Shown here: positions 1 to 64,000 of the stretch, piece after piece | How positions within the stretch are numbered: position 1 is the first letter of the stretch | Layout: each line of letters begins with the position of its first letter | From: SAR202 cluster bacterium bin16 | Lineage (GTDB): Bacteria; Chloroflexota; Dehalococcoidia; Lucifugimonadales; Australimonadaceae | Assembly: GCA_002238425.1 (NCBI GenBank) | Contig: MPMJ01000004.1 | Coordinates: 37,454-101,453, forward strand | Length of the DNA stretch: 64,000 bases | Reading direction: 5' to 3' | Notes under the pieces: model-generated | Seen by the model: the letters and a program-made list of their open reading frames with translations, nothing else | The model's database searches: none | What the model was told of the DNA's origin: nothing | Position numbers and translations under genes: made by a program

Positions 1-934
1 GCACGCCCTCGCCGCCCCAGGGGGCTACTTCGAGCGTCGTGGGGTCGATGAGCTGGGTGAAGACCATGTCCTGCCAGAGGTGCATGCCGCTGGCGTGGCG
101 GCAGCCGCCGTTGCTCATCCACGGCGACATCTCGCCTGTCGAGCCGCTGTCGACGATGACGGGGTTGCCGTAGGCCTCCTCAAGCGTGCGGCGCGTGGCG
201 GGGATGGAGCCTCCGGGCTCGCCGGAGAAGAAGAGCGTGCGGAAGCCGAACTCCTTCGGGTCGACGCCCTCCTCGCGGGCGGTCTCGGCGAGGTAGAGGC
301 AGAACGACGGGGTGCCGTAGAAGACGGACGGCTTCGCGGCGAGGCACCAGCGCACGGCCATGCGCGTCTGCCCCGGCGCGCCCGCACCGAACGGGAAGCA
401 CTTCGCACCCATGCGCTCCGCGCCGACGAGCATGCCCCATGCGCCCATGTAGAGGCTGAACGGGGCTGCCATGAACACGGTGTCGCTGGGCCGCACGCCG
501 GCGCCCCACTCGACGCGCGCGTGGGCCTCGCCGATACGCTCCCAGTCGCCCTTGCTGATGGCGATGATGGTGGGGATGCCGGTGGTGCCGGACGAGCCGT
601 GGACGCGCAGGATGTTCTGCCAGTCGTCGGCGATGTTGCTGCCGAACGGCGGGTTGGCGAGGAGGTCCTGGCGGAGGTCTTCCTTCGTGATGACGGGGAT
701 CCGCTGGATGTCGTCCAGCGTCCTGAGCTGGTCGGGGTGGAACCCGGCCTCACCCCAGCGCTTCTGGTAGAACGGCGAGCGCTCGTACGCCCACGCCGCC
801 TGCCGCTGGAGTTTGGCCACGATAAGGGCGTCGCGCTCCTGCGGGGGCATCGTCTCCAACGCGGGGTCCCAGTACTCCTGGTCCTCAGGCGGGACGTAGG
901 AGGGGTCGTAGAGGGGCGGCCATTCGAGCGCCAT
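1..934 (-). CDS. Phenylacetate-CoA ligase-like (PaaK / F390 synthetase family) acyl-CoA ligase, 3' end outside window
   Basis: Absent from the ORF track because it runs off the edge. My translation from ATG (932-934, minus) reads MALEWPPLYDPSYVPPEDQEYWDP...RVHGSSGTTGIPTIIAISKGDWERIGEAH...FFSGEPGGSIPATRRTLEEAYG, with the SSGTTG motif and layout of PaaK-type adenylating ligases. The listed 80..1237(+) ORF is its antisense shadow. Confidence 0.8.
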   Translation of the reverse strand, partial: MALEWPPLYDPSYVPPEDQEYWDPALETMPPQERDALIVAKLQRQAAWAYERSPFYQKRWGEAGFHPDQLRTLDDIQRIPVITKEDLRQDLLANPPFGSNIADDWQNILRVHGSSGTTGIPTIIAISKGDWERIGEAHARVEWGAGVRPSDTVFMAAPFSLYMGAWGMLVGAERMGAKCFPFGAGAPGQTRMAVRWCLAAKPSVFYGTPSFCLYLAETAREEGVDPKEFGFRTLFFSGEPGGSIPATRRTLEEAYGNPVIVDSGSTGEMSPWMSNGGCRHASGMHLWQDMVFTQLIDPTTLEVAPWGGEGV

Positions 935-939
935 GAGTC

Positions 940-1350
940 TTACTCTCCGTCGGACAGGCGCTCCTTGATGAACGCCTCGATGTCGCGCAGGCTGGAGCCG
1001 ACGGGGAAGACGCCGTCGATGCCGATCTCCTCGAGCGCTTCGCGGTCGCCGTCGGGGACGGTTCCGCCGAGGAGGATGAGCGTTTCGCCGCGCATCTCGC
1101 GCTCGTCGACGACCTTCATCAGGCGGGTCATGAGCGGCTTGTGCGCACCGGAGAGGAGCGAGATGCCGATGACGTCGGCGTCCTCCCGCTGGGCGCGGTC
1201 GACGACCTGCTCGGGAGTGACGCGCATGCCCATGTAGACGACGTCCATGCCGGCCTTCTCGAGCGCCTTGGCGATGACCTTGATGCCGCGGTCGTGGCCG
1301 TCGAGGCCGAGTTTGGCGAGGATGACTTTGGTGGGTTTGGGTGTCGTCAT
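940..1350 (-). CDS. Cobalamin-binding small subunit of a split acyl-CoA mutase
   Basis: ORF 940..1515 trimmed to the internal ATG at 1348-1350 (MTTPKPTKVILAKLGLDGHDRGIKVIAKAL...). It carries the DxHxxG B12-binding motif (LDGHDRG) and the typical B12-binding domain. The 55 upstream codons lie in repeat DNA. Confidence 0.85.
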   Translation of the reverse strand: MTTPKPTKVILAKLGLDGHDRGIKVIAKALEKAGMDVVYMGMRVTPEQVVDRAQREDADVIGISLLSGAHKPLMTRLMKVVDEREMRGETLILLGGTVPDGDREALEEIGIDGVFPVGSSLRDIEAFIKERLSDGE

Positions 1351-1442
1351 GGGGAACAACTCACATGGATGGACAGGATACGGGTGGATGCTGGCGTCCG
1401 TCACCCCCATCCTAAGGATGCCTCTCAACAAGCGAACGTCCC

Positions 1443-1488
1443 CCGAGAGATGCTTCGACTCCGCTGCACTCCGCTCAGCATGACAAGG
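1443..1488 (+). repeat. Family C repeat, 3' half (..gagagatgcttcgactccgc..ccgctcagcatgacaagg)
   Basis: Same motif recurs at 17420-17462, 22480-22517 and 34729-34762. A partial family A head (cacccccatcctaagg) sits at 1401-1416. Confidence 0.7.
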
Positions 1489-1506
1489 CCGGACACCACG
1501 CCTGTT

Positions 1507-1546
1507 CACCCCCATCCTAACCTTCCCCCATCGAGGGGGAAGGGAC
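1507..1546 (+). repeat. Family A REP-like hairpin repeat (cacccccatcctaRccttcccccatcRagggggaaggga)
   Basis: One of four near-identical copies (1507, 10096, 12697, 22333). It has a 9-bp stem ccttccccc/gggggaagg with a 5-nt loop. Confidence 0.85.
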
Positions 1547-1550
1547 CGGG

Positions 1551-3257
1551 CTAGAAGATGCCTGGGTCCTCGTGGTCGCCGAAGACGTCTCGGAGGGCGC
1601 CCATGATCTCGCCCTCGGTGGCGTCGGCGCGGGAGGCGTCGAGGATGAAGGGCATCGTGTTGTCGGCGCCGCGCGCGGCCTGCCGCAGGGCTTCGAGGGC
1701 GGCCTCGGTGCGGGCGGCGTCGCGTTCGTGGATGACGGCTTCGAGGCGGGCTATCTGTCGCTCCTCCTCGTCGTCGTCGTGCTCGTAGAGCTCGGGCGGC
1801 GGGACGGAGTCCTCCTCGTGCTCGTTGAGGCCGAGCACCTTGTACTCGTGCTCCTCGATGCGCTCCTGGTAGTCGTAGGCGGCTTCGGAGATCTCGCGCT
1901 CGATGTAGCCGTTCTCGATGGCGGCGAACATGCCGGCGAGCACGCCCTCGCCGCCGCCCATGTCCTCGATGGTGCGGATGTAGGCGAGCGCCTCCTCCTC
2001 GATCTCGTTGGTGAGCTTCTCGATGAAGAACGAGCCGCCGAGCGGGTCGATGGTGTTTGCGACGCCGGTCTCGTTGCCGATGATGCGCTGCGTGTTGAGC
2101 GACATCCGCATCGCGTCCTCGGACGGGATGTCATGCGCCTCGTCGTAGCCGCTCACGTGGAGCGATTGCGTGCCGCCGAGGACGGCGGCCATCGCCTGCG
2201 TCGTGCCGCGTATCAGGTTGTTGAGCGCGCCCTCGCGGATCAGGGTCGAGCCGAGCGTCTGCGAGTGGAAGCGGCAGAGCATCGCGCGGGGGTCGGTTGC
2301 GCCGTAGCGCTCCTTCATGATGCGCGCCCAGAGGCGCCGGGCCGCGCGGAGCTTGGCGACCTCCTCGAAAAAGTCCATGTGGACGCCGAAGAAGAACGAG
2401 AGGCGCGGGCCGAACTCGTCGGGCGTGAGGCCGCGTTGCAGTCCGCCCTCGACGTAGGCCATGCCCTGCGCGAGCGTGAAGCCGACCTCCTGGCCGGCGG
2501 TCGAGCCTGCCTCGCGGGTGTGGTAGCCGGAGATAGAGATCGTGTTCCAGTTCGGCACGTTGCGGGTGCAGAACTCGACCACGTCCATCGTCATGCGGTA
2601 CGCGCCGCGCGGGGGCAGGGCGAACGTCTTCTGTCCGTGGAACTCCTTGAGGGAGTCGTTCTGCACGGTGCCGCGCAGCGTCTCCCACGGAACGCCGACC
2701 TTCTCGGCGTGCGCCAGCAGGAACGAGAGCAGCACGATGGCCGGGTGGTTGATGGTGAGCGAGATGCTGACCTTGTCGATGGGGATGTCGTCGAAGAGGT
2801 CGGACATGTCGCGCGCGGTGTCTATGGCGACGCCGAGCCTGCCGACCTCGCCCTCGGAGAGGGGGTGGAGGGAGTCGTAGCCGGTCAGGGTAGGGTGGTC
2901 GAAGTCGGTGGAGAGGCCGGTCTGCCCGTGGGCGAGGAGGTACTTGTAGCGCTCGTTCGTGGACTTGGCCGTGCCGAAGCCGGCTATCTGGCGGCGCGTC
3001 CACTGCCGGGCGCGGTACATGGTGGGGTAGACGCCGCGCGTGAATGGGTAGGCGCCGGGGAAGCCGATGTCGGAGGCGTAGTCGAGATCGGGGGCGTCGG
3101 CGGGGGTGTAGATGCGGTCGATCTCACGGCCCGATACGGTGAGGAAGCGCTCCTGGGACTCGGGGGCGCGCTCGAGCGTCTTGCGCAACTCGTCGTGCTC
3201 CCACGCGAGTTCGGCTTCCTGGGCTTTCTTCGTGGCTTTCGGGTCGTAGAGCGTCAT
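1551..3257 (-). CDS. Acyl-CoA mutase large (substrate-binding TIM-barrel) subunit, HcmA/IcmA-like
   Basis: ORF 1551..3347 trimmed to ATG 3255-3257 (MTLYDPKATKK...). Carries methylmalonyl-CoA mutase family motifs FTRGVYPTMYRARQWTRRQIAGFGT, GLSTDFDHPT and SISGYHTREAGST. Confidence 0.9.
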   Translation of the reverse strand: MTLYDPKATKKAQEAELAWEHDELRKTLERAPESQERFLTVSGREIDRIYTPADAPDLDYASDIGFPGAYPFTRGVYPTMYRARQWTRRQIAGFGTAKSTNERYKYLLAHGQTGLSTDFDHPTLTGYDSLHPLSEGEVGRLGVAIDTARDMSDLFDDIPIDKVSISLTINHPAIVLLSFLLAHAEKVGVPWETLRGTVQNDSLKEFHGQKTFALPPRGAYRMTMDVVEFCTRNVPNWNTISISGYHTREAGSTAGQEVGFTLAQGMAYVEGGLQRGLTPDEFGPRLSFFFGVHMDFFEEVAKLRAARRLWARIMKERYGATDPRAMLCRFHSQTLGSTLIREGALNNLIRGTTQAMAAVLGGTQSLHVSGYDEAHDIPSEDAMRMSLNTQRIIGNETGVANTIDPLGGSFFIEKLTNEIEEEALAYIRTIEDMGGGEGVLAGMFAAIENGYIEREISEAAYDYQERIEEHEYKVLGLNEHEEDSVPPPELYEHDDDEEERQIARLEAVIHERDAARTEAALEALRQAARGADNTMPFILDASRADATEGEIMGALRDVFGDHEDPGIF

Positions 3258-3324
3258 GGCGTGAACCGTCCGGCGGCAAGTATACGGCAGTGGGAGTGCG
3301 CGGGGGCCTGCTACAGTCAACCGG

Positions 3325-3702
3325 TCAGTTGTGGCCGGTTTCCTCAATGACCACGGCCCCGTCCACTTCTACGTCCAGGGTCACCCTGCTGCCCACGAGG
3401 AGATTCATCCCGAGCAGGGCTTCATTGCCCGATTCCAATGCCGTAACGCTCAGCGGTTGATCGTGCCATAGCGCCGTGGCCTCGTAGCCGTTCAGGTACA
3501 CTTCCTGGCCATTGGCCAACGTCGCTTTGAAAACCGTTCCCCGTGTGAGGCCCAAGCGCCGTATCGTCGCAGGCGGCAGGGCCAAGTCCCCATTGAAGCC
3601 GGTGTCCAGCACAACTTCGACCGGCTGGTATTGTCCTTCTCGGCTCATTATCAGGACCGGGACTACAGGTTTGAGCGCGGCACTGATTCTGCCTTCGAAC
3701 AC
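3325..3702 (-). CDS. Retropepsin-like (clan AA) aspartic protease
   Basis: 125-aa ORF with the catalytic-type VLDTGFNGDLALP (DTG) motif and a size typical of bacterial single-domain retropepsins. Confidence 0.75.
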   Translation of the reverse strand: MFEGRISAALKPVVPVLIMSREGQYQPVEVVLDTGFNGDLALPPATIRRLGLTRGTVFKATLANGQEVYLNGYEATALWHDQPLSVTALESGNEALLGMNLLVGSRVTLDVEVDGAVVIEETGHN

Positions 3703-3719
3703 TACCCGCCCTCACCCTG

Positions 3720-3965
3720 TCAACCCAGACTGTAGGCTGCGCTGTGGCCCACGCGGACGCCGTAGCTGACTGCGCCGGGCCGGCGCTCGCGCAGCCGTGC
3801 GGAGGCGGCCAGAACCTCTGCGTCGATCTCGTAATCCCCGCTATCGACGTCGATCACTACGAACTTCCCCGTCTGCGCTGGCTCCACCAGGGGCCGTATC
3901 TTCTCCCGGTAGATGGCTTCCCCACGGACGCCAATCTCCTCCGGTCTGCTGCGTCTCGGTGGCAT
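3720..3965 (-). CDS. Small conserved partner protein of retropepsin-like protease (function unknown)
   Basis: 81-aa ORF ending 17 nt upstream of the protease gene on the same strand (..GKFVVIDVDSGDYEIDAEVLAASARLRERRPGAVSYGVRVGHSAAYSLG). The arrangement suggests a two-gene module. Confidence 0.6.
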   Translation of the reverse strand: MPPRRSRPEEIGVRGEAIYREKIRPLVEPAQTGKFVVIDVDSGDYEIDAEVLAASARLRERRPGAVSYGVRVGHSAAYSLG

Positions 3966-4235
3966 TGTCAGCCTCCTCCATCGCGGGGTCCTTCTCGCGG
4001 CTGCGGAGACTATCGTAAGGGCGGACCGACCGCGAGTCTACCGGCCATACCCGCCGTCGCCAGGTTCTCCTCGATGGCCACGTCGAGCCGCGCTGCCTCG
4101 GCCGGCTGCTCGCGCCATTGCGCGGCCAGGCACTCTACCTTCCGGGGAACGGTTGCTCCCGCCGCTCCAAACCCCCATTATTCCTCGCGTATCATTGCCG
4201 GACGCGCTCTCACTCTAAGCGCGGAAGGAGTCCCC

Positions 4236-4751
4236 ATGCTGCGCAGCCTCGGCGGGAAGAGCCCGCAGGTCCATCCCACCGCGTTCGTCAGCGAGTTCGC
4301 ATACGTCGTTGGCGACGTCCGCATCGGCGCGTATGCGTCCATCTGGCCGGGGGTCGTGCTTCGCTCCGACCGCGGCACGATGACCATCGGCGAGGGCACC
4401 AACATCCAGGACGGCTCCATCTGCCACGCCGACGGCGACCTCACGATCGGCGACTACGTGACGCTCGGGCACGCGGTCGTGTGTCACGCGGAGACGGTGG
4501 GCGATCACTGCCTGCTGGGGAACAACTGCACGCTCAACGACAAGTCGAACGTGGGGTCGTGGTGCATCGTCGCCGCGGGCGCGGTGCTGCTGGAGGGGCG
4601 CAACGTGCCGGACCGCTCCATCGCCGCGGGCGTGCCGGCGAAGGTGCTCGGCCCGCTCACCGACAAGCACTACGAACTCGTGCAGATGAACGCGGACGAG
4701 TACGTGAAGTTGGGGCAGGAGTACAAGTCGGAGGGGACGTTGGAGGGGTAG
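4236..4751 (+). CDS. Gamma-carbonic-anhydrase-like hexapeptide-repeat (LbH) protein
   Basis: In-frame ATG at 4236 preceded by ggaaggag. Sequence MLRSLGGKSPQVHPTAFVSEFAYVVGDVRIG...IGEGTNIQDGSICHADGD shows the left-handed beta-helix repeats and His ligand pattern of the gamma-CA/YrdA family. Confidence 0.85.
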   Translation: MLRSLGGKSPQVHPTAFVSEFAYVVGDVRIGAYASIWPGVVLRSDRGTMTIGEGTNIQDGSICHADGDLTIGDYVTLGHAVVCHAETVGDHCLLGNNCTLNDKSNVGSWCIVAAGAVLLEGRNVPDRSIAAGVPAKVLGPLTDKHYELVQMNADEYVKLGQEYKSEGTLEG

Positions 4752-4795
4752 GGGGTGGGAGCTCTCCGGTGTACACTAAGGCACGGAGGCTGCGA

Positions 4796-5062
4796 ATGAA
4801 CGCCGAATACGTTCAATACAAGGTCTGTCTTACGTGGGACGAGGAAACGAGCCAGATGGACGCCGCCGTTCCCACGCTCGGAATCGGCGACTGCGGCCCT
4901 GACACAAACGCCGCCCTCGACAACCTGCGCCAGATGGTCTCCTTCCACGTCGAGTGCTTACTGGACGAGGGCGAGCAATTGCCTGAGTCGGACGAAGGCG
5001 AGGGCGTGTACATCCGCGTGCAGGTTCCCGTTCGTGCCGCTCAGGCCGCTCCCACCGCGTGA
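4796..5062 (+). CDS. hicB: HicB-family antitoxin (UPF0150-like)
   Basis: In-frame ATG at 4796. Sequence MNAEYVQYKVCLTWDEETSQMDAAVPTLGIGDCGPDTNAALDNLRQMVSFHVECLLDEGEQLPE matches the HicB N-terminal fold pattern. It overlaps the hicA start. Confidence 0.75.
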   Translation: MNAEYVQYKVCLTWDEETSQMDAAVPTLGIGDCGPDTNAALDNLRQMVSFHVECLLDEGEQLPESDEGEGVYIRVQVPVRAAQAAPTA

Positions 5063-5264
5063 GGCGCTGCGCCGCCTCCGTCGCGCAGGTTTCGTGGAAG
5101 TCCGTCAGCGCGGCAGCCATGTACGGCTGCGCCACATGAACGGGAGGAGGGTGACAGTGGCCGTGCATCCGCGCGACCTGACGCCCCTAAGGATTCGCGA
5201 CATACTCCGGCAGGCCGGGTCTCACCGAGGAAGAGTGGGACAGGCTGTGAGAGGCTACGCGTAA
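5034..5264 (+). CDS. hicA: HicA-family mRNA-interferase toxin (3' end frame ambiguous)
   Basis: GTG start. LRRLRRAGFVEVRQRGSHVRLRH..VTVAVHPRDLTPLRIRDILRQAG is the YcfA/HicA signature (GSH). The alternative +1 frame from 5221 encodes a canonical LTEEEWDRL-stop tail ending at 5250. Confidence 0.7.
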   Translation: MPLRPLPPREALRRLRRAGFVEVRQRGSHVRLRHMNGRRVTVAVHPRDLTPLRIRDILRQAGSHRGRVGQAVRGYA

Positions 5265-6331
5265 CGCGCGGCGGTTGCCTTCAGGGTGTCGGCGTGGGCG
5301 AATATCTCGTCCACGCTGTCGATGGGTAAGCGCGTCTCCTTCTTGTCCGCATCAAAGACGCCAAGATACTTCTGCTTCTTATCGAACCAGAACCGGCAGA
5401 CCGGCTTGCGCTGGTTGTCGTCGAGCATGATGGTGCACGCCCGTTTGGTGTCGCGTAGCGTAACCCGCTGAGGGTCAACCGAAGCATGGAGGATTGCCTT
5501 GACGGCGTAGAACCCGTTGAGTTCGGATTCGGTGGTGACGACTTCGTCTTCGGAATCCTCTGGCGTAGGCATTGAGTCTGAACCATCGGCAAGTTCGGTA
5601 GCCGTAGGGTCTCCCTGGGCCAGGGCAGTATTCAAGGTTCCGCGGAGCTCATCGCGAATCAGTTGACGAGCAGCACGTCTGGTCATCGCTGTGAACTGCT
5701 CAAGCTTGGCCTTGGTCTTTAGCCCCGTGTAGACGCGGCCCATGAGTAGCTTCACTAACTCCTCAGAGGGGTTGGTGACCTCCTGTTGTAGTTCGCTCTT
5801 GATAGCCCGCGTGTACTTCAGTTCGTTTGCTGACGCCCGAATCGCTTGGGGGTTGAACTCTGACTTGACGAACTTAGCGACCTCTTCCACAGGCGCAGAA
5901 TCAGAGTCGAGAAGGTCGAGGATCAGGAAAGGACGGTGATCCATGATGTTGTCCTTCTCCAGATCCGAGTAGAAGAGGTACTTGATACCGTCTGTGTAGA
6001 TGCCGAACTGGGCGGAGGGAGTCGTAGTGAAATAGCGATACAGTTGGCTTGGCTCCTCCTCGTGGAGGCGGGAGCCCGCCTTCTTGGCCTCAATGAGTAT
6101 GAGAGGCTCACCATCGCGGAAGATGGCGTAGTCCACCTTCTCTCCCCTCTTTACCCCTACGTCTGCGGTGTATTCGGGCACTACTTCAGTGAGGTCGGTC
6201 GTGTCGTACCCCAGGACTTCCCTGATGAACGGGTTGATGAGGGCAAGCTTGGTCGCCTCTTCGGTCTGTATGTGAGGCAGCTGCTGTTGTGCCTTGTCCG
6301 CGAGGTCTCGAACGCGGGCGGTGATGTCCAT
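5255..6331 (-). CDS. HsdR_N-type (PD-(D/E)xK) restriction-endonuclease-like protein
   Basis: N-terminus EEATKLALINPFIREVLGYD...KVDYAIFRDGEPLILIEAKK matches the type I restriction enzyme R N-terminal nuclease-domain pattern. The gene is visibly more A/T-rich than its neighbours. Confidence 0.7.
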   Translation of the reverse strand: MDITARVRDLADKAQQQLPHIQTEEATKLALINPFIREVLGYDTTDLTEVVPEYTADVGVKRGEKVDYAIFRDGEPLILIEAKKAGSRLHEEEPSQLYRYFTTTPSAQFGIYTDGIKYLFYSDLEKDNIMDHRPFLILDLLDSDSAPVEEVAKFVKSEFNPQAIRASANELKYTRAIKSELQQEVTNPSEELVKLLMGRVYTGLKTKAKLEQFTAMTRRAARQLIRDELRGTLNTALAQGDPTATELADGSDSMPTPEDSEDEVVTTESELNGFYAVKAILHASVDPQRVTLRDTKRACTIMLDDNQRKPVCRFWFDKKQKYLGVFDADKKETRLPIDSVDEIFAHADTLKATAARYA

Positions 6332-6445
6332 GCGAAAGCTCCGTGCGGGGTGTCGTCCAGGCGGGATTCTAGCATAGCTTCCTCTGCCATCCGCTCCTAC
6401 GACCAGCCCCCGACTGCGGCCCTGTGCACGCTGCCCGCGCGCTCT

Positions 6446-6513
6446 GGATTCCCGCCGGTGCGGGAATGACGGGGGAACGGGCTGCGAGGTTCCTGCCTGC
6501 GCAGGAACGACGG
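6446..6513. repeat. Family D hairpin repeats, two copies (attcccgc-cggt-gcgggaatgacgg; ggttcctgc-ctgc-gcaggaacgacgg)
   Basis: Related copies occur at 18062-18140 (inside mutS), 57489-57514 and 60451-60476. Confidence 0.75.
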
Positions 6514-6687
6514 GCCACCGGCGCTTGTGAAACGGCGCACAGACGGTTGTCGGGATGACCCGCTAACGCCTATAATCGCTGCGGCGGTTCCGGTTGGGGC
6601 CGCCGCTTTGGACGCACCCCTGCGCGCCCGCGCTGCCCTGTTTGTGAAACGCCGCAGTGCGCCGCGCCCGCCTGAGAGGAGGCACCG

Positions 6688-7803
6688 ATGGCCAACCTGC
6701 GCCTGCCCGGACCCACGCCCGTCCCGCCGGACGTCTACAAGGCGATGAGCAAGGAGATGATCGACCATCGCGGCGTCGAGTTCGCCGAGATGCTGCGACG
6801 CACAACCGCCAATCTCAAGCGCGCCTTCCAGACCGAGAACGACCTGTACGTCCTCACGTCGTCCGGCACCGGAGCGATGGAGGCCGCCGTCGTCAACACG
6901 CTCTCGCCCGGCGAGCGCGTCCTCGGCGTGACCATCGGCAACTTCGGCGACCGCTTCCTCAAGATCGCGTCGGCGTACGGCGCGAGTGTCAACGAGCTGA
7001 AGTTCCCGGACGGCGACGTGGCCATCCCTGAGCAGATACGGCAGGCGCTGAAGGACGACCCGGACGTGACGACGGTGCTCGTCACGCACAACGAGACGTC
7101 CACCGGCATCACGAACGACCTCGAGACCATCGCGGGCATCGTGAAGGGCGAGTTCGACAAGATGATCCTCGTGGACGCCATCTCCTCGATGGGCTCCATC
7201 AAGCTCCCCGTGGACGAGTGGGGGCTGGACGTGGTGGTCGCCGGTTCACAGAAGGGATGGATGTGCCCGCCCGGCCTCGCGATGATCAGCTTCAGCGAGC
7301 GCGCCTGGAAGGCTGCCGAGACGTCGAAGATGCCGAAGTTCTACTTCAGCCTCGCCGAGGCGGAGAAGTCGCTGAAGATGGGGCAGACGCCTTGGACGCC
7401 TGCGATCTCGCTGCTGTTCGGCCTCGACTACGCGGTGCAGCAGATGCTCGCCCGCGGCGACATGCAGGCGGTGTACGACTTCCACCAGGAGATCGCTCAG
7501 TACACGCGCGACGGCCTCAAGGCGATGGGCATCGGGCTCGTTGCCAAGGACGAGCGTTTCGCCTCCAACACCGTGACGGCCGCCTGGGTGCCGGAGGGCA
7601 TCACCGACGAGGCGCTGCTCGCGATGTTGCGCGACGAGTACGACATCATCGCGGCGGAGGGCCGCGGCCTGCTCACGGGGCGTGTGTTCCGCATCGGCCA
7701 CATGGGCTACGTGAACCAGGAGGACATCGACGACGTGTTCGGCGCGCTGAAGGATGCGCTGCCGAAGCTCGGGCGCCAGGCGTCGGCGGTGGGGCAGGCG
7801 TGA
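6688..7803 (+). CDS. Class-V aminotransferase (serine-glyoxylate / phosphoserine aminotransferase type)
   Basis: 371-aa ORF with RBS gagaggagg upstream. Shows an AGXT-like pattern (LTSSGTGAMEAAVVN, THNETSTG, VVVAGSQKGWMCPPGL with the PLP lysine in SQKG). It lies directly upstream of serA. Confidence 0.85.
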   Translation: MANLRLPGPTPVPPDVYKAMSKEMIDHRGVEFAEMLRRTTANLKRAFQTENDLYVLTSSGTGAMEAAVVNTLSPGERVLGVTIGNFGDRFLKIASAYGASVNELKFPDGDVAIPEQIRQALKDDPDVTTVLVTHNETSTGITNDLETIAGIVKGEFDKMILVDAISSMGSIKLPVDEWGLDVVVAGSQKGWMCPPGLAMISFSERAWKAAETSKMPKFYFSLAEAEKSLKMGQTPWTPAISLLFGLDYAVQQMLARGDMQAVYDFHQEIAQYTRDGLKAMGIGLVAKDERFASNTVTAAWVPEGITDEALLAMLRDEYDIIAAEGRGLLTGRVFRIGHMGYVNQEDIDDVFGALKDALPKLGRQASAVGQA

Positions 7804-7887
7804 CCGCGGGACGGCGTCTACGACGGGCTCGGCGGTCGAGGTGCAGACTTGCGTAGCAGTTCCCGATCGGGCGCCAGGCCCCTTGGA

Positions 7888-7928
7888 GTACCCTCACCCC
7901 AGCCCTCTCCCCTTGTAGGGAGAGGGGG
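7888..7928 (+). repeat. Family B REP-like hairpin repeat (gtaccctcacccYaRccctctccccttgtagggagagggg)
   Basis: Copies at 7888, 10810 and 15692, plus a variant at 34663. Stem ccctctccc/gggagaggg. Confidence 0.85.
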
Positions 7929-7945
7929 CCGGACCGGAGACCTGC

Positions 7946-9568
7946 ATGGCTAGGGTTCTCGTAGCCGACCCGATAGATGAGCTTGGCGTTGCCCGGCTGA
8001 AGGCTGCCGGGCATCACGTGGACGTCCGCAAGGGGCTCAGCGAGGACGAGCTGTGTGCCATGGTGGGCGACTACGAGGCGATGGTCGTCCGCAGCGAGAC
8101 GAAGGTCACCGAGCGCATCATCGAGCACGCCACGAGGATGGTCGGCATCGGGCGCGCGGGCGTCGGGGTCGACAACATCGACGTGGACGCGGCCACGCAG
8201 CACGGCATCGCAGTTGTGAACTCGCCGACCGGCAACACCATCGCCGCGGCCGAGCACGCGTTCGCGCTGATGATCTCGCTCGCCCGCAACATCCCGCAGG
8301 CGGATGCGTCGATGCGCCGCAGCGAGTGGACGCGGTCCCGGTTCATGGGCGTGGAGTTGCGCGGCAAGACGCTGGGCATCATCGGACTCGGTCGCGTCGG
8401 CTCCGAGGTGGCCCACCGGGCGCGCGCCTTCCAGATGCACGTCATCGCGTACGACCCGTATGTCTCGATGGAGCGGGTGCGCAGCCTTGGCGTCGAGTCG
8501 GTGCCGATGGAGCGGCTGCTCCGCGAGTCCGACTTCATCAGCATCCACACGCCGCTCACCTCCGGCACGAAGAGCCTCATCGGCGAGCCGGAGTTCGCCC
8601 TGCTCAAGCCGGGGGTCCGCATCGTGAACGCGGCACGCGGAGGACTCGTGGACGAGCGCCTGTTGCAGGAAGGACTCGCCAGCGGAAAGATCGGCGGCGC
8701 GGCGCTGGACGTGTTTCCCGTCGAGCCGCCGCAGGACCTTCCTCTTCGGGAGGAGAACCGCGTGGTGCTCACGCCGCACCTCGGCGCATCCACGGAGGAG
8801 GCGCAGGTGGAGGTGGCGCTGGAGGTGGTCGAACAGCTGAACGCCATCCTTGGCGGCGGCGCGGCGCAGTACACCATCAACATGCCGTTCGTTCCGCAGG
8901 AGGTGATGGAGGCGCTCGGCCCCTACCTGCCTGTCGCGACGGCGATGGGACGCCTCGCCATCCAGCTCGCCGATGGCCAGCTGGAGACGGTTGCGGTCCG
9001 CGTCGCGGGGGATATAGCACACCACGACATCGAGATCCTCGCGTCAGCGGCACTGGTGGGCGTGCTCAGCGTGGCGACGGACATGCGCATCAACCTCGTG
9101 AACGCCCAGGCGATGGCGCAGGAGCGCGGCATCAGGATCGTCGAGGAGAAGGACCCCGAAGGCGGCGAGCAGTACCTGAACCTCGTAGGGGTCGAAGTGC
9201 GCTCCACCGGCGGCACGGTCTACACGGCGGGGACGTCGGTGCACGGCGCGGTGCACCTGAACCGCCTCAACGACTTTACCCTCGACATGGAGCCGAGCGC
9301 GCCGTACATGCTCTTCACCACGCACACGGACCAGCCCGGCATGATCGGCAAGGTCGGCACGATAGCGGGCGAGCACGATGCGAACATCTCGTTCATGGAA
9401 GTGGGGCGCGCGGCGCCGCGCGGCGCGGCCACGATGATCGTGGGGTTCGACGATCCGGTGACGGACGCGATGCTCAGGGACATCAAGGCCATCGACGGCA
9501 TGACGACCGCGCGGCTCGTGACGTACGAGGCGTCGGAGCCGGTGCAGCCGCGGCTGCGGGGGACGTAG
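7946..9568 (+). CDS. serA: D-3-phosphoglycerate dehydrogenase, long form with ASB and ACT domains
   Basis: 540-aa ORF with a 2-hydroxyacid dehydrogenase core (GIIGLGRVGSEVAHRA, NAARGGLVDE, LTPHLGAST) and a C-terminal ACT-like regulatory region. Confidence 0.9.
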   Translation: MARVLVADPIDELGVARLKAAGHHVDVRKGLSEDELCAMVGDYEAMVVRSETKVTERIIEHATRMVGIGRAGVGVDNIDVDAATQHGIAVVNSPTGNTIAAAEHAFALMISLARNIPQADASMRRSEWTRSRFMGVELRGKTLGIIGLGRVGSEVAHRARAFQMHVIAYDPYVSMERVRSLGVESVPMERLLRESDFISIHTPLTSGTKSLIGEPEFALLKPGVRIVNAARGGLVDERLLQEGLASGKIGGAALDVFPVEPPQDLPLREENRVVLTPHLGASTEEAQVEVALEVVEQLNAILGGGAAQYTINMPFVPQEVMEALGPYLPVATAMGRLAIQLADGQLETVAVRVAGDIAHHDIEILASAALVGVLSVATDMRINLVNAQAMAQERGIRIVEEKDPEGGEQYLNLVGVEVRSTGGTVYTAGTSVHGAVHLNRLNDFTLDMEPSAPYMLFTTHTDQPGMIGKVGTIAGEHDANISFMEVGRAAPRGAATMIVGFDDPVTDAMLRDIKAIDGMTTARLVTYEASEPVQPRLRGT

Positions 9569-9619
9569 GATTCGCAGTACCATCTAAGGCAGCGACCTGA
9601 CTCCTCATAGGAGGAACTA

Positions 9620-9838
9620 ATGTCTGAAGCCGAGATCATCTTTCAAGTGAGTGAGGATGAGGTGGACGGCGGGTACACAGCCAGCGCACTGGGGTACGGC
9701 ATCCACACGGAGGGCGATTCCCTGGAAGAGATTCGCCGCAACGTCAAAGAGGCTGTTGAGTGTTACTTTGACGACACCATGCGGCGCCCTCGACTAATCC
9801 GGCTGCATTTCGTACGTGAAGAAGTCCTGGTCGCGTGA
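9620..9838 (+). CDS. hicB: HicB-like antitoxin (short form)
   Basis: 72-aa ORF (..GGYTASALGYGIHTEGDSLEEIRRNVKEAVECYFDD) with a 4-nt GTGA overlap onto the downstream HicA gene. Confidence 0.65.
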   Translation: MSEAEIIFQVSEDEVDGGYTASALGYGIHTEGDSLEEIRRNVKEAVECYFDDTMRRPRLIRLHFVREEVLVA

Positions 9839-10077
9839 GGTTGCCTCGCGACGTGAGCGGCGCTGCCTTGCAGGCATCGCTTCGACGGTTGGGCTACGAA
9901 TCGGTGCGGCAACGCGGTTCTCATGTGCGCATCACGACACAGGTCAACGGCGAGCATCACGAGGTGATTCCTCAGCACAACCCCATCAAGGCAAGTACGC
10001 TGTTGAGCATCTTGAAGAGCGTCGCGCGGCACCACGAAATGAGTGTCGACGAACTCCTGAGCTTGCTGGACCTGTGA
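9835..10077 (+). CDS. hicA: HicA-family toxin
   Basis: LQASLRRLGYESVRQRGSHVRITTQ..HEVIPQHNPIKASTLLSILKSVA is a HicA/YcfA signature. Confidence 0.75.
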   Translation: MRLPRDVSGAALQASLRRLGYESVRQRGSHVRITTQVNGEHHEVIPQHNPIKASTLLSILKSVARHHEMSVDELLSLLDL

Positions 10078-10095
10078 AGCCGAGACACGCCCAAT

Positions 10096-10134
10096 CACCC
10101 CCATCCTAGCCTTCCCCCATCAAGGGGGAAGGGA
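10096..10134 (+). repeat. Family A REP-like hairpin repeat
   Basis: cacccccatcctagccttcccccatcaagggggaaggga, lying 19 nt after the hicA stop. Confidence 0.85.
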
Positions 10135-10234
10135 TTAGACAACCCGACATGGGCGGGCGTTCTTGTCCGTGCTCTCCCCTCGTGCTACGATGCGGCACAC
10201 CGTTCGTTAGGAATTTCACGAACAGACGCTGCCC

Positions 10235-10777
10235 ATGACGACCACATCCAGACCGCATGGCGCTCCCGATGACGCATCACCCGGCTCCCTGCGCGAACGC
10301 GCGCGCAGGGCCATAGAGGAGCAGCCCTCGCCCACGGTCACGGTGCTCTCGTCGCTGCTCGCCGCCCAGGACGAATTGGGGTATCTCCCGTACGAGGCCA
10401 TCGACGAGGTCTCGATGTGCACCGGTTCGAGCGTCAACGAGGTCTGGGCGGTCGCGTCGTTCTACCCCAACTTCCGGTTCACGCCTCCGGCCCGCCACTC
10501 GGTCGAGATCTGCTGGGGGCCGACGTGCCACGTGCTCGGGGCGCAGCCCATCCTGCAGGGAATCGTGAGCCACCTCGGCCTCGACGGGGAGGGCGATACC
10601 GAGGATGGGAGCATCTCGCTGAAGTACAACACCTGCCTGGGCGTCTGTCCGCACGCTCCCGCAATGAGCTTCGACCACGAGCTGGCCGGACGCATGTCGC
10701 TCGATGAGGCGGTGAGCCGCGTCGAGCGCATCAGGTCGGGGGATGATGGAGCTGATGGGAGGACGAGCCGTGGGTAA
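10235..10777 (+). CDS. NuoE/HoxE-like thioredoxin-fold [2Fe-2S] subunit (24-kDa type)
   Basis: Cysteine pattern ICWGPTCHVLG ... YNTCLGVCPHAPAM is typical of NuoE, FdsG and HoxE. Confidence 0.85.
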   Translation: MTTTSRPHGAPDDASPGSLRERARRAIEEQPSPTVTVLSSLLAAQDELGYLPYEAIDEVSMCTGSSVNEVWAVASFYPNFRFTPPARHSVEICWGPTCHVLGAQPILQGIVSHLGLDGEGDTEDGSISLKYNTCLGVCPHAPAMSFDHELAGRMSLDEAVSRVERIRSGDDGADGRTSRG

Positions 10778-10809
10778 TCGTCGGCAGACCTCGCTTCCCT
10801 CCACCCGCA

Positions 10810-10850
10810 GTACCCTCACCCTAACCCTCTCCCCTTGTAGGGAGAGGGGA
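10810..10850 (+). repeat. Family B REP-like hairpin repeat
   Basis: gtaccctcaccctaaccctctccccttgtagggagagggga, between the nuoE-like and nuoF-like genes. Confidence 0.85.
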
Positions 10851-10882
10851 TCAGGCACAGGTCCAGCAAGGGAGCAGCAGGC

Positions 10883-12710
10883 GTGACGGAGGCGTACGAG
10901 GCCCTCGCGAAGCGCGCCTCGGCGCGGTGGGACGAACTGCACGCCAGGCCCTGGGTGCGCGTCGGGACGGGCCTGATGGGCGAGGCCGTGGGCGCGCTCG
11001 AAGTGCTTGCGGCGGTGCGGGAAGCCGTCGAAAAGGCAGGCGTCGAGGCGACCATCTCCGAGGTGGGCACGACCGGGCTGTGCTACGCGGAGCCGATCGT
11101 GGACGTCCACGTGCCGGACCGCCCCCGTGTGCGCTATGGGAACGTCCGGCCCGAGCAGGTCGAGGCCATCGTGCAGCGACACGTCATTGGCGGTGAGCCA
11201 GTGACGGAGCTCGCGCTCGCGAGCGTCGATTCGAACGTTCCGGGCGTCCCGCGTTTCGAGCAGCTGCCGATGATGCAGGGACAGGTGCGCGTCGCGCTGC
11301 GCAACGCGGGGGAGATCGACCCGACCGACATCGACCAGTACGTCGCGCGGGGCGGCTTCTCCGGGCTGGACAAGGCGCTGACGTCGCTCACGACGGAGCA
11401 GACGCTGGACGAGGTGAAGAACTCCGGCCTGCGCGGCCGCGGTGGCGCGGCGTTCTCGACCGGCATGAAGTGGGGCTTCCTCGCGGGGAACCCCGCGCCG
11501 CAGAAGTACATCCTCTGCAACTGCGAGGAGGGCGACCCCGGCGCGTTCAACGACAAGACGATCCTGGAGTCGGACCCGTTCACGCTCGTGGAGGGCTGCA
11601 TCATCGCGGGCTACGCGACGGGTGCGAGCAACGGCATCGTCTTCATCCGGCACGGCCACGATTCCCCGATAGACCGCACCCGCGCCGCGATACAGGCGTG
11701 CTACGACAACGGCGTGCTCGGGCCCAGCGTCCTCGGCACGGAGTTCTCGTTCGACATGGAAGTCTCGCTCGTCGGTGAGTCGTACGTCGCGGGCGAGGAG
11801 ACGGCGCTGATGGAGGCGATAGAGGGCAAGCGTTCCATGCCGCGGTTCCGACCTCCGTTCCCGGCGGCCTACGGCGTGTGGGGCAGGCCGTCCAACATCA
11901 ACAACATCAAGACGCTCAGCTACGCGCCGGAGATCGTGCGTCGCGGCGCGGAGTGGTTCTCGAGCATCGGCACCGAGAAGAGCACAGGCACGGCCATCGC
12001 CTGCCTCTCCGGCGACATCCGCTACCCGGGTCTCGTCGAGGTGCCGTTCGGCCTGACGGTCCACGACATCATCGAGGGGATGGGCGGCGGCGAGCCGAAC
12101 GGCAAGGCGCTGAAGTTCCTGCAGACCGGCGGGGGGGGCCGCCGGCGGGGGGCCGGCGGGGGGGGGCGGGCGGGGGGGGCCGCTCCGCCCGCGGGGGCCG
12201 GCGGAGCAGTTCGACATGGTGCTCGACTTCGACGCGATGGTCGCGGCGGGCGCGATGTTCGGCTCAGGCGGCCTCATCGTCTGCAACGAGGAGCGTTCGG
12301 TCGTCGACCTCACGCGCACGCTCGTCGCGTTCGATCAGATGGAGTCGTGCGGGAAGTGTTTCCCGTGCAGGCTCGGCATGAGCCACATCCTGGAGATACT
12401 GGAGCGCATCGCGGACGGGAAGGGGCGCAGCAGCGACATGGACCTGATGGAGCGCGTCGGCGTGAACATGCGCGGAGGTTCGCTCTGCGGTCACGGGCAA
12501 CTGGGGTACAACCCCGTGGCGAGCGCGGTGCGCTTCTTCGGCAGCGAGTTCGAGGCGCAACTGGAGGACGGCGCGCCATCCCTGGCTTCGTTCGTGGGGC
12601 CGAAGTCCACGCGGCGCGGTGCGCAGATGTCGGGCGACACGCCGACGGCGTCGGTGAAGCCGGACTTCGTGATGCACATCGAGGCTGCGGGGGCAGCACC
12701 CCCATCCTAG
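10883..12710 (+). pseudogene. NuoF/HoxF/FdsB-like NADH-binding FMN/[4Fe-4S] flavoprotein, reading frame broken at 12131-12200
   Basis: The N-part in frame 2 (GLRGRGGAAFSTGMKW, CNCEEGDPGAF, YVAGEETALMEAIEG) runs up to ..ALKFLQTGG. The C-part in frame 0 (EQFDMVLDFDAMVAAGAMFGSGG...ESCGKCFPCRLG...SLCGHG) ends at 12710. The listed 650-aa ORF tail after 12130 is Gly/Arg nonsense. Confidence 0.75.
12131..12197 (+). repeat. G-run tract (runs of 8, 6, 9, 3, 8 and 5 G) inside the nuoF-like gene
   Basis: ggggggggccgccggcggggggccggcgggggggggcgggcggggggggccgctccgcccgcggggg. Removing 43 nt (12134-12176) restores one continuous frame. Confidence 0.8.
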
Positions 12711-12735
12711 CCTTCCCCCATCAAGGGGGAAGGGA
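12697..12735 (+). repeat. Family A REP-like hairpin repeat, contains the stop codon of the nuoF-like gene
   Basis: The TAG at 12708-12710 lies inside the repeat head catcctagcc. Confidence 0.85.
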
Positions 12736-12851
12736 CCGAACCGGTGAACAGGAACCGGACGGGAGGCAGAGACCGAGCAGAGGGCATAGGCGGACGAGGG
12801 ACGGGAACCGGACAGAGGCAAGGAACGAAGGGTAGGCGAACCAGGCAGGAC

Positions 12852-15707
12852 ATGGCTGACGAGATTACGATCACGATAGACGGGCAGGAGGTCACGACGA
12901 CCCCCGGCAAGATGGTGGTGCAGGCCGCCAACGACGCCGGCATCTACGTGCCGTACCTCTGCTACCACCCCGGCATGAAGCCGTACGGCGCGTGCCGCAT
13001 GTGCGTCGTCGAGGTCGAGGGTCAGCGCGGTACGCCTGCGTCCTGCACGTTGCCGGTCCGCGACGGCATGGTCGTGAACACCAAGGGCGACGAGGCAGTG
13101 AAGGTGCGGGACACGACGCTTGACCTGCTGCTGTCGGAACATCCACACGGATGCTTGACATGCCACCGGATAGACCTGTGCGGCCCGCAGGACATCTGCC
13201 TGCGGCACGTGGATGTGGTCGACCGGTGCGTGACCTGCCCGAAGAACGAGCGCTGCGAACTGAAGGACACCACGCGCTTCCACCCGCAGGAGCTGGTCTC
13301 CCCGCTCACGTACCAGTACCGCAACCTGCAGGTGGAGACGAAGGACCCGTTCTACGACCGCGACTACAACCTCTGCATCGTCTGCGCGCGCTGCACGCGG
13401 GCGTGCGACGAACTGCGCGGCGACGTTGCGATAGGCATGACCGAGCGCGCGGGACAGGTGCTCGTCGGCACGGTGATGGGCGACTCGCTCCTCGAGTCCG
13501 GCTGCGAGTTCTGCGGCGCGTGCATCGATGTCTGCCCGGTGGGCGCGCTCACGGAGACCTCCTACAAGTGGGAGCGTCCGGCGCGCGTCGAGCAGTCGGT
13601 CTGCGCCGAGTGTCCCGTCGGCTGCACGATGACCTACGAGGTCAACCACTGGGAGCGGGTCGTGCGCGCGGTGCCGGAGCTGAACTCCCCGGCGAACATG
13701 GGGCAGGCGTGCTTCCAGGGCAAGTTCGGGTTCGAGTACGTCAACGACAAGCGCCGCATCCGGAAGCCGCTCGTGCGCCGGGACGGCGAGCTGCAGGAGG
13801 CCACGTGGGACGAGGCGATAGCCGCCGCGGCCGAGGGGCTTGCGCAGTACAAGGGCTCGACGTTCGCGCTCATGGCGAACCCTCGCAACACCAACGAGGA
13901 GCTCTACGCCGCGCAGAAGTTCGCGCGCGCCGTCATGGGCTCGAACAGCGTCGACGTGGCGTCGAACGACCGCCCCGGCACGGTCGAGGGACTGCAGGAC
14001 GTGTTCGGCTACTTCGCCGGTACGATGACCACGTGGGAGCTTGCCGACTCCGCCGCCGTCATGGTGGTGAGCGCGAACCTCACTGAGGAGCAGAACGTCA
14101 TCGGCGTGCCGATCAAGCGGGCGGTCCGCAACGGTACGCAGCAGCTCATCGTCATCGACTCGCGCGAGGTCGAGCTGACGCGGTATGCGTCGCTCTGGCT
14201 GAGGCCGTACCCGGGCACCGACCCCGTCCTGCTCGGCGGGCTGCTGCGCTGCATCGTCGACAACGGGCTGGCGGACATGGAGTTCGTCAACGAGCGCGCG
14301 GAGGGCTGGGACGAACTGGCCGCCTGCCTCGCACCGTTCACGCTGGACGCGGTCGCCGCTGAGACCGGCGTGTCCGCGGCAAGCATCGAAGAGGCAGCGC
14401 GCGTCTACGCCGGGTCTGGCGCCTCGGCGCTGCTGCTGGGCGGCGACGGTTCAGTCGGCGGCACGCGGCGGACGATGTCGCGGATGGCTGCCGGGCTCGC
14501 CATCGCCACGGGCAACGTGGGCAAGCGCGGCGCGGGCGTCATGCCGCTCTACCAGGGCGCGAACGGGCAGGGCGCGTGGGACATGGGCATCTGGCCGGGA
14601 GCGACGCCCGGTCACAACCTCATCCAGGAAACGCCGGAGGCCCGCGAGGCGCTCGGCGCGCTCTGGGGCGCTCCCGTGCCGCTGGAGATCGGCTCAGGCA
14701 ACCGTCACATGTTCGACCGGGCTCGCGAAGGCGCGATCAAGGCGATGCTCGTGCTGGACGACCACGTCCACTACGAGGACGGCACGCTCGGCGATGTGAC
14801 GGGCGGGCTCGATGCGCTGGAGTTCCTCGTGGCAACGAGCGCGTTCCCGTCGGCGGTCACGGAACGGGCGGACGTCGTCTTTCCCGCCGAGGTATGGGCC
14901 GAGAAGACGGGCACGTACACGAACATCGAGCGTCGTGTGCAACCGCTCCGCAAGGTGGCGAAGAACAAGCGCGTCGACTCGCGGAGCGACCTCGACGTGG
15001 TCTGCGCCATCGCGGGCGCGATGGGAGCGCGGGGCTTCTCGTGGGACGGCCCGGCGCAGGTACTCGACGAGATAGGGCAGGCCGTGCCCGAGTACGCCGG
15101 CATCTCCTGGGAGCGCCTGCTTCGCGAGCGGCTCGACATCGTGACGACTCCCAGTGATGAACCGCAACCGACGCAGGTGATGTACACAGGCAACGTGCTC
15201 ACCGGCCTCCAGTGGCCGTGTGCGGCCGAGGGTTCGGCAGATGAACCTGAGATGTTCGTAAGCCGGTTCCGGCACGGCAAGGCGCAGTTGCAACCCGTCG
15301 CGTGGCACCCGCGCCCCACAGCCGGTGCGGAGTTCCCGCTGATGCTTGCGCATGGGCGTGTGCTCCTGGAGCCGGGCCGCAAGCCGAACGTGACGGTGGT
15401 CGGCAAGCGCAACCGTGTGGAGCGCGAGGAGCGCTTCGTACTCAACCCCGCGGACGCCGCCGCGGCCAGGCTCGGCGAGGGCGACGCGGCCTCGGTGACG
15501 ACGGCTGACGGCAGCGAGCGTCGCGGCGTGGTCGCGCTCTCGGACGCCGTGCCCGCGGGCGTGGTGTCGCTGACGACGCTCTTCGGCGAGTTGGCGGTCG
15601 AGGTCGACTCCTCCGACCGCCCTGACCCCATGAATCACATCGCCCGGCTGAACGCCGTGCCGGTACGTATCGCGGCCACGTCCCACGCCGGTTCACCCTC
15701 ACCCTAG
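12852..15707 (+). CDS. NuoG/FdhA-like molybdopterin-oxidoreductase-family subunit with N-terminal [2Fe-2S]/[4Fe-4S] domains
   Basis: ORF 12744..15707 trimmed to ATG 12852 (MADEITITIDGQEVTTTPGKMVVQAANDAGIYVPYLCYHPG..GACRMCVVEV). Fe-S cysteine clusters are followed by MopB and C-terminal beta-barrel-like regions. Confidence 0.85.
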   Translation: MADEITITIDGQEVTTTPGKMVVQAANDAGIYVPYLCYHPGMKPYGACRMCVVEVEGQRGTPASCTLPVRDGMVVNTKGDEAVKVRDTTLDLLLSEHPHGCLTCHRIDLCGPQDICLRHVDVVDRCVTCPKNERCELKDTTRFHPQELVSPLTYQYRNLQVETKDPFYDRDYNLCIVCARCTRACDELRGDVAIGMTERAGQVLVGTVMGDSLLESGCEFCGACIDVCPVGALTETSYKWERPARVEQSVCAECPVGCTMTYEVNHWERVVRAVPELNSPANMGQACFQGKFGFEYVNDKRRIRKPLVRRDGELQEATWDEAIAAAAEGLAQYKGSTFALMANPRNTNEELYAAQKFARAVMGSNSVDVASNDRPGTVEGLQDVFGYFAGTMTTWELADSAAVMVVSANLTEEQNVIGVPIKRAVRNGTQQLIVIDSREVELTRYASLWLRPYPGTDPVLLGGLLRCIVDNGLADMEFVNERAEGWDELAACLAPFTLDAVAAETGVSAASIEEAARVYAGSGASALLLGGDGSVGGTRRTMSRMAAGLAIATGNVGKRGAGVMPLYQGANGQGAWDMGIWPGATPGHNLIQETPEAREALGALWGAPVPLEIGSGNRHMFDRAREGAIKAMLVLDDHVHYEDGTLGDVTGGLDALEFLVATSAFPSAVTERADVVFPAEVWAEKTGTYTNIERRVQPLRKVAKNKRVDSRSDLDVVCAIAGAMGARGFSWDGPAQVLDEIGQAVPEYAGISWERLLRERLDIVTTPSDEPQPTQVMYTGNVLTGLQWPCAAEGSADEPEMFVSRFRHGKAQLQPVAWHPRPTAGAEFPLMLAHGRVLLEPGRKPNVTVVGKRNRVEREERFVLNPADAAAARLGEGDAASVTTADGSERRGVVALSDAVPAGVVSLTTLFGELAVEVDSSDRPDPMNHIARLNAVPVRIAATSHAGSPSP

Positions 15708-15731
15708 CCCTCTCCCCTCAAGGGAGAGGGG
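15692..15731 (+). repeat. Family B REP-like hairpin repeat, contains the stop codon of the nuoG-like gene
   Basis: The TAG at 15705-15707 lies in the repeat head caccctcaccctagcc. Confidence 0.85.
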
Positions 15732-15760
15732 ATCAAACGACGCCGCAGTAACGGAGGAAC

Positions 15761-16510
15761 ATGACTCAAGCGCAGGACCGTCTGGCGAATCTGCCGCGTG
15801 CATACGTGGCGAAGAAACAGGAAGTGGCGGAAGACCTTTTCCTGTTGTGGCTCCGTCCCGATGAGCCGTTCCGCTTCAAACCCGGCCAGTACATCACGAT
15901 AGGGACGGGCGGGATCGAGCGCCCGTACTCGATAGCGTCCGCGCCGTACGAGTCGCTCATCGAGCTGTTCATCGAATACGTGCTGCCGGAGTATGGCGGG
16001 AAGCTCACGCCGTTGCTCTGGAACCTGCACGTGGGGGACTCGGTCTCCATGCGCCCGCGCGCCAAGGGGCTGTTCGTCTTCCAGCCGCAGTTCCATCACC
16101 ACCTCATGCTGGGGACCGTGACGGGCGTCGCGCCTTTCGTGAGCATGATCCGCCAGGCGCTGAAGGACAACATCCGCGGCCATCACTTCTACGTGATGGA
16201 GGGCGCCAGCCATCAGGACGAGTTCGTCTACGACTCCGAGCTGCTCCGGCTCGCCGAGCGCATGCCCGAAGTCGTGACCTTCGTGACGACGGTGAGCCGC
16301 CCGCAGGCTGAGCGCAACCGCAGCTGGAACGGCCCCACCGGACGGGTGAACACGCTCGTCGAGGAGTACATGCAGCGCTGGAGCCTGCCGAAGGAAGACA
16401 CCGCCATCTACCTCTGCGGCAACCCCGGCATGATCGAGGACGTGAAAGATCGCCTCGCCGGGCAGGACTGGAACCTCTACGAGGAGCGCTTCTGGAAGGA
16501 AGACGAGTAG
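15761..16510 (+). CDS. Ferredoxin-NADP+ reductase-type flavoprotein (FAD/NAD(P)-binding)
   Basis: Carries the RPYSIAS FAD-binding motif, the GTGVAPF NAD(P) motif and a YLCGNPGM tail. Confidence 0.85.
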   Translation: MTQAQDRLANLPRAYVAKKQEVAEDLFLLWLRPDEPFRFKPGQYITIGTGGIERPYSIASAPYESLIELFIEYVLPEYGGKLTPLLWNLHVGDSVSMRPRAKGLFVFQPQFHHHLMLGTVTGVAPFVSMIRQALKDNIRGHHFYVMEGASHQDEFVYDSELLRLAERMPEVVTFVTTVSRPQAERNRSWNGPTGRVNTLVEEYMQRWSLPKEDTAIYLCGNPGMIEDVKDRLAGQDWNLYEERFWKEDE

Positions 16511-16511
16511 C

Positions 16512-16865
16512 GTGAGGTCGGCTAGGACCGCGGCGGGAGTTGGCCTGGCGGTCCTCGTTCTGGCAGTTGTCGCCGTATGGGCGGCGCTGCAGTTATTGCC
16601 GCCGAGCTTCTGTGACCTTGTCCTAGCGTTAGACGCTGCGTTTGATATTGGGGAGAACATTCGGGATGCGGTGGAGGACTTCTGGGGACAAGTGACGGAC
16701 GAGATGGTGGCTGGGTTGCCGCATGAGCTCCGGGTACCTGCGGAAGTGCTTGTGGCGGCTATCGAGGCAGCATTGGCATTGCCAAGCTTGATTGCAGATC
16801 TTCTATTTGATCGCATCGACCCCGCGTTGGATGCGGCGGCCACTGCGTGCCGAGCGGTAGGTTAG
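16512..16865 (+). CDS. Hypothetical membrane-anchored protein
   Basis: 117-aa ORF with a GTG start 1 nt after the FNR stop and an N-terminal hydrophobic helix (AAGVGLAVLVLAVVAVWAAL). I recognise no family, and the region is lower in GC. Confidence 0.35.
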   Translation: MRSARTAAGVGLAVLVLAVVAVWAALQLLPPSFCDLVLALDAAFDIGENIRDAVEDFWGQVTDEMVAGLPHELRVPAEVLVAAIEAALALPSLIADLLFDRIDPALDAAATACRAVG

Positions 16866-16924
16866 GTGGTGGGAGAGGCGCCTAGTCGCTAGACTGCAGG
16901 CGCAGCCGTCTGGAAGGAGTCGCT

Positions 16925-17374
16925 ATGGAAGTCAAGGAACTCGGTCATGTTGTTCTGTTCGTCGCGGATGTCGAACGCTCGCGGCACTTCTACACGGACG
17001 TCCTCGGCTTTCACGAGTTGCACCGCGAGGGCCAGCGCCCGAATACCGCGATGTACTCCACGGGGCGGACGCACCATGAGCTCTACCTGATGCAGGTGGG
17101 CGAGGACGCGCAGCCTATCCCGGCGGGGAAGCGGCTGGGCCTGTACCACATCGGGATCAAGATCGGCACGACGGATGAAGAGTTGCAGACCGCACTCGCG
17201 GAGCTGCAGGAGGCGGGGGTCCGCGTCGTGGGCCACAACGACCACGGCCACACGCACAGCCTGTACATCCTCGACCCGGACGGCAACGAGATCGAGCTGT
17301 ACATCGACGTGCAGCCGGAGACGTGGCGCGAGGAGCTCGCGCAGGTGGTGCCGCCTCTGCCTGCGCTGCGGTAG
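16925..17374 (+). CDS. VOC-family (glyoxalase / extradiol dioxygenase-like) protein
   Basis: ELGHVVLFVADVERSRHFYTDVLGF...LYHIGIKI...HSLYILDPDGNEIELY is the typical paired beta-alpha-beta-beta-beta VOC pattern. Confidence 0.85.
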   Translation: MEVKELGHVVLFVADVERSRHFYTDVLGFHELHREGQRPNTAMYSTGRTHHELYLMQVGEDAQPIPAGKRLGLYHIGIKIGTTDEELQTALAELQEAGVRVVGHNDHGHTHSLYILDPDGNEIELYIDVQPETWREELAQVVPPLPALR

Positions 17375-17378
17375 GGGC

Positions 17379-17462
17379 GCGTGGTTCGACAGGCTCACCA
17401 TGAGCGGGCTATCCCGAGAGATGTTTCGACTCCGCCTCCGGTTCCGCTCAACATGACAAGGG
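17379..17462 (+). repeat. Family C repeat, full copy (gtggttcgacaggctcaccatgagcgg...ccgctcaacatgacaagg)
   Basis: The inner arms catgagcgg / ccgctca..atg are inverted repeats. Other copies or halves occur at 1443, 22396, 34729 and 36291. Confidence 0.75.
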
Positions 17463-17537
17463 CACCGGGGCTGCGCTCCCCGGCGGCAAGGTCTGCCCCG
17501 CATTCCGTTTGTGCGGCTGGCTGACTAGAATCCCTCT

Positions 17538-20180
17538 GTGGCCAGCCCCGTCCGCAAGCAGTACCTGGAGATCAAGTCGCGCTATCCGGATGCGCTGCTC
17601 CTGTACCGTATGGGCGACTTCTACGAGACGTTCGATGAGGACGCCCGGCTCGCGGCTCGCGACCTGGAGATAGTCCTCACGCAGCGAGACATGGGGCAGG
17701 GGGAGGTGGTGCCGCTCGCGGGCATCCCGTACCACGCGCTGGACGGCTACCTCGCCAAGCTCGTGCGCAAGGGGCACCGGGTCGCTATCGCGGAGCAGAC
17801 GAGCGAGCCGGACGGCAGGACGCTCGTGAGCAGGGACGTGGTCCGCGTCGTCACGCCCGGCACCGTCATCGAGCCGGGGATGCTGGACTCCGGCGCGAAC
17901 AACTACCTCGCCGCCGTGGCGCAGGGCGGTGCGCAGTCCGGGATCGCGTTCGTGGACATCACCACCGGCGAGTTCGCGGTTGCGCAGTTGCCTACGGGTG
18001 CCGTGCCGCAGGAGATCGCCCGGCTAGCTCCGTCCGAATTGCTCCTGGCGGAGGGGGGCGAGATTCCCGCTTTCGCGGGAATGACGGATGGGGCAGGAAT
18101 GACGGATGGGACGGGAGTGACGGGTGGGGCGGGAATGCCCGACTGCCACGTGACGCGGGTGGACGGGGCGAGTTTCGCGCCGAACGCCGCGCGGCGGCGC
18201 GTGCTCGACCACTTCGGCGTGCGCTCGCTCGACGCGTTCGGGTGCGAGGGGCTGGAGTTCGCGACCGTCGCGGCTGCCGTCGTGCTGGACTACGTGGGCA
18301 GCACGCACATGGCCGCGCTGCCGCAGCTGACCGGCCTGCGGACATACTCGACCGACACGTTCATGGCGCTCGACCCGCAGACACGGCGGAACCTCGAACT
18401 GTTCGAGGGTGGCCGCTGGGGGGCGAAGGGGCAGTCGCTGCTGAGCGTGCTCGACGGCACCGAGACGCCGATGGGCGCGCGGCTGCTCCGGCGGTGGGTC
18501 GGCCAGCCGCTGCTGGACCTCGATGCGCTCGAACGCCGACTGGACGCCGTGGCTTGGCTGCATGCGTCGGACGTCCGGCGTCAGCGCATACGCGCGGAGC
18601 TGGCCGAGGTGTCGGACCTCGAACGGGCGGTGCAGCGCATCGGCACGGGCGTCGCCTTCCCTCGCGAATTGGCGGGGCTGCGCCGCTCGCTCGAACGCGT
18701 CCCGGCGCTGTGTGCGCTGACGGAGGAAGCCGGGGCTGACCTAGCGTGGCTGACCTCGGAGTTGGACCCCTGCGAGAGCGCCGTGGAGCGCATCAAGGCA
18801 ACCATTACAGACGACCCGCAGGGCGACGTGGGGCAGGGGAGAGTGGTCCGCGAGGGCTACTCCGAGGAGATGGACGAGGTGCGGCTGGCCGCGCAGGACG
18901 CGCGTTCCTACATCGCGGGGCTGGAGCGGAAGGAGCGCGAGCGCACCGGCATCTCGAACCTGAAGGTCGGCTACAACAGGGTGTTCGGCTACTACCTGGA
19001 GGTCTCCAACGCCCACAGCGCGAGCGTGCCCGATGACTACGTCCGCCGCCAGACGCTCGTCAACGCGGAGCGGTTCTACACGCAGGAGTTGAAGGAGCAC
19101 GAGAACCGCGTGCTCAGCGCGGGCGACCGCCTGCAGGAGATGGAGACCGCCATCTACAAGCAGGTCTGCCGCGATGTGGCGTCGCATGCCTCGGAGATAC
19201 TCGCGACCGCCGCCGCGCTCGCGACGCTGGACGCGCTGCTGTCGCTGGCCGAGGCTGCCGTCCGCTACGGCTACGTGCGGCCCATGCTCGACGAGGGCGA
19301 GCGGCTCGTGCTGCGCGACGCCCGGCATCCGGTGGTGGAGCGCTTTCTCCCCAGCGGCGCGTTCGTCCCGAACGACACCGACCTCTCCACCGACGAGAAC
19401 CAACTGGTGATACTCACGGGCCCGAACATGGCGGGCAAGTCCACCTACCTCCGGCAGGTGGCCGTCGCGGTGCTGATGGCGCAGATCGGCTCGTTCGTAC
19501 CAGCGGCGGAAGCGCACGTGGGTTTGGTCGACCGCATCTTCACGCGCGTCGGCCTGCAGGACGACCTCGCGAGCGGGCAGTCCACGTTCATGGTGGAGAT
19601 GGTCGAGACCGCCGCGATACTCCACCACGCGACACGGCGGTCGCTCGTGATACTGGACGAGATAGGGCGGGGGACCTCGACGTTCGACGGCCTCTCCATC
19701 GCGCAGGCGGTTGCAGAGCACATCCACGACGCGTCCCGCCTCGGCTGCCGCACGCTGTTCGCGACGCACTACCACGAGCTGACGGCGCTGGCCGACCGCC
19801 TGCCGCGCGTCCTCAACCTGAGCGTTGCCGTTTCCGACCGCGATGGGGAAGTGGTCTTCCTGCACCGCATCGTGCACGGCGGTGCGGACAGGAGCTACGG
19901 CGTGCACGTCGCGCAGCTCGCGGGACTGCCGAGACCGCTCATCACACGGGCGAGGGAGTTGCTCGCGGAGCACGAGGGCATGCCGGCGAAGGGCCGCGCT
20001 CGAGGGAAGCGTCCGCTGCCGGGCGCCCCTCCCCAGAGCGCGATGCCGCTCTTCGGCGGCGTCTCGCCGGAGGCGTCGCGCATCCTCGACGAGTTGCGGG
20101 AGATGGACCTGGACAACCTCACGCCGCGCCAGGCGCTCGACAAGCTCGCGGAGTTGCGGGAGCAGGCAGGGGAGTCGTGA
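17538..20180 (+). CDS. mutS: DNA mismatch repair protein MutS
   Basis: 880-aa ORF with a GTG start. N-terminus KQYLEIKSRYPDALLLYRMGDFYETF, Walker A GPNMAGKST and STFMVEM motifs are present. Confidence 0.95.
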   Translation: MASPVRKQYLEIKSRYPDALLLYRMGDFYETFDEDARLAARDLEIVLTQRDMGQGEVVPLAGIPYHALDGYLAKLVRKGHRVAIAEQTSEPDGRTLVSRDVVRVVTPGTVIEPGMLDSGANNYLAAVAQGGAQSGIAFVDITTGEFAVAQLPTGAVPQEIARLAPSELLLAEGGEIPAFAGMTDGAGMTDGTGVTGGAGMPDCHVTRVDGASFAPNAARRRVLDHFGVRSLDAFGCEGLEFATVAAAVVLDYVGSTHMAALPQLTGLRTYSTDTFMALDPQTRRNLELFEGGRWGAKGQSLLSVLDGTETPMGARLLRRWVGQPLLDLDALERRLDAVAWLHASDVRRQRIRAELAEVSDLERAVQRIGTGVAFPRELAGLRRSLERVPALCALTEEAGADLAWLTSELDPCESAVERIKATITDDPQGDVGQGRVVREGYSEEMDEVRLAAQDARSYIAGLERKERERTGISNLKVGYNRVFGYYLEVSNAHSASVPDDYVRRQTLVNAERFYTQELKEHENRVLSAGDRLQEMETAIYKQVCRDVASHASEILATAAALATLDALLSLAEAAVRYGYVRPMLDEGERLVLRDARHPVVERFLPSGAFVPNDTDLSTDENQLVILTGPNMAGKSTYLRQVAVAVLMAQIGSFVPAAEAHVGLVDRIFTRVGLQDDLASGQSTFMVEMVETAAILHHATRRSLVILDEIGRGTSTFDGLSIAQAVAEHIHDASRLGCRTLFATHYHELTALADRLPRVLNLSVAVSDRDGEVVFLHRIVHGGADRSYGVHVAQLAGLPRPLITRARELLAEHEGMPAKGRARGKRPLPGAPPQSAMPLFGGVSPEASRILDELREMDLDNLTPRQALDKLAELREQAGES
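18062..18140 (+). repeat. Family D hairpin plus 3.7 copies of an 18-nt unit, inserted in frame in mutS
   Basis: gattcccgctttcgcgggaatgacgg is followed by gcgggaatgacggatggg / gcaggaatgacggatggg / acgggagtgacgggtggg / gcgggaatgccc. It encodes IPAFAGMTDGAGMTDGTGVTGGAGMP. Confidence 0.8.
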
Positions 20181-20181
20181 G

Positions 20182-21075
20182 GTGGACCGGGCTACCCGTG
20201 TGTTCGTTGACGGGAACAACGTCATGGGGTCGCGGCCGGACGGCTGGTGGCGCGACCGCGCCGGTGCAGCACGGCGGCTCATCGCCGACCTGACGCCGCT
20301 CGCACGCGGCCCCGGCGCCTGGACGGTCGTGTTCGACGGCCCGCCGCCGGACGAGGCGGCGCAGCCGGTGGGCGGGCTCATCGTGGAGTACGCGCCGCGT
20401 CACGGCGCCGATGCCGCGGACGACCGCATCGTCGAACTGCTGAGCGGACTGCCTCCGGGGACAGATGCGGTGGTCTACACGTCCGACCGCCGGTTGCGCG
20501 AGCGTGCTATCGTGCTCGGCGCGCGGGTCGAAGGCGCGAGCGCGCTGTTGCGGGCGATAGCGGAGGGAGCCATGAGCGAGACAGCGTCGTGGGGAGAGTT
20601 CGAGGCGGCGTCGCCGGAGCTGGCGCGCCTGGGGCGGGGACTGTTCGACGAGACGGGGCTCGTGATGCTGGGGACGATCCGCAAGGACGGCTTCCCGCGC
20701 GTCAGTCCGGTGGAGTTCTTCATCTTCTCGGGCGAGCTCTACCTCGGCATGATCTGGCAGTCGTACAAGGCGCAGGACCTGAAGCGCGACCCGCGGTGCA
20801 TGCTGATGAGCACGGTGCACGACAAGCAATTGCCGGACGGCGAGTTCAAGATGGCGTGCATCGCAACCGAGGTTACGGACGAAGCCGAGCGGAAGGCGTG
20901 GGCGTCGGCGCTCCTGGAGCACATGGGGTGGTCGCCGGAGGACGACGACGATGAGCCGTACGACCTGTTCAAGATCGGCATCGTCACGGCCTCGTTCGCC
21001 AAGATAGAGAACGAGGACTGGTACCGGTTGTTCTGGCGAGCGGGGGATCAGGCGGAGCTTGCGCGGGGCGGCTAG
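20182..21075 (+). CDS. YacP-like NYN-domain protein fused in frame to a pyridoxamine-5'-phosphate-oxidase-like (FMN split-barrel) domain
   Basis: GTG starts 2 nt after the mutS stop. VFVDGNNVMGSRPDGWW...VVFDG...ADDRIVELL...VVYTSDRRLRE is the NYN/YacP part. No stop occurs before MSETASWGEF...LGTIRKDGFPRVSPVEFF (PPOX-like), which has an internal ATG at 20572 with ggaggg upstream. Confidence 0.6.
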   Translation: MDRATRVFVDGNNVMGSRPDGWWRDRAGAARRLIADLTPLARGPGAWTVVFDGPPPDEAAQPVGGLIVEYAPRHGADAADDRIVELLSGLPPGTDAVVYTSDRRLRERAIVLGARVEGASALLRAIAEGAMSETASWGEFEAASPELARLGRGLFDETGLVMLGTIRKDGFPRVSPVEFFIFSGELYLGMIWQSYKAQDLKRDPRCMLMSTVHDKQLPDGEFKMACIATEVTDEAERKAWASALLEHMGWSPEDDDDEPYDLFKIGIVTASFAKIENEDWYRLFWRAGDQAELARGG

Positions 21076-21116
21076 AATGGGCCGCGTTGGGACGTGAGCA
21101 GTGTGGGAGGTGTGCG

Positions 21117-21914
21117 ATGGTGCGAGAGGCCGAGCGGGCAGAAGCGGACGGCAAGGCGGAGATAAGCCTTGCGGAGCAGTTCGCGCTGCACCCGGAGATG
21201 GACGAGCCGGAGGAGTTCCTCGGCGGGCCGTACAACCTCTCGGTGTGGCAACCGAAGGACCCCGAGCATCGCCAGTTCCAGCAGAACGCGCCGAGGGCCG
21301 GCGAGCCGATGCCTGACTTCACGCTGCCGCTGCTGGACGGGGGCGAACTGACGCTGTCGTCGCTGCGTGGGAAGCCGGTGATGATCGAGTTCGGCTCCGT
21401 CACCTGACCGCCATGCGTGGCGGAGTCTCCGTCCATGGAAGACCTTGCGAACAGGTACGCAGACGACGCGCACTTCCTGTTCGTCTACACGCGGGAGGCG
21501 CATCCCGGCGAGCACTACCCGCCCATCCACTACTATGAGCAGAAAGTGCTGCACGCACGTTCGTTCAGGGAGCGGCTGGGGATCGGGCGCACCATCCTCG
21601 TGGACTCGGTGCAGGGGAAGGTGCACCGGGTGTTCGGCGGCGTATCGAATATGTCGTGGATCGTCGACCACACGGGACGCGTTGCATACCGGGCAGCGTG
21701 GACGGTTGCCGACGACATCGAGCGCGCGCTCCAGGAGGTGCTGCGAGCCCGGATGCTGAAGCGCGAGGGGCAGCCCGCGGCGGTGTTCTACCGGGAGATC
21801 GTGGGTCTGCGTACGATGCGCGAAGGGCCGCCGGACGGGCTGCCGCGATACATGGGCGGCGAGGTCGCTGCGCGGCAGTTCGAGGCCGCCCGCCGCAAGA
21901 CGGAACGGGCGTAG
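21117..21914 (+). CDS. Iodothyronine-deiodinase-like thioredoxin-fold protein with in-frame TGA (candidate selenocysteine) at 21405-21407
   Basis: ORFs 21087..21407 and 21417..21914 share one frame and are separated only by TGA plus 3 codons. The read-through gives ..GKPVMIEFGSVT-U-PPCVAESPSMEDLANRYADDAHFLFVYTREAHPGEHY. Start taken at ATG 21117 (gggagg RBS 6 nt upstream), with ATG 21087 as an alternative. Confidence 0.75.
21419..21433 (+). promoter_or_regulatory. Candidate bacterial SECIS hairpin (6-bp stem, GUC loop) 11 nt after the UGA
   Basis: ggcgga-guc-uccguc pairs as G19-C33, G20-U32, C21-G31, G22-C30, G23-C29 and A24-U28. The geometry is the same as at 34485-34499. Confidence 0.55.
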
Positions 21915-21928
21915 GGACTGGAGGTAGC

Positions 21929-22315
21929 GTGCCCATCTACGAGTTCAGGTGCAACGCGTGCGGCGCCAAGTCGTCGGCGTTCTTCAGGATGATGCGTTCG
22001 GACGCCGCGGCGGCCTGCGGCCGCTGCGGGAGCGCCGATACCCGGAGGCTGTTCTCCACGTTCAAGGTCCGGATGCCGCGTCCCGGTCCGGAGCAGCTCA
22101 ACAAGGCGGAGCTGCTGGACGGCGTCGACTACACGAATCCCGCCTCGATGGCGAACTTCTTCCGCAAGATGGGGAGCGCCTTCGACGACGAGCCGAACGA
22201 GCACATGGACGAGATCGTGGGCAGGCTCGACCACGGCGAGCCGGTATACAAGGCACTGGACCTGGATATGGGCGGCCATGCAGGGCATTCGCATGGGCCT
22301 GCTCCGGCAGAGTAG
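21929..22315 (+). CDS. FmdB-family zinc-ribbon protein
   Basis: GTG at 21929 with ggaggt upstream. VPIYEFRCNACGAKSSAFF...ACGRCGSADTRRLFSTFKV has the CxxC...CxxC FmdB pattern. Confidence 0.75.
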   Translation: MPIYEFRCNACGAKSSAFFRMMRSDAAAACGRCGSADTRRLFSTFKVRMPRPGPEQLNKAELLDGVDYTNPASMANFFRKMGSAFDDEPNEHMDEIVGRLDHGEPVYKALDLDMGGHAGHSHGPAPAE

Positions 22316-22332
22316 GGGAACCCAAACAGACC

Positions 22333-22371
22333 CACCCCCATCCTAACCTTCCCCCATCAAGGGGGAAGGGA
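22333..22371 (+). repeat. Family A REP-like hairpin repeat
   Basis: cacccccatcctaaccttcccccatcaagggggaaggga, lying 18 nt after the fmdB-like stop. Confidence 0.85.
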
Positions 22372-22395
22372 TCAGACAAGGGACGAGGTTGCGCG

Positions 22396-22517
22396 CTGAG
22401 CGTGGGGTGGTTCGACAGGCTCACCATGAGCGGAGAGGGCACCCACAAGGGGCGCCCCTACACCAAGCCACCGGAGAGATTTCTCGGCTCCGCTGCACTT
22501 CGCTCGAAATGACAAAG
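22396..22517 (+). repeat. Family C repeat, long copy
   Basis: ggggtggttcgacaggctcaccatgagcgg ... ggagagatttctcggctccgctgcacttcgctcgaaatgacaaagg. Confidence 0.75.
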
Positions 22518-22537
22518 GTGGCGTTGTCGAAACAAGA

Positions 22538-22575
22538 AGAGAGGGGCAGGATTTCCTGCCCCTCTCTTTCGTTCC
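22538..22575. terminator. Bidirectional stem-loop terminator between convergent genes
   Basis: 13-bp perfect stem agagaggggcagg/cctgcccctctct with a 4-nt loop. It is T-rich on both flanks (tttcgtt on plus, tcttgttt on minus). Confidence 0.7.
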
Positions 22576-22593
22576 GGTATGTCCGGCTTTGCC

Positions 22594-23628
22594 TTAGACG
22601 TTGGCGAAAGCGGGGAAGACCTTCAACGGGTTCTTGTTGATGATGGTCAGCTTGTCCTCTTCCGACAGCGAGGGGAGGTAGTCGATAACCGGGAGCAGGT
22701 TGTCCGAGGTGAGGCCGACGGCCGTGTGGGACGGGTGGTCGCTCTCCTGGCGGACGTTACGGCCGGAGCCGGGGGCCTCGGTGCCGAACGCGATGTTGGC
22801 GACGCCCCACTGCTTGATGGCGAGCTCCAGGTAGTCGATGTCGTAGGTGCAGGTGTCGAAGAAGAGGTTGTCGCCCTCCCAGTTGCCGCGGTGGCGGGAG
22901 GAGGCGATGAACCGGTCCAGCGCTCCGCCGGCGTGGGCGATGCAGATGCGGAGGCCGGGGAACTTCGTGAAGAGGTCGCTGAAGGCGAGGATGCGGGTCG
23001 CGAGGAACGTCTCGACGACGAACCCGACCTGGTAGTTGCCGGGGATGTGGCCGATGCGGGGGTCCAGGCAGTTCGTGCCATGGATGAACACCGGGACGTT
23101 CCACTCCTGGCACTTCTCGTAGACGGGGTACCAGTAGGGCTCGTGCATGCCGGGGGAGTTGTGGCGGCCGTCGGGGTCAGGGCTGAGGTAGGTGCCCACG
23201 AACCCGTACTCCTTGACGTTCTTCTCGAACTCCGGGATGCAGTTGCTCAGGTCGGGAGCTTCGGCGATCTGCGGCAGCATGGACGCGCCCAGGTAGCGCG
23301 TGGGGAAGTTGTCGACCTGCTTCTTGATGGTGTCGTTGGTGAACTCGCACCACGGGCCATACAGGTTGCGGGGCATCCAGCCCATCATCGTGAAGGGCCG
23401 GGGGCCGATGACCTGGACGTCGATGTTGCGCTCGTCCATGTACTCGGTGTGCATGGTGTTCGTGCGCATGAACGCTTCGTCGCTGAGGTCACCGGACGCG
23501 GAGCCGGTTGCGCGCAACGGGCTTGCACCGACGTGGCCGGAGGAGAACCCCCCGACGATCCAGGTGCGCACCGAGTTGGGCGCCGATACGTGGCCATGGA
23601 CATCGAAGACCTTTGTGCCTTTGAACAT
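22594..23628 (-). CDS. Amidohydrolase-2 family protein (ACMSD-like metal-dependent hydrolase/decarboxylase)
   Basis: KVFDVHGHVSAP at the N-terminus (HxH metal motif), with ..FIHGTN.. and ..CIAHAGGALD.. conserved His/Asp positions. Confidence 0.85.
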   Translation of the reverse strand: MFKGTKVFDVHGHVSAPNSVRTWIVGGFSSGHVGASPLRATGSASGDLSDEAFMRTNTMHTEYMDERNIDVQVIGPRPFTMMGWMPRNLYGPWCEFTNDTIKKQVDNFPTRYLGASMLPQIAEAPDLSNCIPEFEKNVKEYGFVGTYLSPDPDGRHNSPGMHEPYWYPVYEKCQEWNVPVFIHGTNCLDPRIGHIPGNYQVGFVVETFLATRILAFSDLFTKFPGLRICIAHAGGALDRFIASSRHRGNWEGDNLFFDTCTYDIDYLELAIKQWGVANIAFGTEAPGSGRNVRQESDHPSHTAVGLTSDNLLPVIDYLPSLSEEDKLTIINKNPLKVFPAFANV

Positions 23629-23764
23629 GGGTCCTCCTCCTGTGCTCGCTTATGAAGCGGCTATGTTATCGAACGCTCGCGGCTGGAATCCCCCCTCAGC
23701 ACGCGACGCGCCAGTAGGTCGCGCGGAGGGTAGTCCTTCCAGCCGCCGGTTGCAACTTTGCCGG

Positions 23765-25045
23765 TTACGCGACCAGTACGCCTGCCTCCGAGGGAAGCTG
23801 GTCGAAGATCTTGGCGTTGGCGTACTGCGGGTGGACGGGCACCTGGTGCTGCAGCTCGATCATGTTGCCGGTCTTCCCGGACTCGATGACCGCGAGCGTC
23901 GCCTCCAGCGTCGCCATGCCCCACTCGGGCGTGTGGTAGACGGGCGCGCCGTTGACGACGGCGTCGTACAGCTCCTTGAGTTCGGCCCGGCGGTTCATCG
24001 CCCACCCGGACGGCGGCTTCAGGTCGATGGTGTGGTGGCCGTCGTTGTCGTAGATGGTGATGCCGTAGGCGGAGCGGGTGATGTCGCCGCGCTCACAAGA
24101 GACGACGACGAAGCCGGGCTCGGCGGGCACCCACGGCTCGCCACCGGGGTCGCGGTTCTGCCCCTCGCGCTTGAAGATCTCGACCTCGCGCTCACCCCCG
24201 ATGCGGATCGCCTGCTTGTCGGACTCCTCGTCGCGGGTGCCGGTGATCATGCCGTTGCGCACCTTCATGCGCTCGGTCTCGTCGTAGCGCTGGCGGTCGT
24301 GCCCCCACGGGACGAGCTGTGCGCCCATGAAGTAGCCGTGCGCGTTGTGGATGATGGTAGAGACGGCGCCGTTCTCGAACTCGAAGAGGGCGGAGTAGTA
24401 GCCGGGGATGGGGCGCTCCGGCATCCACTGGCCGACGACGCCTCGCACGTTCTTGACCATGCCGCCGCCGAGCAGGCGCACGGTGTCGATCTGGTGCGGG
24501 CCCTGTCGATAGACGAGCCCGCCGCCCTGCGCGAGGTCCAATTCCTCAGCGACGCGGGGGCGCAGCAGCCAGTCCGTGTAGGCCATGAAGTTGATGGCCT
24601 TCACCGCGCCGAGCTGGCCGGACTCGATGATGCTGTACATCTTGCGGAACGGCGGAATGAAGGAGCGCGTGTGGCCCGCGATGAGCACGTTGCCCGTGCG
24701 CTTGGCGGCGTCGCACATCGCCTGCGCCTCTTCGAGATTGAGCGCCATCGGCTTCTCGACGACGACGTGCTTGCCGTGCTCGAGCGCGTAGATGGTCATG
24801 GGCGCGTGGAACCTGTTGGGCGTCGAGATCCAGACCGCCTCGACGTCGTCGTCCTCGCACAGCTCCTCGATGCTCGCGTAGGCCTTCGCTTCGTAGCGGG
24901 CCTGGAAGCGTTCTCTCGTGAGCGGGTTGATGTCCGCTCCGGCGATGAGGTCGATCTCCTCCATCTGCTCGAAGGCGGGGAGCATCTCTGTGCCGCCCAC
25001 GCCGATGCCTGCCATCGCCACGCCAAGTGTTCGTTTGGTTGTCAT
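23765..25045 (-). CDS. Gfo/Idh/MocA-family NAD(P)-dependent oxidoreductase
   Basis: Has an N-terminal Rossmann LGVAMAGIGVGG and an EKPMAL motif typical of the family. Confidence 0.85.
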   Translation of the reverse strand: MTTKRTLGVAMAGIGVGGTEMLPAFEQMEEIDLIAGADINPLTRERFQARYEAKAYASIEELCEDDDVEAVWISTPNRFHAPMTIYALEHGKHVVVEKPMALNLEEAQAMCDAAKRTGNVLIAGHTRSFIPPFRKMYSIIESGQLGAVKAINFMAYTDWLLRPRVAEELDLAQGGGLVYRQGPHQIDTVRLLGGGMVKNVRGVVGQWMPERPIPGYYSALFEFENGAVSTIIHNAHGYFMGAQLVPWGHDRQRYDETERMKVRNGMITGTRDEESDKQAIRIGGEREVEIFKREGQNRDPGGEPWVPAEPGFVVVSCERGDITRSAYGITIYDNDGHHTIDLKPPSGWAMNRRAELKELYDAVVNGAPVYHTPEWGMATLEATLAVIESGKTGNMIELQHQVPVHPQYANAKIFDQLPSEAGVLVA

Positions 25046-25205
25046 GTTGCTCTCCTTTGCGTCATCGTAGTTCTTCCCACCCGCCCGCCCGGAGCGCTTG
25101 TGGGGGACACCCCCACGCCCCCGGCACAGGGGCTTCGCCCCTCTGCACTCCCCCAGGCAGGCTATCCGGCAGTGTTATACACCTGCACGCGCAAGCGCGC
25201 CACGC

Positions 25206-26513
25206 TTACCCCTCCTGCTCTGCCAACTCCTCCTGCAGCAGGTCCTCCGCGTACCGGAGCAGCGTCTGTTCGCGATCATCGGGCGTGGCTTTCGACTGGA
25301 AGTAGCGCCGCAGGGCGTCGAGCGGCTCGATGCGCTCGGCGTCCTCCCAGGGGAGGCGTGTGCGGCGCTCACGCTCGACGCGGCGCTCGATGCCCGCGAC
25401 GTAGAACGCGGAGGCGAGCGCCGCGCGCACGTCGGCTTCCCGGAACGCGGGCTCCTGCTCGGCGCGCATGTCGATGCGCAGACGGACGATGGAGCGCGCA
25501 AGTTCCTCCTCCGGGTGCGCGGCGATGGCCTGGACCGCAGCCTCGGTGGGATTGTCCATGGGACCAGTGGTTACGCGTATCGTGAGCATGGGGCGGGCAG
25601 GGGTCGGCACGAACTCGTAGCCGATGAGGCGCTCGCCCTGCGGTCGGGCGGGGTCTATGTCGGCGACGACGAAGCCCTTGTCCTCGCGCTCCTCGCTGAA
25701 GTCGACGCGTTCGATGCTGCCCGCGTAGACGACCGGCGGATGCTCCGTGAGCACCTGGTGCTTGTGGATGTTGCCGAGCGCGACGTAGTCGAACTGCGGG
25801 ATGGCCACGGTGCCAAGGCTGAGGACGTGGTCGTTCCCCAGCATCATCGACTGCTCGGAGGCGGTCTTCGCTCCGGCGATGTTGACGTGCGCGCAGAGCA
25901 CGGCGGGGACGGCGGGGTCGAGCTTGTCGACCTCTTCCTGGAGGTACGTGACGAGGCCTGTTTCGACCTCCTGCTTGATCTGCTCCAGCGTCTTGCCGCG
26001 CGTCTCCTCGCGGTTCATGAACTGGCCGATGCGTATCCACGGCAGCGCGACGACCTGCACGTCTCCGGCGTTGGTGGGGATGCGGTGCGTGCCGAGGGTC
26101 TGCCCGACCGTTACGTTGGCGACGCTGAGCGTGGGGAAGATCTCGAGCGCGGTGGCGCGGTTGGCGACGTGCGGCAGATCGTGGTTGCCGATGGTGAGGA
26201 ACGTGGGGATGCCCGCTGCGGAGAGCCGTGCGATGCGGCGCGCGAACTCGCGCTGGTGCGTCTGCGTGGGGTTGCGCGCCTTGTAGGCGTCGCCCGCGAA
26301 GAGGACGAGGTCGCAGCCGCCGTCGATGGCGTAGTCGACGGCGTAGTCCATCGCGGCGAGGAAGTCGAGGAGGCGCGTGTTGACGCCGAGGTACTCCGTG
26401 CGGTCGACGTTCGGCGCGAACCAGTCCGGCAGCGCGTCCAGGTCGGCCTGCGAGGCAGGGCGTCCGTACGTCTCGACGCCGACGTGGATGTCGGAGATGT
26501 GGAGGAGGCGCAT
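25206..26513 (-). CDS. sbcD: SbcD/Mre11-like metallophosphoesterase nuclease
   Basis: Carries the calcineurin-like nuclease motifs MRLLHISDIHVG, LVLFAGDAY, TIGNHD and GNIHKHQ. No SbcC-like ATPase gene is adjacent. Confidence 0.8.
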   Translation of the reverse strand: MRLLHISDIHVGVETYGRPASQADLDALPDWFAPNVDRTEYLGVNTRLLDFLAAMDYAVDYAIDGGCDLVLFAGDAYKARNPTQTHQREFARRIARLSAAGIPTFLTIGNHDLPHVANRATALEIFPTLSVANVTVGQTLGTHRIPTNAGDVQVVALPWIRIGQFMNREETRGKTLEQIKQEVETGLVTYLQEEVDKLDPAVPAVLCAHVNIAGAKTASEQSMMLGNDHVLSLGTVAIPQFDYVALGNIHKHQVLTEHPPVVYAGSIERVDFSEEREDKGFVVADIDPARPQGERLIGYEFVPTPARPMLTIRVTTGPMDNPTEAAVQAIAAHPEEELARSIVRLRIDMRAEQEPAFREADVRAALASAFYVAGIERRVERERRTRLPWEDAERIEPLDALRRYFQSKATPDDREQTLLRYAEDLLQEELAEQEG

Positions 26514-26575
26514 GGGGGTATGCTACAACAGGTATACTCACCCCAAGCGCCTTGTCTCGGCGCTTCGGAGGCCGC

Positions 26576-26809
26576 ATGCCGATGAAGTGGCAGGACTACA
26601 TATCCACCGACCCGACGGTGTGCCACGGCAGGGCCTGTATCACCGGTACGCGGGTGATGGTTACGGTCATCCTTGACAGCCTGGCGGAGGGTTTAGAGGC
26701 GGAGGAGATCGTGGCGCACTATCCGTCTGTACCGCGCGAGGGCGTGCAGGCAGCCCTGCTCTATGCCGCCGAGCTGGCGAAGGAACGCGTCGTGCCGCTG
26801 GGCGCATAG
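26576..26809 (+). CDS. DUF433-family antitoxin-like protein
   Basis: DPTVCHGRACITGTRVMVTVILDSLAEGLEAEEIVAHYPSVPREGVQAALLYAAE is the DUF433 pattern. The ORF opens at 26552 and I prefer the ATG at 26576. Confidence 0.7.
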   Translation: MPMKWQDYISTDPTVCHGRACITGTRVMVTVILDSLAEGLEAEEIVAHYPSVPREGVQAALLYAAELAKERVVPLGA

Positions 26810-26821
26810 GGGCGGCGTTCT

Positions 26822-27175
26822 ATGCGAGTGAAGCTTGACGAGAACCTGCCGGTCCAGTTCAAGCGCCTGTTCACTGAATCCGGTCACGAGGCGGACACGG
26901 TTCTCGACGAGAACATGGGCGGCGCAACGGATGCCGAGATTGCGGCCACCTGCCTCGCTGAAGGCCGCGTGCTTGTGACGCAGGACCTCGATTTCGCTGA
27001 CATCAGGGCGTACCCACCCTCGGAGTATCCAGGCATCGTCGTCTTCCGGCTGTCCAGCCAAGGGCGAGGCCAACTCCTCCAGGTCGGCGCCGCCCTTATC
27101 CAGACGTTGGCTAGGTCATCGCCGGCGGGACAGCTCTGGGTAATAGAAGACGCGCGGGTGCGCATCAGGGAGTAG
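26822..27175 (+). CDS. DUF5615 / PIN-like putative toxin
   Basis: MRVKLDENLPVQFKRLFTESGHEADTV...GATDAEIAATCLAEGRVLVTQDLDFADI is the Mut7-C/PIN-like pattern that usually pairs with DUF433. Confidence 0.65.
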   Translation: MRVKLDENLPVQFKRLFTESGHEADTVLDENMGGATDAEIAATCLAEGRVLVTQDLDFADIRAYPPSEYPGIVVFRLSSQGRGQLLQVGAALIQTLARSSPAGQLWVIEDARVRIRE

Positions 27176-27207
27176 CCACTACTTCCTCAGAAGGGGAACA
27201 AGGCTCA

Positions 27208-27558
27208 CTAGTACTCGATCGCCGTCCGTGGTTCGAGTCGTTCGGCGATAGGGTCGACCTTGAAGCCGAGGACCTCCAGTGTCGTCACGCCGATGAGTGG
27301 AATGTCTCCCTCTTCAGCGAGGGTGACGAGGATGGGGCTCCTGATGCCTTCCATCTCGGCGTTCGCGAGGGCCAACTGCCTGACCGTTACACGACCGTCG
27401 GCCAACTCGACTTCCACCTCGCGTACGACCTCCAGGCCGAGCCGTTCACCTAACGATGAGGGAATCTTGGTGAAGGTGGCGCCGCTGTCAACGAGGCACC
27501 GGAGAGTGTCCGACGCGGACGACCCGGAGAGATTGAGGTCTGCGTATGTAGCGCCCAT
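27208..27558 (-). CDS. Retropepsin-like (clan AA) aspartic protease, second copy
   Basis: 116-aa ORF with a LVDSGATFTKIP (DSG) catalytic-type motif and ..IGVTTLEVLGFKVDP near the C-terminus. No small partner gene is adjacent. Confidence 0.7.
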   Translation of the reverse strand: MGATYADLNLSGSSASDTLRCLVDSGATFTKIPSSLGERLGLEVVREVEVELADGRVTVRQLALANAEMEGIRSPILVTLAEEGDIPLIGVTTLEVLGFKVDPIAERLEPRTAIEY

Positions 27559-27567
27559 GCCTCTATC

Positions 27568-28908
27568 CTAAACCCGCGTGCTGCCCATGTCGCGGAGGGC
27601 GGTGCGGAGGGCGTCGGGGAGCTCGGCGATGGGGACGCGGTGCTGCTGCATGGTGTCGCGGTTGCGGATGGTGACGGCGTTGTCGTCCTCGACGGTCTGG
27701 AAGTCGACGGTGACGCAGAGCGGGGTGCCGATCTCGTCCTGGCGGCGGTAGCGCCGGCCGATGGACTGCGCGTCGTCGTACTGGGCGCGGAAGGCGCGGC
27801 GCACCTGCGCGTGCACGTCGCGCGCAGTGGGGGTCAGCTTCACGTTGCGGCTGAGGGGAAGGACGGCCACCTGCGCGGGCGCGATGTCCGGATGGAAGCG
27901 GAGGACTGTGCGCACTTCTTCCTTGCCGTCGCCGGTGGGGGCCATCTCCTCGTCGTAGGCGTCGAACATGAACGTGAGCGCTGCGCGGTCGGCCCCGGCG
28001 GCGGGTTCGATGACGTACGGGAAGTAGTGCTCGTTCGCCTCTTGGTCGAAGTACTTCATCGTCTTGCCGGAGACGGCCTCGTGCTGGCTGAGGTCGAAGT
28101 CGGTGCGATTGGCGATGCCCTCGAGCTCGCCCCAACCCCAGGGGAAGTTGTACTCGACGTCCGCCGTCGCCTTGGCGTAGTGGGCGAGCTCGTCCGGGTC
28201 GTGGTCGCGGAGGCGCAGGTTCTCCTCCTTGATGCCGAGGTCCTTGTACCAGTTGAAGCGCTGCTCTATCCAGTGGCTGTGCCAGTAGTCATCCTCGCCG
28301 GGCTTCACGAAGAACTCCATCTCCATCTGCTCGAACTCGCGCGTGCGGAAGATGAAGTTGCCGGGCGTTATCTCGTTGCGGAACGACTTGCCGATCTGCG
28401 CGATGCCGAACGGCAGCTTGTTGCGCATTGCGGTGAGCACGTTGTCGAAGTTGATGAAGATGCCCTGAGCGGTCTCCGGGCGCAGCCACACCTGGTTCGC
28501 CGAGTCCTCGACCGGTCCGACGAACGTCTTGAACATCAGGTTGAACATGCGTGGGTTGGAGAGCGCCCCGCCGTCGTCCGGGCACTTCGTGGGGTCGTCT
28601 AGGTGGTCTGGGCGGAAGCGCTTGCGGCATTCCGGACACTCAACGAGTGGGTCGGTGAAGTTCTCGGCGTGGCCGCTGGCGACCCACACCTGCGGGTTCT
28701 GGATAATGGCGCTGTCGAGCCCGACGACGTCGTTGCGGTCGTAGACCATCGCGCGCCACCACGCCTCCTTCACGTTGCGTTTCAGTTCGACGCCGAGGGG
28801 GCCGTAGTCCCAACTCGATCCGATGCCCCCGTAGATCTCGCTGGAAGGGAAGACGAACCCGCGCCGCTTGGCGAGGGAGACGAGCTTTGATAGGTCGGGT
28901 GGGGCCAT
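27568..28908 (-). CDS. glyQS: Glycine--tRNA ligase (dimeric alpha2 type)
   Basis: Trimmed to ATG 28906-28908 with ggag upstream. [45 protein letters not shown] and class II motifs ([29 protein letters not shown]) are present. Confidence 0.95.
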
Positions 28909-29045
28909 CGGTTCAACTCCTGGGGTACGCGGCGAAGTGGCAGGCGCGCCCGTCAAGTATAGCGGACGCCTGTGCGTGAGCGGGGCAGGGTGAGCGTGCG
29001 CGGGGTGTATAGTGGCGACATCCCCGTGCTCCGAGCGGAGAAGCG

Positions 29046-30437
29046 ATGAGCCCCATAGTGCGTGGGCTGACGATGCTTTACCTGACGACGATCCTGCTCG
29101 GGTTCGCGCACGGGATGCTGCCCCCTATCATCCCGGTCCTTGCGAACGAGTTCCACATCTCAGGAGGGTTCGCGGCGCAGGTGGTCACCGCCTTCACCGC
29201 GGGGCGGCTGATCGGCCAGCCGGTCGGCGGAACGCTGATCGACAAGTTCGGCACGAAGCCGGCGGTCATCGGTGGGCCAATCATCATCGGAATCTCGGTA
29301 TCGATCGGTATCGTGACGCCGTGGTTCTGGCCGTTGCTCTTGGGGCTGTTCGTTGCGGGCGCCGCGGACAGCGTCTGGATGCTGGGACGTGAGGTTGCAG
29401 GCGTGGACCTGGTGAAGGCGAACCAGCGCGGACGGCTCATGAGCGGGTTCATGGGTTTCCACGGCGTGGGAATGGGACTCGGGGCGTGGCTGGGCGGGAC
29501 CGTGGGCGAGGAGATGGGCGCAACGGTCGTGTTCGGCATCTACACCGCTATCGCGGCGTTCGTCTTCTTCATCAGCGTGCTCATCCCCAGCGCCGACCGG
29601 CCGAAGGCCGCTCCTGCCGCAAGGCTCCCGGTCGAGGACGTCAGGGAAGGGAGCCAACTGGACCGCGTGCGCAACCTCTATCTGCAGATCGACCCGCGCC
29701 TCAGGGCGACGTACATCGTGCTGGTGTTCGCGACGGCGAGCATGATGCTCTACCGCATGGCGTACCAGGCCATCCTGCCCCTGCACATGGACGAGATCGG
29801 GCTGGACCCCAGCCAGATCGGCGAACTCTTCGCCGTCGTTGCCATCGGCTCGCTGGTGATGATCGTGCCGGCGGGGTTCGTTGTGGACAAGATCGGGCGG
29901 AAGTGGGCGACCGTGCCGAGCACGGCGATACCCGGCATCGCCTTCCTGTTCATCCCGTTCACGGGCGACATGGGGCCGCTCATCGCGATAGCCGTGCTCA
30001 TGGGCTTCTCGAACGGACTGTCACTGGGGTCGGTCGCCACGTCCACGTACGACGTCGCGCCGGATGCGATACGCGCGCGGCTGCAGGCGGCGCGGCGGAC
30101 GGTCGCGGAGGTGGGCGCCATCACGGGCCCGCTGCTCGGCGGGTTCATCGCGGTGCAGTTCGGAGCGGGTACTGCATTCTTCGTGTACGCGCCGGTGTTG
30201 CTCCTGGCTGCGATACTGTTGCTGTTCGTCGCCCGCGAGACGCTCGTGAAGGTCTCGGCCGCCGCAGCGTCCCTCGGGAACGGAGAACCCGTCTCCGGCC
30301 TCGCGCTCCTGAAGTCGATTCCGGTGCTGCTCATCGGCGCTGCGCTGCTGGTGTTCGTCGCGCGGAGCAGGCGGACGAAGCGTCTGACGGATGAGGGTTC
30401 CCGCGACCGCAGCGCCGCAGGTGCGGACCGCTCGTGA
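29046..30437 (+). CDS. MFS transporter
   Basis: 463-aa ORF with about 12 predicted hydrophobic helices and the MFS loop motif [17 protein letters not shown]. Confidence 0.85.
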
Positions 30438-30577
30438 TACGGGGCCTCGCGCAGCGCACGCCGTTCTACTACGGGGGGGTCGGCGCTGGGGCGGGGGTGG
30501 TGCCCGTGGTGGATGCGGGGCCCGGCGCGGGCCACGCCGTTCTACTACGGGTGGGTCGTCGCTGGTGCGGTGCTGAT
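30436..30577 (+). repeat. Direct duplication (about 66 bp, about 80% identical, 75-bp offset) of the 5' end of the second MFS gene
   Basis: Copy 1 is gatacggggcctcgcgcagcgcacgccgttctactacgggggggtcggcgctgg (30436-30500). Copy 2 is gatgcggggcccggcgcgggccacgccgttctactacgggtgggtcgtcgctgg (30511-30577). Confidence 0.7.
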
Positions 30578-31760
30578 GACGATGACGATCAGCGGGGCTG
30601 TCGCCGCCCCGATGTTCAGCGTCTTCATCCCCCGGTGGTCGGACGAGTTCGGCTGGTCGCGCACGGCCATCTCCGGCGCGTTCAGCTTCGGGACGGTCGC
30701 AGCCGCGCTGGCAGGGCCGCTGGTCGGCAGGGCGCTCGACAAGTACGGCGGGCGGTGGGTGATGGGTGGCGGCGGGCTGCTCATGGCGGCCTCGGTTGCG
30801 GGACTGGGGTTCGTGGGGAACCTCGTGGGCCTCTACGCCGCGCTCGTGGTCGCGCGAACGGCGTTGATGAGCATCCAGAACCTGGGCGGGCACACGGTCA
30901 TCGCCAACTGGTTCGTGCAACGGAGGGCGTTCGCGACGGCGGTCGCGGTGAACGGAAGCCGCCTGGGGCTGGGGCTGTGGCCGCTGCTGGGGGCCGCGCT
31001 CATCGCTGTGATGGGCTGGCGGGAGGCGCTGTGGATGGTCGGCGCGCTCATGGCGCTGTTTTCGTTCTTCCCGCTCATCGCCATCGTGTCGCGGCAGCCG
31101 GAGGACGTGGGGCTGTACCCGGACGGGCGTCCACCGCTCCCTGCCCACGAGGCCCAGTCGCGACAGGTGCGTGCCGAGCACCAGTGGCGTCCACGGGAGG
31201 CACTGCATACGCATGCGTTCTGGTTGTTGCTGTTCGCGCACATGGGCGCGATGGTGGCGGGCGGGGGCTACGGCCTGCACCGCATACCGCTCTTCCTCGA
31301 CCGGGGCCTCGCGGAAGGGTGGGTAGGGCCGGTGCTGATGTTCCACGCGGTGGGCATGCTCGTCGGTGGGTTCGTCGCCGCATGGTTCATGGGACGCACG
31401 TCCTACCGCGTCGTCATCGCGGGGTGCATGGCGGGCGCGTCGGCGGCGATGGCGGCTGCAGGTTTCATTCCCCCGGGTGTGCCGATGGCCGTCTTCACGT
31501 TTGCGGAATCGATGGTTTTCGGCGGCGTTTTCGCGATGTTGCCCGTCGTTTACGCCGAATATTTCGGGCGCGACTCGCTTGGAACGATACGAGGTATCGC
31601 GCATCCGGCGGTGGTGGCGTCGAACGCGGTCGGGCCGGTCTTCGCGGGATACGTGTTCGAATCGTCGGGGGCGTACACGATGGCGCTCGTTACCTTCAGC
31701 GTCGTGTTGGGCGTGGGGGCAGTCAGCGCGCTGCTGGCGCGCCGCCCGGTCCTGCGCTGA
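30513..31760 (+). CDS. MFS transporter (second, oxalate/formate-antiporter-like layout)
   Basis: 415-aa ORF with 12 hydrophobic segments and an AGPLVGRALDKYGGR loop motif. Confidence 0.85.
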   Translation: MRGPARATPFYYGWVVAGAVLMTMTISGAVAAPMFSVFIPRWSDEFGWSRTAISGAFSFGTVAAALAGPLVGRALDKYGGRWVMGGGGLLMAASVAGLGFVGNLVGLYAALVVARTALMSIQNLGGHTVIANWFVQRRAFATAVAVNGSRLGLGLWPLLGAALIAVMGWREALWMVGALMALFSFFPLIAIVSRQPEDVGLYPDGRPPLPAHEAQSRQVRAEHQWRPREALHTHAFWLLLFAHMGAMVAGGGYGLHRIPLFLDRGLAEGWVGPVLMFHAVGMLVGGFVAAWFMGRTSYRVVIAGCMAGASAAMAAAGFIPPGVPMAVFTFAESMVFGGVFAMLPVVYAEYFGRDSLGTIRGIAHPAVVASNAVGPVFAGYVFESSGAYTMALVTFSVVLGVGAVSALLARRPVLR

Positions 31761-31821
31761 GGAAGCAGAGCCTGGAAATCGGCGATGTTCGCCATGGGGT
31801 AATCGCAACCAAGTATCAGTT

Positions 31822-31862
31822 TCCGGCACCTTGTTGACACTCGTGCCGGAGAGGTAAACAAT
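31822..31862 (+). promoter_or_regulatory. Candidate sigma70-type promoter (TTGACA-N17-AACAAT) embedded in a perfect 8-bp inverted repeat (tccggcac-N13-gtgccgga)
   Basis: The -35 element is at 31834-31839, between the IR arms at 31822-31829 and 31843-31850. It lies 50-90 nt upstream of the His/Cys-rich gene (RBS aaggagg at 31901). Confidence 0.4.
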
Positions 31863-31912
31863 CTCTCCTGAATCCACGGCTGATTCTGGGAACGAGCACG
31901 CAAGGAGGAAAG

Positions 31913-32176
31913 ATGACCACTCACGTTCACGAGCATGACCACAGCGAAGCGGGTGACCACTGCCACGAGCACGAGGGCGAGCATTGCCATAGCCATGGCG
32001 ATGTGCACTGCCACGAGCACGGCGCGGGCCACTGCCACGTCCACGGCGACGAGGCATGCGCGTCCCTCGGCGGGGGCGAGCAGTTCGACGAGCACGGCGC
32101 CGAGCACTGCCACCAGCACGGCGAGGAGCACTGCGCGGACGCGGACGACCCGCACCACGCACCCCACGCAGCGTAA
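31913..32176 (+). CDS. Small His/Cys-rich metal-binding protein with repeated (D/E)HCH motifs
   Basis: 87 aa: MTTHVHEHDHSEAGDHCHEHEGEHCHSHGDVHCHEHGAGHCHVHGDEAC...EHCHQHGEEHCADADDPHH. Strong RBS. I recognise no family. Confidence 0.7.
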   Translation: MTTHVHEHDHSEAGDHCHEHEGEHCHSHGDVHCHEHGAGHCHVHGDEACASLGGGEQFDEHGAEHCHQHGEEHCADADDPHHAPHAA

Positions 32177-32229
32177 GGTCTCAAGAAGAGTGCTATAGTG
32201 CCGGTTGATAGCCGGTAAGGCAGCTTGGG

Positions 32230-32265
32230 CGGCGGCCTGGGGATACCGGGCCGCCGTCTTTGTGT
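32230..32265 (+). terminator. Stem-loop followed by tctttgtgt (intrinsic-terminator-like / attenuator) between the HCH gene and the CDF gene
   Basis: Stem cggcggcc(ugg)/(cc g)ggccgccg spans 32230-32256 and is followed by a T-rich tail. RBS aaggag at 32267 and GTG at 32283 follow directly. Confidence 0.5.
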
Positions 32266-32282
32266 AAAGGAGCCGTGTCGTT

Positions 32283-33647
32283 GTGACAACTGAACACCGC
32301 CACGAGGATGAGGGCGACGATCACGACGAGCATGAGCATGGCCACGAGGGCCATGACCATGACGCGCACGCCGAGCACGACCATGGCCACGAGGGCCATG
32401 ACCATGATGCGCACGCGGAGCACGACCATGGCCACGAAGGCCACGACCACGACGCGCATGCCGAGCACGACCATGGCCACGAGGGCCACGACCACGACGC
32501 GCACGCCGAGCACGACCATGGCCACGAAGACCACGACCACGACGCGCACGCCGGGCATGACCATGGCCACGAGGGCCACGACCATGATGCGCACGCCGAG
32601 CATGATCACGGCCACGAAGACCACGACCACGACGCGCACGCCGGGCATGAGCATGATGATCACGGGCACGGCGGGCACGACCACCACGGACATGGCCACG
32701 AGGGCCACGACCATGACCACGCCCACGACCTGCGCGGAGCAAGCAAGAAAAGCCTTGTCATCGCCCTGGCGCTAATCTCCAGTTTCATGTTCGTAGAGGT
32801 GGTGGGCGGCGTACTGTCGGGGAGCCTTGCGCTGCTCGCGGATGCGGGCCACATGCTCACGGACGCCGCGGCGATCCTGCTCGCGCTCTTCGCCATGTGG
32901 ATAGCGGAGCGCCCCGCGTCGGTCGAGAGCACGTTCGGCTACTACAGAACCGAAGTGCTTGCCGCGCTGGCCAATACGCTCAGCCTGTGGCTCATAGCGG
33001 GCTGGATATTCTTCGAGGCATACCACCGCATCAGGGATACGCCCGAGGTCGAGGGGCCGCTGCTCCTCGGAGTCGGCGCGGCGGGTCTGGTCGTCAACAT
33101 CCTGGCGGCCTACGTCCTCCACCGCGCGGCGGGCGAGAGCCTGAACGCCGAGGGCGCGTTCCAGCACGTCATGGCGGACCTGTTCGGCTCCATCGGCGTC
33201 GTGGTATCGGGCGTGCTGATCCTCGCGTTCGCGACGAGCCCGGACTCCCCCTGGTTCATCGTCGACCCTATCCTGAGCATCGGCATCGGCCTGCTCATCC
33301 TGCGGAGTTCCTGGGGCCTGTTCATGCGGGTGTTCAACGTGCTCATCGAAGGCACGCCCAAGCACCTGGACATGTACCGCATCTGCAGCGACATGGAAGA
33401 CGTCCCCGGCGTGACCATCATCCACGACGTACACGCCTGGACGATCACTTCCGGGTACGACGCTATGACCGCGCACGTGCTGGTGGACTCCGCCCAACGC
33501 GGCAAGGAGGACGACATGCTCGCCCGGCTGCGTGAGATCGCCTACGGCTACGGCCTCGGCCACGTGACCTTGCAGTTGGAGTACTCCGCCACGGATTGCG
33601 AGGAGAACCACCACGTCGAGCACCTGGTAGCGCGTTCGCGGGCATAA
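32283..33647 (+). CDS. Cation diffusion facilitator (CzcD/ZitB-type) exporter with about 150-aa His-rich N-terminal extension
   Basis: The core from SLVIALALISSFMFVEVVGGVLSGSLALLADAGHMLTD onward shows the CDF TM2 HxxxD and TM5 motifs. The N-terminus consists of HDHGHEGHDHDAHAE repeats. Confidence 0.9.
   Translation: MTTEHRHEDEGDDHDEHEHGHEGHDHDAHAEHDHGHEGHDHDAHAEHDHGHEGHDHDAHAEHDHGHEGHDHDAHAEHDHGHEDHDHDAHAGHDHGHEGHDHDAHAEHDHGHEDHDHDAHAGHEHDDHGHGGHDHHGHGHEGHDHDHAHDLRGASKKSLVIALALISSFMFVEVVGGVLSGSLALLADAGHMLTDAAAILLALFAMWIAERPASVESTFGYYRTEVLAALANTLSLWLIAGWIFFEAYHRIRDTPEVEGPLLLGVGAAGLVVNILAAYVLHRAAGESLNAEGAFQHVMADLFGSIGVVVSGVLILAFATSPDSPWFIVDPILSIGIGLLILRSSWGLFMRVFNVLIEGTPKHLDMYRICSDMEDVPGVTIIHDVHAWTITSGYDAMTAHVLVDSAQRGKEDDMLARLREIAYGYGLGHVTLQLEYSATDCEENHHVEHLVARSRA
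32337..32651 (+). repeat. Seven tandem copies of a 45-bp coding repeat (HDHGHEGHDHDAHAE unit)
   Basis: Unit catggccacgagggccatgaccatgacgcgcacgccgagcacgac starts at 32337, 32382, 32427, 32472, 32517, 32562 and 32607, with a few substitutions per copy. Confidence 0.9.
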
Positions 33648-33668
33648 CGGCTGGGGCAGATACACACG

Positions 33669-33698
33669 GGAGAGGGGGCGCAACAGCGCTCCCTCTTC
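33669..33698 (+). terminator. Long imperfect hairpin after the CDF gene (no U-tract)
   Basis: gggagagggggcgc-aaca-gcgctccctcttc forms about 12 bp including wobble pairs. Confidence 0.35.
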
Positions 33699-33774
33699 AT
33701 GTCCGGCGCCGACAACGCGATGCTCGCTTGCCGTTGCGTTCCCCGCCTCGTAACCTTCCGCTCGGAGGTGGGTT

Positions 33775-34599
33775 ATGGCTGACTATCCCCGGAACGACCT
33801 GCTCGTCGAGACCGGCTGGCTCGCGGAGCATCTGACGGACCCGAACGTACGCGTCATCGAGATGGCGCAGGACGGCAGCGACTTCGAGGCCGGGCATATC
33901 CCCGGCGCGGCGCTCTCGCCGACCTGGCAGGTCAAGGGCTCGGAGCAGAAAAGGCTCGTCGCGCCGCCGGACGAGGCGAAGGCGTGGTTCGAGTCCGTGG
34001 GTATCGGCGACGACACGCTCGTCGTGGGGTACGACCGCTTCCACAGCCGGGACGCATCGCGCCTCTGGTGGGTGCTGAACTACTACGGACACACCAACGT
34101 TCGCGTCCTGAACGGCGGGTGGACGAAATGGATCGCGGAGGGGCGCGACGTCGAGGCCGGCCCTTCACAGGTGACCGGCGGCGGCGTGACCTTCACTCCG
34201 CAGCCTCCGAACCATGACATCGAATCGGACGTCGACAAACTCAAGGCCGCGGTTGGCGCGGACGACACCGTCATCTGGGACGTGCGGACGGAGGACGAGT
34301 ACACGGGAGCGAACTCGCGCGGCAACGCTCGGGTAGGGCACGTGCCCGGCGCGGCGTTCCTGGAGTGGGTGCATCTCGTGGCGGACGACGACACCTTCAA
34401 GTCCGCGGAGGAGATCGAGGAGATAGCGCGCGGGCTCGGCATCACGCCGGAGAAGACGGTCCACGTCTACTGACAGGGCGGGGTGCGTGCGTCGCACGCC
34501 ATGCTCGCCCTCAAGCTCATCGGCCACGAGTCTGTGTGCATGTACGACGGCTCGATGGGCGAGTGGGCCAACCGGGACGATACCCCGCTGGAGGTGTAG
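33775..34599 (+). CDS. Two-domain rhodanese (thiosulfate/3-mercaptopyruvate sulfurtransferase family) with in-frame TGA (candidate selenocysteine) at the active-site position, 34471-34473
   Basis: ORF 33775..34473 stops at ..EKTVHVY-TGA. The same frame continues QGGVRASHAMLALKLIGHESVCMYDGSMGEWANRDDTPLEV to TAG at 34597-34599. The TGA occupies the catalytic Cys of the rhodanese C-x-x-G-x-R-(S/T/A) loop. Confidence 0.8.
34485..34499 (+). promoter_or_regulatory. Candidate bacterial SECIS hairpin (6-bp stem, GUC loop) 11 nt after the UGA
   Basis: gcgugc-guc-gcacgc gives perfect Watson-Crick pairs between 34485-34490 and 34494-34499. An outer helix agggcg/cgcccu (34475-34480 / 34506-34511) encloses it. 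Confidence 0.6.
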
Positions 34600-34662
34600 G
34601 CGCATCGCCTACGGGGGGCGGGGCACAATCCCGTAACCTACTCCCGCCACGCCCATCCCCGA

Positions 34663-34722
34663 GTACCCTCACCGCGCGCTAAAGCGCGTTGCCCTCTCCC
34701 TACAAGGGGAGAGGGCAACGCG
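34663..34722. repeat. Family B variant with a 16-bp perfect hairpin (cgcgttgccctctccc / gggagagggcaacgcg) between convergent genes
   Basis: The head gtaccctcacc is followed by a stem at 34685-34700 / 34707-34722 with loop tacaag. A family C tail follows at 34729-34762. Confidence 0.8.
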
Positions 34723-34763
34723 TTCATCGAGAGGGCTCCCGGCTTCGCTCGAAATGACAAGTC

Positions 34764-35564
34764 TCACTCGATGGCGAACACCGCCTGCACGCGCACGCTC
34801 ACCTCGAGTTCGCCGCCGAAGAACTGCGTCGGTGGGCCAGCGGAGTCCATCGCCGCGACCGCGAACCGTGCCTCGGCCACCGGGAACTCATTGAAGCTGC
34901 CCTCCGATATGGAGACGAGCGGGCCGCGAACGACCGATAGCTGCCCTGCGTAGAGGTCGGCCTTCGCGAGGGCGTCCTCGATGGCGAGTATGCGCGCCTC
35001 TTCCTCGAGCGCGCTCGTGTCCTCTATCTGGAATGAGACGCTCTGCACGCGGGTGAGGTCGCCGCCTGCGGTCACCGCGCGGTCCACGACGTCGCCGGTG
35101 GCGTTCAGGTCGCGCAGCGTGACGCTGAGCGTGTTCGTCACCTGGAAGCCGAGCAGTTGCTGCTGTCCGTCGCGCACGTACTCGTAGCGGGGGTTGATGG
35201 AGAAGCGCGCCGTCCGGATGTCGTCCTCGGCGACCCCTGCGGCGCGCAACTCCTCAACGATGGCCGCGAGCGACCGCGCGGCGTCGTCCCGCGCCTCGCT
35301 CACGCTGTCGCGCAGCGCCTCGACGCCCAGCGAGATGACCGCGATGTCCGGCTCGCCGGAGACAGTGCCGACTCCTGCAGCGTGGATGCCGCTGTTCGTG
35401 TCGTAAACGATCGTGCTGTTGCCAGTGCGCAGGTTGGTTGCCGCGGAGCCGTCGGGGTCCCCATTGCCGTCGCCGGAGCAGGCGGCCAACACGGCCACCA
35501 TCACCAGCGCTGCGCTCAGCAGCAGGAGGGTCTTCCTGGCTCCGGATGTCTTGAGGGTGGTCAT
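34764..35564 (-). CDS. SIMPL-domain (DUF541) lipoprotein
   Basis: Trimmed to ATG 35562-35564. The signal peptide has the lipobox LAAC. GFQVTNTLSVTLRDL and GGELEVSVRVQAVFAI are typical of SIMPL/DUF541. Confidence 0.8.
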   Translation of the reverse strand: MTTLKTSGARKTLLLLSAALVMVAVLAACSGDGNGDPDGSAATNLRTGNSTIVYDTNSGIHAAGVGTVSGEPDIAVISLGVEALRDSVSEARDDAARSLAAIVEELRAAGVAEDDIRTARFSINPRYEYVRDGQQQLLGFQVTNTLSVTLRDLNATGDVVDRAVTAGGDLTRVQSVSFQIEDTSALEEEARILAIEDALAKADLYAGQLSVVRGPLVSISEGSFNEFPVAEARFAVAAMDSAGPPTQFFGGELEVSVRVQAVFAIE

Positions 35565-35710
35565 GCGTTCTCCTGTTCTGCCGGTTGGTCGCACGGCGTT
35601 CTCGTTAAGGATAACGTCCCGAACCGTAGCGCGGTTCCGGTGGCGATGCTCCCGCGCGGCGTTCCCGTATACTGAAGAGTACGCGCCGAGCCGCGCGTTC
35701 GTTCCCTGTC

Positions 35711-36283
35711 ATGCGCTCTATCCTCCGCGAAACCATCCAGACCATCGCGCTTGCGACCTTCTTCATCCTGCTGCTGCAGGGCGGTGTGCAGAACTACCGG
35801 GTGGAAGGCCCCAGCATGCTTCCCCTCCTGGAGAACCAGGACGGCGTGTTCGTCAACAAGCTGGCGTACGAGACGGTCGACGCGGAGCACGTGGCCCGCT
35901 GGGTCCCCGGGCTGGGCGCGGCGCCGGGCGAGGTGTGGTACCCGTTCGGCGAGCCGGGCTACGGCGACGTGGTCGTCTTCCGCTGGCCGAGGGACGAGCG
36001 GCAGTTCTTCGTGAAGCGTGTCATCGGCCTGCCCGGCGACGCCATCGAGATCGAGCGGGGCGAGATATACCGCAACGGCGAACCGCTCGCCGAGCCGTAC
36101 GTGGAGCACGCGTCCGGCGAGACGATCATCGAGCGCGTCGTGCCGGAAGGCCACTACTACGTGCTGGGCGACAATCGCGCGCAGAGCGACGACTCCCGCC
36201 GGTGGGGGTTCGTGCCCGCGGAGAACATCGTGGGCGAGCTGTGGTTCGGCTACTGGCCGCTGGAGCGTTTCGGCTTCTTCTAG
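35711..36283 (+). CDS. lepB: Signal peptidase I
   Basis: Carries the S26 boxes GPSMLPLL (catalytic Ser), YGDVVVFRWP, FVKRVIGLPGD (catalytic Lys) and GDNRAQSDDSRRWGFVP. Confidence 0.9.
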   Translation: MRSILRETIQTIALATFFILLLQGGVQNYRVEGPSMLPLLENQDGVFVNKLAYETVDAEHVARWVPGLGAAPGEVWYPFGEPGYGDVVVFRWPRDERQFFVKRVIGLPGDAIEIERGEIYRNGEPLAEPYVEHASGETIIERVVPEGHYYVLGDNRAQSDDSRRWGFVPAENIVGELWFGYWPLERFGFF

Positions 36284-36290
36284 GGCAGGG

Positions 36291-36341
36291 CGTGGTTCGA
36301 CAGGCTCACCACGAGCGAACGAGGCTCACCATGAGCGGACG
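36291..36341 (+). repeat. Family C repeat, 5' half with internal duplication
   Basis: cgtggttcgacaggctcaccacgagcgaacgaggctcaccatgagcgg. Confidence 0.7.
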
Positions 36342-36371
36342 AGCAGTGGTTTACGGTAGCCTTTAGGGGAT

Positions 36372-36446
36372 GCCCCCGTAGCTCAATGGCAGAGCGCCGG
36401 GCTTTTAACCCGGGCGTTGCAGGTTCGAGTCCTGTCGGGGGTACCA
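36372..36446 (+). tRNA. tRNA-Lys (anticodon UUU), CCA encoded
   Basis: Manual cloverleaf: acceptor gcccccg/cgggggu, D arm gctc-aatggca-gagc, anticodon arm ccggg-cuUUUaa-cccgg, variable gcgtt, T arm gcagg-ttcgagt-cctgt, discriminator A, CCA. Confidence 0.9.
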
Positions 36447-36694
36447 TGGTGTACCGATCTCATAACCTCCCAGTTGAAGGCGACCTACGCGGTCCCAACT
36501 GAGACGGAGCGCGCCACGTGATTCGAGCTTGCCCGCCTATCAACGCCAGGGCGAGGATATGATCCGCCTGGGAGCAGGGGTCCGGCTCCATGTGCCCCGG
36601 GCGGTGCGTCCGAGCGCTTCCGCAGGATCGAAGCGGATCGCGTCGTCCGCGTGAACCACTGGGAAGCAGACAACGCAATGTGAAGGGGACGTCG

Positions 36695-37819
36695 ATGGCT
36701 ACGGCAACAATGCTCACGACGATAGATGCTGATACCCATATCGATGAGACCGAGGACACCTGGGAATACATGGCCTCCAGCGAGGCGCAGTTCAAGCCCA
36801 TCGTCGGCTACCCCAGCAACCCCTCTCCCGGCAGGGCGACGCAGCGGTTCTGGGTCATCGACGGCGATCGCCAGCCGCGGCTGCACCGGGAAGACTCCAA
36901 GACGATGACCACCGTCGAAACGCGTGAGCTGCTGGACGTGGGGGCGCGGCTGCGGGACATGGACGGGGTCAACGTCCGTGCCCAGGTCATCTATCCCACG
37001 CTCTTTCTCGTTCAGCCCACTACCAGGGTTGAAGGAGACGTGGCCCTCAAGCGTGCGTACAACCGGTGGCTTGGGGACCGGTGTGCCGAGTCCGAGGGCC
37101 GGTTGGGATGGCTGTGCCTCCCTCCGCTGATGGACATGGACGAGGCGGTCAAGGAAGTACGATGGGCCAGGGACCACGGGGCGGTCGGCATCTTCAAGAA
37201 GGGCAACAGGGAAGCGGACCACAACTTCACGGACGAGTATTTCGACCCCTTGTGGGAGGTGGCCAACGAACTGGAGATGGCGGTCTGCATGCACATCGGC
37301 AGCGGCATCCCCAACACCCGCGAGAACCGGACGGATGGCGATTTCCGGGGCCCCCGGGTGCCCTTTGCCTACCTGCCAGAGACATTTTCGTCGATGGTGC
37401 TGAGCAAGTTGCCTCACCGGTATCCGAGCATCCGTTGGGGGTTCATCGAAGCCGCATCAGGGTGGATACCGCACGAGCTCTACCAGATCAGGCGGCGCAT
37501 GGATCATCCTGGTTCTCTGGGGCCGTCTTCGAAGACGCTCACGTACGCTGATCTGCCGGACGGGTTCAACACGCTGCACGACACGCTGCGGGAGCTGAAC
37601 ATCTTCGTCACCTGCCTGGTGGACGAAGACCTGCCCTACATCCTGAAGTTCGCAGGTGAGGACAACATCGTAGTGGGCTCGGACTACACGCACGCCGACC
37701 AGTCCCAGGAGCGGAACTTCCAGGAAGCGCTTCAGGCGCGGGTCGAGGCAGGGGAGCTGTCGCAGCAGGCTGTCGACAAGATCTTGTGCGACAACGCCAG
37801 GCGACTCTACGGCATGTAA
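36695..37819 (+). CDS. Amidohydrolase-2 family metal-dependent hydrolase
   Basis: Trimmed to ATG 36695 (MATATMLTTIDADTHIDETEDTW: DxH metal motif), with ..CMHIGSG.. and ..VGSDYTHAD.. conserved positions. Confidence 0.85.
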   Translation: MATATMLTTIDADTHIDETEDTWEYMASSEAQFKPIVGYPSNPSPGRATQRFWVIDGDRQPRLHREDSKTMTTVETRELLDVGARLRDMDGVNVRAQVIYPTLFLVQPTTRVEGDVALKRAYNRWLGDRCAESEGRLGWLCLPPLMDMDEAVKEVRWARDHGAVGIFKKGNREADHNFTDEYFDPLWEVANELEMAVCMHIGSGIPNTRENRTDGDFRGPRVPFAYLPETFSSMVLSKLPHRYPSIRWGFIEAASGWIPHELYQIRRRMDHPGSLGPSSKTLTYADLPDGFNTLHDTLRELNIFVTCLVDEDLPYILKFAGEDNIVVGSDYTHADQSQERNFQEALQARVEAGELSQQAVDKILCDNARRLYGM

Positions 37820-37917
37820 CAGCCGGTGAGGGTGCGAGGCTTCTCCCACGGACGGCTGGCCCCTGCACCACATCGGAGGAGACTCGCTAGCGGGCGCTGT
37901 GCAGACGGGGAGGGACT

Positions 37918-39078
37918 ATGCCTCACGCACTCGATGGAATAAGGGTGATCGACCTCACGACGGGCATCGCCGGTCCCGGCACCGCCGTGTACCTTGCCGA
38001 TCAGGCCGCCGAGGTCATAAGGGTCGAACCGCCGCCTCAGGCCGCCTCCGCCGACCCGGCTGCCGACGCTGGTACGGGTTACGTCGTGCAGAACCGGAAC
38101 AAGCAGAGCATGACGTTGAACCTCGCCACCCCGGAGGGGAGGGAGGTCTTCAGGAGGCTCGCCGAGTCCTCCGACATCCTGATCGGGAACATGCGTCTCG
38201 CTGCTGCTCAGAAGCTTGGCGTCGACTACGATTCGGTCCAGGCGATCAATCCCCGGCTCATCTACGCATCCATCAGTGCGTACGGCAGCAGGGGCCCGTA
38301 TGCGGGCAAGCCGGGCTATGACCGCCTCACCCAGGGATTCTCAGGCGCGCAGTACCGGCGCTGGGAGAATGGCGTGCCGGTGAGCACGGGCATCTTCCTC
38401 TCAGACCCGTGCATACCGATGCTGCTGGGCTACGCCATCACGCTGGCTCTCCTCCAGCGGGAGAGGACCGGCCGCGGGCAGCTGATCGAGACCTCGCTGC
38501 TGCACGCCGCGATAGCCATGCAGATGACCAACCTGGTCAAGTTCGAGAACGAGGAGGAGCCCCATCGCGAACTCGAGATGCCTGCCTACGGCATCTACCG
38601 TTGCGCCGACGATGTCTACGTCAACGTGACCGCGCTTCGTCCGGCGCAGTTCCACCGCCTATGCATGGTGCTCGAGCTGCCGCACATCGCCGAGGACCCT
38701 CGCGCGAAGCTGCCTGACAACAGCACCAGGGACTTCCGCGAGGAGATCTACCCGGTGTTCGAAGCGGTCTTCGAGACCAAACCCTCGAAGGAATGGCTGA
38801 GATTGCTCGACGAGGCAGACGTCCCGGTGGCTCCCGTGCTGGAACGTGACCAGGTCTTCTATGAACCCCAGATGGTTGAGAATGACATGTTCGTAAGGGT
38901 GAACCATCCTGAGAAAGGGCCGGTGCTTTCGTTCGCCCCTCCCTTCACCATGTCGGGGGTTGACCCGGTGGACCACCGGCCGCCTCCTCTGTTGGGTGAG
39001 CACACCGGTCAGGTGTTGAATGGTCTGGGGTACTCGTCCGAAGAGATAGAGGGGCTGCGCGCGACGGGCGTGGTCTAG
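37918..39078 (+). CDS. Family III CoA-transferase (CaiB/BaiF)
   Basis: LDGIRVIDLTTGIAGPGTAVYLADQAAEVIRVEPP at the N-terminus, with a GYDRLTQGFSG region containing the catalytic-type Asp. Confidence 0.9.
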   Translation: MPHALDGIRVIDLTTGIAGPGTAVYLADQAAEVIRVEPPPQAASADPAADAGTGYVVQNRNKQSMTLNLATPEGREVFRRLAESSDILIGNMRLAAAQKLGVDYDSVQAINPRLIYASISAYGSRGPYAGKPGYDRLTQGFSGAQYRRWENGVPVSTGIFLSDPCIPMLLGYAITLALLQRERTGRGQLIETSLLHAAIAMQMTNLVKFENEEEPHRELEMPAYGIYRCADDVYVNVTALRPAQFHRLCMVLELPHIAEDPRAKLPDNSTRDFREEIYPVFEAVFETKPSKEWLRLLDEADVPVAPVLERDQVFYEPQMVENDMFVRVNHPEKGPVLSFAPPFTMSGVDPVDHRPPPLLGEHTGQVLNGLGYSSEEIEGLRATGVV

Positions 39079-39123
39079 TTCTCGACAGGGTGTACCTACC
39101 CCCCGAGGAAAGCAGGTGCCTGA

Positions 39124-39897
39124 ATGGCAGAAGTCCACTACGAGAAGCGCGGGTACGTGGTGCTCATCACGATGGAGGGGGACAACGACCTCAACCTGGG
39201 GATGACGACGGACCTGCTCTACGATCGCCTGGCTGCGTACGCGGCCGACGACGAGCTCCGTTGCGCCATCATCACGGGCGCCGGGCAGCGGGCCTTCTCG
39301 GCCGGTGGCAACCTCAAGAGCGCCGCTCGTTCCGGGCGTATCGGCGGGCCGAGCTCTGTTTGGGACCCCAGCCCTCTCACCATCATCAACGGCCTCGAAC
39401 TGCGCAAACCCATCATCGCCGCGGTCAACGGCCATGCCATCGGGGGCGGCTGCATGCTGGCGCTCGCCTGCGATATACGCATCGCCTCCGAAAACGCGGA
39501 GTTCAGCATCCCGGAGATCAAGTACGGGATTCCTCCCGGAATGGGCGCTCCTCAACGCCTTCCCAACCTCATTCCGCTGGGCGCCGCGTTGGAAATGCTC
39601 CTCACCGGCGACCGGGTCAAGGCTGACCAGGCGTTGCAGTGGGGCCTCGTCAACCGGGTCGTGCCGCAGGACGAACTGCTGGACGCTGCGTTCGATCTCG
39701 CCAATCGTATCGCTGCCAGTCCTCCTCTTGCCGTGAAGGCGGTCAAGGAGATCGTGTACAGGTCTCGCGAGATGTCGTTCCGGGACGCCATCCGCATGTC
39801 CGAACTGCTCGGATACATCGGACGCGAAACCGAAGATGCCCAGGAGGGCCTTCGCGCGTTCGCCGAGAAGCGGAAGCCAGATTTCAAGGGACGCTGA
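39124..39897 (+). CDS. Enoyl-CoA hydratase/isomerase (crotonase family)
   Basis: ITGAGQRAFSAGGNLK, AAVNGHAIGGGCMLALACDIRIA and PEIKYGIPPGMG are crotonase-fold oxyanion-hole motifs. Confidence 0.9.
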   Translation: MAEVHYEKRGYVVLITMEGDNDLNLGMTTDLLYDRLAAYAADDELRCAIITGAGQRAFSAGGNLKSAARSGRIGGPSSVWDPSPLTIINGLELRKPIIAAVNGHAIGGGCMLALACDIRIASENAEFSIPEIKYGIPPGMGAPQRLPNLIPLGAALEMLLTGDRVKADQALQWGLVNRVVPQDELLDAAFDLANRIAASPPLAVKAVKEIVYRSREMSFRDAIRMSELLGYIGRETEDAQEGLRAFAEKRKPDFKGR

Positions 39898-39938
39898 GGC
39901 GGAGCCGTACGAGAACAGGAGCAGCCGGGGGTGCAACC

Positions 39939-40856
39939 TTGACGACACACAAAGAACTGTCGCTGCATGAAGCAGCAGCCGTTACGGGAGTCACCATCGC
40001 GGACAACAGGTTGCCCGCCAGCCGCTACGCGGACGTCGGCATCCGCCTTCACTACCTCGACTGGGGGAGCGAAGACAAGCCCTGGCTCCTGTGCCTGCAT
40101 GGCGCCGCCCAGAACGCTCACATGTGGGACTTCACCGCACTGGCGCTGTGCACCCGCTATCGCGTTATCGCGGTCGATCAACGTGGCCACGGCGACAGCG
40201 CATGGGCGCCGAATGGGGAGTACGACCGGGCGTCCTACGTCGAAGACGTCGGGAACTTCGTAGGCCACCTTGGCATGGAGAATCTCGTCCTCGTGGGCCT
40301 GTCCATGGGAGGGAGCAACTCGGTGGCCTACGCGGCCGCACACCCGGACAGGGTCAAGGCGCTGGTCGTTGTTGACGTCGGGCCGGAGCCGGCGAGCAAT
40401 GGCGGGAGAGTGGTGAATAACTTCGTCACGCAGAAGGACGTCCTCGACACCTACGAGGAGTTCGTCCAGCGCGTCATCGCGTACAGCCCTTTCCGCCCGG
40501 AGTGGCAGATCAGAGGCTCCCTGCGGCACAGCCTCATGCAGCGCCCCGATGGCAAATGGACGTGGAAGTACGACCCTGTCCTCAGGGACCCGGCCCGTCG
40601 CGCTCAACAGCAAAGCGTGAGAGAAGACCCAGCGTCCCGCTGGGAGCTCTGGGAGCGCATCGCCTGTCCCACACTCATCATCCGCGGCGAACAGAGCGAC
40701 GTACTGAGTAGCGAGGTCGCTCAGCGGATGCTGGAGCGCAACCGCAACAGCCGCCTGGTCGAGGTTCCTAATGCGGGCCACCGCGTTCCCGGCGACAACC
40801 CGGTGGCGTTCGAGGAGGCCGTTCGCGCCTTCCTGGATGAAGTCGACGCCCCATAG
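39939..40856 (+). CDS. Alpha/beta-fold hydrolase
   Basis: CLHGAAQNAHMWD, nucleophile elbow GLSMGG and a C-terminal VPNAGHRVPGDNP. Start tentatively TTG 39939, since there is no in-frame ATG near the N-terminus. Confidence 0.75.
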   Translation: MTTHKELSLHEAAAVTGVTIADNRLPASRYADVGIRLHYLDWGSEDKPWLLCLHGAAQNAHMWDFTALALCTRYRVIAVDQRGHGDSAWAPNGEYDRASYVEDVGNFVGHLGMENLVLVGLSMGGSNSVAYAAAHPDRVKALVVVDVGPEPASNGGRVVNNFVTQKDVLDTYEEFVQRVIAYSPFRPEWQIRGSLRHSLMQRPDGKWTWKYDPVLRDPARRAQQQSVREDPASRWELWERIACPTLIIRGEQSDVLSSEVAQRMLERNRNSRLVEVPNAGHRVPGDNPVAFEEAVRAFLDEVDAP

Positions 40857-40879
40857 CCCGCGTGGCCGGCGCCAGGAGA

Positions 40880-43252
40880 TCAGGCTATGGCCTCGGCCTC
40901 TTCGAGCCGTCGCCGCTCCGCCGGAGACAGCTTGAGCAGCGTGTCGAACACGTAGTCGTTCGCTCCCCCGAAGACCGGGCGGCCGTCCATCCGTTGACGT
41001 CCCGGAGTCTCCGGAAGGCGGATCGAGAGGCCCGTGACGTCCATGGGCCCTGATTCGGGGTCGTCAACCGGCACGATGAAGCCGCGTTCACGGAGGTGGA
41101 CGTCGTAGTACACGTCCTCACCGGTCTGCACCACGGCGGCGGGCACGCCTGCTTTCTGCAGGAGGTGCATTACCTGCCGGGGAGTGAGGTCGCTTGCCCA
41201 CGCGGTGATGACTTCGTCCAGCGCGTTGGCGTTCTCGATCCGTCCGGCCAGGGTTGCGAAGCTCTCATCGTTCGCCAGGTGTGCTCGGCCCATCGCGCGG
41301 CAGAGGGCTTCCCATTGCTCATCGGTCACGCACGTGATGGCGCAGTAGGCGTCGCGTCCCCGGCAGGCATAGACGTCGTAGGGTGCGGCGTCGAGCTTCC
41401 GGTTGCCGGAGGGCTGCCAGTCGCGGCTGTTGACCGAGGAATCGAGCAGCCCCACGCCCAGCGCGGCGACGAGCGCCTCCAGCTGGGCGATCTCGATCTC
41501 CTGCCCGCTTCCGATCGCATCCCGGGCGTGGAGCGCGGCTGTTACGGCCAACGCGCCCTGCGCACCTCCGAGGAAATCGGGAATGGCTGCCCGCCCGCGT
41601 CGTTCCACCGGTGTGTCGGGCTGGCCCCAGATGTAGAACAGGCCGGAATCGGCCATCAGCTGCGCTCCGTGGGAAGCGTTCAACCGTCCCGGCCCGGTGC
41701 TGCCGTAGCCCGGCATGCTGAGGACGATGATGCCCGGGTTGACCTTGCGGAGCTCCTCGTAGCCGAGGTTGAACCGCTCCAGCGTCCCTGGGCGGTAGTT
41801 GTTCACCAGAACGTCGCTCTGCTCAGCCAGACGCTTGACGAGTCCTTGCCCCTCCGGATGGTGAAGGTCGATCGTGATGCTCATCTTGTTGCGGTTGAGT
41901 TCCGTGTATATCCCGGCGCGTCCCTCCCGCTGGGTGTCGAACTTGCCGGACTCGATCTTGATGACCTCGGCGCCGTAGTCGGCGAGCAATCGCGTGCAGA
42001 AGGGGCCTGCCCAAGCACGGGTCAGGTCGATGACCCGGATGCCCTTCAGCGGAGGGCCTTCCGCGCGCTCGCTCCCTGAGGCGGGTCCGCGAGAGTTGGC
42101 TCCAGCCGTCTGCAACACGTCCTCCGTGTGCTCTCCGAGGAGCGGCGCAGTGCGGGAATATCGCGGCGGCGTGGCGCTCATCGTCCACGGGAAGCCGGGC
42201 ATCTTCACTTCGCCCAGTTCCGGATGGACGATGTCCTTGAACCAGTTGCGGCCCAGGAGGACCGGACTGCGCCGGACATCCGAGAACGTATTCACTGGAG
42301 CGACGGGCAATCCCCGCTTCCTTCCTCCGCTCACGAACTCCTCGGTGGTCATCGAGGCGGTGAATTCCTTGATGATCTCTTCGGCTACCTCGGCGCTCTC
42401 GCTGCGGGCCTCTGTGCTGAGCCAGTAGGGGTCCTTCAGCACCGGATGGTCGATCCATTCGACGAGTTTCTGCCACAGTTGCGCGAAGTGGATGTTCATC
42501 TGGGCGTACCCGTCCGAGCATGGGTAGCAGTTGACGCCCGCGGCGTTGGTGTGGGACCCCATCCGGCGCATGATCTGGGTAGCGGCCGAGAAGCGTCCGA
42601 TGGGGAAGGAGGATGCCGATGCGGTCATCGCCTCGTGTACCGATACGTCTACGTGCTGACCCCGCCCCGATTTCCGCCGGGTGTAGAGGGCCAGGAGCGT
42701 GCCCAGCGCTGCGTGGGTGCCGCCGATGTGCGTGCTGGGGTCGCCCGGTGCAGCGCAGGGATGGTCCCCTTCGTCGCCGACGTTCCACAACCAGTCGGAC
42801 ATCGCTTGAGCGATCAGGTCGCTCCCCTTCATCCCGGCATATGGTCCCACCTGTCCGAACGGCGTGACCGAGGTAACGACGATTCCCGGGTTCGCCTCTT
42901 GCAGCCGCGCGTAGCCGAGTCCCAACCCTTCCAGGTACCCCGGAGGGAAGTCTTCTACCAGCGCGTCCGCGCCGGACGCGAGCCGGAGCAGCCTTGCGCG
43001 GTCGTCCCGGTCTTCGAGGTCGAGGACAACACTTCTCTTGTTGGAGTTGAGATGGAGGAAGGCAAGGCTCCGGTTGGCGCCGGGTTGATCGGCTGCGAAA
43101 GGAAGCGCCTGTCGCGCCGGTCCTCCATCTGGAGGCTCGATGCGGACCACGTCCGCGCCGAGGTCTGCAAGAAGCCTGGTTGTGTACTGGCCCAGACCCT
43201 GGGTGAGGTCGAGGACCCGAAAGGCTCCCAGGGCTGTTTGCTCCAGCGCCAT
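40880..43252 (-). CDS. Tandem fusion of two family III CoA-transferase (CaiB/BaiF) domains
   Basis: 790 aa. The first module is FRVLDLTQGLGQYTTRLLADLGADVVRIEPP and the second is IRVIDLTRAWAGPFCTRLLADYGAEVIKIES, each followed by a full-length CaiB-like body. Confidence 0.85.
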   Translation of the reverse strand: MALEQTALGAFRVLDLTQGLGQYTTRLLADLGADVVRIEPPDGGPARQALPFAADQPGANRSLAFLHLNSNKRSVVLDLEDRDDRARLLRLASGADALVEDFPPGYLEGLGLGYARLQEANPGIVVTSVTPFGQVGPYAGMKGSDLIAQAMSDWLWNVGDEGDHPCAAPGDPSTHIGGTHAALGTLLALYTRRKSGRGQHVDVSVHEAMTASASSFPIGRFSAATQIMRRMGSHTNAAGVNCYPCSDGYAQMNIHFAQLWQKLVEWIDHPVLKDPYWLSTEARSESAEVAEEIIKEFTASMTTEEFVSGGRKRGLPVAPVNTFSDVRRSPVLLGRNWFKDIVHPELGEVKMPGFPWTMSATPPRYSRTAPLLGEHTEDVLQTAGANSRGPASGSERAEGPPLKGIRVIDLTRAWAGPFCTRLLADYGAEVIKIESGKFDTQREGRAGIYTELNRNKMSITIDLHHPEGQGLVKRLAEQSDVLVNNYRPGTLERFNLGYEELRKVNPGIIVLSMPGYGSTGPGRLNASHGAQLMADSGLFYIWGQPDTPVERRGRAAIPDFLGGAQGALAVTAALHARDAIGSGQEIEIAQLEALVAALGVGLLDSSVNSRDWQPSGNRKLDAAPYDVYACRGRDAYCAITCVTDEQWEALCRAMGRAHLANDESFATLAGRIENANALDEVITAWASDLTPRQVMHLLQKAGVPAAVVQTGEDVYYDVHLRERGFIVPVDDPESGPMDVTGLSIRLPETPGRQRMDGRPVFGGANDYVFDTLLKLSPAERRRLEEAEAIA

Positions 43253-43292
43253 ACGCCAACTCCTATCCGCGCGCGCTTTGCCTGGCTGGCGG

Positions 43293-43721
43293 TCAGCCCG
43301 CGAGTTGGAACTTCGGCAAGGTGAACTCCGGCGTTACGTCGTCCCAGACCACCTCGACGCGCGCTCCGATCTCGATGCTGTCGTGGTCGCAGTTGACGAT
43401 GTTCGTGTTCATACGCCATCCCTCGTCCAGTTCCACGATGGCCAGCACGTAAGGGACGTCGTCGGCGAACCCCGGGTGCGCCGGTTGGTATGAGATGGTG
43501 TAGGAGTAGACCCATCCCTTGCCGGTTGAATCCACCCATTCCAGGGTTCCGACGCCGAAGCACTCCGGGCCCGGACAGACGTCGCGAGGGTAGAACACCC
43601 GTGTGCCGCATGACCGGCAGCGTTGGTATACCAGCCGGTGTTCCCGGGCGGCATCCCAGAACGGCTGGCTCACGGCGCTGGGGGTGGGCAAGGGTTTGTT
43701 GTATGCGGGTTCACTCGTCAT
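43293..43721 (-). CDS. DUF35 Zn-ribbon/OB-fold protein (thiolase partner)
   Basis: FWDAAREHRLVYQRCRSCGTRVFYPRDVCPGPEC plus the OB-fold tail YVLAIVELDEG.R...N. It sits immediately downstream of a thiolase-like gene. Confidence 0.85.
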   Translation of the reverse strand: MTSEPAYNKPLPTPSAVSQPFWDAAREHRLVYQRCRSCGTRVFYPRDVCPGPECFGVGTLEWVDSTGKGWVYSYTISYQPAHPGFADDVPYVLAIVELDEGWRMNTNIVNCDHDSIEIGARVEVVWDDVTPEFTLPKFQLAG

Positions 43722-43744
43722 CGCGCGTTCCTGGCTCGGCTCGC

Positions 43745-44938
43745 CTACAGCGTTGCTTCGCTGCCGAGTAGCATCGCTGACTGCTGTGAGAATGCGCCGC
43801 CGGAGCCGGTGACGTAGACCAGGTCGGTCGGCCCCGGCACCTGGTGCTCGCCGCCATCCCGCCGGATCTGTCTGACAGCCTCCGTGACCTGGGCGCAGCC
43901 TCCCGCGGTCGAAGCCTGTCCGTAGGACAGCTGACCGCCGTGCGTGTTCATGGGCTTGTCGCCCTCGAATGTCAGATCGTGCGCCTGTATCCAGTCTGCC
44001 GCTTCACCCTTCCTGCAGAAGCCGGACTCCTCCAACTCGCACATCACTGTGATGGTGAAAGAGTCGTATATCTCCATCACCTGAACGTCGGGCGGCCCGT
44101 AGCCTGCCATGGAGAATGCCTTCTTCGCTCCGCGTCCCACGGGACTGACCGTTATCTCTCCGACGTGCGTCAGGTTGCCCCGCAGTATCCCGAGGCCGCC
44201 GCCGAGGATGTAGGCGGGCTTGTGCGGCATGCTCTGCGCGACGTCCGCGCGGGCGACGACGAAGGCACACCCCCCGGCGCACGGCATGACGCACTCCAGC
44301 AGGTGCAGCGGGTCCGCCACGATGCGGGAGTTCACCACGTCATCCGCAGTGATGGGAGTGTCATGGAATATCGCCATCGGGTTGTGGTTGGCGTTGTAGC
44401 GGAAGTCGACGGACACCTTCGCGCGCTTCTCCACGGTGGCCCCGTACAGCGCCTCGTACCGCTTGGCGATCATGGCGTACCAGCCGTTCGCCGCGACCGT
44501 CGGGCCGAACGGCGCCTGGAACTCCGTGGTGGCGGTCTCGGTTCGCCCACCGGCTGGGGGCCTGCGGCGCATCGCAGGGTCTATGGCCGCGCCCATGCCG
44601 CATAGGACGTACCTCGCCAGCCCTGCGTTGACGTAGGCGGCAGCCTGCAACGCCATCGCAACCCCTGCCGCGCCCTGCGCGTCGCAGCCCGTCGCCCAGG
44701 TGGGGTAGATGCCCATGTATTCGGCCATCCGGGCCGCGTAGCCCCCGCCGCTCCCGACGGCCAGCTCCGGGTCGACGATCATCCCGTCGATGTCAGCCTT
44801 TGTGAGGCCGGAATCCTGGATAGCCAGGTACGCGGCCTCAGCCAGCAGGCTCATCGCGTCTCTGCCGGGGCGCGTCCGCTCCGGCTTCAACTCCCCAATA
44901 CCCACTATCGCGGCTGCGCCGCGGAGGCTGTCATCCAT
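43745..44938 (-). CDS. Thiolase-like (SCP-x / lipid-transfer type) protein
   Basis: Trimmed to ATG 44936-44938. AAIVGIGELKP.. with a thiolase-fold C-terminus (NTHGGQLSYGQASTAGG). Typical DUF35 pairing. Confidence 0.85.
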   Translation of the reverse strand: MDDSLRGAAAIVGIGELKPERTRPGRDAMSLLAEAAYLAIQDSGLTKADIDGMIVDPELAVGSGGGYAARMAEYMGIYPTWATGCDAQGAAGVAMALQAAAYVNAGLARYVLCGMGAAIDPAMRRRPPAGGRTETATTEFQAPFGPTVAANGWYAMIAKRYEALYGATVEKRAKVSVDFRYNANHNPMAIFHDTPITADDVVNSRIVADPLHLLECVMPCAGGCAFVVARADVAQSMPHKPAYILGGGLGILRGNLTHVGEITVSPVGRGAKKAFSMAGYGPPDVQVMEIYDSFTITVMCELEESGFCRKGEAADWIQAHDLTFEGDKPMNTHGGQLSYGQASTAGGCAQVTEAVRQIRRDGGEHQVPGPTDLVYVTGSGGAFSQQSAMLLGSEATL

Positions 44939-45048
44939 GGAGTGACCTTCGCTTACCCCCACTCTCAACAACGGACGCCGTACCTGTGTGGAACTCCCAA
45001 CTCTGAGTGCGGGGCTGTCTGAACCGTCAGAGGTGGGACGACGGTGGC

Positions 45049-45077
45049 AATCTATATTTCGGGTACAGGAGAGTCAA
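45049..45077 (-). promoter_or_regulatory. Candidate sigma70-type promoter TTGACT-N17-TAGATT for the thiolase/DUF35/CoA-transferase operon
   Basis: The minus-strand reading of 45077..45049 gives ttgactctcctgtacccgaaatatagatt, about 110 nt upstream of ATG 44938. Confidence 0.3.
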
Positions 45078-45230
45078 ACCGCCCATCACTCGGAATTCAT
45101 TCGCGGGTAACTTGCTGTGTGCTGCAAAGGCCTGGCCGACAACCGACCTGGCTCGTAGCCTTCGCCGGGTTGAGACTCCGGGCAGTGCAGGGGAGGGTGG
45201 TTCCCAGCGCTATGGTCTCCCGGCAAGCCG

Positions 45231-45734
45231 TCACACCGCCGGGATCGACAACCCCTCGATGAACTCCACACCCGGCAGCTTCTCCAGCTCCCGGGGCGCC
45301 ATCATCAGCTTGCCGGACCTACTGCCTGCTCCGAGGATGATGTAGTCCATCTCGAGGAGGCGCACGTCAGCGTAGATCGGCAACCCCTCCGGAAGCGCCA
45401 GTGCCGTAACCCCGCCGATCATCATCCCCGTCACTTCACGGGTCTCCTCTGCCGATGCGAACGACGCCCGCGACACCCCCATCAGGCCGCGCACTCGCTT
45501 GTTCACGTCCAGCCGGTCGCAAGCCCGCACGATCCCCGCGCAATACGCCGCCGGTCCCCGCTTGCTGGCCACGATGATCGTGTTGGCGGAATGGGGTAGG
45601 TCATACCCGTACCGTTCGCAGAAGTCCGCAGTGTCGGCGTACTGCGGATCGATCGTGATCCACTCCCAGCTTGCGATGCCCAATCCGTCCAGCGCTACGC
45701 GAACTCGTCCTTCGATGTCTTCAGGTGTACTCAT
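45231..45734 (-). CDS. YbaK/EbsC-type aminoacyl-tRNA editing (deacylase) domain protein
   Basis: 167 aa with ..NTIIVASKRGPAAYCAGIV... and MIGGVTALALPEGLPIYAD, resembling the YbaK/ProX trans-editing fold. Confidence 0.75.
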   Translation of the reverse strand: MSTPEDIEGRVRVALDGLGIASWEWITIDPQYADTADFCERYGYDLPHSANTIIVASKRGPAAYCAGIVRACDRLDVNKRVRGLMGVSRASFASAEETREVTGMMIGGVTALALPEGLPIYADVRLLEMDYIILGAGSRSGKLMMAPRELEKLPGVEFIEGLSIPAV

Positions 45735-46018
45735 GGTGCCGTCCCGTGTAGTGGTCCAGGGCCGGTTGCGCTGCTCTTGCTCAACCGGACCCGATTGCCG
45801 ATTCTACAATCGTTCCGATTGCGTACCCCCGCAGAGCCCGCATCGAACTCGACTGTCAAGGAGCACCGCAACTTTTGGGTGTTATCGCCCAACCGGGATG
45901 AACTACCCGCGAGGGGTACACAAGACTACCCCGCCAGGCTGGCAGCTCCGCGGCACACAATGCATGGCTGGTGGTCTGCTAGACTGCCCGCCACCGGACC
46001 ACAGGGAGCGCAACCGCA

Positions 46019-47041
46019 ATGGGAGTGCCTGCCTCACAAGCGTGGACAGTTGCGTCTCACGTCATCAGGCAACGTTTGGCGGGACGCAAACGCTATCCGC
46101 TCGTGCTCATGCTGGAGCCGCTGCTGCGCTGCAACCTCGCATGCGCGGGGTGCGGGAAGATCCAGTACCCGCCGCACGTGCTTAAGCGCGCGCTCACCGT
46201 CGAGCAGTGCCTGGCCGCGGTGGAGGAGTGCGGCGCTCCCATCGTCAGCATCCCCGGCGGAGAGCCGCTGCTCTACCCCCACATCGGGGAGCTGGTTGAA
46301 GAGTTGACCCGCCGAAAGAAGTACGTTTACCTCTGCACCAATGCCCTGCTGCTCAGGGAGAAGTTGGAGCAGCACGCCTTCACTCCCTCGAAATTCCTCA
46401 GCTTCAGCGTGCACATGGACGGCCTCCGCGAGGAGCACGACGCGTCAGTCTGTCGCGACGGCGTGTACGACATCGCTGTCGATGCGATACGGGAAGCCGT
46501 CCGGCGAGGCTTCCGCGTCACCACCAACACGACGCTGTTCAACACGTCCGAGCCGATGCGCGTCCGCGATTTCTTCGACGCGATGATGGACCTCGACGTC
46601 GAGGGCATGATGGTGTCGCCGGGGTACAGCTATGAGAAAGCCCCGGACCAGGACTCATTCCTGGAGCGCGGACGAACGCAGGAGCTATTCTCCGAGGTGC
46701 TCGCGGGCAGGAAGAAGCGCTGGCGGTTCAACCAGTCGCCGCTCTTCCTCCAGTTCCTCATGGGCAAGCGCGATTTCGAATGCACGCCGTGGGGCAACCC
46801 GCTCTACACGATCTTCGGATGGCAGCGCCCCTGCTACCTGCTGCAGGACGGCTATGCCGCCACCTTCCGGGAGCTGATGGACGAGACGCCGTGGGAAGAG
46901 TATGGGCGGGAGAGCGGCAATCCTCACTGCCAGGACTGCATGGTGCACTCCGGGTACGAACCTACCGCCGTCCATGCGACGTTCACGACCTGGCGCGGTC
47001 TGCGCGACTCCGCCGTTGCCACGCTCACTGGCAAGCTGTGA
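46019..47041 (+). CDS. hpnH: Adenosyl-hopene transferase (radical SAM) HpnH
   Basis: GRKRYPLVLMLEPLLRCNLACAGCGKIQYP contains the CxxxCxxC radical-SAM cluster. The conserved HpnH body includes WGNPLYTIFGWQRPCYLL, and the gene lies next to shc. Confidence 0.9.
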   Translation: MGVPASQAWTVASHVIRQRLAGRKRYPLVLMLEPLLRCNLACAGCGKIQYPPHVLKRALTVEQCLAAVEECGAPIVSIPGGEPLLYPHIGELVEELTRRKKYVYLCTNALLLREKLEQHAFTPSKFLSFSVHMDGLREEHDASVCRDGVYDIAVDAIREAVRRGFRVTTNTTLFNTSEPMRVRDFFDAMMDLDVEGMMVSPGYSYEKAPDQDSFLERGRTQELFSEVLAGRKKRWRFNQSPLFLQFLMGKRDFECTPWGNPLYTIFGWQRPCYLLQDGYAATFRELMDETPWEEYGRESGNPHCQDCMVHSGYEPTAVHATFTTWRGLRDSAVATLTGKL

Positions 47042-47044
47042 GCC

Positions 47045-47395
47045 ATGAACGAGCACGAGGCACAAACCGGTACTGCACACCAGGGAGACGCTAATGGCGT
47101 CGCCGAGCTCGTAGAACGCGCCTTCCAGTATCGCGGCGACGTTACCGTTCGCATCGATGACGGCAGTTCCGTAACGGGCTATCTCTTCAACCGGAACGGT
47201 CGTAGCAGTGAACCGTTCGCCCAGTTGTTCGAGGCACAGACCGGACGTGAGGTGTCGCTCCCATACCGCATCATCGCCGAAGTGCTCTTCACGGGTCGTG
47301 ATGCCGCTGCCGCAGCGGACCAGCGCTTCGAGGCCCTGCAGGGTCTGCGGGAGGAGGAGCAGGCAGGTAGGGGAGCGGAACGCCATGGGGCCTGA
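47045..47395 (+). CDS. Hypothetical protein within the hopanoid cluster
   Basis: 116-aa ORF starting 4 nt after the hpnH stop. I recognise no motifs and coding is plausible from context only. Confidence 0.45.
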   Translation: MNEHEAQTGTAHQGDANGVAELVERAFQYRGDVTVRIDDGSSVTGYLFNRNGRSSEPFAQLFEAQTGREVSLPYRIIAEVLFTGRDAAAAADQRFEALQGLREEEQAGRGAERHGA

Positions 47396-48077
47396 AGCCG
47401 CCCTGACGCCCTTCCTGACCGTAGCCCCGACTCAGCGGGAGCTGGGAGGACTGGGCTACGGCGACGCCCGCACCAGGGCGAACGTCGTGGGCATCGGACG
47501 CCCTGCGGGCGAGCAGGTCGCTGCCCTGCTCGATGCCGCGCCGTGCCGGATACTCGTCTCTCTGGGATACGCAGGCGCCCTCGATCCACACCTCCATCCC
47601 GGTGACCTCGTGGTTGCGAACGCCTACCTTCATGGACCGGATGCGGCGATCCCCGGCGCTCCGCACACCACCCGCGCGGCCATGCTGCTGCGGCAGGCCG
47701 GCATCTCCTCCCTCGAAGGACCGGTGCTGACCGTAGACGAGCCCCTCCTTACGCCTCGCGCCAAGCGCCGGGCGTACTACGGCAGCGGTGCGCTGGTCGC
47801 TGACATGGAGGGCCGCTGGATCGCAGAAGAAGCAGCATCGAGAGACGTTACCCTCATAGGGATACGCGCCGTGCTGGACGAGGCCCACTTCCCTCTCCCT
47901 TCGTTCATCGCAACCATCATCGCGGACGAGGGCCGGCAGGAGTGGGCGCACGCACTCCGGGCAATGTCGCATCCGTCCGCAGTCAAGAGCTTCCTTCCCC
48001 TCGCATTGAAATCCCGCGAAGCGTCCCGCGCCCTGCAGATGGCGGTACAGACCATCCTTCCGGCGCTCGTCCCGTAA
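47385..48077 (+). CDS. hpnG: Hopanoid-associated phosphorylase HpnG (PNP/MTAN-like nucleosidase)
   Basis: In-frame ATG at 47385. ..VSLGYAGALDP.L.PGDLVVA.. and ..GALVADMEG are nucleoside-phosphorylase-fold motifs. It sits between hpnH and shc. Confidence 0.8.
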   Translation: MGPEAALTPFLTVAPTQRELGGLGYGDARTRANVVGIGRPAGEQVAALLDAAPCRILVSLGYAGALDPHLHPGDLVVANAYLHGPDAAIPGAPHTTRAAMLLRQAGISSLEGPVLTVDEPLLTPRAKRRAYYGSGALVADMEGRWIAEEAASRDVTLIGIRAVLDEAHFPLPSFIATIIADEGRQEWAHALRAMSHPSAVKSFLPLALKSREASRALQMAVQTILPALVP

Positions 48078-48093
48078 CAGGCGAGACAAGTTC

Positions 48094-50076
48094 GTGACCT
48101 GCATGGAACACCGCGTTCGCAAGGCGTTGGAGCGGACGCAAGAGTACTTCTTCCGCACGCAGGACCAGGACGGCTACTGGTGGGGTGAGCTGGAGTCCAA
48201 CCCGACCATGGAGGCGGAGTACATCATGCTCACGCACTTCATGGGGTCGGACGAAGGCGGCCGCATCACCCGCGTCGCGGAAGACATCCGGCGCAGGCAA
48301 TCTGGGGACGGCTCCTGGCGGATGTACTACGGCGCGCCCGGAGACCTGAGCACGTCCATCGAGTGCTACTTCGCGCTCAAGCTCGCCGGCGACCCGGCCA
48401 ACGCTCCCCACATGGCGCGGGCGCGCGCCTTCATCCTCGCCCAGGGCGGAGTGCCCCAGGCGCGTGTATTCACCAGGATATGGCTCGCTCTCTTCGGCCA
48501 GTGGGACTGGAAAGGGACGCCGGCCATGCCCCCGGACATGATGCTGCTGCCGAAGTGGGCGCCCTTCAACATCTACCGCTTCGCGAGCTGGGCGCGCGCG
48601 ACCATCGTGCCGATGACCGTCATCCTCACGCTCCACCCCACGCGCCCTCCGCCCGAAAGCGCATGGGTCATGGAGCTCTACCCGGAAGGCCCCGTTACGT
48701 TCACGCTTTCACGCCGCAAGGCGAAGCCGTTCTCCCTCAAGGGAGGGTTCCTGCTCCTGGACAAGGCGCTGCGGGTCTATCGCAATCTGCCCTTCATCCC
48801 CGGCCGGGAGCGGGCGCTCAGGGCAGCCGTCGACTGGATCGTCGAGCATCAGGAGGCGGACGGCTCGTGGGGAGGCATACAACCGCCCTGGGTCTACTCG
48901 CTCATCGCGCTGAGCGCCCTCGGATACCGGCTGGACCACCCGGTTGTCGCGAAGGGGCTGGAGGGCTTCAGGCAGCACTGGAGCCTCCCGTCGGAAGACG
49001 GCAAGGCGCTCAGGGTGCAGGCGTGTCTCTCGCCCGTGTGGGATACGTGCCTGGCGATGCGCGGGCTCCTCGACTCCGGCGTGCCGCCCGACCACCCGGG
49101 CATCCGGCGCGCCGCGGCCTGGCTCATCCGCGAGGAGATACGGGTCAAAGGCGACTGGGCCGTCTACCGTCCGCATCTCGAACCCAGCGGATGGGCGTTC
49201 GAGTTCGACAACGTCCACTATCCGGACATCGACGACTCAGCCATCATCGTGACCGACCTCGCGCTCGCGCGGATGAACGACGACGCAGGCGAACGGGCCA
49301 GAAGGGCGTCTGTCGACCGCGCCGTCGCGTGGCTGACGGGCATGCAGAGTTCGAGCGGGGGATGGGCCGCGTTCGACTGGAACAACGAGTCCCACGAGCT
49401 GGCGGAGATCCCGTTCGCCGACTTCGGCGAGCTCCTGGATCCGCCCAGCGTGGACGTCACCGCGCACGTGCTGGAGATGTACGGCATGCTGGGATACGGG
49501 ATGGACCATCCGCCCGTACGCCGGGGGCTCGCCTACATATGGGACCAGCAGGAGCACGACGGCGCGTGGTTCGGACGTTGGGGTGTGAACTACGTCTACG
49601 GCACGGGCGCGGTGCTCCCTGCGCTGCAAGCGCTGGGAGTGGACATGACGCAGCCCCGCGTCCGCCGTGCGGTCGAATGGCTCCTCGCGCACCAGAATAC
49701 GGACGGCGGATGGGGAGAGACCTGCGTCAGCTATCCGGACCCCTCGTTGCGCGGGCAGGGCGAGAGTACGCCCTCGCAGACATCGTGGGCGCTCATCGCG
49801 CTCATCGCGGCGGGTGAAGCGCTCAGCGAGTCCGTCGAGCGGGGCGTCGAGTTCCTCCTCCAGCGTCAGCAGGACGACGGAACGTGGGACGAGCCGCAGT
49901 TCACGGGGTGCGGCTTCCCCGGCTACGGCCCCGGCAACCAGCCCGAGAGGTACGAACCGCTCGACGACCCGAACTCGCAGGGGCCGGAACTGAGTGCTGC
50001 GTTCATGATCAACTACCACCTCTACCGCAACTACTTCCCGCTCTGGGCGCTGGGGCGGTACGCGCAAGCGCTCTAG
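48094..50076 (+). CDS. shc: Squalene-hopene cyclase
   Basis: Multiple QW repeats (QDGYWWGE, QSGDGSWR, QEADGSWGG, QSSSGGWAAF, QEHDGAWFGRWG, QNTDGGWGE, QQDDGTWDE) and the catalytic D-x-D-D motif PDIDDSAIIV. Confidence 0.95.
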   Translation: MTCMEHRVRKALERTQEYFFRTQDQDGYWWGELESNPTMEAEYIMLTHFMGSDEGGRITRVAEDIRRRQSGDGSWRMYYGAPGDLSTSIECYFALKLAGDPANAPHMARARAFILAQGGVPQARVFTRIWLALFGQWDWKGTPAMPPDMMLLPKWAPFNIYRFASWARATIVPMTVILTLHPTRPPPESAWVMELYPEGPVTFTLSRRKAKPFSLKGGFLLLDKALRVYRNLPFIPGRERALRAAVDWIVEHQEADGSWGGIQPPWVYSLIALSALGYRLDHPVVAKGLEGFRQHWSLPSEDGKALRVQACLSPVWDTCLAMRGLLDSGVPPDHPGIRRAAAWLIREEIRVKGDWAVYRPHLEPSGWAFEFDNVHYPDIDDSAIIVTDLALARMNDDAGERARRASVDRAVAWLTGMQSSSGGWAAFDWNNESHELAEIPFADFGELLDPPSVDVTAHVLEMYGMLGYGMDHPPVRRGLAYIWDQQEHDGAWFGRWGVNYVYGTGAVLPALQALGVDMTQPRVRRAVEWLLAHQNTDGGWGETCVSYPDPSLRGQGESTPSQTSWALIALIAAGEALSESVERGVEFLLQRQQDDGTWDEPQFTGCGFPGYGPGNQPERYEPLDDPNSQGPELSAAFMINYHLYRNYFPLWALGRYAQAL

Positions 50077-51153
50077 CCGACCCGCCCCGGCCGGCGCGCG
50101 TGGCCTGCGCGATTGCGGCCTGTCCGTGAGTGAATCGTTGCCGTGCAACCCCCCGAATGTGAAGCGGCTGAGCCCGCTCACAGAGACTGCACCCTACGGC
50201 AACCAGAAAGTCATCATAACGTTATAAATATCCCTTTTAAAGTCACCCTATTTCCATCTCAAAGGGCGTATATTTGGAGTGTGTCGGCCGCACACAGGCG
50301 GTTCTGCATGGGCGGCCGTGGCGAGATGGTGAGTGAGCGTTACTTGTACGCCCGCTGGCCGGCGAAGTACCTGCCGCGGGGAATCGAGGCTTCGTGGGGG
50401 GAGTGCAGGGACTGGGCTCTCCCCACGGGGGACCTCCTGGGCATGAGGTGAAACTGCCCACCTCGTGAACTGTCCCGTTCGGCCGCACGGGTGCTCACGC
50501 AGTGGCCGCGGTGGCTTCGTTTGGAACCGGTCAGGGGGTTGAATTGCTGGACGTGTTGCTCACAGCGATGGCGGGTATCGTGATAGGGGCTGTGCTGCTT
50601 ATCGGCGGCCTCGTTATACATGCGCGGCGTCAACGGCATTGAAGCCGTTGCTCGGAGCAGCCGGCTCTTGCCCGATCCGCAGTCCCGGGTGGATGGGAAC
50701 CGTTAGGCCGCCCCAAGCGGCCGCTGCCCCGTCGCTCATCGGTCCTGAAACCTCCTTACGCATCGTTCGCTCTGCGACCGGAGCGCAGCCCCGGCTCAAC
50801 CCTTCGCATTCGACGCACTACAAGCACGTAGTCCCCGGCGACCGGAAGCACGGCCCACCGCGCCGGTGACTGTTGCCAGTGCCGGCGTCTCCATGTGGTT
50901 CACTGGTCCTCTCCGGACGCATCCCTGGCCAGGGCCTGCCCGTTGCAATCCGGCGCCGTTCACGCGTACAGGAGGTTGCGTCACTGCGGCAGGCATATCG
51001 ATCCGTGCTGGACGAGCGATGGCTATGGCGATGACATAGGGGTGACTTCACGAGCGTGATTAGATTACGATATGGTGACGCTATGGAATGAGGCGGTCGC
51101 TCCCGCCCGTGCCGGCCGGCACCAACGCGGAGCAACGCAAGGGAGGAGAGCGA

Positions 51154-53526
51154 GTGACACAGCAGGACGAACAAGCCCGGGAGATAGAAGCGCTGCGGGA
51201 CCGCCTCTCCAAGCTGAGCGAGGCGAGCCTCCGCATAAATGAGAACCTGGACCTCGACACGGTGTTGGGGGGAGTTCTGGACAGCGCCCGGTCACTGACG
51301 GGGGCCCGCTATGCGGTCATCACCACCTTTGACGATTCCGGGCGGCTGGAGGATCGCGTAGCGGCAGGAATGACTGCTGAAGAGGCTGCGCAGCTGTGGG
51401 AGATGCCCTACGGCGAGAGGTTCCACGATTACCTCAATGCCATGGCAACGCCTCTGCGTGTCGCAGACCTCACCAGTTTCCTCGAAGCGATGGGATTGCC
51501 GGAGTTCCACCCGCCCGTAACGATCAGCGCCTGCATGGCCGCTCCCCTCCTCCACCGGGGCGTCGCTGTGGGCCATGTCTACGTGGGGAAGCGAGACCCC
51601 GGCGATGAATTCAGTCGCCAGGATGAGGAGACGCTGGTCTTGTTCGCTTCGCTGGTGGCGCTGGTGATCGCCAACGCCCGCAGGCACCGGGAAGAGCAGC
51701 GGGCCAGGACCAACGTGGAGACGTTGATAGACACCTCTCCGGTCGCCGTAGTGGTCTTTGACGTGGCAACGGGAGCCCTGAAGTCGTTCAACCAGGAAGC
51801 CCGCAGGATGTTCAACTACCTTCGGAACACTGAACAGACGCCGGAGCAACTGCTGGAGACGCTTCTGTTCAAGCGTGCGGACGGGCGCGAGATCTTCCTG
51901 CGCGATTTCTCGATGGGCGAGCTCCTGAGCATCGGAGAGACGGTGCGCGCAGAGGAGATCGTCCTGGAGGTCCCTGACGGAAGGCACGTAACGGGCCTGC
52001 TCAACGCAACACCCATCCACGCCGACGATGGTACGGTCGAGTCGATGGTCGTCACCCTTCAGGACATGGCTGAAGTCGAGGAGATGGAACGGCTGCGCGC
52101 GGAGTTCCTGGGCATGGTCAGCCACGAACTGCGGACACCGCTGACCTCTATCAGGGGAGCGGCGACGACCATGCTGGACACTTCATCGGAATTCGATCCC
52201 ACTGAGGTGCGCCAGCTCATGCGGATCATCGTCGATCAAGCCGACAGCATGCGCGAGCTTATCGGTGGTCTGCTCGACGTAGCGCGCATCGAGACAGGCT
52301 CCCTGTCGGTCAGCCCCGAACCGGTTGACGTGGCCGGGCTGGTGGACCGGGCCAGAACCACTTTCCTGAGCGGGGGCGGCAGGAATCTCCTTGAGATCGA
52401 CCTCGGAGCGGACCTGCCCATCGTCATGGCGGACAGACGCCGCATCGTCCAGGTGATCGGCAACCTGCTCTCCAACGCCTCGAGGCGCTCCCCGGAATCG
52501 TCGGTGATCAGGTTGAATGCCGCGAGGGAGGGGGTATACGTAGCGGTATCCGTGGTGGACGAAGGGAGCGGCATCACGGCTGAGCGGCTGCCTTACCTGT
52601 TCCGCAAGTTCTCAAGGAACGAGGCTGAGGACCAGGGAGGAGACACCGGCCTTGGTCTCGCCATATGCAAGGGGATAGTTGAAGCCCACGGTGGGCGTAT
52701 ATGGGCGGAGAGCGACGGACCGGGACTCGGCGCTCGGTTCACCTTTACCCTCCCAGTGGCCGAAGAGACTGCCAACCAGCTCCACCGGTTCCCCGTATCC
52801 TCACGGTCGAAGAGGGGTGTAAGTGAGCCCATCCTCGTCGTGGACGCCGACCCGCAGGCGTTGACGTACGTGCGGAACGCTCTCACGGATGCCGGCTACA
52901 GCGCGATAGTGTCCCCCGATCCCGAGGAGACTCTGGGCCTGGTGAAGGAGAGTGGGGCCCGCCTCGTCCTTCTTGACCTCATGCTGCCGGGCTACGACGG
53001 GATCGAGTTGATGAAGGACATCCTCAGTACGGCCAACATCCCCGTCATCTTCCTATCCGCCTACGGCAAGGACCACGTTATCGCTCAGGCCTTTGAGGCC
53101 GGAGCGACCGACTACATCGTCAAACCCTTCTCCCCGACCGAGCTCGCCGCGAGGGTCAGGGCGGCCCTTCGAAGGCAGAGTGGACGCTACCTGGACGAAC
53201 CGTCGGAACCCTACGTGACGGGCGATCTGACCATCGACTACTCCGAGCGCCTCGTGACCCTGGCAGGCCGTCCTGTACGACTGACCGCCACGGAGTACAG
53301 CCTGCTCTTCCAGCTCTCAGTCAACGCAGGGCGGGTGCTAACGCACGACCAGTTGCTGCGAAGGGCCTGGCGTTCCGAAAAGCCCGGCGACATGCAAGCC
53401 CTCCGCGCTCACGTGAGGAGGCTCCGCCAGAAACTGGGAGAGGACGGAAGCTCCCCCACCTACATCTTCGCGGAGCCTCGGGTCGGCTATCGTATGCCCA
53501 AGGCGGAGAACCAGGGCCGGGAGTAG
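51154..53526 (+). CDS. Soluble GAF/PAS sensor histidine kinase fused to a complete OmpR-type response regulator (receiver + winged-helix DNA-binding domain)
   Basis: GTG at 51154 with gggaggag 5 nt upstream (alternative ATG at 51088). The order is GAF-like region, PAS-like region, HisKA (FLGMVSHELRTPLTSI), HATPase (GLGLAICKGIVEAHGGRIWAES), REC (ILVVDAD...LLDLMLPGYDG...KPF) and wHTH (LTATEYSLLFQL...GYRM). No TM segment. Confidence 0.85.
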   Translation: MTQQDEQAREIEALRDRLSKLSEASLRINENLDLDTVLGGVLDSARSLTGARYAVITTFDDSGRLEDRVAAGMTAEEAAQLWEMPYGERFHDYLNAMATPLRVADLTSFLEAMGLPEFHPPVTISACMAAPLLHRGVAVGHVYVGKRDPGDEFSRQDEETLVLFASLVALVIANARRHREEQRARTNVETLIDTSPVAVVVFDVATGALKSFNQEARRMFNYLRNTEQTPEQLLETLLFKRADGREIFLRDFSMGELLSIGETVRAEEIVLEVPDGRHVTGLLNATPIHADDGTVESMVVTLQDMAEVEEMERLRAEFLGMVSHELRTPLTSIRGAATTMLDTSSEFDPTEVRQLMRIIVDQADSMRELIGGLLDVARIETGSLSVSPEPVDVAGLVDRARTTFLSGGGRNLLEIDLGADLPIVMADRRRIVQVIGNLLSNASRRSPESSVIRLNAAREGVYVAVSVVDEGSGITAERLPYLFRKFSRNEAEDQGGDTGLGLAICKGIVEAHGGRIWAESDGPGLGARFTFTLPVAEETANQLHRFPVSSRSKRGVSEPILVVDADPQALTYVRNALTDAGYSAIVSPDPEETLGLVKESGARLVLLDLMLPGYDGIELMKDILSTANIPVIFLSAYGKDHVIAQAFEAGATDYIVKPFSPTELAARVRAALRRQSGRYLDEPSEPYVTGDLTIDYSERLVTLAGRPVRLTATEYSLLFQLSVNAGRVLTHDQLLRRAWRSEKPGDMQALRAHVRRLRQKLGEDGSSPTYIFAEPRVGYRMPKAENQGRE

Positions 53527-53583
53527 GGGCGAGCAGGCCTCGCCCGGAGCACATCGACTCGTCGTGAGGCAGGACGATGCCTG

Positions 53584-54990
53584 CTAGTTCGACGGGAGGC
53601 GAATAGTCACGGTTGCGCCCCGACCGGGCCCGTCGCTCGCCACGGCGACAGTGCCTCCATGCGCTTCGACTATGGTCCGGGTGATGGCTAACCCGAGGCC
53701 GGTGCCGCCTATCCCGCGGCTGCGCGACTGGTCGGTACGGTAGAAGCGTTCGAACAGGTTTGGAACGTCCGCGGCATCGATGCCGATTCCGTCGTCGGCG
53801 ATCGAGACGGCCAGTGCGTCGCCGCTTTCCAACCACGTCCTGATCACGATGCTCCCTCCGGCGTCGGTGCAACGGATGGCGTTGCTCAGCACGTTCCCCA
53901 GTGCCTGGCTCATCCGCATCCGGTCGAAGCGCATCTCCGGCAGGTCGCCGGACACTTCCAGCGAGAGCGAGACCTGCCGGGCCTCGGCCTGCGGTTGCCA
54001 GCGCTCCGCCTCCGCGGCGAGCAGTTCGCGGACCGAACCTGCCTCCAGCGTGAGCCGCAACTCCCCGTGGTCCGTCTCCGCCAGCCAGTTCAGGTCCGTT
54101 ACCAGCCCGCGCAGCCGCTCCACTTCCTGGATGATGTGGCCGGAGGCGCTCTCGGCGGTCTGGAGTCCGTCGCGCAACCCCGCTGCCTCCAGCTGGATCA
54201 CGCTCAGCGGCGTATTCAGCTCGTGGGAGACGTCGTTTATCAGCCGCCTGCGGAGCTCGCGCTGGGTCTCCAGGGATGAGGTCATCCGGTTGAAGGCCAC
54301 GCTCATCTTTCCCAACTCATCCGAGGACGTGACCGGCAGCCGGGCCGTATCCCCCTGGGCTATCGCCTCGGTCGCCTCAGTCAGTGCCGTCACAGGAGCC
54401 GTGACCCGCTTCGACAACCACGCGGCCAGCAGTATGGCGACGCCCACCGTCACCGCCCCGCCGGCCAGGACGATGTACAGGAGCGTGCTGAGGAACCCGT
54501 GCGACTCGGTCGACAGGAACGCTCGATTGACGTCCACGTAGACGTGCCCCACAGGCCGGTTCGCCGCGAGATCGAACACCGTCTCACGGCGGCCCGCCAG
54601 GTCGGACGCGGCGGCGCCGCGCGCCAGAACAGACAGGTTGTCTCGCACCACGCGTCCGTTTACGTCGGTTACGACGATTCGCACCTGGTCATTGTGGAAG
54701 AGCTCCGACGATTCGCCCTCGCTTCCTTCATGCTCCCCGCTCTCCCGGACTCCCTCATAGGCGTATCCGGCCTCGGACAGTGCGGTGTCCACGGTTCCCC
54801 AGCCGGCGGCGGCGGTGTACTCCCGGCTCAGGTCACGCGCCAGTTGGACTGCCTCGTCGTTGCCTATCCGGTCCACGAACACGTCCAGCCGGGACTGCGT
54901 CGCGTAGTAACCCACGCCGACGCTGATCAACACAGTGAGGACGACGATAAAGACGGTCGCGCCCATGATGCGCCAGCGCAGTGACATCAC
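53584..54990 (-). CDS. Membrane sensor histidine kinase (2 TM, HAMP, HisKA, HATPase)
   Basis: TM helices (ATVFIVVLTVLISVGVGYY; LSTLLYIVLAGGAVTVGVAILLAAWL), H-box NDVSHELNTPLSV and G-boxes GTGLGLAITRTIVEAHGG. Its start overlaps the upstream RR stop. Confidence 0.9.
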   Translation of the reverse strand: MMSLRWRIMGATVFIVVLTVLISVGVGYYATQSRLDVFVDRIGNDEAVQLARDLSREYTAAAGWGTVDTALSEAGYAYEGVRESGEHEGSEGESSELFHNDQVRIVVTDVNGRVVRDNLSVLARGAAASDLAGRRETVFDLAANRPVGHVYVDVNRAFLSTESHGFLSTLLYIVLAGGAVTVGVAILLAAWLSKRVTAPVTALTEATEAIAQGDTARLPVTSSDELGKMSVAFNRMTSSLETQRELRRRLINDVSHELNTPLSVIQLEAAGLRDGLQTAESASGHIIQEVERLRGLVTDLNWLAETDHGELRLTLEAGSVRELLAAEAERWQPQAEARQVSLSLEVSGDLPEMRFDRMRMSQALGNVLSNAIRCTDAGGSIVIRTWLESGDALAVSIADDGIGIDAADVPNLFERFYRTDQSRSRGIGGTGLGLAITRTIVEAHGGTVAVASDGPGRGATVTIRLPSN

Positions 54991-55664
54991 ACGTCCTCCG
55001 TCACGAACCTGTAGCCGCCGCCGTAGACGGTCTGGATCGGCTGTCTGCCGTCGCGGTTGATCTGTTTTCGGAGGCGGGCCACCTGGCTGTCGATGGCGCG
55101 GTCGAACCCTTCGAACTCCTCGTTGAAGGCCAACGAGATCAGCTGATCGCGCGTGAGCAGTTGGTTGGGGTGGCGCATGAACGTCGACAGCAGGGCGGTC
55201 TGCCCCTGGCTCAGCGTGACGGGCTCTTCATCGACGGTCACAACTCCGGTGGTCTCGTTCAGGGTGATGTTGCCGCGCGTCAGCACCTGCTGGACCTTGC
55301 CTTTGACGCGGCGGAGCACCGCCTCTGCGCGTGCGATGACCTCATCCGGGTCGAAGGGCTTGACGATGTAATCGTCGGCGCCGCTGTCCAGTCCGGTGAT
55401 GCGTTCGACGGGGGCCTCCCTGGCCGTCAGCATGATGATCGGAACGTCCGACTCCCGGCGCAGTATCCTGCACAGTTCCACCCCGTCGAGACGGGGAAGC
55501 ATGAGGTCGAGGATGATCAGGTCCGGGGCGAGGTCGCGGGCCAGGGCAAGGCCGGATTCACCGTCGTGAGTAACCTCGGCGGAGAACCCGGCTCGCTCGA
55601 AGTACACCCTGACCCAGTTTGCGATCCTTGTATCGTCTTCGACGATCAGTACGGTGCCGCTCAT
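54987..55664 (-). CDS. OmpR-family response regulator
   Basis: MSGTVLIVEDD...DLIILDLMLPRLDG...KPF plus the C-terminal wHTH LSQGQTALLSTF..GGGYRF. The ORF opens at 55685 and I prefer the ATG at 55664. Confidence 0.9.
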   Translation of the reverse strand: MSGTVLIVEDDTRIANWVRVYFERAGFSAEVTHDGESGLALARDLAPDLIILDLMLPRLDGVELCRILRRESDVPIIMLTAREAPVERITGLDSGADDYIVKPFDPDEVIARAEAVLRRVKGKVQQVLTRGNITLNETTGVVTVDEEPVTLSQGQTALLSTFMRHPNQLLTRDQLISLAFNEEFEGFDRAIDSQVARLRKQINRDGRQPIQTVYGGGYRFVTEDV

Positions 55665-55768
55665 CGCTGGTCCTTTCGGAGTCACGTTGGACGCGGCGCC
55701 TGAAGAGGCGCCGCGTCCGTCTGCGGGGGTGCCTCCGTGGCCGGATTATATCCGGCCACGGACCGGCT

Positions 55769-57316
55769 TTAGCCGCTGCCCCGCTCGCCGCCGGAGCCGT
55801 GCTCGCCACCGCTCCCTTCGCGTCCGCCGGAGCCGTGCTCGCCGCCGCTGCCTTCACCGCCGGATTCACTGCCTTCACCGCCGCCACCGGAACCGTGCTC
55901 GCCACCGGCCTCGCCGCCACCAGCCTCGCCGCCGCCGACCTCGGCATGCGCCACCCATCCGGTGAACGATGCCTGCGTCGAGGGCAGGAGGACCATCGCT
56001 GTCTGGCCTGGGGCCAGGTCTGCGGGCGTTGTCGGCCCGAGCTCGGTGCCGTTGGAGAGGTGCACCTCGATCCTGACCCTGGTGAGGGTGCTGTTGGTCG
56101 TGTTCTCGACCGTGCCGATGAAGGCGTTGCTTGCGGCGTCGTAGTTCAGGATCAGCCGCGCGCCGCTGCGGACCATGTCGAAGGTCTGGTCGGGCGCCAG
56201 CATGGCCGCGCTGCCTTCCTCGCTGCCGGATGCGCCGGACTCGCCGCTGCCTTCGCTGCCGGAGCCTTCGCTCCCGCCTTCGCCGCCGGGACCGTGCCCT
56301 TCGCCTCCGGCTCCTTCGCCGCCGCTGCCCTCAGCGCCTTCTCCGCCGGTGTGCGGCAGGGGGCCGGGGCCGGCGCAGTCGAACACTTCCATGTGGACGA
56401 CGTACCCGTCGAAGGAGACTCCCGCGAGGCCCGGTTCGCTGGCAACTGACACGCTGGACACTGCCTGCTGCCCCGGAGCCAGATCCCCCAGCACGTCGGG
56501 GCCGAGCTCGCCCACCGTCTGCGTCCCCGACTTCAGGTGCGGTTCCGCCTGCACGTAGCAGAGCGTCTGCGACAACGTGTTCCGCACCGTCGCCTGGACG
56601 GATTGCGTTGCCGCGTCGTACCGCGCGGAGATCGCGAGCCCGCCGAGAACGCCGCTCCAGGTCTGGTCGAGGGGCGTGATGGGGCTGGACATGAGGGCTT
56701 CCATCGCGGCCTCATTGCCGCTCTCGGGGCCTTCGGGACCGTCGGTGCCGCTTTCGCCACCCTCACCTCCGGCCTCGCCGGACTGGCCTCCCTCGCCGCC
56801 GCCGACTTCTGCGTGCGCTATCCACCCGGTGAACGACGCCTGAGTCGAGGGCAGAGCGACCGCCATGACCTCGCCGGGAGCCAGGTCTATCGGCGTAGTC
56901 GGCCCGAGCTCGGTGCCGTTCGAGAGGTGGACCTCGATCCTGACCCTCGTCAGGGTGCTGTTGGTCGTGTTCTCGACGGTGCCGACGAAGGCGTTGCTCG
57001 CGGAGTCGAAATTCATGACCAGCCGCGCGCCGCCGCGGACCGCGTCGAAGGTCTGGTCGGGCGCGAGGGTGGCCGCGCTGGCCTCTTCGCCGCCGGATGC
57101 ACCGGACTCGCTGCCTTCACTGCCTTCACCGCCGGAGCCTTCGCCACCGGAGCCGTGCTCGCCGCCGGAGCCCTCGCTCGCCTGGGCGCGTTCGCCGTTC
57201 TCGGGGCCTTCCGACCCCCGCTCGCCCGTGCAACCGGTGAGCATCAAAGCCAGGAGCATGACCCCCAGCGCCATCCAGGACAGGAACCTCTTCGTCACTG
57301 ACTTCATGCGGATCAT
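55769..57316 (-). CDS. Lipoprotein with three beta-rich modules (A-B-A') separated by Gly/Glu/Ser/His low-complexity linkers
   Basis: ATG at 57316 with ggaggtg upstream. The signal peptide ends with the lipobox LTGC. Modules TVENTTNSTLTRVRIEVHLSNGTELGPTTP occur twice (about 85% identical at DNA level), and linkers are of type EGSGGEHGSGGE. It is the first gene of an operon with the RR and HK. Confidence 0.75.
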   Translation of the reverse strand: MIRMKSVTKRFLSWMALGVMLLALMLTGCTGERGSEGPENGERAQASEGSGGEHGSGGEGSGGEGSEGSESGASGGEEASAATLAPDQTFDAVRGGARLVMNFDSASNAFVGTVENTTNSTLTRVRIEVHLSNGTELGPTTPIDLAPGEVMAVALPSTQASFTGWIAHAEVGGGEGGQSGEAGGEGGESGTDGPEGPESGNEAAMEALMSSPITPLDQTWSGVLGGLAISARYDAATQSVQATVRNTLSQTLCYVQAEPHLKSGTQTVGELGPDVLGDLAPGQQAVSSVSVASEPGLAGVSFDGYVVHMEVFDCAGPGPLPHTGGEGAEGSGGEGAGGEGHGPGGEGGSEGSGSEGSGESGASGSEEGSAAMLAPDQTFDMVRSGARLILNYDAASNAFIGTVENTTNSTLTRVRIEVHLSNGTELGPTTPADLAPGQTAMVLLPSTQASFTGWVAHAEVGGGEAGGGEAGGEHGSGGGGEGSESGGEGSGGEHGSGGREGSGGEHGSGGERGSG

Positions 57317-57488
57317 CGCTTCACCTCCTATGTGAGAGATCCGTGACAACCCTCACGATAGGAGTGAAATGTGACAGGAATATGTCGCCGGGCAGCAGTT
57401 TTTCCGCCCTCAGGCCCATCTGGACCAGGGGCTTGCGGTGCCATGAATGGAAACTGGACCGGGGCGCCTCCGCCGTCACTCAGGAGGC

Positions 57489-57514
57489 GGGATTCCTGCC
57501 TGCGCAGGAACGAC
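57489..57514. repeat. Family D hairpin repeat
   Basis: ggattcctgc-ctgc-gcaggaacgacg. Confidence 0.75.
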
Positions 57515-57628
57515 GAAACCGGCTGCCGCCCTCGATTCACCCGCATGGGCCGCACCCGGCGCGGGCATGGTCGGATAGCTCCGCCGTGCCGAAGCACTCC
57601 CGGATGCTCTTCCGGGCTTCGGCCCTGC

Positions 57629-58606
57629 CTAGCTGTCCAGCGCCCCAGCGGCGATGAACCCTGCGAGCGGCTGCTTCTGCGGAGTCATGCCGTGCTCGAC
57701 GGCGAAGGTCTGCACCAGGTCGATGGCCGCCGCGTTGGCGGCGAGGCCGTAGGCGTAGGGGTTGTCGCCGAACGTCTCGCGCTGGCGCTCCATCATCTCC
57801 CGCGCGAAGACGAGTGCTGACGGCGGCTCTTTCATCGCGCGCTCCATCGTCAGCCGTTGCGCCTCGATGAATGCGTCGAGGAGGCTCTTCGCCGCCCACG
57901 GATGTGCGTCGAGCATGCTCTTGCGGACGATGGTCGCGTGATGAGCGGGGAGGACTCCCGTCTTCGTGTAATAACGCTCCGACTCCGCGACGCCGTCCGC
58001 GAACAGCGGAACGAAGTGTGAGCGGTCGGCCAGCGGGCCGCTCGCAGGCGGATGGACCGAATACATCGCATCGAGCGCGCCGTCGGCCATCATCTGTTCG
58101 AGGTCGTTGGGCGGCGGGTTGATCACGACCCCCTCCGGCGGATGGAAGGGCTGTGTCTGGCCCGGGATGGTGGGGTCGGGCCTGCCCTGGAACCACTCGA
58201 CTGCGCTCGGGGCGACGCCGAACTCGTGCTCCAGGATGCCCCGCGTCCAGAGCGCTGCCGTCATCTGGTAATCGACAACGCCAACGCGCTTGCCGATCAT
58301 GTCCTCGGGGTGGTCCTGCCGGATGCCGGAGCCGAGGCGGATCATCGTATTCACGTAGGAGAACGTGCGGTTGTGGAAAACGGGCAGGACGCGGTAGTCC
58401 CAGCCCAGTGGGATGGCCTGCAGCGTGAACGACATCGACATCTCCGAGATGTCGAACTCGTTGCCTTGGAGCTGGCGGCGCCAGATGTCCTGGAGCGGTA
58501 TGTCATGGTGCTCCAGCGTTATGCCCTCAGGCTTCACCTCGCCGGTCAGCAGGGGACCGATGCGGTCCCAGGGGGTCATCGCCATCGTCAGTTTCAGGTC
58601 GGGCAT
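57629..58606 (-). CDS. 4,5-dihydroxyphthalate-decarboxylase-like (PhtD / NMT1-type periplasmic-binding-fold) protein
   Basis: Trimmed to ATG 58604-58606 (gagg RBS). MPDLKLTMAMTPWDRIGPLLTGEVKPEGITLEHHDIPLQDIWRRQLQGNEFDISEMSMSF resembles the N-terminus of the PhtD family. Confidence 0.7.
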   Translation of the reverse strand: MPDLKLTMAMTPWDRIGPLLTGEVKPEGITLEHHDIPLQDIWRRQLQGNEFDISEMSMSFTLQAIPLGWDYRVLPVFHNRTFSYVNTMIRLGSGIRQDHPEDMIGKRVGVVDYQMTAALWTRGILEHEFGVAPSAVEWFQGRPDPTIPGQTQPFHPPEGVVINPPPNDLEQMMADGALDAMYSVHPPASGPLADRSHFVPLFADGVAESERYYTKTGVLPAHHATIVRKSMLDAHPWAAKSLLDAFIEAQRLTMERAMKEPPSALVFAREMMERQRETFGDNPYAYGLAANAAAIDLVQTFAVEHGMTPQKQPLAGFIAAGALDS

Positions 58607-58611
58607 GGTTG

Positions 58612-59190
58612 CTACCTCGTGGGCCACGGTTTCCAGTTCAGGTCCAATCGCCGCCGCCCGCCGGACATCTCAAGAGCGCGGTCGTCTTCGAGGTGCTCAC
58701 CGGACGAGCTGTACCCGCCGCCAGGCCTTTCGAACACTGTCTCCAACCGGTTGCGTCCCCACCATCCCCAAGGGCGGACAACTGTCTCCCGGAACCCGCC
58801 CGCCGTCAGGATGTCGACCCGCTCCGTCAGCCGCTCGATCTCCCTCTCAGCGTCCTCGGCGCAGGCGTCGCAGCCGCAGATGGGGAACAGCTCGGCGGAC
58901 CATCGTCCGAATCTGACGCTCAGCCCGGGGAAGTCCGTGAAGGCCACCGTCAGGGGAGCAGCTTCCGGGTCGGTGGGCCTGAGCGCGATGCTGGGCCGCC
59001 GCAGTCCGCGAAACGCAAGTTCCTCGTCCAGCTTGTAGCCTTCGACGCGTTCGACGTCGAACCGCTGCTCCAGTGCCGTAAGCATCTCCAGGGCGTCGTT
59101 ATGCAACGGCAGAAAGCGTTCAGGGTCGGTTACCCGACTGTAGGCTTCCTCGGGCGGCCCATCGGGTCCCCACACATCATACGAAGGCAT
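58612..59190 (-). CDS. Hypothetical protein (DUF6226-like)
   Basis: Trimmed to ATG 59188-59190 (MPSYDVWGPDGPPEEAYSRVTDPERF...FPICGCDACAEDAEREIE). The longer 323-aa version has an implausible N-terminus. Confidence 0.5.
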   Translation of the reverse strand: MPSYDVWGPDGPPEEAYSRVTDPERFLPLHNDALEMLTALEQRFDVERVEGYKLDEELAFRGLRRPSIALRPTDPEAAPLTVAFTDFPGLSVRFGRWSAELFPICGCDACAEDAEREIERLTERVDILTAGGFRETVVRPWGWWGRNRLETVFERPGGGYSSSGEHLEDDRALEMSGGRRRLDLNWKPWPTR

Positions 59191-59368
59191 ACCGGTCTCA
59201 TCCCATCCTTGGATTCCGCTACCGTAGCACATGCCGTGCCAGCCAACCGGACTGATGCTCCAACCCCACGTCCCGCTTGATGGCCTGCTATACTCCCCTG
59301 CGGTGCGCGGCAGGCGCTGCCGCCCCATCGAAAATGCAACGCGATCCCATGCGGAATAGAGGTGAAAC

Positions 59369-59758
59369 ATGGCGAGGAAGGTGATCCACATCCCCGGCAA
59401 CTGGCACGCCGGCCAGCCCATCCCCCCGGCCACCAAAACGGGGCCCATCGTCACGTCCGGCGGCGTCAGCGGACTCAACCCTGACACCAACGAGATGCCG
59501 ACCGACCTGGCGGAGCAGGCCCAGTGGGCGTTCGAGCACGTGCGCCGCATCGTGACCGAGGCCGGCGGCACCACGGACGACATCGCTCACATGAACGTCT
59601 ACGTGAAGAGCCGTGACATCCGGCCGCTCGTGAACGAGCAGTGGGTCGCCATGTTCCCGGACGAGGAGAACCGCCCGACGCGTCACACCATCCAGTACGA
59701 CGCGCTCGCTGGCGGCATGGAGATGCAGATCCAGTTCATCGCCTACGTCGGCGGATAG
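59369..59758 (+). CDS. RidA/YjgF-family reactive-intermediate deaminase-like protein
   Basis: 129 aa with the family pattern ..GLNPDTNEMPTDLAEQAQWAFEHVRRIVTEAGGTTDDIAHMNVYV. Confidence 0.8.
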   Translation: MARKVIHIPGNWHAGQPIPPATKTGPIVTSGGVSGLNPDTNEMPTDLAEQAQWAFEHVRRIVTEAGGTTDDIAHMNVYVKSRDIRPLVNEQWVAMFPDEENRPTRHTIQYDALAGGMEMQIQFIAYVGG

Positions 59759-59784
59759 TTCCCGTCGACAGGGGAGAGGAAGCG

Positions 59785-60441
59785 ATGGCGGTTGACACGT
59801 GGGTTGAACGGTTGCGCGAGTTGGACACCTGCGCCGTCTCGGACGCGCAGGACAAGCTCGGCATCAAGGGCACCGTCCTCGGCATCCTGCCGTTGTACGA
59901 GACGGGACGGATCGCCGGACGCGCGGTAACGTTCAAGCTGAAGACGAAGGGCAACGAGACAACGACGCGCCACCTCGGCACAGCCGCCGTTGAAGCCTCG
60001 GACCCGGGCGACATCATCGTCTGCGACCACCGGGGCAGGACGGACGTGGCGGGCTGGGGCGGCATCCTCTCGACCGCAGCCAAGACGCGCGGCGTCGCGG
60101 GCGTCATCATCGACGGCGCATCACGCGACGTCGACGAGGCGAAGGGTCTCGGTCTGCCGCTCTTCGCGAAGGCGGCGGTGCCGCTCACGGCGCGGAACCG
60201 CGTCGTCGAGGAGTCCACGAACGAGCCCATCGAGATAGGCGGCGTAAGCCTCGCGCCCGGCGACTACGTCATCGCCGACAACAGCGGCATCGTCGTTGTG
60301 CCGCAGGACCGGGTTGCCGAGGTCGTGCCGGAGGCGGAGAGCATCGTCGCTCGTGAGCAGGCGATGGCGCGCGATGTGATGGACGGCAAGTCGGTCGTGG
60401 AAGTGATGGGGATCAACTACGAGCAGATGCTCGCACGCTAG
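59785..60441 (+). CDS. RraA-family protein (4-hydroxy-4-methyl-2-oxoglutarate aldolase / oxaloacetate decarboxylase type)
   Basis: In-frame ATG at 59785. LDTCAVSDAQDKLG..., GWGGILSTAAKTRGVAGVIIDGASRD and GDYVIADNSGIVVVP are RraA/HMG-aldolase motifs. Confidence 0.85.
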   Translation: MAVDTWVERLRELDTCAVSDAQDKLGIKGTVLGILPLYETGRIAGRAVTFKLKTKGNETTTRHLGTAAVEASDPGDIIVCDHRGRTDVAGWGGILSTAAKTRGVAGVIIDGASRDVDEAKGLGLPLFAKAAVPLTARNRVVEESTNEPIEIGGVSLAPGDYVIADNSGIVVVPQDRVAEVVPEAESIVAREQAMARDVMDGKSVVEVMGINYEQMLAR

Positions 60442-60450
60442 CATATCTTC

Positions 60451-60476
60451 CGGTCATTCCCGCGAAAGCGGGATCC
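60451..60476. repeat. Family D hairpin repeat
   Basis: cggtcattcccgc-gaaa-gcgggatcc, the reverse complement of the element at the head of the mutS insertion. Confidence 0.75.
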
Positions 60477-60500
60477 AGAACGATCGTCAGGAGGAGAACA

Positions 60501-61148
60501 ATGACGCAGACACTCACTCGCCCGGATGCCGCACTGATCGAGGCGGTACGAGGCATCGGGACCGCGACGTTGCACGAGGCCGGAGGCCAGATCGGCGCGC
60601 TGCCGTCCTACATCAAACCGGTCGTGGCGAACTGGTACATATGCGGCCCGGCGATGACCGTGCTTTCGCCGCCGAAGGACAACCTGTGGCTGCACCGCGG
60701 CATCTACCACGCGCAGCCCGGTGACGTGATGGTGGTGGACACCGGACACTTCCACGAGGCCGGGTACTGGGGCGAGATCATGACGCACGCCGCGAAGCAG
60801 GTCGGCATGGCCGGTCTCGTGATAGACGGCTGCGTGCGCGACGGCTCCCTCCTGGACGAGTTGTACGAGAGCGGGGAGGGCATACCCGTCTTCTCCGCCG
60901 GGCTCTGCATCAGGGGCACGGGCAAGGACAAGGAAGCCTACGGCGCCATCAACATCCCCGTCCGCATCGGCGAGATATGGGTTTTCCCCGGCGACCTCGT
61001 TGTTGGCGACCGGGACGGCGTCGTTGTCGTGCCGCAGGCGCGCATAGCTGAGGTAACGGAAAAGGCCAAGGCTCGCGAAGAGAAGGAAGCGAACACCATC
61101 TCCCGCCTCAAGCAGGGCGAGCGCACGGTGGACATGTACGGCTTCTAG
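60501..61148 (+). CDS. RraA-family protein, second paralogue
   Basis: GTATLHEAGGQIGAL, YWGEIMTHAAKQVGMAGLVIDGCVRD and GDLVVGDRDGVVVVP. Confidence 0.85.
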   Translation: MTQTLTRPDAALIEAVRGIGTATLHEAGGQIGALPSYIKPVVANWYICGPAMTVLSPPKDNLWLHRGIYHAQPGDVMVVDTGHFHEAGYWGEIMTHAAKQVGMAGLVIDGCVRDGSLLDELYESGEGIPVFSAGLCIRGTGKDKEAYGAINIPVRIGEIWVFPGDLVVGDRDGVVVVPQARIAEVTEKAKAREEKEANTISRLKQGERTVDMYGF

Positions 61149-61177
61149 GCCCGGTTACGCTGAGGGATATCGAAGGG

Positions 61178-61211
61178 AGAGGCGGCGCGCATGTGCCGCC
61201 TCTCTTTTTTT
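61178..61211 (+). terminator. Rho-independent terminator
   Basis: Stem agaggcggc/gccgcctct with an 8-nt loop, followed by c-ttttttt. It lies 30 nt after the RraA-2 stop. Confidence 0.8.
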
Positions 61212-61294
61212 CCTGCCGCCCGTAGCAGAAACACGTTTCAAAAGGGCAGCGCCAGATGATACAACGTGGTGACTCTTGGGGAGGGGAGGTACGC

Positions 61295-61372
61295 ATGGAC
61301 AAGAAGAAGATCATCATCGGGATCATCGCGATAGCGATCGTCCTGACCATCATCATCAACGTAGCGGGATAG
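61295..61372 (+). CDS. Possible 25-aa single-TM mini-protein
   Basis: MDKKKIIIGIIAIAIVLTIIINVAG, with ggggaggt immediately upstream and unusually A/T-rich codons. Speculative. Confidence 0.3.
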   Translation: MDKKKIIIGIIAIAIVLTIIINVAG

Positions 61373-61375
61373 TGC

Positions 61376-61912
61376 TCAGCCTGGCGGCGGCAGCGTCACC
61401 GTCGCGTCGCCGAGGAAGAGCGGTTCGCCGCGCAGAACGCGCATGAACAGTTCGTGCGTGAGATCGAGGTCGACGCGGTTGTAGTCGACGAGGCGCTGAG
61501 GGTATTCGGCCCATGCGCGCGCGTTCTGCCGGTGGTCCCACGTCACCTTCTCTTCTCCGAACGTGTAGGCGCAGAGCCGGTCCAGGCTGATGCGCCGCCC
61601 CGCCGCCTGCACGATTGCGATCATCAGGTCGTAGTGCTGTTGCACGGCGAGGCCGAGCCCCAACGCGTCACGCATCCAGCGGTCGAGGATGGGGATGTCG
61701 AAGCGTGCGCCGTTGAACGTGACGACAGGGCCATCGAAGTTGACCACGAGGCTGTGCAGTTGGGCGAGGCTCGCAGGTTCGGCGGTGTACATCCCGTAGA
61801 GCGTGCCCTGCCGCGTGCCGGTCAGGAGCAGCCGGAACCCCTCCGGGAAGTTCTGCATCGACCCGCCCGACGTTTCGACATCCAGTACGAGGAAGTCTCC
61901 GGCATCCATCAC
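61376..61912 (-). CDS. DEDD-type 3'-5' exonuclease (RNase H-like fold) protein
   Basis: Exo motif candidates: FLVLDVETSG (exo I), TFNGARFDIPIL (exo II) and YNRVDLDLTHELF (exo III). Confidence 0.7.
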   Translation of the reverse strand: MMDAGDFLVLDVETSGGSMQNFPEGFRLLLTGTRQGTLYGMYTAEPASLAQLHSLVVNFDGPVVTFNGARFDIPILDRWMRDALGLGLAVQQHYDLMIAIVQAAGRRISLDRLCAYTFGEEKVTWDHRQNARAWAEYPQRLVDYNRVDLDLTHELFMRVLRGEPLFLGDATVTLPPPG

Positions 61913-61982
61913 GACTCGTCAGGATAGCGCAGGGGAGGGTGCATTGTTCTCTCCCTCAGGGAGAGTTCAGGCTGAGGGTGGG

Positions 61983-63398
61983 CTACCGGGGCCTGCTCTG
62001 CTGCAGGGGGTCGTCTTCAGGACGAGTCTCATCCTCGGCTGGCCTGTCCTGAACCTCGGGCGCAGGTTCTTCGGCCTCGGCTGCGGGGACATGGTCAGGA
62101 GCAGGCGCTTGCTCTGGCTCCTCTTCCTGCTCGGGAGGAAGGTACGGCTCCAGGGGTTCCTCGGGAGCGAACTCCTCGTTTGCGGCCTGGGTGGCCTCCA
62201 GCTCGGCGAGCGCTTCCGCCGCCGCCATCGCTTCCAGTGCAGCCAGCGCCTCTTCTTCCGCTATCGCCCTCGATTCGGCTTCCCTCGTGGACGCTTCCCT
62301 GTTCTCCAGGATGCGACGTTGCTCCTCCGCCTCCCGCCGCGTTCGGATGACCATTCCGTAGTGCACGGCGAGCGTGTAGATGACGCCCATGGTCGGCACG
62401 CCGAGGAGCGCTCCCGTGATCCCGGCGAGCCGCGCACCGAGCACCACCGCGACGACGACGAGCATGGCGGGCATCCGCACAGCGCTCCCCAGGATGCGGG
62501 GGCTGAGGATGTTGAGCATGACCTGCTGGATGAACAGCAGCACCAGCAGCACCGTAATCAGGTCCGTGAAGTCTCCCCAGACGGCGGCGATGATGAGCGG
62601 CAGCGCGAGCGCGAGCCAGTCCCCGATGAACGGGACCGCAAGCAGCAGGCTGGAGACGAGTGCTGTGGGAAGCGCGGCGGGCAGGCCGGTATACAGCATG
62701 ACCGAGGCCGTGCCGACACCGTAGATGAGGGAGATGAGCATCATGCCGCGAAGGTAGCTGCGGAACGTCTCGTCGATGACTCCCAGTACGTACCGGGTCT
62801 CGCGCTCGGCGTTACGGGGCAGGACCTTGAGCGCCTCGTTGAGGCGGCGTCCGCCGTCCAGCACGACGTAGAAGGAGATGACGATGATCAGCGAGATGGC
62901 GAAGACAACGGCGACGACGTTCCTCAGGAGCCCGATGGCGTTGCTCGTGATGCTCTCTTGGACGTTTGCGGCGATGCTGTCCAACTGATCGACCTGGAGC
63001 AGTGTCGTGAGGTCAATCTGTATCTGGAACCTCGCGAGATAATTCTCGGCAGCCGTGATGAACTCGGGGATGCGGTCCACCAGGTCCGGTATTTCCTCTG
63101 CCAGGGTGATGGTCTGCGTGATGGTGGCAGGAATCACCAGCGCGCCGAGGACCGCCACGATGGAGATGAGGAAGAGATAGACGATAAGGATGGCCAGGGG
63201 CCACTTCATGCCCGGTACGCGCATGAGTGGCCTGACGGTGTGGATGATGAGCGACCCGACGAGGTAGGCCAGGAAGAGGACGAGGATCAGGTCGCCGAGG
63301 AAGTCCCAGACCCGCCGCATGGTGTCGACGACGAAGATGATCGCGCTGAACGCGATGACGACGATAGCGGTCCTGAACCAGAAGTTGCGCTCTAGCAT
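61983..63398 (-). CDS. AI-2E / PerM (UPF0118) family transporter with Glu/Ala-rich C-terminal tail
   Basis: About 8 hydrophobic helices with a typical UPF0118 core (..FIGDWLALALPLIIAAV.., ..LNILSPRILGSAVRMP..). The last 110 aa or so are an acidic low-complexity region. Confidence 0.85.
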   Translation of the reverse strand: MLERNFWFRTAIVVIAFSAIIFVVDTMRRVWDFLGDLILVLFLAYLVGSLIIHTVRPLMRVPGMKWPLAILIVYLFLISIVAVLGALVIPATITQTITLAEEIPDLVDRIPEFITAAENYLARFQIQIDLTTLLQVDQLDSIAANVQESITSNAIGLLRNVVAVVFAISLIIVISFYVVLDGGRRLNEALKVLPRNAERETRYVLGVIDETFRSYLRGMMLISLIYGVGTASVMLYTGLPAALPTALVSSLLLAVPFIGDWLALALPLIIAAVWGDFTDLITVLLVLLFIQQVMLNILSPRILGSAVRMPAMLVVVAVVLGARLAGITGALLGVPTMGVIYTLAVHYGMVIRTRREAEEQRRILENREASTREAESRAIAEEEALAALEAMAAAEALAELEATQAANEEFAPEEPLEPYLPPEQEEEPEQAPAPDHVPAAEAEEPAPEVQDRPAEDETRPEDDPLQQSRPR

Positions 63399-63478
63399 CT
63401 CAGCCCGGCGGCATTCTAACTGTTCCGGGGCGTTGGTGAAACGCAGGGACCCTTAATGCGGATTAAGCCGAGGGCCTG

Positions 63479-64000
63479 TCAGGGAGTGCCGGCGAGTTGC
63501 AGTGCGAGTGTTGCCGGGTCGTGGGCGGGCAGATCGCAGACGTAGCCGTGGCAGACGTAAGCGGTGGGCGCAGCCGCGCCGGCGCGTCCCTCAAGCAGCG
63601 GCGTGAGGAACGGCGACACCTCGCCCGGGGCCAGCCCCACGAATGCGAATGATGGCAGCCGCTCCCGCAGCGGCGCCAACAGCGAGCGAGCGCCCTCGCC
63701 GGACGGGTCTCCGGTGACGACGACCTCCGTAGGCGGCGCGAGGTAACGGTCGATGATCCGCAGCCAGTTCCCGAACCCCAGTGGATAGCGCGCCGCGAGC
63801 GGTGCGACGCCCCGGATGAGGCGCTCCGCCTTCTGTGCGAGCGACTCGTCGCCCGTAAGTACGGCCATGCGCAGCAGCGCCTCGGCGGCTGCCGAGCTGC
63901 CGCACGGCGTGGCGTTGTCCGTGATGTCGCGCGGGCGCACGATCAGCTCCTCGTGGTCGGAGCCCACGTCGTAGAACACGCCTTCGTCGTCGTCCCAGAA
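63479..64000 (-). CDS. YyaL/SSP411-like thioredoxin-domain protein, C-terminal part (5' end outside window)
   Basis: The frame is open to the window edge. ..DNATPCGSSAAAEALLRMAVLTGD... and ..AYVCHGYVCDLP match the six-hairpin glycosidase-like C-terminus of the DUF255/YyaL family. Confidence 0.7.
   Translation of the reverse strand, partial: FWDDDEGVFYDVGSDHEELIVRPRDITDNATPCGSSAAAEALLRMAVLTGDESLAQKAERLIRGVAPLAARYPLGFGNWLRIIDRYLAPPTEVVVTGDPSGEGARSLLAPLRERLPSFAFVGLAPGEVSPFLTPLLEGRAGAAAPTAYVCHGYVCDLPAHDPATLALQLAGTP

Follow-up and report, generated by a model that had tools for sequence, protein, structure and literature searches.

An in-frame REP-like hairpin and 18-nt array in a length-variable loop of MutS from a SAR202 genome

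Results

The mutS locus and its repeat block

The window, i.e., the whole 64,000-nt stretch of SAR202 cluster bacterium bin16 DNA that was analyzed, contains an intact mutS gene. Its 880-aa product comprises all five Pfam MutS domains (MutS_I, II, III, IV, and V) and matches E. coli MutS structures at E = 8e-183. Within this gene, a sequence-only reading had noticed a hairpin followed by an 18-nt tandem array in frame, and both are present in the uninterrupted reading frame as parts of a 90-nt repeat-derived block (Table 1), whose 3' boundary is uncertain by about 6–9 nt because cccgac may be native. The hairpin element measures 26 nt and its stem is predicted in RNA and DNA centroid folds alike. 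The sequence 3' of the hairpin holds no T-run and an interpretation as intrinsic terminator was therefore dropped. Rfam contains no family for the element; the sole match was sub-threshold, due to chance and located elsewhere in mutS. TRF described the array at 18075-18137 with a period of 18, 3.5 copies, 84% matches and a score of 98, compared with the about 3.7 copies counted before. Translated, the repeat stretch contributes the peptide ...AEGGEIPAFAGMTDGAGMTDGTGVTGGAGMPDCHVTR... to the protein.

Table 1. Features of mutS, its repeat block and related hairpins in the window
Feature	Position	Strand	Basis
mutS CDS, 880 aa, intact, MutS domains I-V	17538..20180	+	ORF and Pfam
Whole repeat-derived block, 90 nt, aa 173-202	18054..18143	+	Nucleotide comparison of 22 genus alleles
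REP tail GGGGGCGAG (reverse complement CTCGCCCCC)	18054..18062	+	Flanks of genomic copies
CGTC-1-type REP core (putative class)	18063..18086	+	Sequence, folds, 89 exact genomic matches
5' arm ATTCCCGC of 8-bp stem	18063-18070	+	Sequence
Hairpin loop TTTC, 4 nt	18071-18074	+	Sequence
3' arm GCGGGAAT of 8-bp stem	18075-18082	+	Sequence
Tag GACG (CGTC on minus strand)	18083-18086	+	Sequence
Tandem array of REP 3' half-site, tag and spacer (GCGGGAATGACGGNNGGG)	18075..18143	+	TRF, unit coordinates
Three full 18-nt units	18075-18092, 18093-18110, 18111-18128	+	Sequence
Partial fourth unit	18129-18143	+	Sequence
Intergenic pair, ATTCCCGC subtype, then GTTCCTGC subtype	6444..6513	+	
Family copy CTGGATTCCCGCCGGTGCGGGAATGACGGG	6444-6473	+	Sequence
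Family copy, TTCCTGC/GCAGGAA subtype	6478-6513	+	Sequence
Intergenic family member, TTCCTGC/GCAGGAA subtype	57483..57516	+	
Intergenic family member, opposite orientation (CGTC-tag side first on +), one arm shortened/imperfect	60449..60478	-	

A dispersed, genus-specific hairpin family

The hairpin belongs to a dispersed and genus-specific family that is not explained by chance. The 24-nt pattern ATTCCCGC-N4-GCGGGAATGACG gave 89 matches in the 3.2-Mb genome vs. 0 for the reversed control, while a looser hairpin core was found in 188 copies genome-wide. The pattern is present in 20 of 21 congeners at 24–629 copies each and is virtually lacking (~0) in other genera. Related intergenic copies had been claimed at three sites of the window and all of them were recovered, the last one in reverse orientation. 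Genomic copies differ in their hairpin loops (e.g., YTTC, CGGT, CTGT) and in their ends: most ATTCCCGC-type copies terminate in ...GGGAATCCAG; those in mutS and pyrG have a tail characteristic of a sub-family, CTCGCCCCC, which other genomic copies possess as well. Furthermore, 44 of 168 oriented genomic hairpins are followed by one or two additional half-site units at a spacing of 17–22 nt, which is 18 nt in every coding copy examined. The half-site array is thus a trait of the hairpin family.

About 6–7 hairpins fall into credible ORFs; without a full gene annotation the intergenic share is an approximate figure. Apart from mutS, the element occurs in frame in pyrG, in an MFS transporter gene and in terminase-like genes. 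Two further candidates were rejected. A 2.2-kb ORF with at least five hairpins (G000:C59 24052-26283) is a spurious low-complexity frame and no gene. An esterase gene (G000:C34 ~31150) is no clean in-frame case either, since its closest orthologs match only from residue 107, just past the repeat, which may therefore be situated at a recombinant or upstream junction. In pyrG, which encodes CTP synthase, 11 of 21 genomes have one loop colonized, with at least two families, two frames and many forms involved; this loop is even more variable than the loop in MutS. In the connector loop of MutS, the range covers two families, 2–5 units and a deletion form.

Variation of the MutS loop among relatives

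Alignment to orthologs confirmed the insertion, most congeners having a native loop of 12 residues. This loop is kept in 15 of 22 genus genomes, the outgroup species included, which marks the repeat-bearing loop as the derived state. About 20 residues were supposed to have been added. The net gain amounts to 18 residues relative to the congeners, and it is no pure insertion: 36 native nucleotides (SDTTSVPTAAPD in most congeners) were replaced by the block. Neither a peptide shared with relatives devoid of the repeat family nor conservation at the protein level was found: the peptide is absent from most congeners possessing the family, and at the level of the class the segment shows no conservation either. 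Distant MutS orthologs contain 29–50 residues in this loop, the length of which varies across the Dehalococcoidia.

Repeat-carrying alleles comprise 2, 4, or 5 units, all in frame. The proposed length-variable site hence exists, and its variation was seen between species. In two species, this loop is occupied by another dispersed repeat, and a deletion form is represented by P0021 (GGEVPGEWQ). Across alleles, the units read GMT-D/E/G/A/R-GA, and the variable positions seem to reflect a DNA spacer rather than selected residues. The hairpin arms covary (CCCGC/GCGGG vs. CCTGC/GCAGG).

One might suspect that metagenome assembly or binning produced a collapsed or chimeric repeat, as the assembly consists of 101 contigs and contigs often end at repeats. 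Yet the block is found midway along a 116-kb contig, and the insert was found in five independent genomes, among them the single-contig 2.9-Mb genome G019, as well as in three further database proteins, always with an intact frame. We thus regard such an artifact as extremely improbable.

Selection and structural position

The mutS gene is under strong purifying selection, with dN/dS values of 0.055–0.094 against congeners (0.055 for the closest pair of carriers; 0.061 for a carrier and a non-carrier). The genome also encodes an intact MutL with the DQHAxxE endonuclease motif. From both observations we infer that the carrier MutS is still a working mismatch-repair protein, and the conservation of the remaining gene suggests that the insert itself is neutral.

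The loop had been placed between the mismatch-binding and the connector domain. This assignment was wrong: the insert lies inside the connector domain, within Pfam MutS_II (aa 122-264) and between two of its beta-strands. According to the AlphaFold2 model (pLDDT 85.9), the stretch aa 172-203 is a coil connecting the strands 167-171 and 204-208, with a pLDDT <50 for residues 183-199. The insert is thus predicted to be a disordered coil in a floppy surface loop of domain II. In E. coli, Q211/Q212 lie buried in the interface with MutL (PMC4521584), and the loop is located 17 residues upstream of the positions aligned with them. Because of this proximity, an effect on MutL recruitment is possible.

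It is therefore conceivable that a loop varying by six-residue units tunes MutS-MutL coupling or turnover and thereby mutation and recombination rates. Two repeat families and a deletion form show that the loop was repeatedly remodeled within the genus, which fits this idea, as does the reported over-representation of REPs in replication and repair genes, for which a mutator role was speculated with regard to uvr, rec, and pol by Di Nocera, De Gregorio & Rocco (2013; PMC3733652). However, the positions that vary correspond to the spacer pattern of the intergenic DNA copies, and the insert is predicted to be disordered. In addition, the unrelated enzyme CTP synthase is equally or more variable, which favors permissiveness over a repair-specific role. 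The mutS terminal branches of the carriers G000 and G006 (0.036 and 0.042) are not longer than those of non-carrier sisters (0.047 and 0.065), while that of carrier G011 (0.11) exceeds its non-carrier sisters (0.067 and 0.084). Taken together, we consider a modulating function quite unlikely.

Origin of the insert

A single carrier clade in the mutS tree was rejected (AU test, p = 1e-5) and at least three carrier groups are needed. No common carrier haplotype was found in the mutS flanks. Nevertheless, 5' junction, tail, orientation and frame are identical in all mutS carriers and the 3' junction is nearly so. A single insertion with vertical descent fails to account for non-monophyletic carriers with a common junction and frame, and the AU test rules it out; consequently, either short-patch recombination or recurrent site-specific events would be needed.

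The latter would imply that the mutS and pyrG loops are preferred by actively spreading REPs, through a RayT-like enzyme or ectopic gene conversion, independently in each carrier group. Besides the number of carrier groups and the lack of a common flanking haplotype, the hairpin found in mutS tends to be of the subtype common in the own genome (hybrid subtype copies: 14 in G013, 8 in G019, and 1 in G000), and clearly independent insertions in different frames and of different families occurred at one loop of pyrG. Moreover, one RayT-like gene with HUH and YYEH motifs is present (G000:C67:~69735-70290, minus strand), with one REP lying 100 nt downstream of it, while its upstream side showed none. 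On the other hand, the independent pyrG events differ in their junctions, unlike the mutS carriers, and G000 keeps one GCAGGAAT unit, which is typical of the subtype of other carriers. CGTC REPs were furthermore reported to have no dedicated transposase, in contrast to the GTAG REP/RAYT REPtrons (PMC3733652). A proto-site was considered as well, as the empty mutS loop of G012/G014 (cgagcGTTCCCGCC) and the empty pyrG site (CGAGGGCCCGCC) both resembled REP tail and arm. Smith-Waterman scores of all empty sites against the REP were 5–9, with a null median of 7 and a 95th percentile of 10 in 5000 random 45-nt genomic windows. The empty sites are thus no more REP-like than random windows, a proto-site is unsupported, and recurrent targeted insertion appears possible, though doubtful.

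Association with an insertion sequence

All nine copies of the IS end in the assembly (9/9) adjoin a REP hairpin at one fixed position (...GCAGGAA followed directly by GGTGAATTCAC). In G003, a complete copy is bordered by a REP at either end, and its transposase is of the IS30 type (DDE). REP/BIME elements are known IS targets, e.g., of IS1397 and ISPpu9/10, and the entry of an IS30-family IS at a fixed hairpin position resembles this behavior; the REPs here are of the CGTC type, and for the mutS copy the matter is of potential relevance only. A REP in mutS might nonetheless turn the gene into a hotspot for inactivation by this IS and give rise to mutator subpopulations, all the more as REPs serve as IS targets in other bacteria (PMC3733652). 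But an interrupted mutS was found in none of the 22 genus genomes, no match contained internal stops, and the IS is missing from several carriers such as G019. In addition, the tail side, which is replaced by the IS, is kept in the IS-associated hairpins; use of the mutS copy as a target is putative. We therefore judge a role as landing pad to be very unlikely.

Discussion

Judged by its architecture, the mutS element appears to fit the CGTC-1 class of REPs, which includes dRS3 of Neisseria and RPE-6 of Rickettsia conorii. This class is defined by a CGTC end, an 8-bp stem with complementary A/T at positions 1–2 and a 4-nt loop; its untagged end bears a short unpaired tail, for which CCA is the consensus (Di Nocera, De Gregorio & Rocco, 2013; PMC3733652). 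In the mutS element, the tag is CGTC, the 8-bp stem begins with AT and the loop spans 4 nt; the element belongs to an abundant dispersed family. As in CGTC-1, copies are numerous, mostly intergenic, in some cases in frame, and targeted by IS. In-frame copies of the class are already known from genes, DNA-repair genes among them, and for intragenic copies in other phyla the same peptides are listed as encoded here, of the types EIPAFAGMT, DSRFRGND, and VIPAKAGI (PMC3733652). Differences exist as well. The mutS copy has a CTCGCCCCC tail where CCA would be expected, and about one quarter of the copies here carry tandem half-sites at 17–22 nt, whereas the available parts of the paper mention only dimers or clusters of whole units (PMC3733652). 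The present host belongs to the Dehalococcoidia (Chloroflexota), while the available parts of the paper name Chloroflexi only for GTAG repeats and attribute CGTC repeats to five phyla whose names are not given. The same parts of its text and supplements do not mention mutS, and the literature collection searched yielded no study of REPs within mutS or from Dehalococcoidia.

The resemblance to Rickettsia palindromic elements (RPEs) suggested earlier is closer than claimed, as RPE-6 itself is a member of CGTC-1 (PMC3733652). RPEs are known from protein-coding genes, into which they are inserted in frame (Ogata et al., cited in PMC3733652); such selfish palindromes join functional ORFs and add a peptide, typically at permissive sites. 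The mutS copy likewise lies in frame in a conserved gene with intact ORF and all domains. However, RPE-1 inserts are longer palindromes (PMC3733652) instead of a 26-nt core plus array, and here presence, copy number and repeat family vary between sister species at one loop. Since the host is a Dehalococcoidia MAG and only the CGTC-1 architecture is common with RPE-6, the element is RPE-like in behavior and is not classed as RPE. A MITE, defined as 70–300 bp with 15–30-bp terminal inverted repeats (PMC3733652), was also rejected: the mutS element consists of a 20-nt stem-loop, tag and tail, with no terminal inverted repeats at the mutS junctions. Contingency loci come to mind too, as an intragenic tandem array changes its unit number between close relatives. 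In contrast to such loci, an 18-nt unit alters only the loop length. With a period of six codons the frame is preserved in all 2–5-unit alleles, an on/off frameshift switch is impossible, and there is no evidence of phase variation.

The insert is probably a tolerated selfish passenger, the array of which changes in length by slippage, and no regulatory device. A copy of the genus-specific CGTC-1-type REP, together with an array of its 3' half-site made by slippage, would have become part of the mutS reading frame. As the loop is predicted to be disordered and varies in length across the Dehalococcoidia, additional Gly/Ala/Thr/Met-rich residues would be tolerated there. The 18-nt period would permit gain and loss of units without breaking the frame and thus lead to alleles with 2, 4, or 5 units, while the hairpin would keep step with the genomic REP pool, both arms changing jointly. 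The data show the identity of the element, the exchange of the native loop, the polymorphism, the predicted disorder and the purifying selection, while slippage, near-neutrality and the route of entry are conclusions we draw indirectly.

One might speculate beyond this that several hairpin families continue to insert in frame, actively and time and again, into a small number of permissive core-enzyme loops of the genus, which we regard as rather unlikely. If true, this would imply a targeted or homology-independent mechanism of insertion or conversion and protein-length polymorphism between sister species. For MutS, the coupling to MutL might change or an IS30-mediated knock-out might become possible.

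Intragenic REPs are commonly regarded as rare curiosities of old age. In the present genus, sister species differ in one and the same loop of each of two essential housekeeping proteins, namely in repeat presence, family, frame and units. This kind of event is already known, but here the loop length differs between sister species. The alleles provide a natural series to study by which route these repeats get into genes and what amount of additional loop a repair protein can accommodate. For annotation, the repeats account for odd low-complexity motifs (AGMT, RGND, IDGQD, PSRGKG) in proteins of these metagenome-assembled genomes. Finally, mutS would join the repair genes with REPs, and the CGTC-1 class would be extended to the Dehalococcoidia.

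The repeat block in mutS

The genome under study (G000; 3.22 Mb, 101 contigs, 65.6% G+C), whose contig C45 contains the window, has MAGs of Dehalococcoidia (Chloroflexota) as its nearest named relatives. It encodes a MutS of 880 residues with the Pfam MutS domains I-V, which matches E. coli MutS structures with E = 8e-183. The sequence-only reading had described an intergenic-type hairpin followed by an 18-nt array in frame inside this gene; direct sequence inspection, TRF and the open reading frame confirm this, and the related intergenic copies that it named exist in the sequence. The 18-nt unit is the 3' arm of the hairpin together with its tag and a spacer, reiterated (TRF: period 18, 3.5 copies, 84% matches, score 98), and the 8-bp stem is the dominant structure predicted by both RNA and DNA folds. 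The block encodes the peptide GGEIPAFAGMTDGAGMTDGTGVTGGAGMPD. Direct reading of the sense strand shows that the TGA in AATGAC stops one of its three frames; the remaining two give IPAFAGMT and DSRFRGND.

Positions of the features discussed; those with no contig label refer to the window
Feature	Position	Strand	Content
mutS ORF	17538-20180	+	880 aa; MutS domains I-V
REP tail in mutS	18054-18062	+	GGGGGCGAG (sequence reading)
5' arm of hairpin	18063-18070	+	ATTCCCGC
Hairpin loop	18071-18074	+	TTTC
3' arm of hairpin	18075-18082	+	GCGGGAAT
Tag of hairpin	18083-18086	+	GACG
Array unit 1	18075-18092	+	GCGGGAATGACGGATGGG
Array unit 2	18093-18110	+	GCAGGAATGACGGATGGG
Array unit 3	18111-18128	+	ACGGGAGTGACGGGTGGG
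Array unit 4, partial	18129-18143	+	GCGGGAATGCCCGAC
G-rich tandem tract	12126-12183		CCGCCGGGGGGGG, period 13/27
45-nt tandem repeat	32315-32655		7.6 copies
Flanking 6-24-nt repeats	31958-32730		rich in CAC/GAC codons
CTP synthase (pyrG)	G000:C57:11394-12260	-	RGGEIPAFAGMTGTAGMTGTGGEG
MFS transporter, central loop	G000:C71:4162-4212	+	PHPNLPPSRGKGPGGVPAFAGTT
Terminase-like paralogue	G000:C47:972-2621	+	REP in frame
Terminase-like paralogue	G000:C45:~31560-32940	-	REP in frame
Esterase	G000:C34:30884-31927	+	LDSRFRGNDGVGGNDRESGNDG
RayT-like gene (L111)	G000:C67:~69735-70290	-	HUH and YYEH motifs
IS30-family ends, G000	contig ends C3, C24, C37, C38, C46, C69, C71, C75, C76		
Complete IS30-family copy (L172)	G003:C1:2928530-~2929650		REPs on both sides

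The hairpin is one of many short dispersed hairpin repeats (REPs) in this genome, where the core TTCC[CT]GC-N-GC[GA]GGAA matches 188 times and the exact 24-nt pattern ATTCCCGC-N4-GCGGGAATGACG 89 times (reversed control 0). The family was found in 20 of the 21 other genomes of the genus, with 24-629 copies each (G007 has one). In 19 other genera of the order it is all but missing, G035 alone having 17 copies. Its sub-families vary in the arm (CCCGC/GCGGG or CCTGC/GCAGG), the tail (CCAG or CTCGC[AG]GCC/CTCGCCCCC) and the loop. Since 44 of 168 oriented hairpins in the G000 scan have one or two additional half-site units behind them, spaced by 17-22 nt (always 18 in the coding copies examined), the hairpin with its 18-nt array is an architecture of the family and is not confined to mutS. 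In mutS three further units follow the 3' arm, and no other array found in the scan, with two extra units at most, is longer.

The window contains other tandem repeats as well. The 45-nt repeat (88% identity, TRF score 493) and its flanks form a tract that probably codes for a repetitive stretch of protein rich in His and Asp. In the G-rich tract, some 33 nt in a row consist mostly of G.

Alleles and origin of the insert

The mutS comparison covered the 22 genus genomes together with 18 from further away, and a protein-database search supplied additional alleles. A native loop of 12 residues, AE-SDTTSVPTAAPD-CHVTR, occurs in 15 of the 22, among them the early-branching species G002, G004, G007 and G009. 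Five genomes carry the REP block, identical in site, orientation, frame and GGGGGCGAG tail, with four units in G000, G006 and G011 and two in G013 and G019. Among the database alleles, P0001 (DNA in locus L162) has five units, P0002, on a G011-like background, and P0003 have two each, and P0021 is a deletion form, GGEVPGEWQ. Thus the insert is derived and polymorphic: alignment with related genes bears out the proposed insertion, and the suspected length variation exists between genomes (2, 4 or 5 units among alleles). It is not the pure addition first envisaged, as the block replaces 36 native nt and lengthens the G000 gene by a net 54 nt (18 residues).

The loops of G005 and G017 (loci L013 and L012), ALNIDGQD(GQD)NGAGGEWQ, stem from a second dispersed family, tCAaCATCGATGGACAGGAT with the 9-nt tandem unit GGACAGGAT (11-29 copies per genome, control 0-1); their 3' part, aacggggcagggggcgag, looks like a remnant of a REP allele. 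Inside genes this second family gives IDGQDGQD, with G000 copies for example at C45:33138, C45:114787 and C51:7912.

In a mutS tree computed without the loop the carriers are scattered. A single clade of all REP carriers was rejected (AU p = 1e-5), as was one of all non-native alleles (p = 1e-4), and three carrier groups are enough. The best tree pairs G000 with G006, the clade of G013, G019, G005 and G017 was not rejected (p = 0.42), and G011 is separate from the other carriers (p = 0.0016 and 0.049). No carrier-specific haplotype was found within 240 nt on either side of the loop; up to the junction, the flanks of G000 resemble those of the non-carriers G003 and G020, and those of G011 resemble the non-carrier G021. 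The carrier groups differ in both arms together (C-G versus T-A), and thus the stem has been maintained. All carriers agree exactly in orientation, frame and tail as well as at the 5' junction, and nearly so at the 3' junction, and G000 still has the GCAGGAAT unit typical of other carriers; these points speak for a single origin of the block with short-patch exchange and concerted evolution. Recurrent site-specific acquisition would fit the tendency of the mutS hairpin to be of the subtype common in its own genome: the hybrid TTCCTGC..GCAGGAATGACG occurs 14 times in G013, 16 times in G005 and 8 times in G019, against 1-2 times in G000, G011 and G003. Either history may apply; we regard such recurrence as less likely than not.

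Consequences for MutS

In an AlphaFold2 model built from a 72-sequence alignment (mean pLDDT 85.9, pTM 0.82), residues 172-203 form no secondary structure between the predicted strands 167-171 (ELLLA) and 204-208 (HVTRV), and pLDDT falls below 50 at residues 183-199. Pfam places this loop inside MutS_II (aa 122-264) and not between two domains. The insert aligns with E. coli MutS residues ~178-197. Q211/Q212 of E. coli MutS are buried in MutL interface 2 (PMC4521584); their aligned counterparts, R220/R221, lie 17 residues past the insert in sequence. At the insertion point, more distant Dehalococcoidia have loops of very different lengths. Outside the loop, dN/dS is 0.055 for the two closest carriers and 0.061-0.064 between carrier and non-carrier, with a maximum of 0.094 overall (dS 0.22-0.53), and mutL is intact, with the DQHAxxE endonuclease motif and no repeat. 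Judged from sequence, this is a functional MutS, whose insert is best seen as a passenger that the protein tolerates. Frameshift switching cannot arise from an 18-nt unit. The core of the sequence-only reading stands, corrected for the domain location, for pure insertion (here a replacement) and for the meaning of the 18-nt period.

Other colonised genes

We scanned for hairpins within long ORFs whose GC3 is of coding type to either side of the hairpin, and checked the candidates by Pfam. In pyrG a REP lies in frame within CTP_synth_N; a direct repeat of GGGGGCGAG flanks this insert. The MFS transporter combines two repeat families in frame, and in its central loop TTCCCCCATCAAGGGGGAA (PNLPPSRGKG) adjoins a CGTC-type REP (GVPAFAGTT). 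Two paralogues resembling the terminase large subunit (weak Pfam Terminase_6N match), the one on C45 just upstream of the window, have in-frame REPs at the equal position (VVPAEAGTSQP and GGEIPASAGMTG), which suggests that prophage or gene-transfer-agent-like regions are colonised too. A hormone-sensitive-lipase-type esterase within a paralogue cluster has a REP and two 18-nt units immediately before its conserved core; since its closest orthologues match past the repeat only, its N-terminal part may be recombinant.

Across the genus (loci L112-L132), 10 genomes have nothing inserted in the pyrG loop that lies between FMLRAQ and PDVVLVEVGGT, and 11 have it colonised, in widely differing forms. 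Some read a REP in the IPAFAGMT frame or two REPs in the DSRLRGND frame, others hold the IDGQD family or mixtures of these, and one is a composite of 105 residues. Clearly the insertions into this one loop, a hypervariable landing site for repeats, arose independently. Such permissive loops are either what strong filtering has left over from a high flux of insertions or preferred insertion targets; a test for resemblance of the target to the REP was negative.

Possible mobilisers

G000 has one RayT-like Y1 transposase gene, with a REP 100 nt downstream. Its ORF is interrupted in frame by a palindromic insert (GVGAGFKPAPTGAGVG, from ggggcaggtttgaaacctgcccc) of a further repeat family. According to PMC3733652, CGTC REPs have no dedicated transposase. 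In the G000 assembly, which is broken by an IS30-family element, all nine copies of the element's end adjoin a REP hairpin at a constant position (GCAGGAA followed directly by GGTGAATTCACATTCGAAG), and REPs are thus IS landing pads here. Copy numbers of this element are 3 in G003, 14 in G005, 19 in G020 and 0 in G019, G001 and G017. The mutS copy might be such a landing pad; no interrupted mutS was seen among the genomes compared.

Relation to known repeats

On the minus strand the mutS element reads CGTC-ATTCCCGC-GAAA-GCGGGAAT-tail, with a CGTC tag, an 8-bp stem starting with AT and a 4-nt loop, followed by a tail that is short. By such features Di Nocera et al. (2013, PMC3733652) define the CGTC-1 family, whose members include Neisseria dRS3 and RPE-6, a Rickettsia palindromic element of R. 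conorii; in tag, stem and loop the element fits this definition, and in place of the CCA consensus tail it has GGGGGCGAG. Their supplementary table lists WIPAFTGMT, EIPAFAGMT, EIPASAGMT, DSRFRGND and VIPAKAGI from intragenic copies, the same peptides as encoded by the family here. The available text and supplements do not mention mutS, and our literature search found no paper that treats REPs of either mutS or Dehalococcoidia. Taken together, the mutS element belongs to a known kind, the CGTC-1 REPs and RPE-like intragenic repeats, while host lineage and host gene are new. More unusual are the arrays of half-sites and the way in which the same loops have been remodelled repeatedly between sister species.

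Follow-up and report, generated by a model that had tools for sequence, protein, structure and literature searches.

Background

A deiodinase-like family of prokaryotic selenoproteins was predicted in 2005 from Sargasso Sea sequences by Zhang, Fomenko & Gladyshev, who expected a general redox role for it (PMC1088965). The family is known by bioinformatic prediction (PMC1088965, PMC2398784, PMC9312934, PMC13188914), and is entered as "deiodinase-like protein, PF00837, UxxC" in reviews of 2022 and 2026 (PMC9312934, PMC13188914). Our literature searches returned no biochemical characterisation of bacterial deiodinase-like proteins and no selenoproteins reported in SAR202; the same four papers agree with a preliminary description of the present locus, which presented such proteins as predicted from marine metagenomes and never characterised. 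The family has stood as a prediction for twenty years without an assigned reaction. For the animal deiodinases, a proton relay has been proposed that comprises Ser127, Thr129, Tyr157, Glu160, His162 and His182 of Dio2 (PMC11592359). Proteins of the NF038285 type, in which a deiodinase-like domain is often fused to EF-hands, have also been noted (PMC9402790).

Judged by its sequence, the gene described here joins the prokaryotic deiodinase-like selenoproteins as a new, well-supported member; it is not a discovery, since the family was predicted already in 2005. The present analysis adds the covariation of the hairpin that follows the UGA codon, the taxonomic placement of the family, in Dehalococcoidia and no fewer than four further lineages, Pseudonocardia nigra DSM 104088 as a cultured carrier, and a residue-level comparison with deiodinase structures.

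Gene structure

In the window, that is, the whole 64-kb stretch of DNA that was analysed, the open reading frames 21087..21407 and 21417..21914 share one frame and are parted, as the preliminary description claimed, by the TGA (21405-21407) plus the three codons CCG CCA TGC. Translated through the TGA, the junction reads GKPVMIEFGSVT-*-PPCVAES...AHFLFVYTREAHPGEHY, exactly as given there. In tblastn searches with relatives, residues 1-265 are covered across the TGA in a single frame, and 21117-21914 (+) is a single gene interrupted only by this codon. The upstream half had been taken to begin at TTG 21087. Its position in the same frame holds, but the likely start is ATG 21117, which we prefer because the relatives align from that methionine and because a GGGAGG lies 6 nt upstream. 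With this start the protein would have 265 residues, with U97 and C100. By inspection, its N-terminus is acidic and has no hydrophobic segment. The features of the gene are as follows.

21105..21110, + strand: Shine-Dalgarno-like GGGAGG, 6 nt 5' of the ATG, proposed from the sequence
21117..21914, + strand: predicted deiodinase-like selenoprotein CDS, 265 codons including UGA-Sec codon 97; stop codon TAG at 21912-21914
21405..21407, + strand: proposed selenocysteine codon TGA (U97), in frame, at the Cys column of homologues
21414..21416, + strand: Cys100 (TGC), the +3 Cys of U-P-P-C, presumed resolving residue
21419..21433, + strand: bacterial SECIS-type hairpin, 6-bp stems 21419-21424/21428-21433, loop GUC 21425-21427, starting 11 nt after the UGA
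21492..21506, + strand: REAHP motif, R126-E127-A128-H129-P130, invariant in two family alignments

Gene callers were expected to split such a gene, and public records indeed contain it as pieces of 96 aa and 159 aa; in every record looked at, it is broken into two "hypothetical" fragments. Each of the 43 closest database proteins is a C-terminal fragment, about 150-176 aa long. A copy of the gene in OY764542.1 has 97% protein identity to that in the window, and assembly GCA_034428675.1 contains the C-terminal fragment in identical form.

Conservation of the TGA codon

The column occupied by the TGA was compared across 80 related genomic loci, the preliminary description having raised the question of whether relatives carry Cys or Sec there. 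The codon is TGA in 70 of them and a cysteine codon (TGT or TGC) in the other 10; TAA and TAG do not occur (0/80). The TGA is shared by 70 independent assemblies, with protein identity down to about 40%. Full-length database homologues have Cys at this column (FGSATCP, FGSFTCP, FGSCTCPPF), and the TGA aligns both with this Cys and with the Sec-to-Cys site of the Dio3 structure, which upholds its earlier placement on the catalytic Sec position. Nearly all Sec-type loci have P[PYF]C after the TGA, the exceptions being L043, with Ser, and L049, with GPC.

The loci belong to Dehalococcoidia/Chloroflexota, Ktedonobacterales, Acidobacteriota, Alphaproteobacteria and Actinomycetota. Many carriers are marine metagenome-assembled genomes of the Dehalococcoidia/SAR202 type; others are soil Ktedonobacterales, Acidobacteriota and Pseudonocardia, and the cultured P. 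nigra is among the latter, its gene (locus L051) predicting the peptide EFGSFT-U-PYCSAEGP. The dN/dS ratio is 0.12-0.21 on the 5' side of the TGA and 0.01-0.17 on the 3' side. Purifying selection acts on both halves, in the same frame.

A covarying hairpin downstream of the TGA

The interval 21405-21470 had been singled out for a bacterial SECIS. A hairpin does exist in it, but what is conserved is 21419-21433 and not 21408-21423, the helix of minimum free energy. When 21405-21470 is folded, the 21408-21423 hairpin comes immediately after the UGA, with a z-score of a mere -0.36; across 42 homologous sequences its helix does not covary, scoring 0.070, below all shuffles. RNAalifold on the 42 sequences chose exactly the helix 21419-21433, with compensatory changes in five of its six pairs. 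Here 89% of the cells are paired, against 71.5% in shuffles, and the covariation score is 0.535, against 0.196 in shuffles, 0/500 of which reach 0.535; slid controls do not exceed 0.231. In some of the compensatory changes, one partner is a base whose change alters the amino acid and the other is the synonymous third position of a Pro codon (GCG..CCG, GGG..CCC, GGA..CUC). The first base of the apical loop, G, is invariant. A lower stem was also considered (columns 7-11/30-34, CCAUG/CAUGG) and rejected: 66.7% of its cells are paired, with essentially no compensatory change, and in clade 1 only.

At least five of the six pairs are kept in 58 of 67 TGA sequences (66 loci and the window), while the Cys-type loci keep two to four; the conserved hairpin is absent from Cys-encoding homologues. 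In the Acidobacteriota/Alphaproteobacteria and Actinomycetota clades the position or size of the hairpin differs, and a single SECIS model therefore does not fit the whole family. The spacing of 11 nt agrees with the minimal-SECIS rule that Liu et al. reportedly gave for E. coli in 1998. Backed by covariation, the SECIS fixes the geometry of recoding as an 11-nt spacer followed by a 15-nt hairpin with a G-first loop.

Probable selenocysteine decoding in the host

We screened the window for in-frame TGA codons with coding-type GC3 on both sides. Six sites were found; four are antisense to real genes, and the remaining two belong to the deiodinase-like gene and to a rhodanese.

33775-34599: rhodanese with TGA at the catalytic Cys position (proposed U233); hairpin GCGUGC-GUC-GCACGC at the same offset as in the deiodinase-like gene

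About 100 of the nearest database homologues of the rhodanese end at the TGA codon, and those further removed have Cys and run to full length. The gene lies 12 kb away from the deiodinase-like gene and is likewise split into "hypothetical" fragments in the public records looked at; with both genes split, selenoproteomes of the Dehalococcoidia/SAR202 type are therefore under-called. As the rhodanese combines a TGA at its catalytic Cys with a hairpin of identical geometry, the organism very probably decodes UGA as Sec. TGA is at the same time an ordinary stop in 17 of 52 predicted open reading frames of the window, including those of MutS, a CoA-transferase and a radical-SAM gene.

The genes selA, selB, selD and tRNA-Sec do not occur within the 64-kb window, nor in the flanks of those loci that were scanned for tRNA genes. 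With ARAGORN, neither the window nor 60 loci yielded a tRNA-Sec; Rfam at gathering thresholds returned tRNA-Lys only for the window, and neither tRNA-Sec nor a SECIS family. A further 20 window proteins, partly picked by SelA/SelB/SelD-like size, were identified in Pfam scans as products of hopanoid, CoA-metabolism, two-component and other genes, with no Sec machinery among them. Taken together, the TGA/Cys column, the purifying selection, the covarying hairpin and the second TGA gene, the rhodanese, indicate that TGA 21405-21407 almost certainly encodes selenocysteine.

Genomic neighbourhood

The gene is followed closely by another on the same strand, with which it is probably co-transcribed.

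21929..22315, + strand: Zn_ribbon_8 (FmdB-type) protein of 128 aa, GTG start, 14 nt after the stop codon; PF09723, E = 5.2e-13

An N-terminal zinc-ribbon motif is encoded just 3' of the gene in 19 of the 80 loci, all of them within the closest relatives (L001-L020), and this restriction marks it as local synteny and not a family-wide partner. The neighbourhoods of three other clades have nothing in common, and neighbours differ between clades. Genomic context puts no constraint on function.

Kinship with deiodinases

The protein matches Pfam T4_deiodinase (PF00837) with E = 5.7e-10 and 39.3 bits against a cut-off of 27. It also matches AhpC-TSA (PF00578; 47 bits, cut-off 26) and Redoxin (PF08534; 43.2 bits, cut-off 26.6), which show membership at the superfamily level only. 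Against solved structures, the family profile fits the catalytic cores of mouse Dio3 (5.3e-29) and Dio2 (1e-22) far better than any other thioredoxin-fold protein, the next of which scores 1e-13. A fold search with the AlphaFold model of the Cys homologue P0050 (pLDDT 91; about 33% identical to the window protein) likewise returned Dio3 (4tr3) and Dio2 (9h48) as the best PDB matches.

In the alignment, FGSCTCPPF...IYIEEAHPSDGW of the mouse Dio3 structure, a Sec-to-Cys mutant, corresponds to FGSVT-U-PPC...VYTREAHPGE of the window protein, which bears out the likeness to the deiodinase FGS-x-T-U-P and downstream EAH motifs pointed out earlier. The REAHP motif aligns with EAHP of Dio3 and Dio2 and corresponds to E-E-A-H202-P of Dio3, at the edge of the deiodinase insertion. 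Five of the six relay positions have counterparts in the window protein (Ser94, Thr96, Tyr124, Glu127 and His129). At the sixth, His219 of Dio3, the window protein has Ile137, next to His138; P-x-H is found in most relatives.

Proposed mechanism and alternative readings

We consider it highly probable that the product of 21117-21914 is a single cytoplasmic oxidoreductase with a thioredoxin fold, belonging to the prokaryotic deiodinase-like selenoprotein family and presumably working by Sec97/Cys100 redox chemistry. During translation, UGA 21405 would be decoded as selenocysteine, with the hairpin 21419-21433, on the analogy of E. coli fdhF, bringing SelB-GTP-Sec-tRNA(Sec) to the ribosome; without selenium or the Sec machinery, translation would stop and leave a 96-residue fragment. 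Within the motif FGSVT-U-PPC, Sec97 would lie at the N-terminal end of helix alpha-1, and its selenolate may attack an oxidising substrate, most likely a peroxide or other electrophilic oxidant. Cys100 would then resolve the oxidised selenium to give a selenenylsulfide, to be reduced by a presumed thioredoxin-type reductant. The counterparts of the deiodinase relay, Ser94, Thr96, Tyr124, Glu127 and His129, might protonate the leaving group.

It is unlikely, in our estimate, that the enzyme is instead a true reductive dehalogenase, whose selenolate would abstract I+ or Br+ from a halogenated phenolic compound and whose Cys100 would regenerate the selenol. Such chemistry would suit a kinship in sequence and fold that is specific to Dio2/Dio3 and not to generic thioredoxin-fold proteins, the conservation of five of six proton-relay residues, the strong preference for Sec over Cys in the subfamily (70/80 loci), and the many carriers among marine Dehalococcoidia/SAR202-type genomes. 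Possible substrates would be iodo- or bromotyrosine-derived natural products, which are common in marine and sponge habitats. Against this reading stand a loop-D that is 9 residues shorter than in deiodinases, with no S-D-G-W, and an alignment in which the GGRGP Arg clamp is not retained. Carriers are also found among soil Ktedonobacterales, Acidobacteriota and Pseudonocardia, no recurring halogen-metabolism genes lie beside the gene in the neighbourhoods inspected, and a general redox role was what the family's original describers had in mind (PMC1088965).

An extension of the dehalogenase reading, for which we see only a small chance, holds that the bacterial Sec enzymes represent the ancestral deiodinase chemistry, as cofactor-free selenium-dependent reductive dehalogenases of halogenated phenolic natural products. 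The substrates envisaged there are iodo- and bromotyrosine derivatives and bromophenols, and the hosts marine, sponge-associated and soil bacteria. Corrinoid reductive dehalogenases are known from Dehalococcoidia, and the ancestral route, if real, would be independent of them. A dehalogenase function would bear on the origin of thyroid-hormone deiodination. P. nigra DSM 104088 is a carrier in which 75Se labelling and knock-outs are feasible.

Very improbable, too, is that the UGA is translated into an ordinary amino acid (Trp, Gly or Cys), through near-cognate or reassigned decoding that involves no selenium. UGA reassignments exist in some uncultured bacteria, which provides a precedent, and Sec machinery was not found in the window. 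Nevertheless, many well-supported window genes end in TGA, and the only two in-frame coding TGAs both fall on catalytic Cys columns of redox enzymes, each with the same hairpin, which in the deiodinase-like family covaries and is missing from Cys homologues. A real stop, whether in a pseudogene, through a sequencing or assembly error for TGC/TGT or between two small genes, is the least probable reading and is effectively refuted by the comparative data: gene callers do give two open reading frames, and a GGAG 9 nt 5' of ATG 21435 makes an internal start formally possible, but the identical TGA recurs in 70 independent assemblies whose protein identity falls as low as about 40%, neither TAA nor TAG ever takes its place, purifying selection acts on each half, a stop would cut the thioredoxin fold inside the beta1-alpha1 active-site motif where Cys homologues are continuous, and the internal Met is not conserved, clade 2 having Leu and the callers' starts lying further 3'.

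Comparison with known systems

Read as a selenoprotein with Sec97 and Cys100, the window protein shares with the prokaryotic deiodinase-like family the in-frame UGA in place of the homologue Cys, the PF00837 match, the U-x-x-C motif, and, close behind the UGA, a bacterial SECIS whose small apical loop contains G. Set beside published descriptions of the family, nothing essential differs.

With ResA/TlpA/Etrx-type oxidoreductases and peroxiredoxins, the family has in common the thioredoxin fold and a redox-active pair at the N-terminal end of helix alpha-1. U-P-P-C has the x-x spacing of CxxC, the resemblance drawn in the preliminary description, and UxxC is the motif that reviews give for the family. 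The profile similarity to these proteins is much weaker, 1e-13 against 5e-29 for deiodinases, and the family differs from them by its Sec and the REAHP insertion. By inspection, the peroxiredoxin signature P-x-x-x-T-x-x-C is not reproduced, as there is no Pro at -7.

The NCBIfam entry NF038285, "deiodinase family protein" of the Planctomycetota type, shares the deiodinase-like domain with FG[SN]xTC and REAHP. Its proteins differ in having Cys, a long loop with T-D-G-W, GRGP, N-terminal EF-hand regions and signal-like segments. With 92.9 bits where the cut-off is 250, and a match to profile positions 173-325 of 347 only, the window protein is not a member.

Mouse Dio3 (PDB 4tr3) and Dio2 (9h48) share with the family the thioredoxin/peroxiredoxin-like fold, the FGSxT-U-PP strand-helix motif, Y-x-x-E-A-H-P, and a P-x-H-R-S-L-E-x-[KR] segment common to most family members. 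In the family, loop-D (the omega-loop) is 9 residues shorter than in the deiodinases and without S-D-G-W: the profile alignment needs a gap of that length, and AHPGE runs straight into the P-x-H segment. In place of GGRGP of Dio3, which contains the Arg275 clamp, the family has [RK]A[AS]WT (RAAWT in the window protein), a correspondence held with moderate confidence, as the alignment is weaker here. The +3 residue is Cys in the bacterial family and Phe in the deiodinases. The bacterial protein lacks the N-terminal membrane anchor and carries about 60 additional residues as a helical extension of its C-terminus, and its SECIS is of the bacterial type and lies inside the coding region, whereas that of the deiodinases lies in the 3' UTR. 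At the level of residues, those of the proton relay are mostly kept; a thyronine-binding loop of full length and, in the alignment, the Arg clamp are missing.

Gene structure and genomic context

The ORFs 21087..21407 and 21417..21914 lie in one frame, with TGA (21405-21407) and then the codons CCG CCA TGC between them, as the preliminary description had read from the sequence. Conceptual read-through gives ...GKPVMIEFGSVT-*-PPCVAESPSMEDLANRYADDAHFLFVYTREAHPGEHY..., and the view that both ORFs form a single deiodinase-like selenoprotein is supported at the sequence level by the TGA/Cys column, dN/dS values, the hairpin and the Dio profile. The start codon is likely ATG 21117, located 6 bases 3' of GGGAGG; the alignments of relatives begin at that Met. 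The resulting product has 265 residues, with the TGA as codon 97 and a Cys at 100. A Pfam scan with Cys in place of the stop places three families above cut-off: AhpC-TSA (3e-12), Redoxin and T4_deiodinase PF00837 (5.7e-10, 39.3 bits against a cut-off of 27).

TGA serves as the ordinary stop for 17 of the 52 predicted ORFs in the window, including MutS, and several TGA-ended genes have Pfam domains reaching the gene end. Screening the whole window for in-frame TGA with coding-type GC3 on both flanks yielded six sites: four are antisense to real genes, and two belong to the deiodinase-like gene and a rhodanese gene.

The gene has the following downstream neighbour:
21929-22315, plus strand, Zn_ribbon_8 gene, 14 nt downstream of the deiodinase-like gene

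This neighbour is kept in 19 of 80 compared loci, all in close relatives, and the neighbours in the other clades examined are unrelated genes. The genomic context gives no help on the substrate of the protein.

Elsewhere in the window, an NAD-linked formate-dehydrogenase-like operon (10235-16510, plus strand) encodes three subunits (2Fe-2S thioredoxin-like, Complex1_51K, and molybdopterin of 951-987 aa) together with an NAD_binding_1 protein. Because the molybdopterin subunit has no interruption, it is not a Sec form here, unlike many FdhA proteins. A hopanoid biosynthesis cluster (46019-50076, plus strand) comprises radical-SAM/DUF3463 (HpnH-like), PNP_UDP_1 phosphorylase-family (HpnG-like) and squalene-hopene cyclase genes. 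A DUF433/DUF5615 gene pair with a retropepsin-like aspartic protease gene (~26576-27560) is present in loci of the window's species (L082, at 15142-16124, and L084); the corresponding place in the relative L081 holds a single 131-aa ORF without a Pfam match, and the stretch looks like a small accessory insertion.

Conservation of the TGA column

Among 5.8 billion proteins searched, every one of the 43 closest (45-97% identity) is a 148-176-residue fragment that spans just the C-terminal 60% of the query, the pattern expected from gene callers stopping at the TGA. The gene is split into 96-aa and 159-aa pieces in public records, both for the same species and for a relative with a 97%-identical C-terminal fragment. 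Full-length homologues appear only below ~42% identity, and the aligned residue in them is Cys (FGSATCP, FGSFTCP, FGSCTCPPF). In the representative library, one protein of 3793 residues (P0285) has 23 separate stretches matching the C-terminal fragment, the best spanning query 56-94 at 37% identity; a giant repeat protein with deiodinase-like segments, or a compositional artefact, may explain the pattern.

The preliminary description had asked whether homologues have Cys or Sec at this column. Scanning a single genome from each species provided 80 loci, in which tblastn matches cross the stop within one frame. The codon is TGA in 70 loci and TGT or TGC in 10; TAA and TAG occur in none. The TGA form is found in a first clade of Dehalococcoidia/Chloroflexota MAGs (EFGS[VI]T-U-PPC), in other Dehalococcoidia and Ktedonobacterales (U-P[YF]C), in Acidobacteriota and Alphaproteobacteria, and also in Actinomycetota, among them the loci L051, L060, L062 and L071 (EFGSFT-U-PYCSAEGP...YTHEAHPGE). 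One of these, L051, comes from a cultured type-collection strain, Pseudonocardia nigra DSM 104088 (NZ_JAHKRK010000260.1, TGA at locus position 6115), which offers an experimental handle for 75Se labelling. Cys forms occur in Terriglobales, Korobacteraceae and Longimicrobiales. In comparison with eight equal-length relatives, dN/dS is 0.12-0.21 over the 96 codons 5' of the TGA and 0.01-0.17 on the 3' side; these low values on both sides indicate that both halves are translated in this frame.

Proposed recoding hairpin

The proposed SECIS element is as follows:
21419-21433, plus strand, SECIS-type hairpin of the deiodinase-like gene, GGCGGA-GUC-UCCGUC, beginning 11 nt 3' of the UGA

In a gap-free alignment of 42 non-redundant sequences (TGA and 51 nt), RNAalifold predicts a single helix pairing columns 15-20 with 24-29, with compensatory double changes in five of six pairs and an invariant G at column 21, the first base of the loop. 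With a seventh pair included, 89.1% of cells are paired against 71.5% in shuffles, and covariation scores 0.535 against 0.196, with none of 500 shuffles matching that 0.535 (slid controls at most 0.231). In some compensations (GCG...CCG, GGG...CCC, GGA...CUC), an amino-acid change is coupled to a synonymous third position of a Pro codon; protein constraints alone hardly account for this. At least five of six pairs are kept in 58 of 67 TGA sequences (66 loci and the window), and only two to four in the ten Cys-type loci. The minimal E. coli fdhF SECIS of Liu et al. 1998 (cited in PMC1088965) reportedly has equal spacing and size. In the stretch 21405-21470, first proposed for a SECIS search, the hairpin at 21419-21433 is conserved, and the minimum-free-energy hairpin of the window sequence (21408-21423) was rejected, with z = -0.36 and no covariation support.

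The Actinomycetota hairpin, GCAGAG-GGUC-CUCUGC, is shifted by one base relative to that of Dehalococcoidia. Seven Acidobacteriota/Alphaproteobacteria loci (L050, L063, L066, L070, L073, L075, L077) lack the hairpin at columns 15-29 (1-4 of 6 pairs) and have a longer predicted stem-loop with an apical CCAUGG-AAGA-CAUGG, its loop ~31 nt 3' of the UGA. Clades of one protein family thus differ in SECIS architecture.

A second gene interrupted by TGA

The rhodanese gene and its hairpin are located at:
33775-34599, plus strand, two-domain rhodanese of the thiosulfate/3-mercaptopyruvate sulfurtransferase type, split by TGA 34471-34473
34485-34499, plus strand, SECIS-type hairpin, GCGUGC-GUC-GCACGC, columns 15-29, loop GUC at 34491-34493

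The TGA falls exactly on the catalytic Cys (...TVHVY-*-QGGVRAS...), and the second Rhodanese domain of the Cys-substituted protein extends across the site. About 100 of the closest homologues (54-93% identity, Chloroflexi/SAR202) stop at residue 230-235. Those at a greater distance (44-52%) extend over the full length, with Y-C-Q in the two sequences inspected. A SAR202 copy (L086) has the TGA, a continuing frame and a hairpin with a GGC loop. The hairpins of the two window genes have equal offset, equal length and a GUC loop. Rhodanese-related sulfurtransferase is a catalogued prokaryotic selenoprotein family (PMC1088965). This recoding geometry, shared by two genes of the window, constitutes strong indirect evidence, drawn from sequence, that a SelB system works in this organism; selA, selB, selD and tRNA-Sec were not found within the 64-kb window.

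About 5 kb away from its deiodinase-like gene, a clade-2 contig carries an ORF of 160 aa whose sole domain is GRDB (glycine reductase selenoprotein B; L089 10429-10911 and L090 10411-10893, minus strand). Its short length suggests another putative selenoprotein cut at its UGA.

Proposed function and relation to known deiodinases

Sec97 would be inserted SelB-dependently under the direction of hairpin 21419-21433. Positioned at the N-terminus of helix alpha-1, the selenolate would attack an oxidant, and Cys100 would then form a selenenylsulfide; a thioredoxin-type reductant would recycle the enzyme, with conserved relay residues protonating the leaving group. Peroxide or other thiol-redox chemistry has about an even chance of being the substrate chemistry, and reductive dehalogenation of halogenated phenolics appears improbable.

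The statement in the preliminary description that such proteins were predicted from marine metagenomes agrees with the literature. In 2005 Zhang, Fomenko and Gladyshev described bacterial "deiodinase-like proteins" (Pfam00837) from the Sargasso Sea, in Sec- and Cys-containing forms and accompanied by bacterial SECIS elements, and suggested a redox function (PMC1088965); the GOS analysis of 2008 listed 22 sequences (PMC2398784), and the entry "Deiodinase-like protein, PF00837, UxxC" appears, along with reference accessions, in reviews of 2022 and 2026 (PMC9312934, PMC13188914). The kind of selenoprotein was correctly spotted but is already catalogued. Our literature search found no biochemical characterisation of the bacterial proteins, nor any publication that connects SAR202 to selenoproteins. 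EF-hand fusions of the family were noted in 2021 (PMC9402790); the window protein scores only 92.9 bits against the cut-off of 250 for NF038285, the NCBIfam "deiodinase family protein" of Planctomycetota type with EF-hand fusions, and hence lies outside that family.

Among solved proteins, the family profile matches the catalytic cores of mouse Dio3 (5.3e-29) and Dio2 (1e-22), followed by a thioredoxin-family lipoprotein (1e-13). The AlphaFold model of the Cys homologue P0050 (mean pLDDT 91.1) has Dio3 (4tr3) and Dio2 (9h48) as its two best PDB fold matches, with uncharacterised thioredoxin-like proteins and ResA close behind. Relative to Dio, the window protein has an omega-loop shortened by 9 residues and devoid of S-D-G-W, RAAWT where the GGRGP segment of Dio3 (Arg275 clamp) aligns, Cys rather than Phe at +3 and, by inspection, no membrane anchor. 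At the C-terminus, ~60 residues form a conserved helical extension with the motifs FYRE..GLR and GG..A..F. The deiodinase proton relay consists, in Dio2, of Ser127, Thr129, Tyr157, Glu160, His162 and His182 (PMC11592359); the window protein has Ser94, Thr96, Tyr124, Glu127 and His129. Most relatives have P-x-H at the sixth position, the family consensus 'pahrsleqk' aligning to PQHRSLEDR of Dio3; the window protein has Ile137 there, with His138 next to it.

Follow-up and report, generated by a model that had tools for sequence, protein, structure and literature searches.

The proteins Hpn and Hpn-2 (Hpn-like) of Helicobacter pylori are small, cytoplasmic, very rich in His, poor in Cys and lineage-restricted, and are thought to store or detoxify divalent metal. 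They are characterized by poly-His runs, Cys-Cys pairs and an association with nickel for urease and hydrogenase. Bacterial metallothioneins bind several Zn(II)/Cd(II) ions per small polypeptide; in particular SmtA, with the ligand set Cys9His2 and a Zn4 cluster, is dominated by Cys and possesses a zinc-finger-like fold. The metallothionein gene bmtA of Synechococcus sp. WH8102 is activated by Zur, the boxes of which overlap the -35 hexamer and lie beyond it (PMC9337993). Activation by Zur is also known for the exporter gene zitB of S. coelicolor, the box being located 8 nt upstream of the -35 hexamer (PMC5472717). A single H-C-H triplet is present in the N-terminal part of the CDF-family transporter ZnT8, where it takes part in cytosolic Zn(II) coordination and has been described as mammalian-specific (PMC7949119); another single triplet, in the C-terminal tail of the eukaryotic importer Ctr1, serves for the binding and hand-off of Cu(I) (PMC4805863). 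Zinc is almost entirely chelated in the cytoplasm, and its route to CDF exporters is an open question: it may reach them as a chelate, and the evidence for zinc chaperones is very limited (PMC10617992).

Analysis of the window, i.e., the whole stretch of DNA that was analysed (64,000 nucleotides), from a 3.2-Mb, 101-contig genome assembly of a member of Dehalococcoidia (Chloroflexota), revealed a genuine gene, conserved but so far not annotated, for a very small acidic protein with repeated H-C-H triplets, hereafter the HCH gene and HCH protein. In a few marine Dehalococcoidia, it precedes a gene for a CDF exporter of the zinc type. The HCH protein most likely represents a zinc buffer of a new kind, located in the cytoplasm.

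Functionally, the HCH protein resembles a Zur-activated metallothionein, without homology to it. Similar to BmtA and SmtA, and especially to the Zur-activated BmtA of Synechococcus sp. WH8102 (PMC9337993), it is a small, presumably cytoplasmic Cys/His protein which would bind several Zn(II) ions; BmtA and the HCH protein are both probably controlled by Zur through sites at and upstream of the -35 hexamer, and both would bank or buffer zinc. However, no sequence similarity to bacterial metallothioneins was detected, and neither Metallothio_Pro nor any other Pfam model matched the HCH protein at E <= 1. The ligand ratio is the reverse of that of SmtA, with His instead of Cys predominating (24 His to 7 Cys), and the zinc-finger-like fold of metallothioneins is contrasted by a regular 8-residue repeat in a protein paired with a CDF exporter.

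The HCH protein shares with Hpn and Hpn-2 small size, predicted cytoplasmic location, a very high His content with few Cys, a presumed role in the storage or detoxification of divalent metal and restriction to a lineage. In contrast to the Hpn proteins, it consists of isolated H-C-H-x-H modules, its longest His run is 2 residues, the genomic context is of the zinc type, and no homology is detectable. The lack of a model match, the reversed Cys:His ratio and the absence of His runs agree with the statement of the initial annotation that the protein is distinct from Hpn-type poly-His proteins and Cys-rich metallothioneins. By analogy of function, Zur-activated BmtA and Hpn would be its nearest analogues.

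The triplet itself, the link to the CDF family and the proposed coordination of cytosolic Zn(II) are common to the HCH protein and ZnT8; whereas ZnT8 itself carries the motif once, the HCH protein is a soluble molecule of its own with five to six copies, and its gene adjoins that of a bacterial CDF. With the Ctr1 tail, the HCH protein shares the triplet and, putatively, the use of it as a site of metal binding and hand-off next to a transporter, but the Ctr1 motif is single, is a part of the transporter, and belongs to a eukaryotic importer of Cu(I). Features of HMA chaperones (CopZ/Atx1) were absent: no ferredoxin-like HMA domain (Pfam) and no CxxC motif were found in the HCH protein, and its model is disordered (pLDDT of 39.6).

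The HCH Gene and Its Product

The features of the locus are listed in Table 1. The 87-aa translation given in the initial annotation was reproduced exactly, including five H-C-H triplets, which begin at residues 16, 24, 32, 40 and 65, and a sixth site with H-C only (residues 73–74). The spacing of the triplets reported there, 7–8 residues, is valid for the first five Cys (Cys17-25-33-41-49), separated by exactly 8 residues, and for the last pair, also 8 residues apart, but not for the interval of 17 residues between Cys49 and the next Cys. Residue Cys49, located in GDEAC, is the seventh Cys of the protein and had not been counted previously.

Table 1. Features of the HCH locus (positions of the window, strand and characteristics)
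Feature	Position	Strand	Characteristics
Conserved 20-bp block ATCGCAACCAAGTATCAGTT, candidate regulator (Zur) site	31802..31821	+	Upstream of -35; nearly invariant in 17 orthologous upstream regions
Composite element GTATCAGTT-N12-TTGACAC	31813..31840	+	Two half-sites of a Zur-box-like repeat; the second overlaps -35
Sigma-70-like promoter TTGACA-17-AACAAT of the HCH gene	31834..31862	+	10/12 matches; both hexamers conserved across the genus
Shine-Dalgarno sequence AAGGAGG	31902..31908	+	4 nt before ATG; conserved in orthologues
HCH-repeat protein gene	31913..32176	+	87 aa; 24 His, 7 Cys; pI 5.4; 9.4 kDa
About 7 diverged 24-nt tandem units, 8-residue module H-C-H-x-H-G-x-x	31958..32134	+	TRF
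Extended -10-like TGCTATAGT, candidate separate CDF promoter	32191..32199	+	Conserved in CDF-bearing species of the genus; consensus match only
14-bp G+C-rich hairpin followed by TTGTGT, terminator or attenuator	32227..32259	+	Between the HCH and CDF genes
ZitB/CzcD-like CDF exporter	32283..33647	+	His-rich N-terminal arm of ~150 aa; HD-HD site (HMLTD in TM2, HVMAD in TM5)

Tandem Repeats Finder detected in the HCH gene a period of 24 nt with 7.2 copies and 65% matches; therefore, the protein consists of some seven 8-residue modules that have diverged from one another. In the centre, two of them have the degenerate forms ACASLGGG and EQFDEHGA. Each module contains three His, arranged in an i, i+2, i+4 pattern, and one Cys. 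Other abundant residues are Glu (12), Asp (8) and Gly (11), and the protein thus offers 31 soft or borderline ligands (His and Cys) in addition to 20 carboxylates. By simple ligand count, these would be sufficient for roughly 6–8 tetrahedral sites.

Hydrophobic segments are absent from the HCH protein (the maximum Kyte–Doolittle value over 15 residues is 0.05), and, consequently, it has no signal peptide or transmembrane helix, in agreement with the initial annotation. The AlphaFold2 model, based on an alignment of 22 sequences, had a mean pLDDT of 39.6. The protein is thus predicted to be disordered, which fits an apo form of a metal-binding peptide folding only around metal. The strong ribosome-binding site and the promoter-like region of its own, both ascribed to the gene previously, were recovered as the Shine-Dalgarno sequence and the sigma-70-like promoter of Table 1; the latter is the sole promoter-like site in the region 31500–32600, vs. 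0.2 expected in shuffled sequences.

Conservation and Distribution of the HCH Gene

Among the other 21 species genomes of the genus, 16 contain an intact, full-length HCH gene with 82–99% identity, and a 17th contains a shortened copy of 65 aa. For the 16 orthologues, the mean dN was 0.037 and the mean dS 0.373 (dN/dS ~0.10), and purifying selection on the gene is strong. Conservation of the ORF in related genomes, proposed in the initial annotation as a test of the gene, is thus present. The GC content at codon positions 1, 2 and 3 is 0.84, 0.40 and 0.86, respectively.

In the alignment of 22 sequences from several lineages, Cys17, Cys25, Cys49, Cys74 and most His are invariant, and Cys33, Cys41 and Cys66 are conserved in at least 90% of sequences. 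Conservation extends to a non-ligand core, HGD-x-x-C-x-x-(I/L)-GG-x-E-x-x-DEHG and DPHH-x-x-HA. Of the 11,432 ATG-ORFs of at least 60 aa in the genome, none but the HCH ORF exceeds both 15% His and 3% Cys in a plausible frame; it is no chance product of high GC. One MAG (L043) carries an in-frame TAG within the HCH gene, which was taken as a single lesion or an assembly error.

No family was found for the HCH protein in Pfam (E <= 1) or NCBIfam (E <= 10), and sequence searches of the PDB with the protein and with the family profile returned nothing meaningful; the family, not recognised in the initial annotation, is therefore absent from these collections as well. A word-indexed search of 5.8 billion clusters revealed two relatives, and a full HMM search of 1.84 billion representative proteins revealed four true relatives of 37–87 aa. 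Neither search yielded a relative outside Chloroflexota, and no larger protein with an HCH module and no HCH domain fused to any CDF was found among the 1.84 billion representatives. A collection of 15 billion predicted proteins does not contain the exact sequence of the HCH protein; therefore, gene callers have missed it, and the metal handling of these uncultured bacteria is under-annotated. In the literature, no HCH-repeat protein and no CDF-associated His/Cys protein was found described for Chloroflexi or sponge symbionts.

The scan of 185,579 species genomes yielded 33 HCH loci, all of them titled as MAGs of Dehalococcoidia or Chloroflexota. When the order was sampled evenly (401 genomes, 145 genera), the HCH gene was found in two genera belonging to different families, and in a sample of the class (222 genera), in the genus of the window only.

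The CDF Exporter and Its Pairing with the HCH Gene

The CDF gene begins 106 nt downstream of the HCH ORF, and its product matched Pfam Cation_efflux (1.3e-42) and NCBIfam CDF (2e-78); the position of the small gene upstream of a CDF exporter, indicated in the initial annotation, was thereby verified. The best NCBIfam equivalog was ZitB, with 240 bits vs. 93 bits for DmeF. The His-x3-Asp motif is present in both TM2 and TM5, which is the HD-HD arrangement of zinc-selective CDFs. The length of the His-rich arm varies freely among the CDFs, whereas the HCH protein is constant at 87 aa.

At the C-terminus, the exporter ends in a Cys/His tail, DCEENHHVEH. The tail, C...HHVxH, was considered as a docking site and rejected as not specific, being equally present in related CDFs without an HCH partner. 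An origin of the HCH gene from the His arm of the pump was likewise rejected: BLASTP gave no alignment at E <= 100. The HCH ORF and the CDF both start with M/V-T-T-(E)-H, a likeness too short to count.

In the genus, the gene order is glyS / MFS / MFS / HCH / CDF / rhodanese. The search for homologues with a record of their neighbours, suggested beforehand, showed a CDF gene directly downstream of the HCH gene on the same strand in 28 of the 33 public loci (27 full-length and 1 truncated); one more locus ends at a contig edge. In 15 loci outside the genus, the flanks of which share none of the neighbours of the window, the HCH gene is followed by a same-strand CDF gene with 69–75% identity. 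These flanks include genes for an esterase, GMC oxidoreductase, GHL10 hydrolase, Cu/Zn-SOD, GFO/IDH oxidoreductase and ABC-3 permease; one homologous cassette adjoins the Cu/Zn superoxide dismutase gene, and one abuts an ABC-3 (Znu/Mnt-type) operon. Since the adjacency is kept amid unrelated flanks, the two genes behave as a cassette. Such conserved adjacency across lineages is what is expected of a CDF-associated accessory protein, and the link to the exporter proposed earlier holds in lineages with entirely different neighbours.

The association of the two genes is asymmetric. No genome of the genus was found to have the orthologous CDF gene without the HCH gene, save one fragmented assembly of 640 contigs. 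The HCH gene and the promoter element are intact in three species of the genus (G005, G013 and G017), the genomes of which contain no CzcD-type CDF anywhere; in another clade, the HCH gene is intact in L042 and L001, lacking the CDF, and in L044, where the CDF is truncated. Because three species keep the HCH gene without the exporter, the protein is not merely an accessory of the pump, and this persistence favours a buffer over an obligate chaperone.

The Region between the HCH and CDF Genes

The extended -10-like sequence is followed by a small hairpin, the 14-bp G+C-rich hairpin and then the ribosome-binding site of the CDF gene. The fold energy of the region 32177–32290 is -52.6 kcal/mol (z = -4.3). 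Hairpins of different sequence with T-rich tails were found at the same place in most other clades examined, and in one other clade a perfect TGGTATAAT takes the place of the hairpin. Where the CDF gene is missing, the whole intergenic segment, hairpin included, is missing as well. An Rfam scan of the region 30000–35000 (E <= 10) revealed no NiCo/czcD or other riboswitch, with chance-level matches only.

This layout suggests high expression of the mini-protein, the pump being expressed separately, by read-through or under attenuation. Given the G+C-rich hairpin and a possible second promoter between them, the two genes need not be co-transcribed.

A Second Family of Mini-Proteins near Related CDF Genes

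Related CDFs (55–63% identity) are encoded in six other genera of the order, which have no HCH gene. Near these CDF genes, a small ORF with a Cys/His repeat (HECDxHEHH) was found, adjoining the pump gene in five genera and located ~4 kb from it in one. The repeat unit of these HECD mini-proteins is approximately HVHDxHECDxHEHHG. They belong to no Pfam family and are represented in the protein collection by 28 unnamed clusters; in further metagenome contigs, the HECD gene also adjoins a CDF gene, though not always.

HECD mini-proteins are similar to the HCH protein in size class, acidity, Cys/His repeats, the absence of a Pfam family and location beside a ZitB/CzcD-like CDF in the same order. 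They differ in a repeat unit of ~16 residues and in Cys flanked by Glu and Asp, and the genome distributions of the two families are mutually exclusive. Homology between them was rejected, with an hhalign probability of 2% and no profile similarity. The presence of two unrelated mini-protein families beside the same type of pump argues for selection on the pairing itself.

The HCH Promoter and the zur–znuA Element

Upstream of the HCH gene, the sequence TT(A/G)TTGACAC is conserved in the genus alignment. No second copy of the 20-bp block was found in a comparable context in the genome with up to 4 mismatches. The 14-mer AGTATCAGTTTCCG (31812–31825), in turn, has exactly two copies in the 3.2-Mb genome, one in the HCH promoter and the other in the promoter of the zur–znuA operon, in which a Fur-family gene, on contig C46 (4154–4651, minus strand), is located directly upstream of znuA. 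In the zur–znuA promoter, AGTATCAGTTTCCG is followed 5 nt later by TTGTTGATAC, and in the HCH promoter, 5 nt later by TTGTTGACAC. A second ZnuA-like gene is present on contig C47; both uptake promoters carry TT(G/A)TTGATAC-NNN-GTATTGACAA, which has only these two copies in the genome. The HCH promoter does not contain the complete 7-3-7 palindrome that both uptake promoters have.

The pattern GTATCAKTT-N(8-14)-TTGAYAC was searched for in 22 genomes of the genus, with the reversed pattern as a control. It was found in 17 genomes, at one or two places in each, and these places are of two kinds only, the HCH promoter and the region 40–70 nt upstream of zur–znuA; both promoters carry it in 13 genomes. 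The reversed pattern gave no hits in the 22 genomes. Five genomes of the genus without the HCH gene also lack the element at zur; therefore, the element is lineage-specific. In the second genus, HCH promoters contain GTATCA-N15-TTGACA, and zur promoters contain a GTATCAT arm, while in two further clades of HCH promoters (L045 and L048–L052) no half-sites were found.

From the shared element, we infer that a candidate Zur, or a factor also controlling zur–znuA, acts at the HCH promoter. A different factor might bind there, and since the element overlaps the -35 hexamer, Zn-Zur could repress the gene instead of activating it.

Two other candidate operators were rejected. The 8-bp inverted repeat around the -35 hexamer (31822–31829 / 31843–31850) is not conserved in the genus, in which the flanking GTATCAGTT and TTGACAC are conserved. 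The sequence TTGATAG in the CDF leader (32206–32212), considered as a Zur box, is not conserved in L010, L012 and L053, where the CCGG...CCGGTA dyad alone persists.

Possible Function of the HCH Protein

With a probability that we put somewhat above even, the HCH protein is a disordered, high-capacity cytoplasmic buffer or store of Zn(II), controlled by Zur and working together with the exporter. The ORF would be expressed as an abundant, intrinsically disordered, very acidic cytoplasmic protein, the seven 8-residue modules of which would bind several divalent metal ions, most probably Zn(II). The promoter appears to belong to the Zur regulon, and the protein level would then be set by zinc status; by analogy with Zur-activated bmtA and zitB, the gene is probably expressed at high zinc. 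Surplus zinc would be taken up or stored by the protein, and the neighbouring ZitB/CzcD-like pump, presumably acquired together with the HCH gene as a cassette of two, would export the excess. The protein might pass zinc directly to the pump, although this scheme does not require it. The proposal of the initial annotation, according to which the protein buffers or chaperones metal in the cytosol in connection with the CDF exporter, is supported, though the binding of metal, the choice of zinc, regulation by Zur and its direction, and any hand-off are what we infer.

Such a buffer would represent a new, His-dominated answer to the task of metallothioneins and the second case of Zur-controlled zinc banking in a marine bacterium. 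The locus would be a compact system of a 9.4-kDa, near-all-ligand protein, a partner pump and, probably, a single regulator. The HCH repeat module may also serve as a compact metal-binding tag.

Other functions have to be weighed against the zinc buffer. The HCH protein could be a dedicated zinc metallochaperone, a trans-acting "arm" which delivers cytosolic Zn(II) to the His-rich N-arm or the C-terminal Cys/His tail of the CDF and supplies in trans the ligands supplied in cis by the N-terminal motif of ZnT8. The same-strand adjacency kept among unrelated flanks, the orthologous CDF not being seen without the HCH gene, and the tail DCEENHHVEH are consistent with this, as are the role of the ZnT8 motif, which completes zinc sites in the cytosolic domain of the adjacent subunit (PMC7949119), and the possible delivery of zinc to CDFs as a chelate, even with the very limited evidence for zinc chaperones (PMC10617992). 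Nevertheless, the HCH gene is intact although the exporter is absent or truncated in three species of the genus, as well as in at least two genomes from another clade, the Cys/His tail is equally present in CDFs without an HCH partner, no HCH–CDF fusion was found among 1.84 billion representatives, and the pump arm varies in length while the HCH protein does not; we regard the chaperone as rather unlikely. Equally doubtful is the stronger form of this proposal, in which the HCH protein would be a cytoplasmic carrier dedicated to supplying a CDF exporter with zinc, the first of its kind, and a detachable, Zur-controlled form of the ZnT N-terminal HCH motif. If true, it would be the first hand-off partner for the CDF transporter family, and, together with the unrelated HECD mini-proteins, would mean that marine Chloroflexota have repeatedly invented soluble partners for zinc hand-off. 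Lower still is the probability that another metal (Cu(I), Ni(II), Co(II) or Cd(II)) is bound or detoxified, as by Hpn or a copper metallothionein, the link to zinc being coincidental. Pumps of the ZitB/CzcD type also move Cd and Co, and the Thr-Thr-His N-terminus left after removal of the initiator Met would be, by an established rule, an ATCUN-type Cu(II)/Ni(II) site. One cassette lies beside a Cu/Zn superoxide dismutase gene, and the H-C-H triplet of the Ctr1 tail binds Cu(I) with a KD of ~1e-14 M (PMC4805863). In view of the Ctr1 triplet and the ATCUN-type N-terminus, zinc is no more than the probable metal. However, the HD-HD site of the exporter and its higher score with ZitB than with the Co/Ni exporter DmeF, the absence of CopA/CopZ/CsoR and NikR/RcnR genes from the neighbourhoods examined, the absence of a NiCo or other metal riboswitch in the Rfam scan and a promoter element common to the zur–znuA operon and to no other promoter speak against another metal; the HD-HD site and this element together narrow the choice towards zinc. 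The cassette that abuts an ABC-3 (Znu/Mnt-type) operon and the spacing of GTATCA and TTGACA in the second genus are further pointers to zinc.

The opposite sign of regulation, with the HCH gene repressed by Zur and switched on under zinc starvation, the protein serving as a reserve for scavenging zinc or as a holder that spares it, and the neighbouring exporter gene reflecting a shared zinc island instead of joint action, appears improbable. The downstream half-site does overlap the -35 hexamer, like the Zur box of both uptake promoters, and in L036 and L043 a nearly full box, TTATTGATACTGTAGTTACAA, is located between the -35 hexamer and the ribosome-binding site, the classical position of a repressor. 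Yet bmtA is activated through Zur boxes over the -35 hexamer (PMC9337993), a high-capacity chelator would work against a zinc-starved cell, and pairing with the exporter recurs in two unrelated mini-protein families. Compared with the zinc buffer, it is very improbable that the ORF is not a functional protein at all, being a His-codon-rich attenuation leader, a RiPP precursor or a decayed copy of the His arm of the pump. Downstream of the ORF there is a stable hairpin with a T-rich tail, and the ORF and the CDF have the start M/V-T-T-(E)-H in common; but BLASTP did not align the ORF with the arm of the CDF even when E was raised to 100, and no maturation enzymes are encoded in any neighbourhood. 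Cys, Gly and Asp are invariant as well as His, and the dN/dS of 0.10 is not that of a regulatory leader peptide, in which all but the regulatory codons could vary. Where the downstream CDF gene and the hairpin are absent, the HCH ORF is retained unchanged.

Small Cys/His-Repeat Proteins Adjoining CDF Genes

Genes of ZitB/CzcD-like CDF exporters in other genera of the order to which the window genome belongs adjoin open reading frames with repeats of a unit of about HVHDxHECDxHEHHG (Table). These small Cys/His-repeat proteins, 40–108 aa in length, represent a second family, non-homologous to the family of the 87-aa HCH protein, and the distribution of the two families is mutually exclusive. The second family has neither a Pfam family nor a name.

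The N-termini of the HCH protein (M-T-T-H..., window 31913-31924) and of the CDF encoded directly downstream (V-T-T-E-H..., window 32283-32297) are alike in several clades; with Met removed, the Thr-Thr-His of the HCH protein would form a Cu(II)/Ni(II) site of the ATCUN type. The coding sequence of the N-terminal arm of the CDF (window 32315-32655) consists of a 45-nt unit repeated 7.6 times, with 88% matches. The length of this arm is very variable among species, with open frames of 354–613 aa, while the HCH protein is constant at 87 aa. In one MAG, a conserved GAG (Glu) codon within the HCH gene (L043:6001-6240) is replaced by TAG, either through an isolated nonsense mutation or through an error in the assembly.

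Candidate Regulatory Elements

A perfect 8-bp inverted repeat, TCCGGCAC / GTGCCGGA (window 31822-31829 / 31843-31850), flanks the -35 box of the HCH promoter. The repeat is confined to the window species and its closest relative and is not retained in the other species of the genus; because of this lack of conservation, it is unlikely to be the operator.

The segment between the HCH and CDF genes contains several elements (Table), and no Rfam family matches it. If the extended -10-like TGCTATAGT is a real -10 element, the terminator-like 14-bp hairpin would fall inside the 5' leader of the CDF gene and could be a regulated attenuator.

The candidate Zur box, TT(G/A)TTGATAC-NNN-GTATTGACAA, is present in just two copies genome-wide, on contigs C46 and C47, both outside the window. 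The open frame of the second ZnuA-like gene (C47) is 827 aa, with a large insert, and carries an (EDEHGHEE)n His/acid-rich loop.

Table. Positions of repeat-protein genes in loci of other genera (L) and of candidate regulatory elements in the window genome
Feature	Location	Strand	Context
HVHDxHECDxHEHHG-repeat ORF	L060:1724-1930	+	
HVHDxHECDxHEHHG-repeat ORF	L054:3383-3697	-	
HVHDxHECDxHEHHG-repeat ORF	L055:1646-1867	+	
HVHDxHECDxHEHHG-repeat ORF	L056:3523-3852	-	
HVHDxHECDxHEHHG-repeat ORF	L057:3553-3816	-	
Extended -10-like TGCTATAGT	within window 32191-32272		between HCH and CDF genes
CCGG...CCGGTA dyad or hairpin	within window 32191-32272		between HCH and CDF genes
14-bp G+C-rich hairpin, then TTGTGT	within window 32191-32272		immediately 5' of the CDF RBS
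Candidate Zur box	C46:4680-4719	-	zur-znuA promoter, outside window
Candidate Zur box	C47:7404-7426	-	promoter of second ZnuA-like gene, outside window

Neighbouring Genes in Other Genomes

At L048:7822-10971 (minus strand), in a distant genome, a convergent operon adjoins the HCH-CDF cassette; the first gene of this operon encodes an ABC-3 permease of the Znu/Mnt type. At another locus, L045, the downstream neighbour of the CDF gene is a Cu/Zn superoxide dismutase gene.
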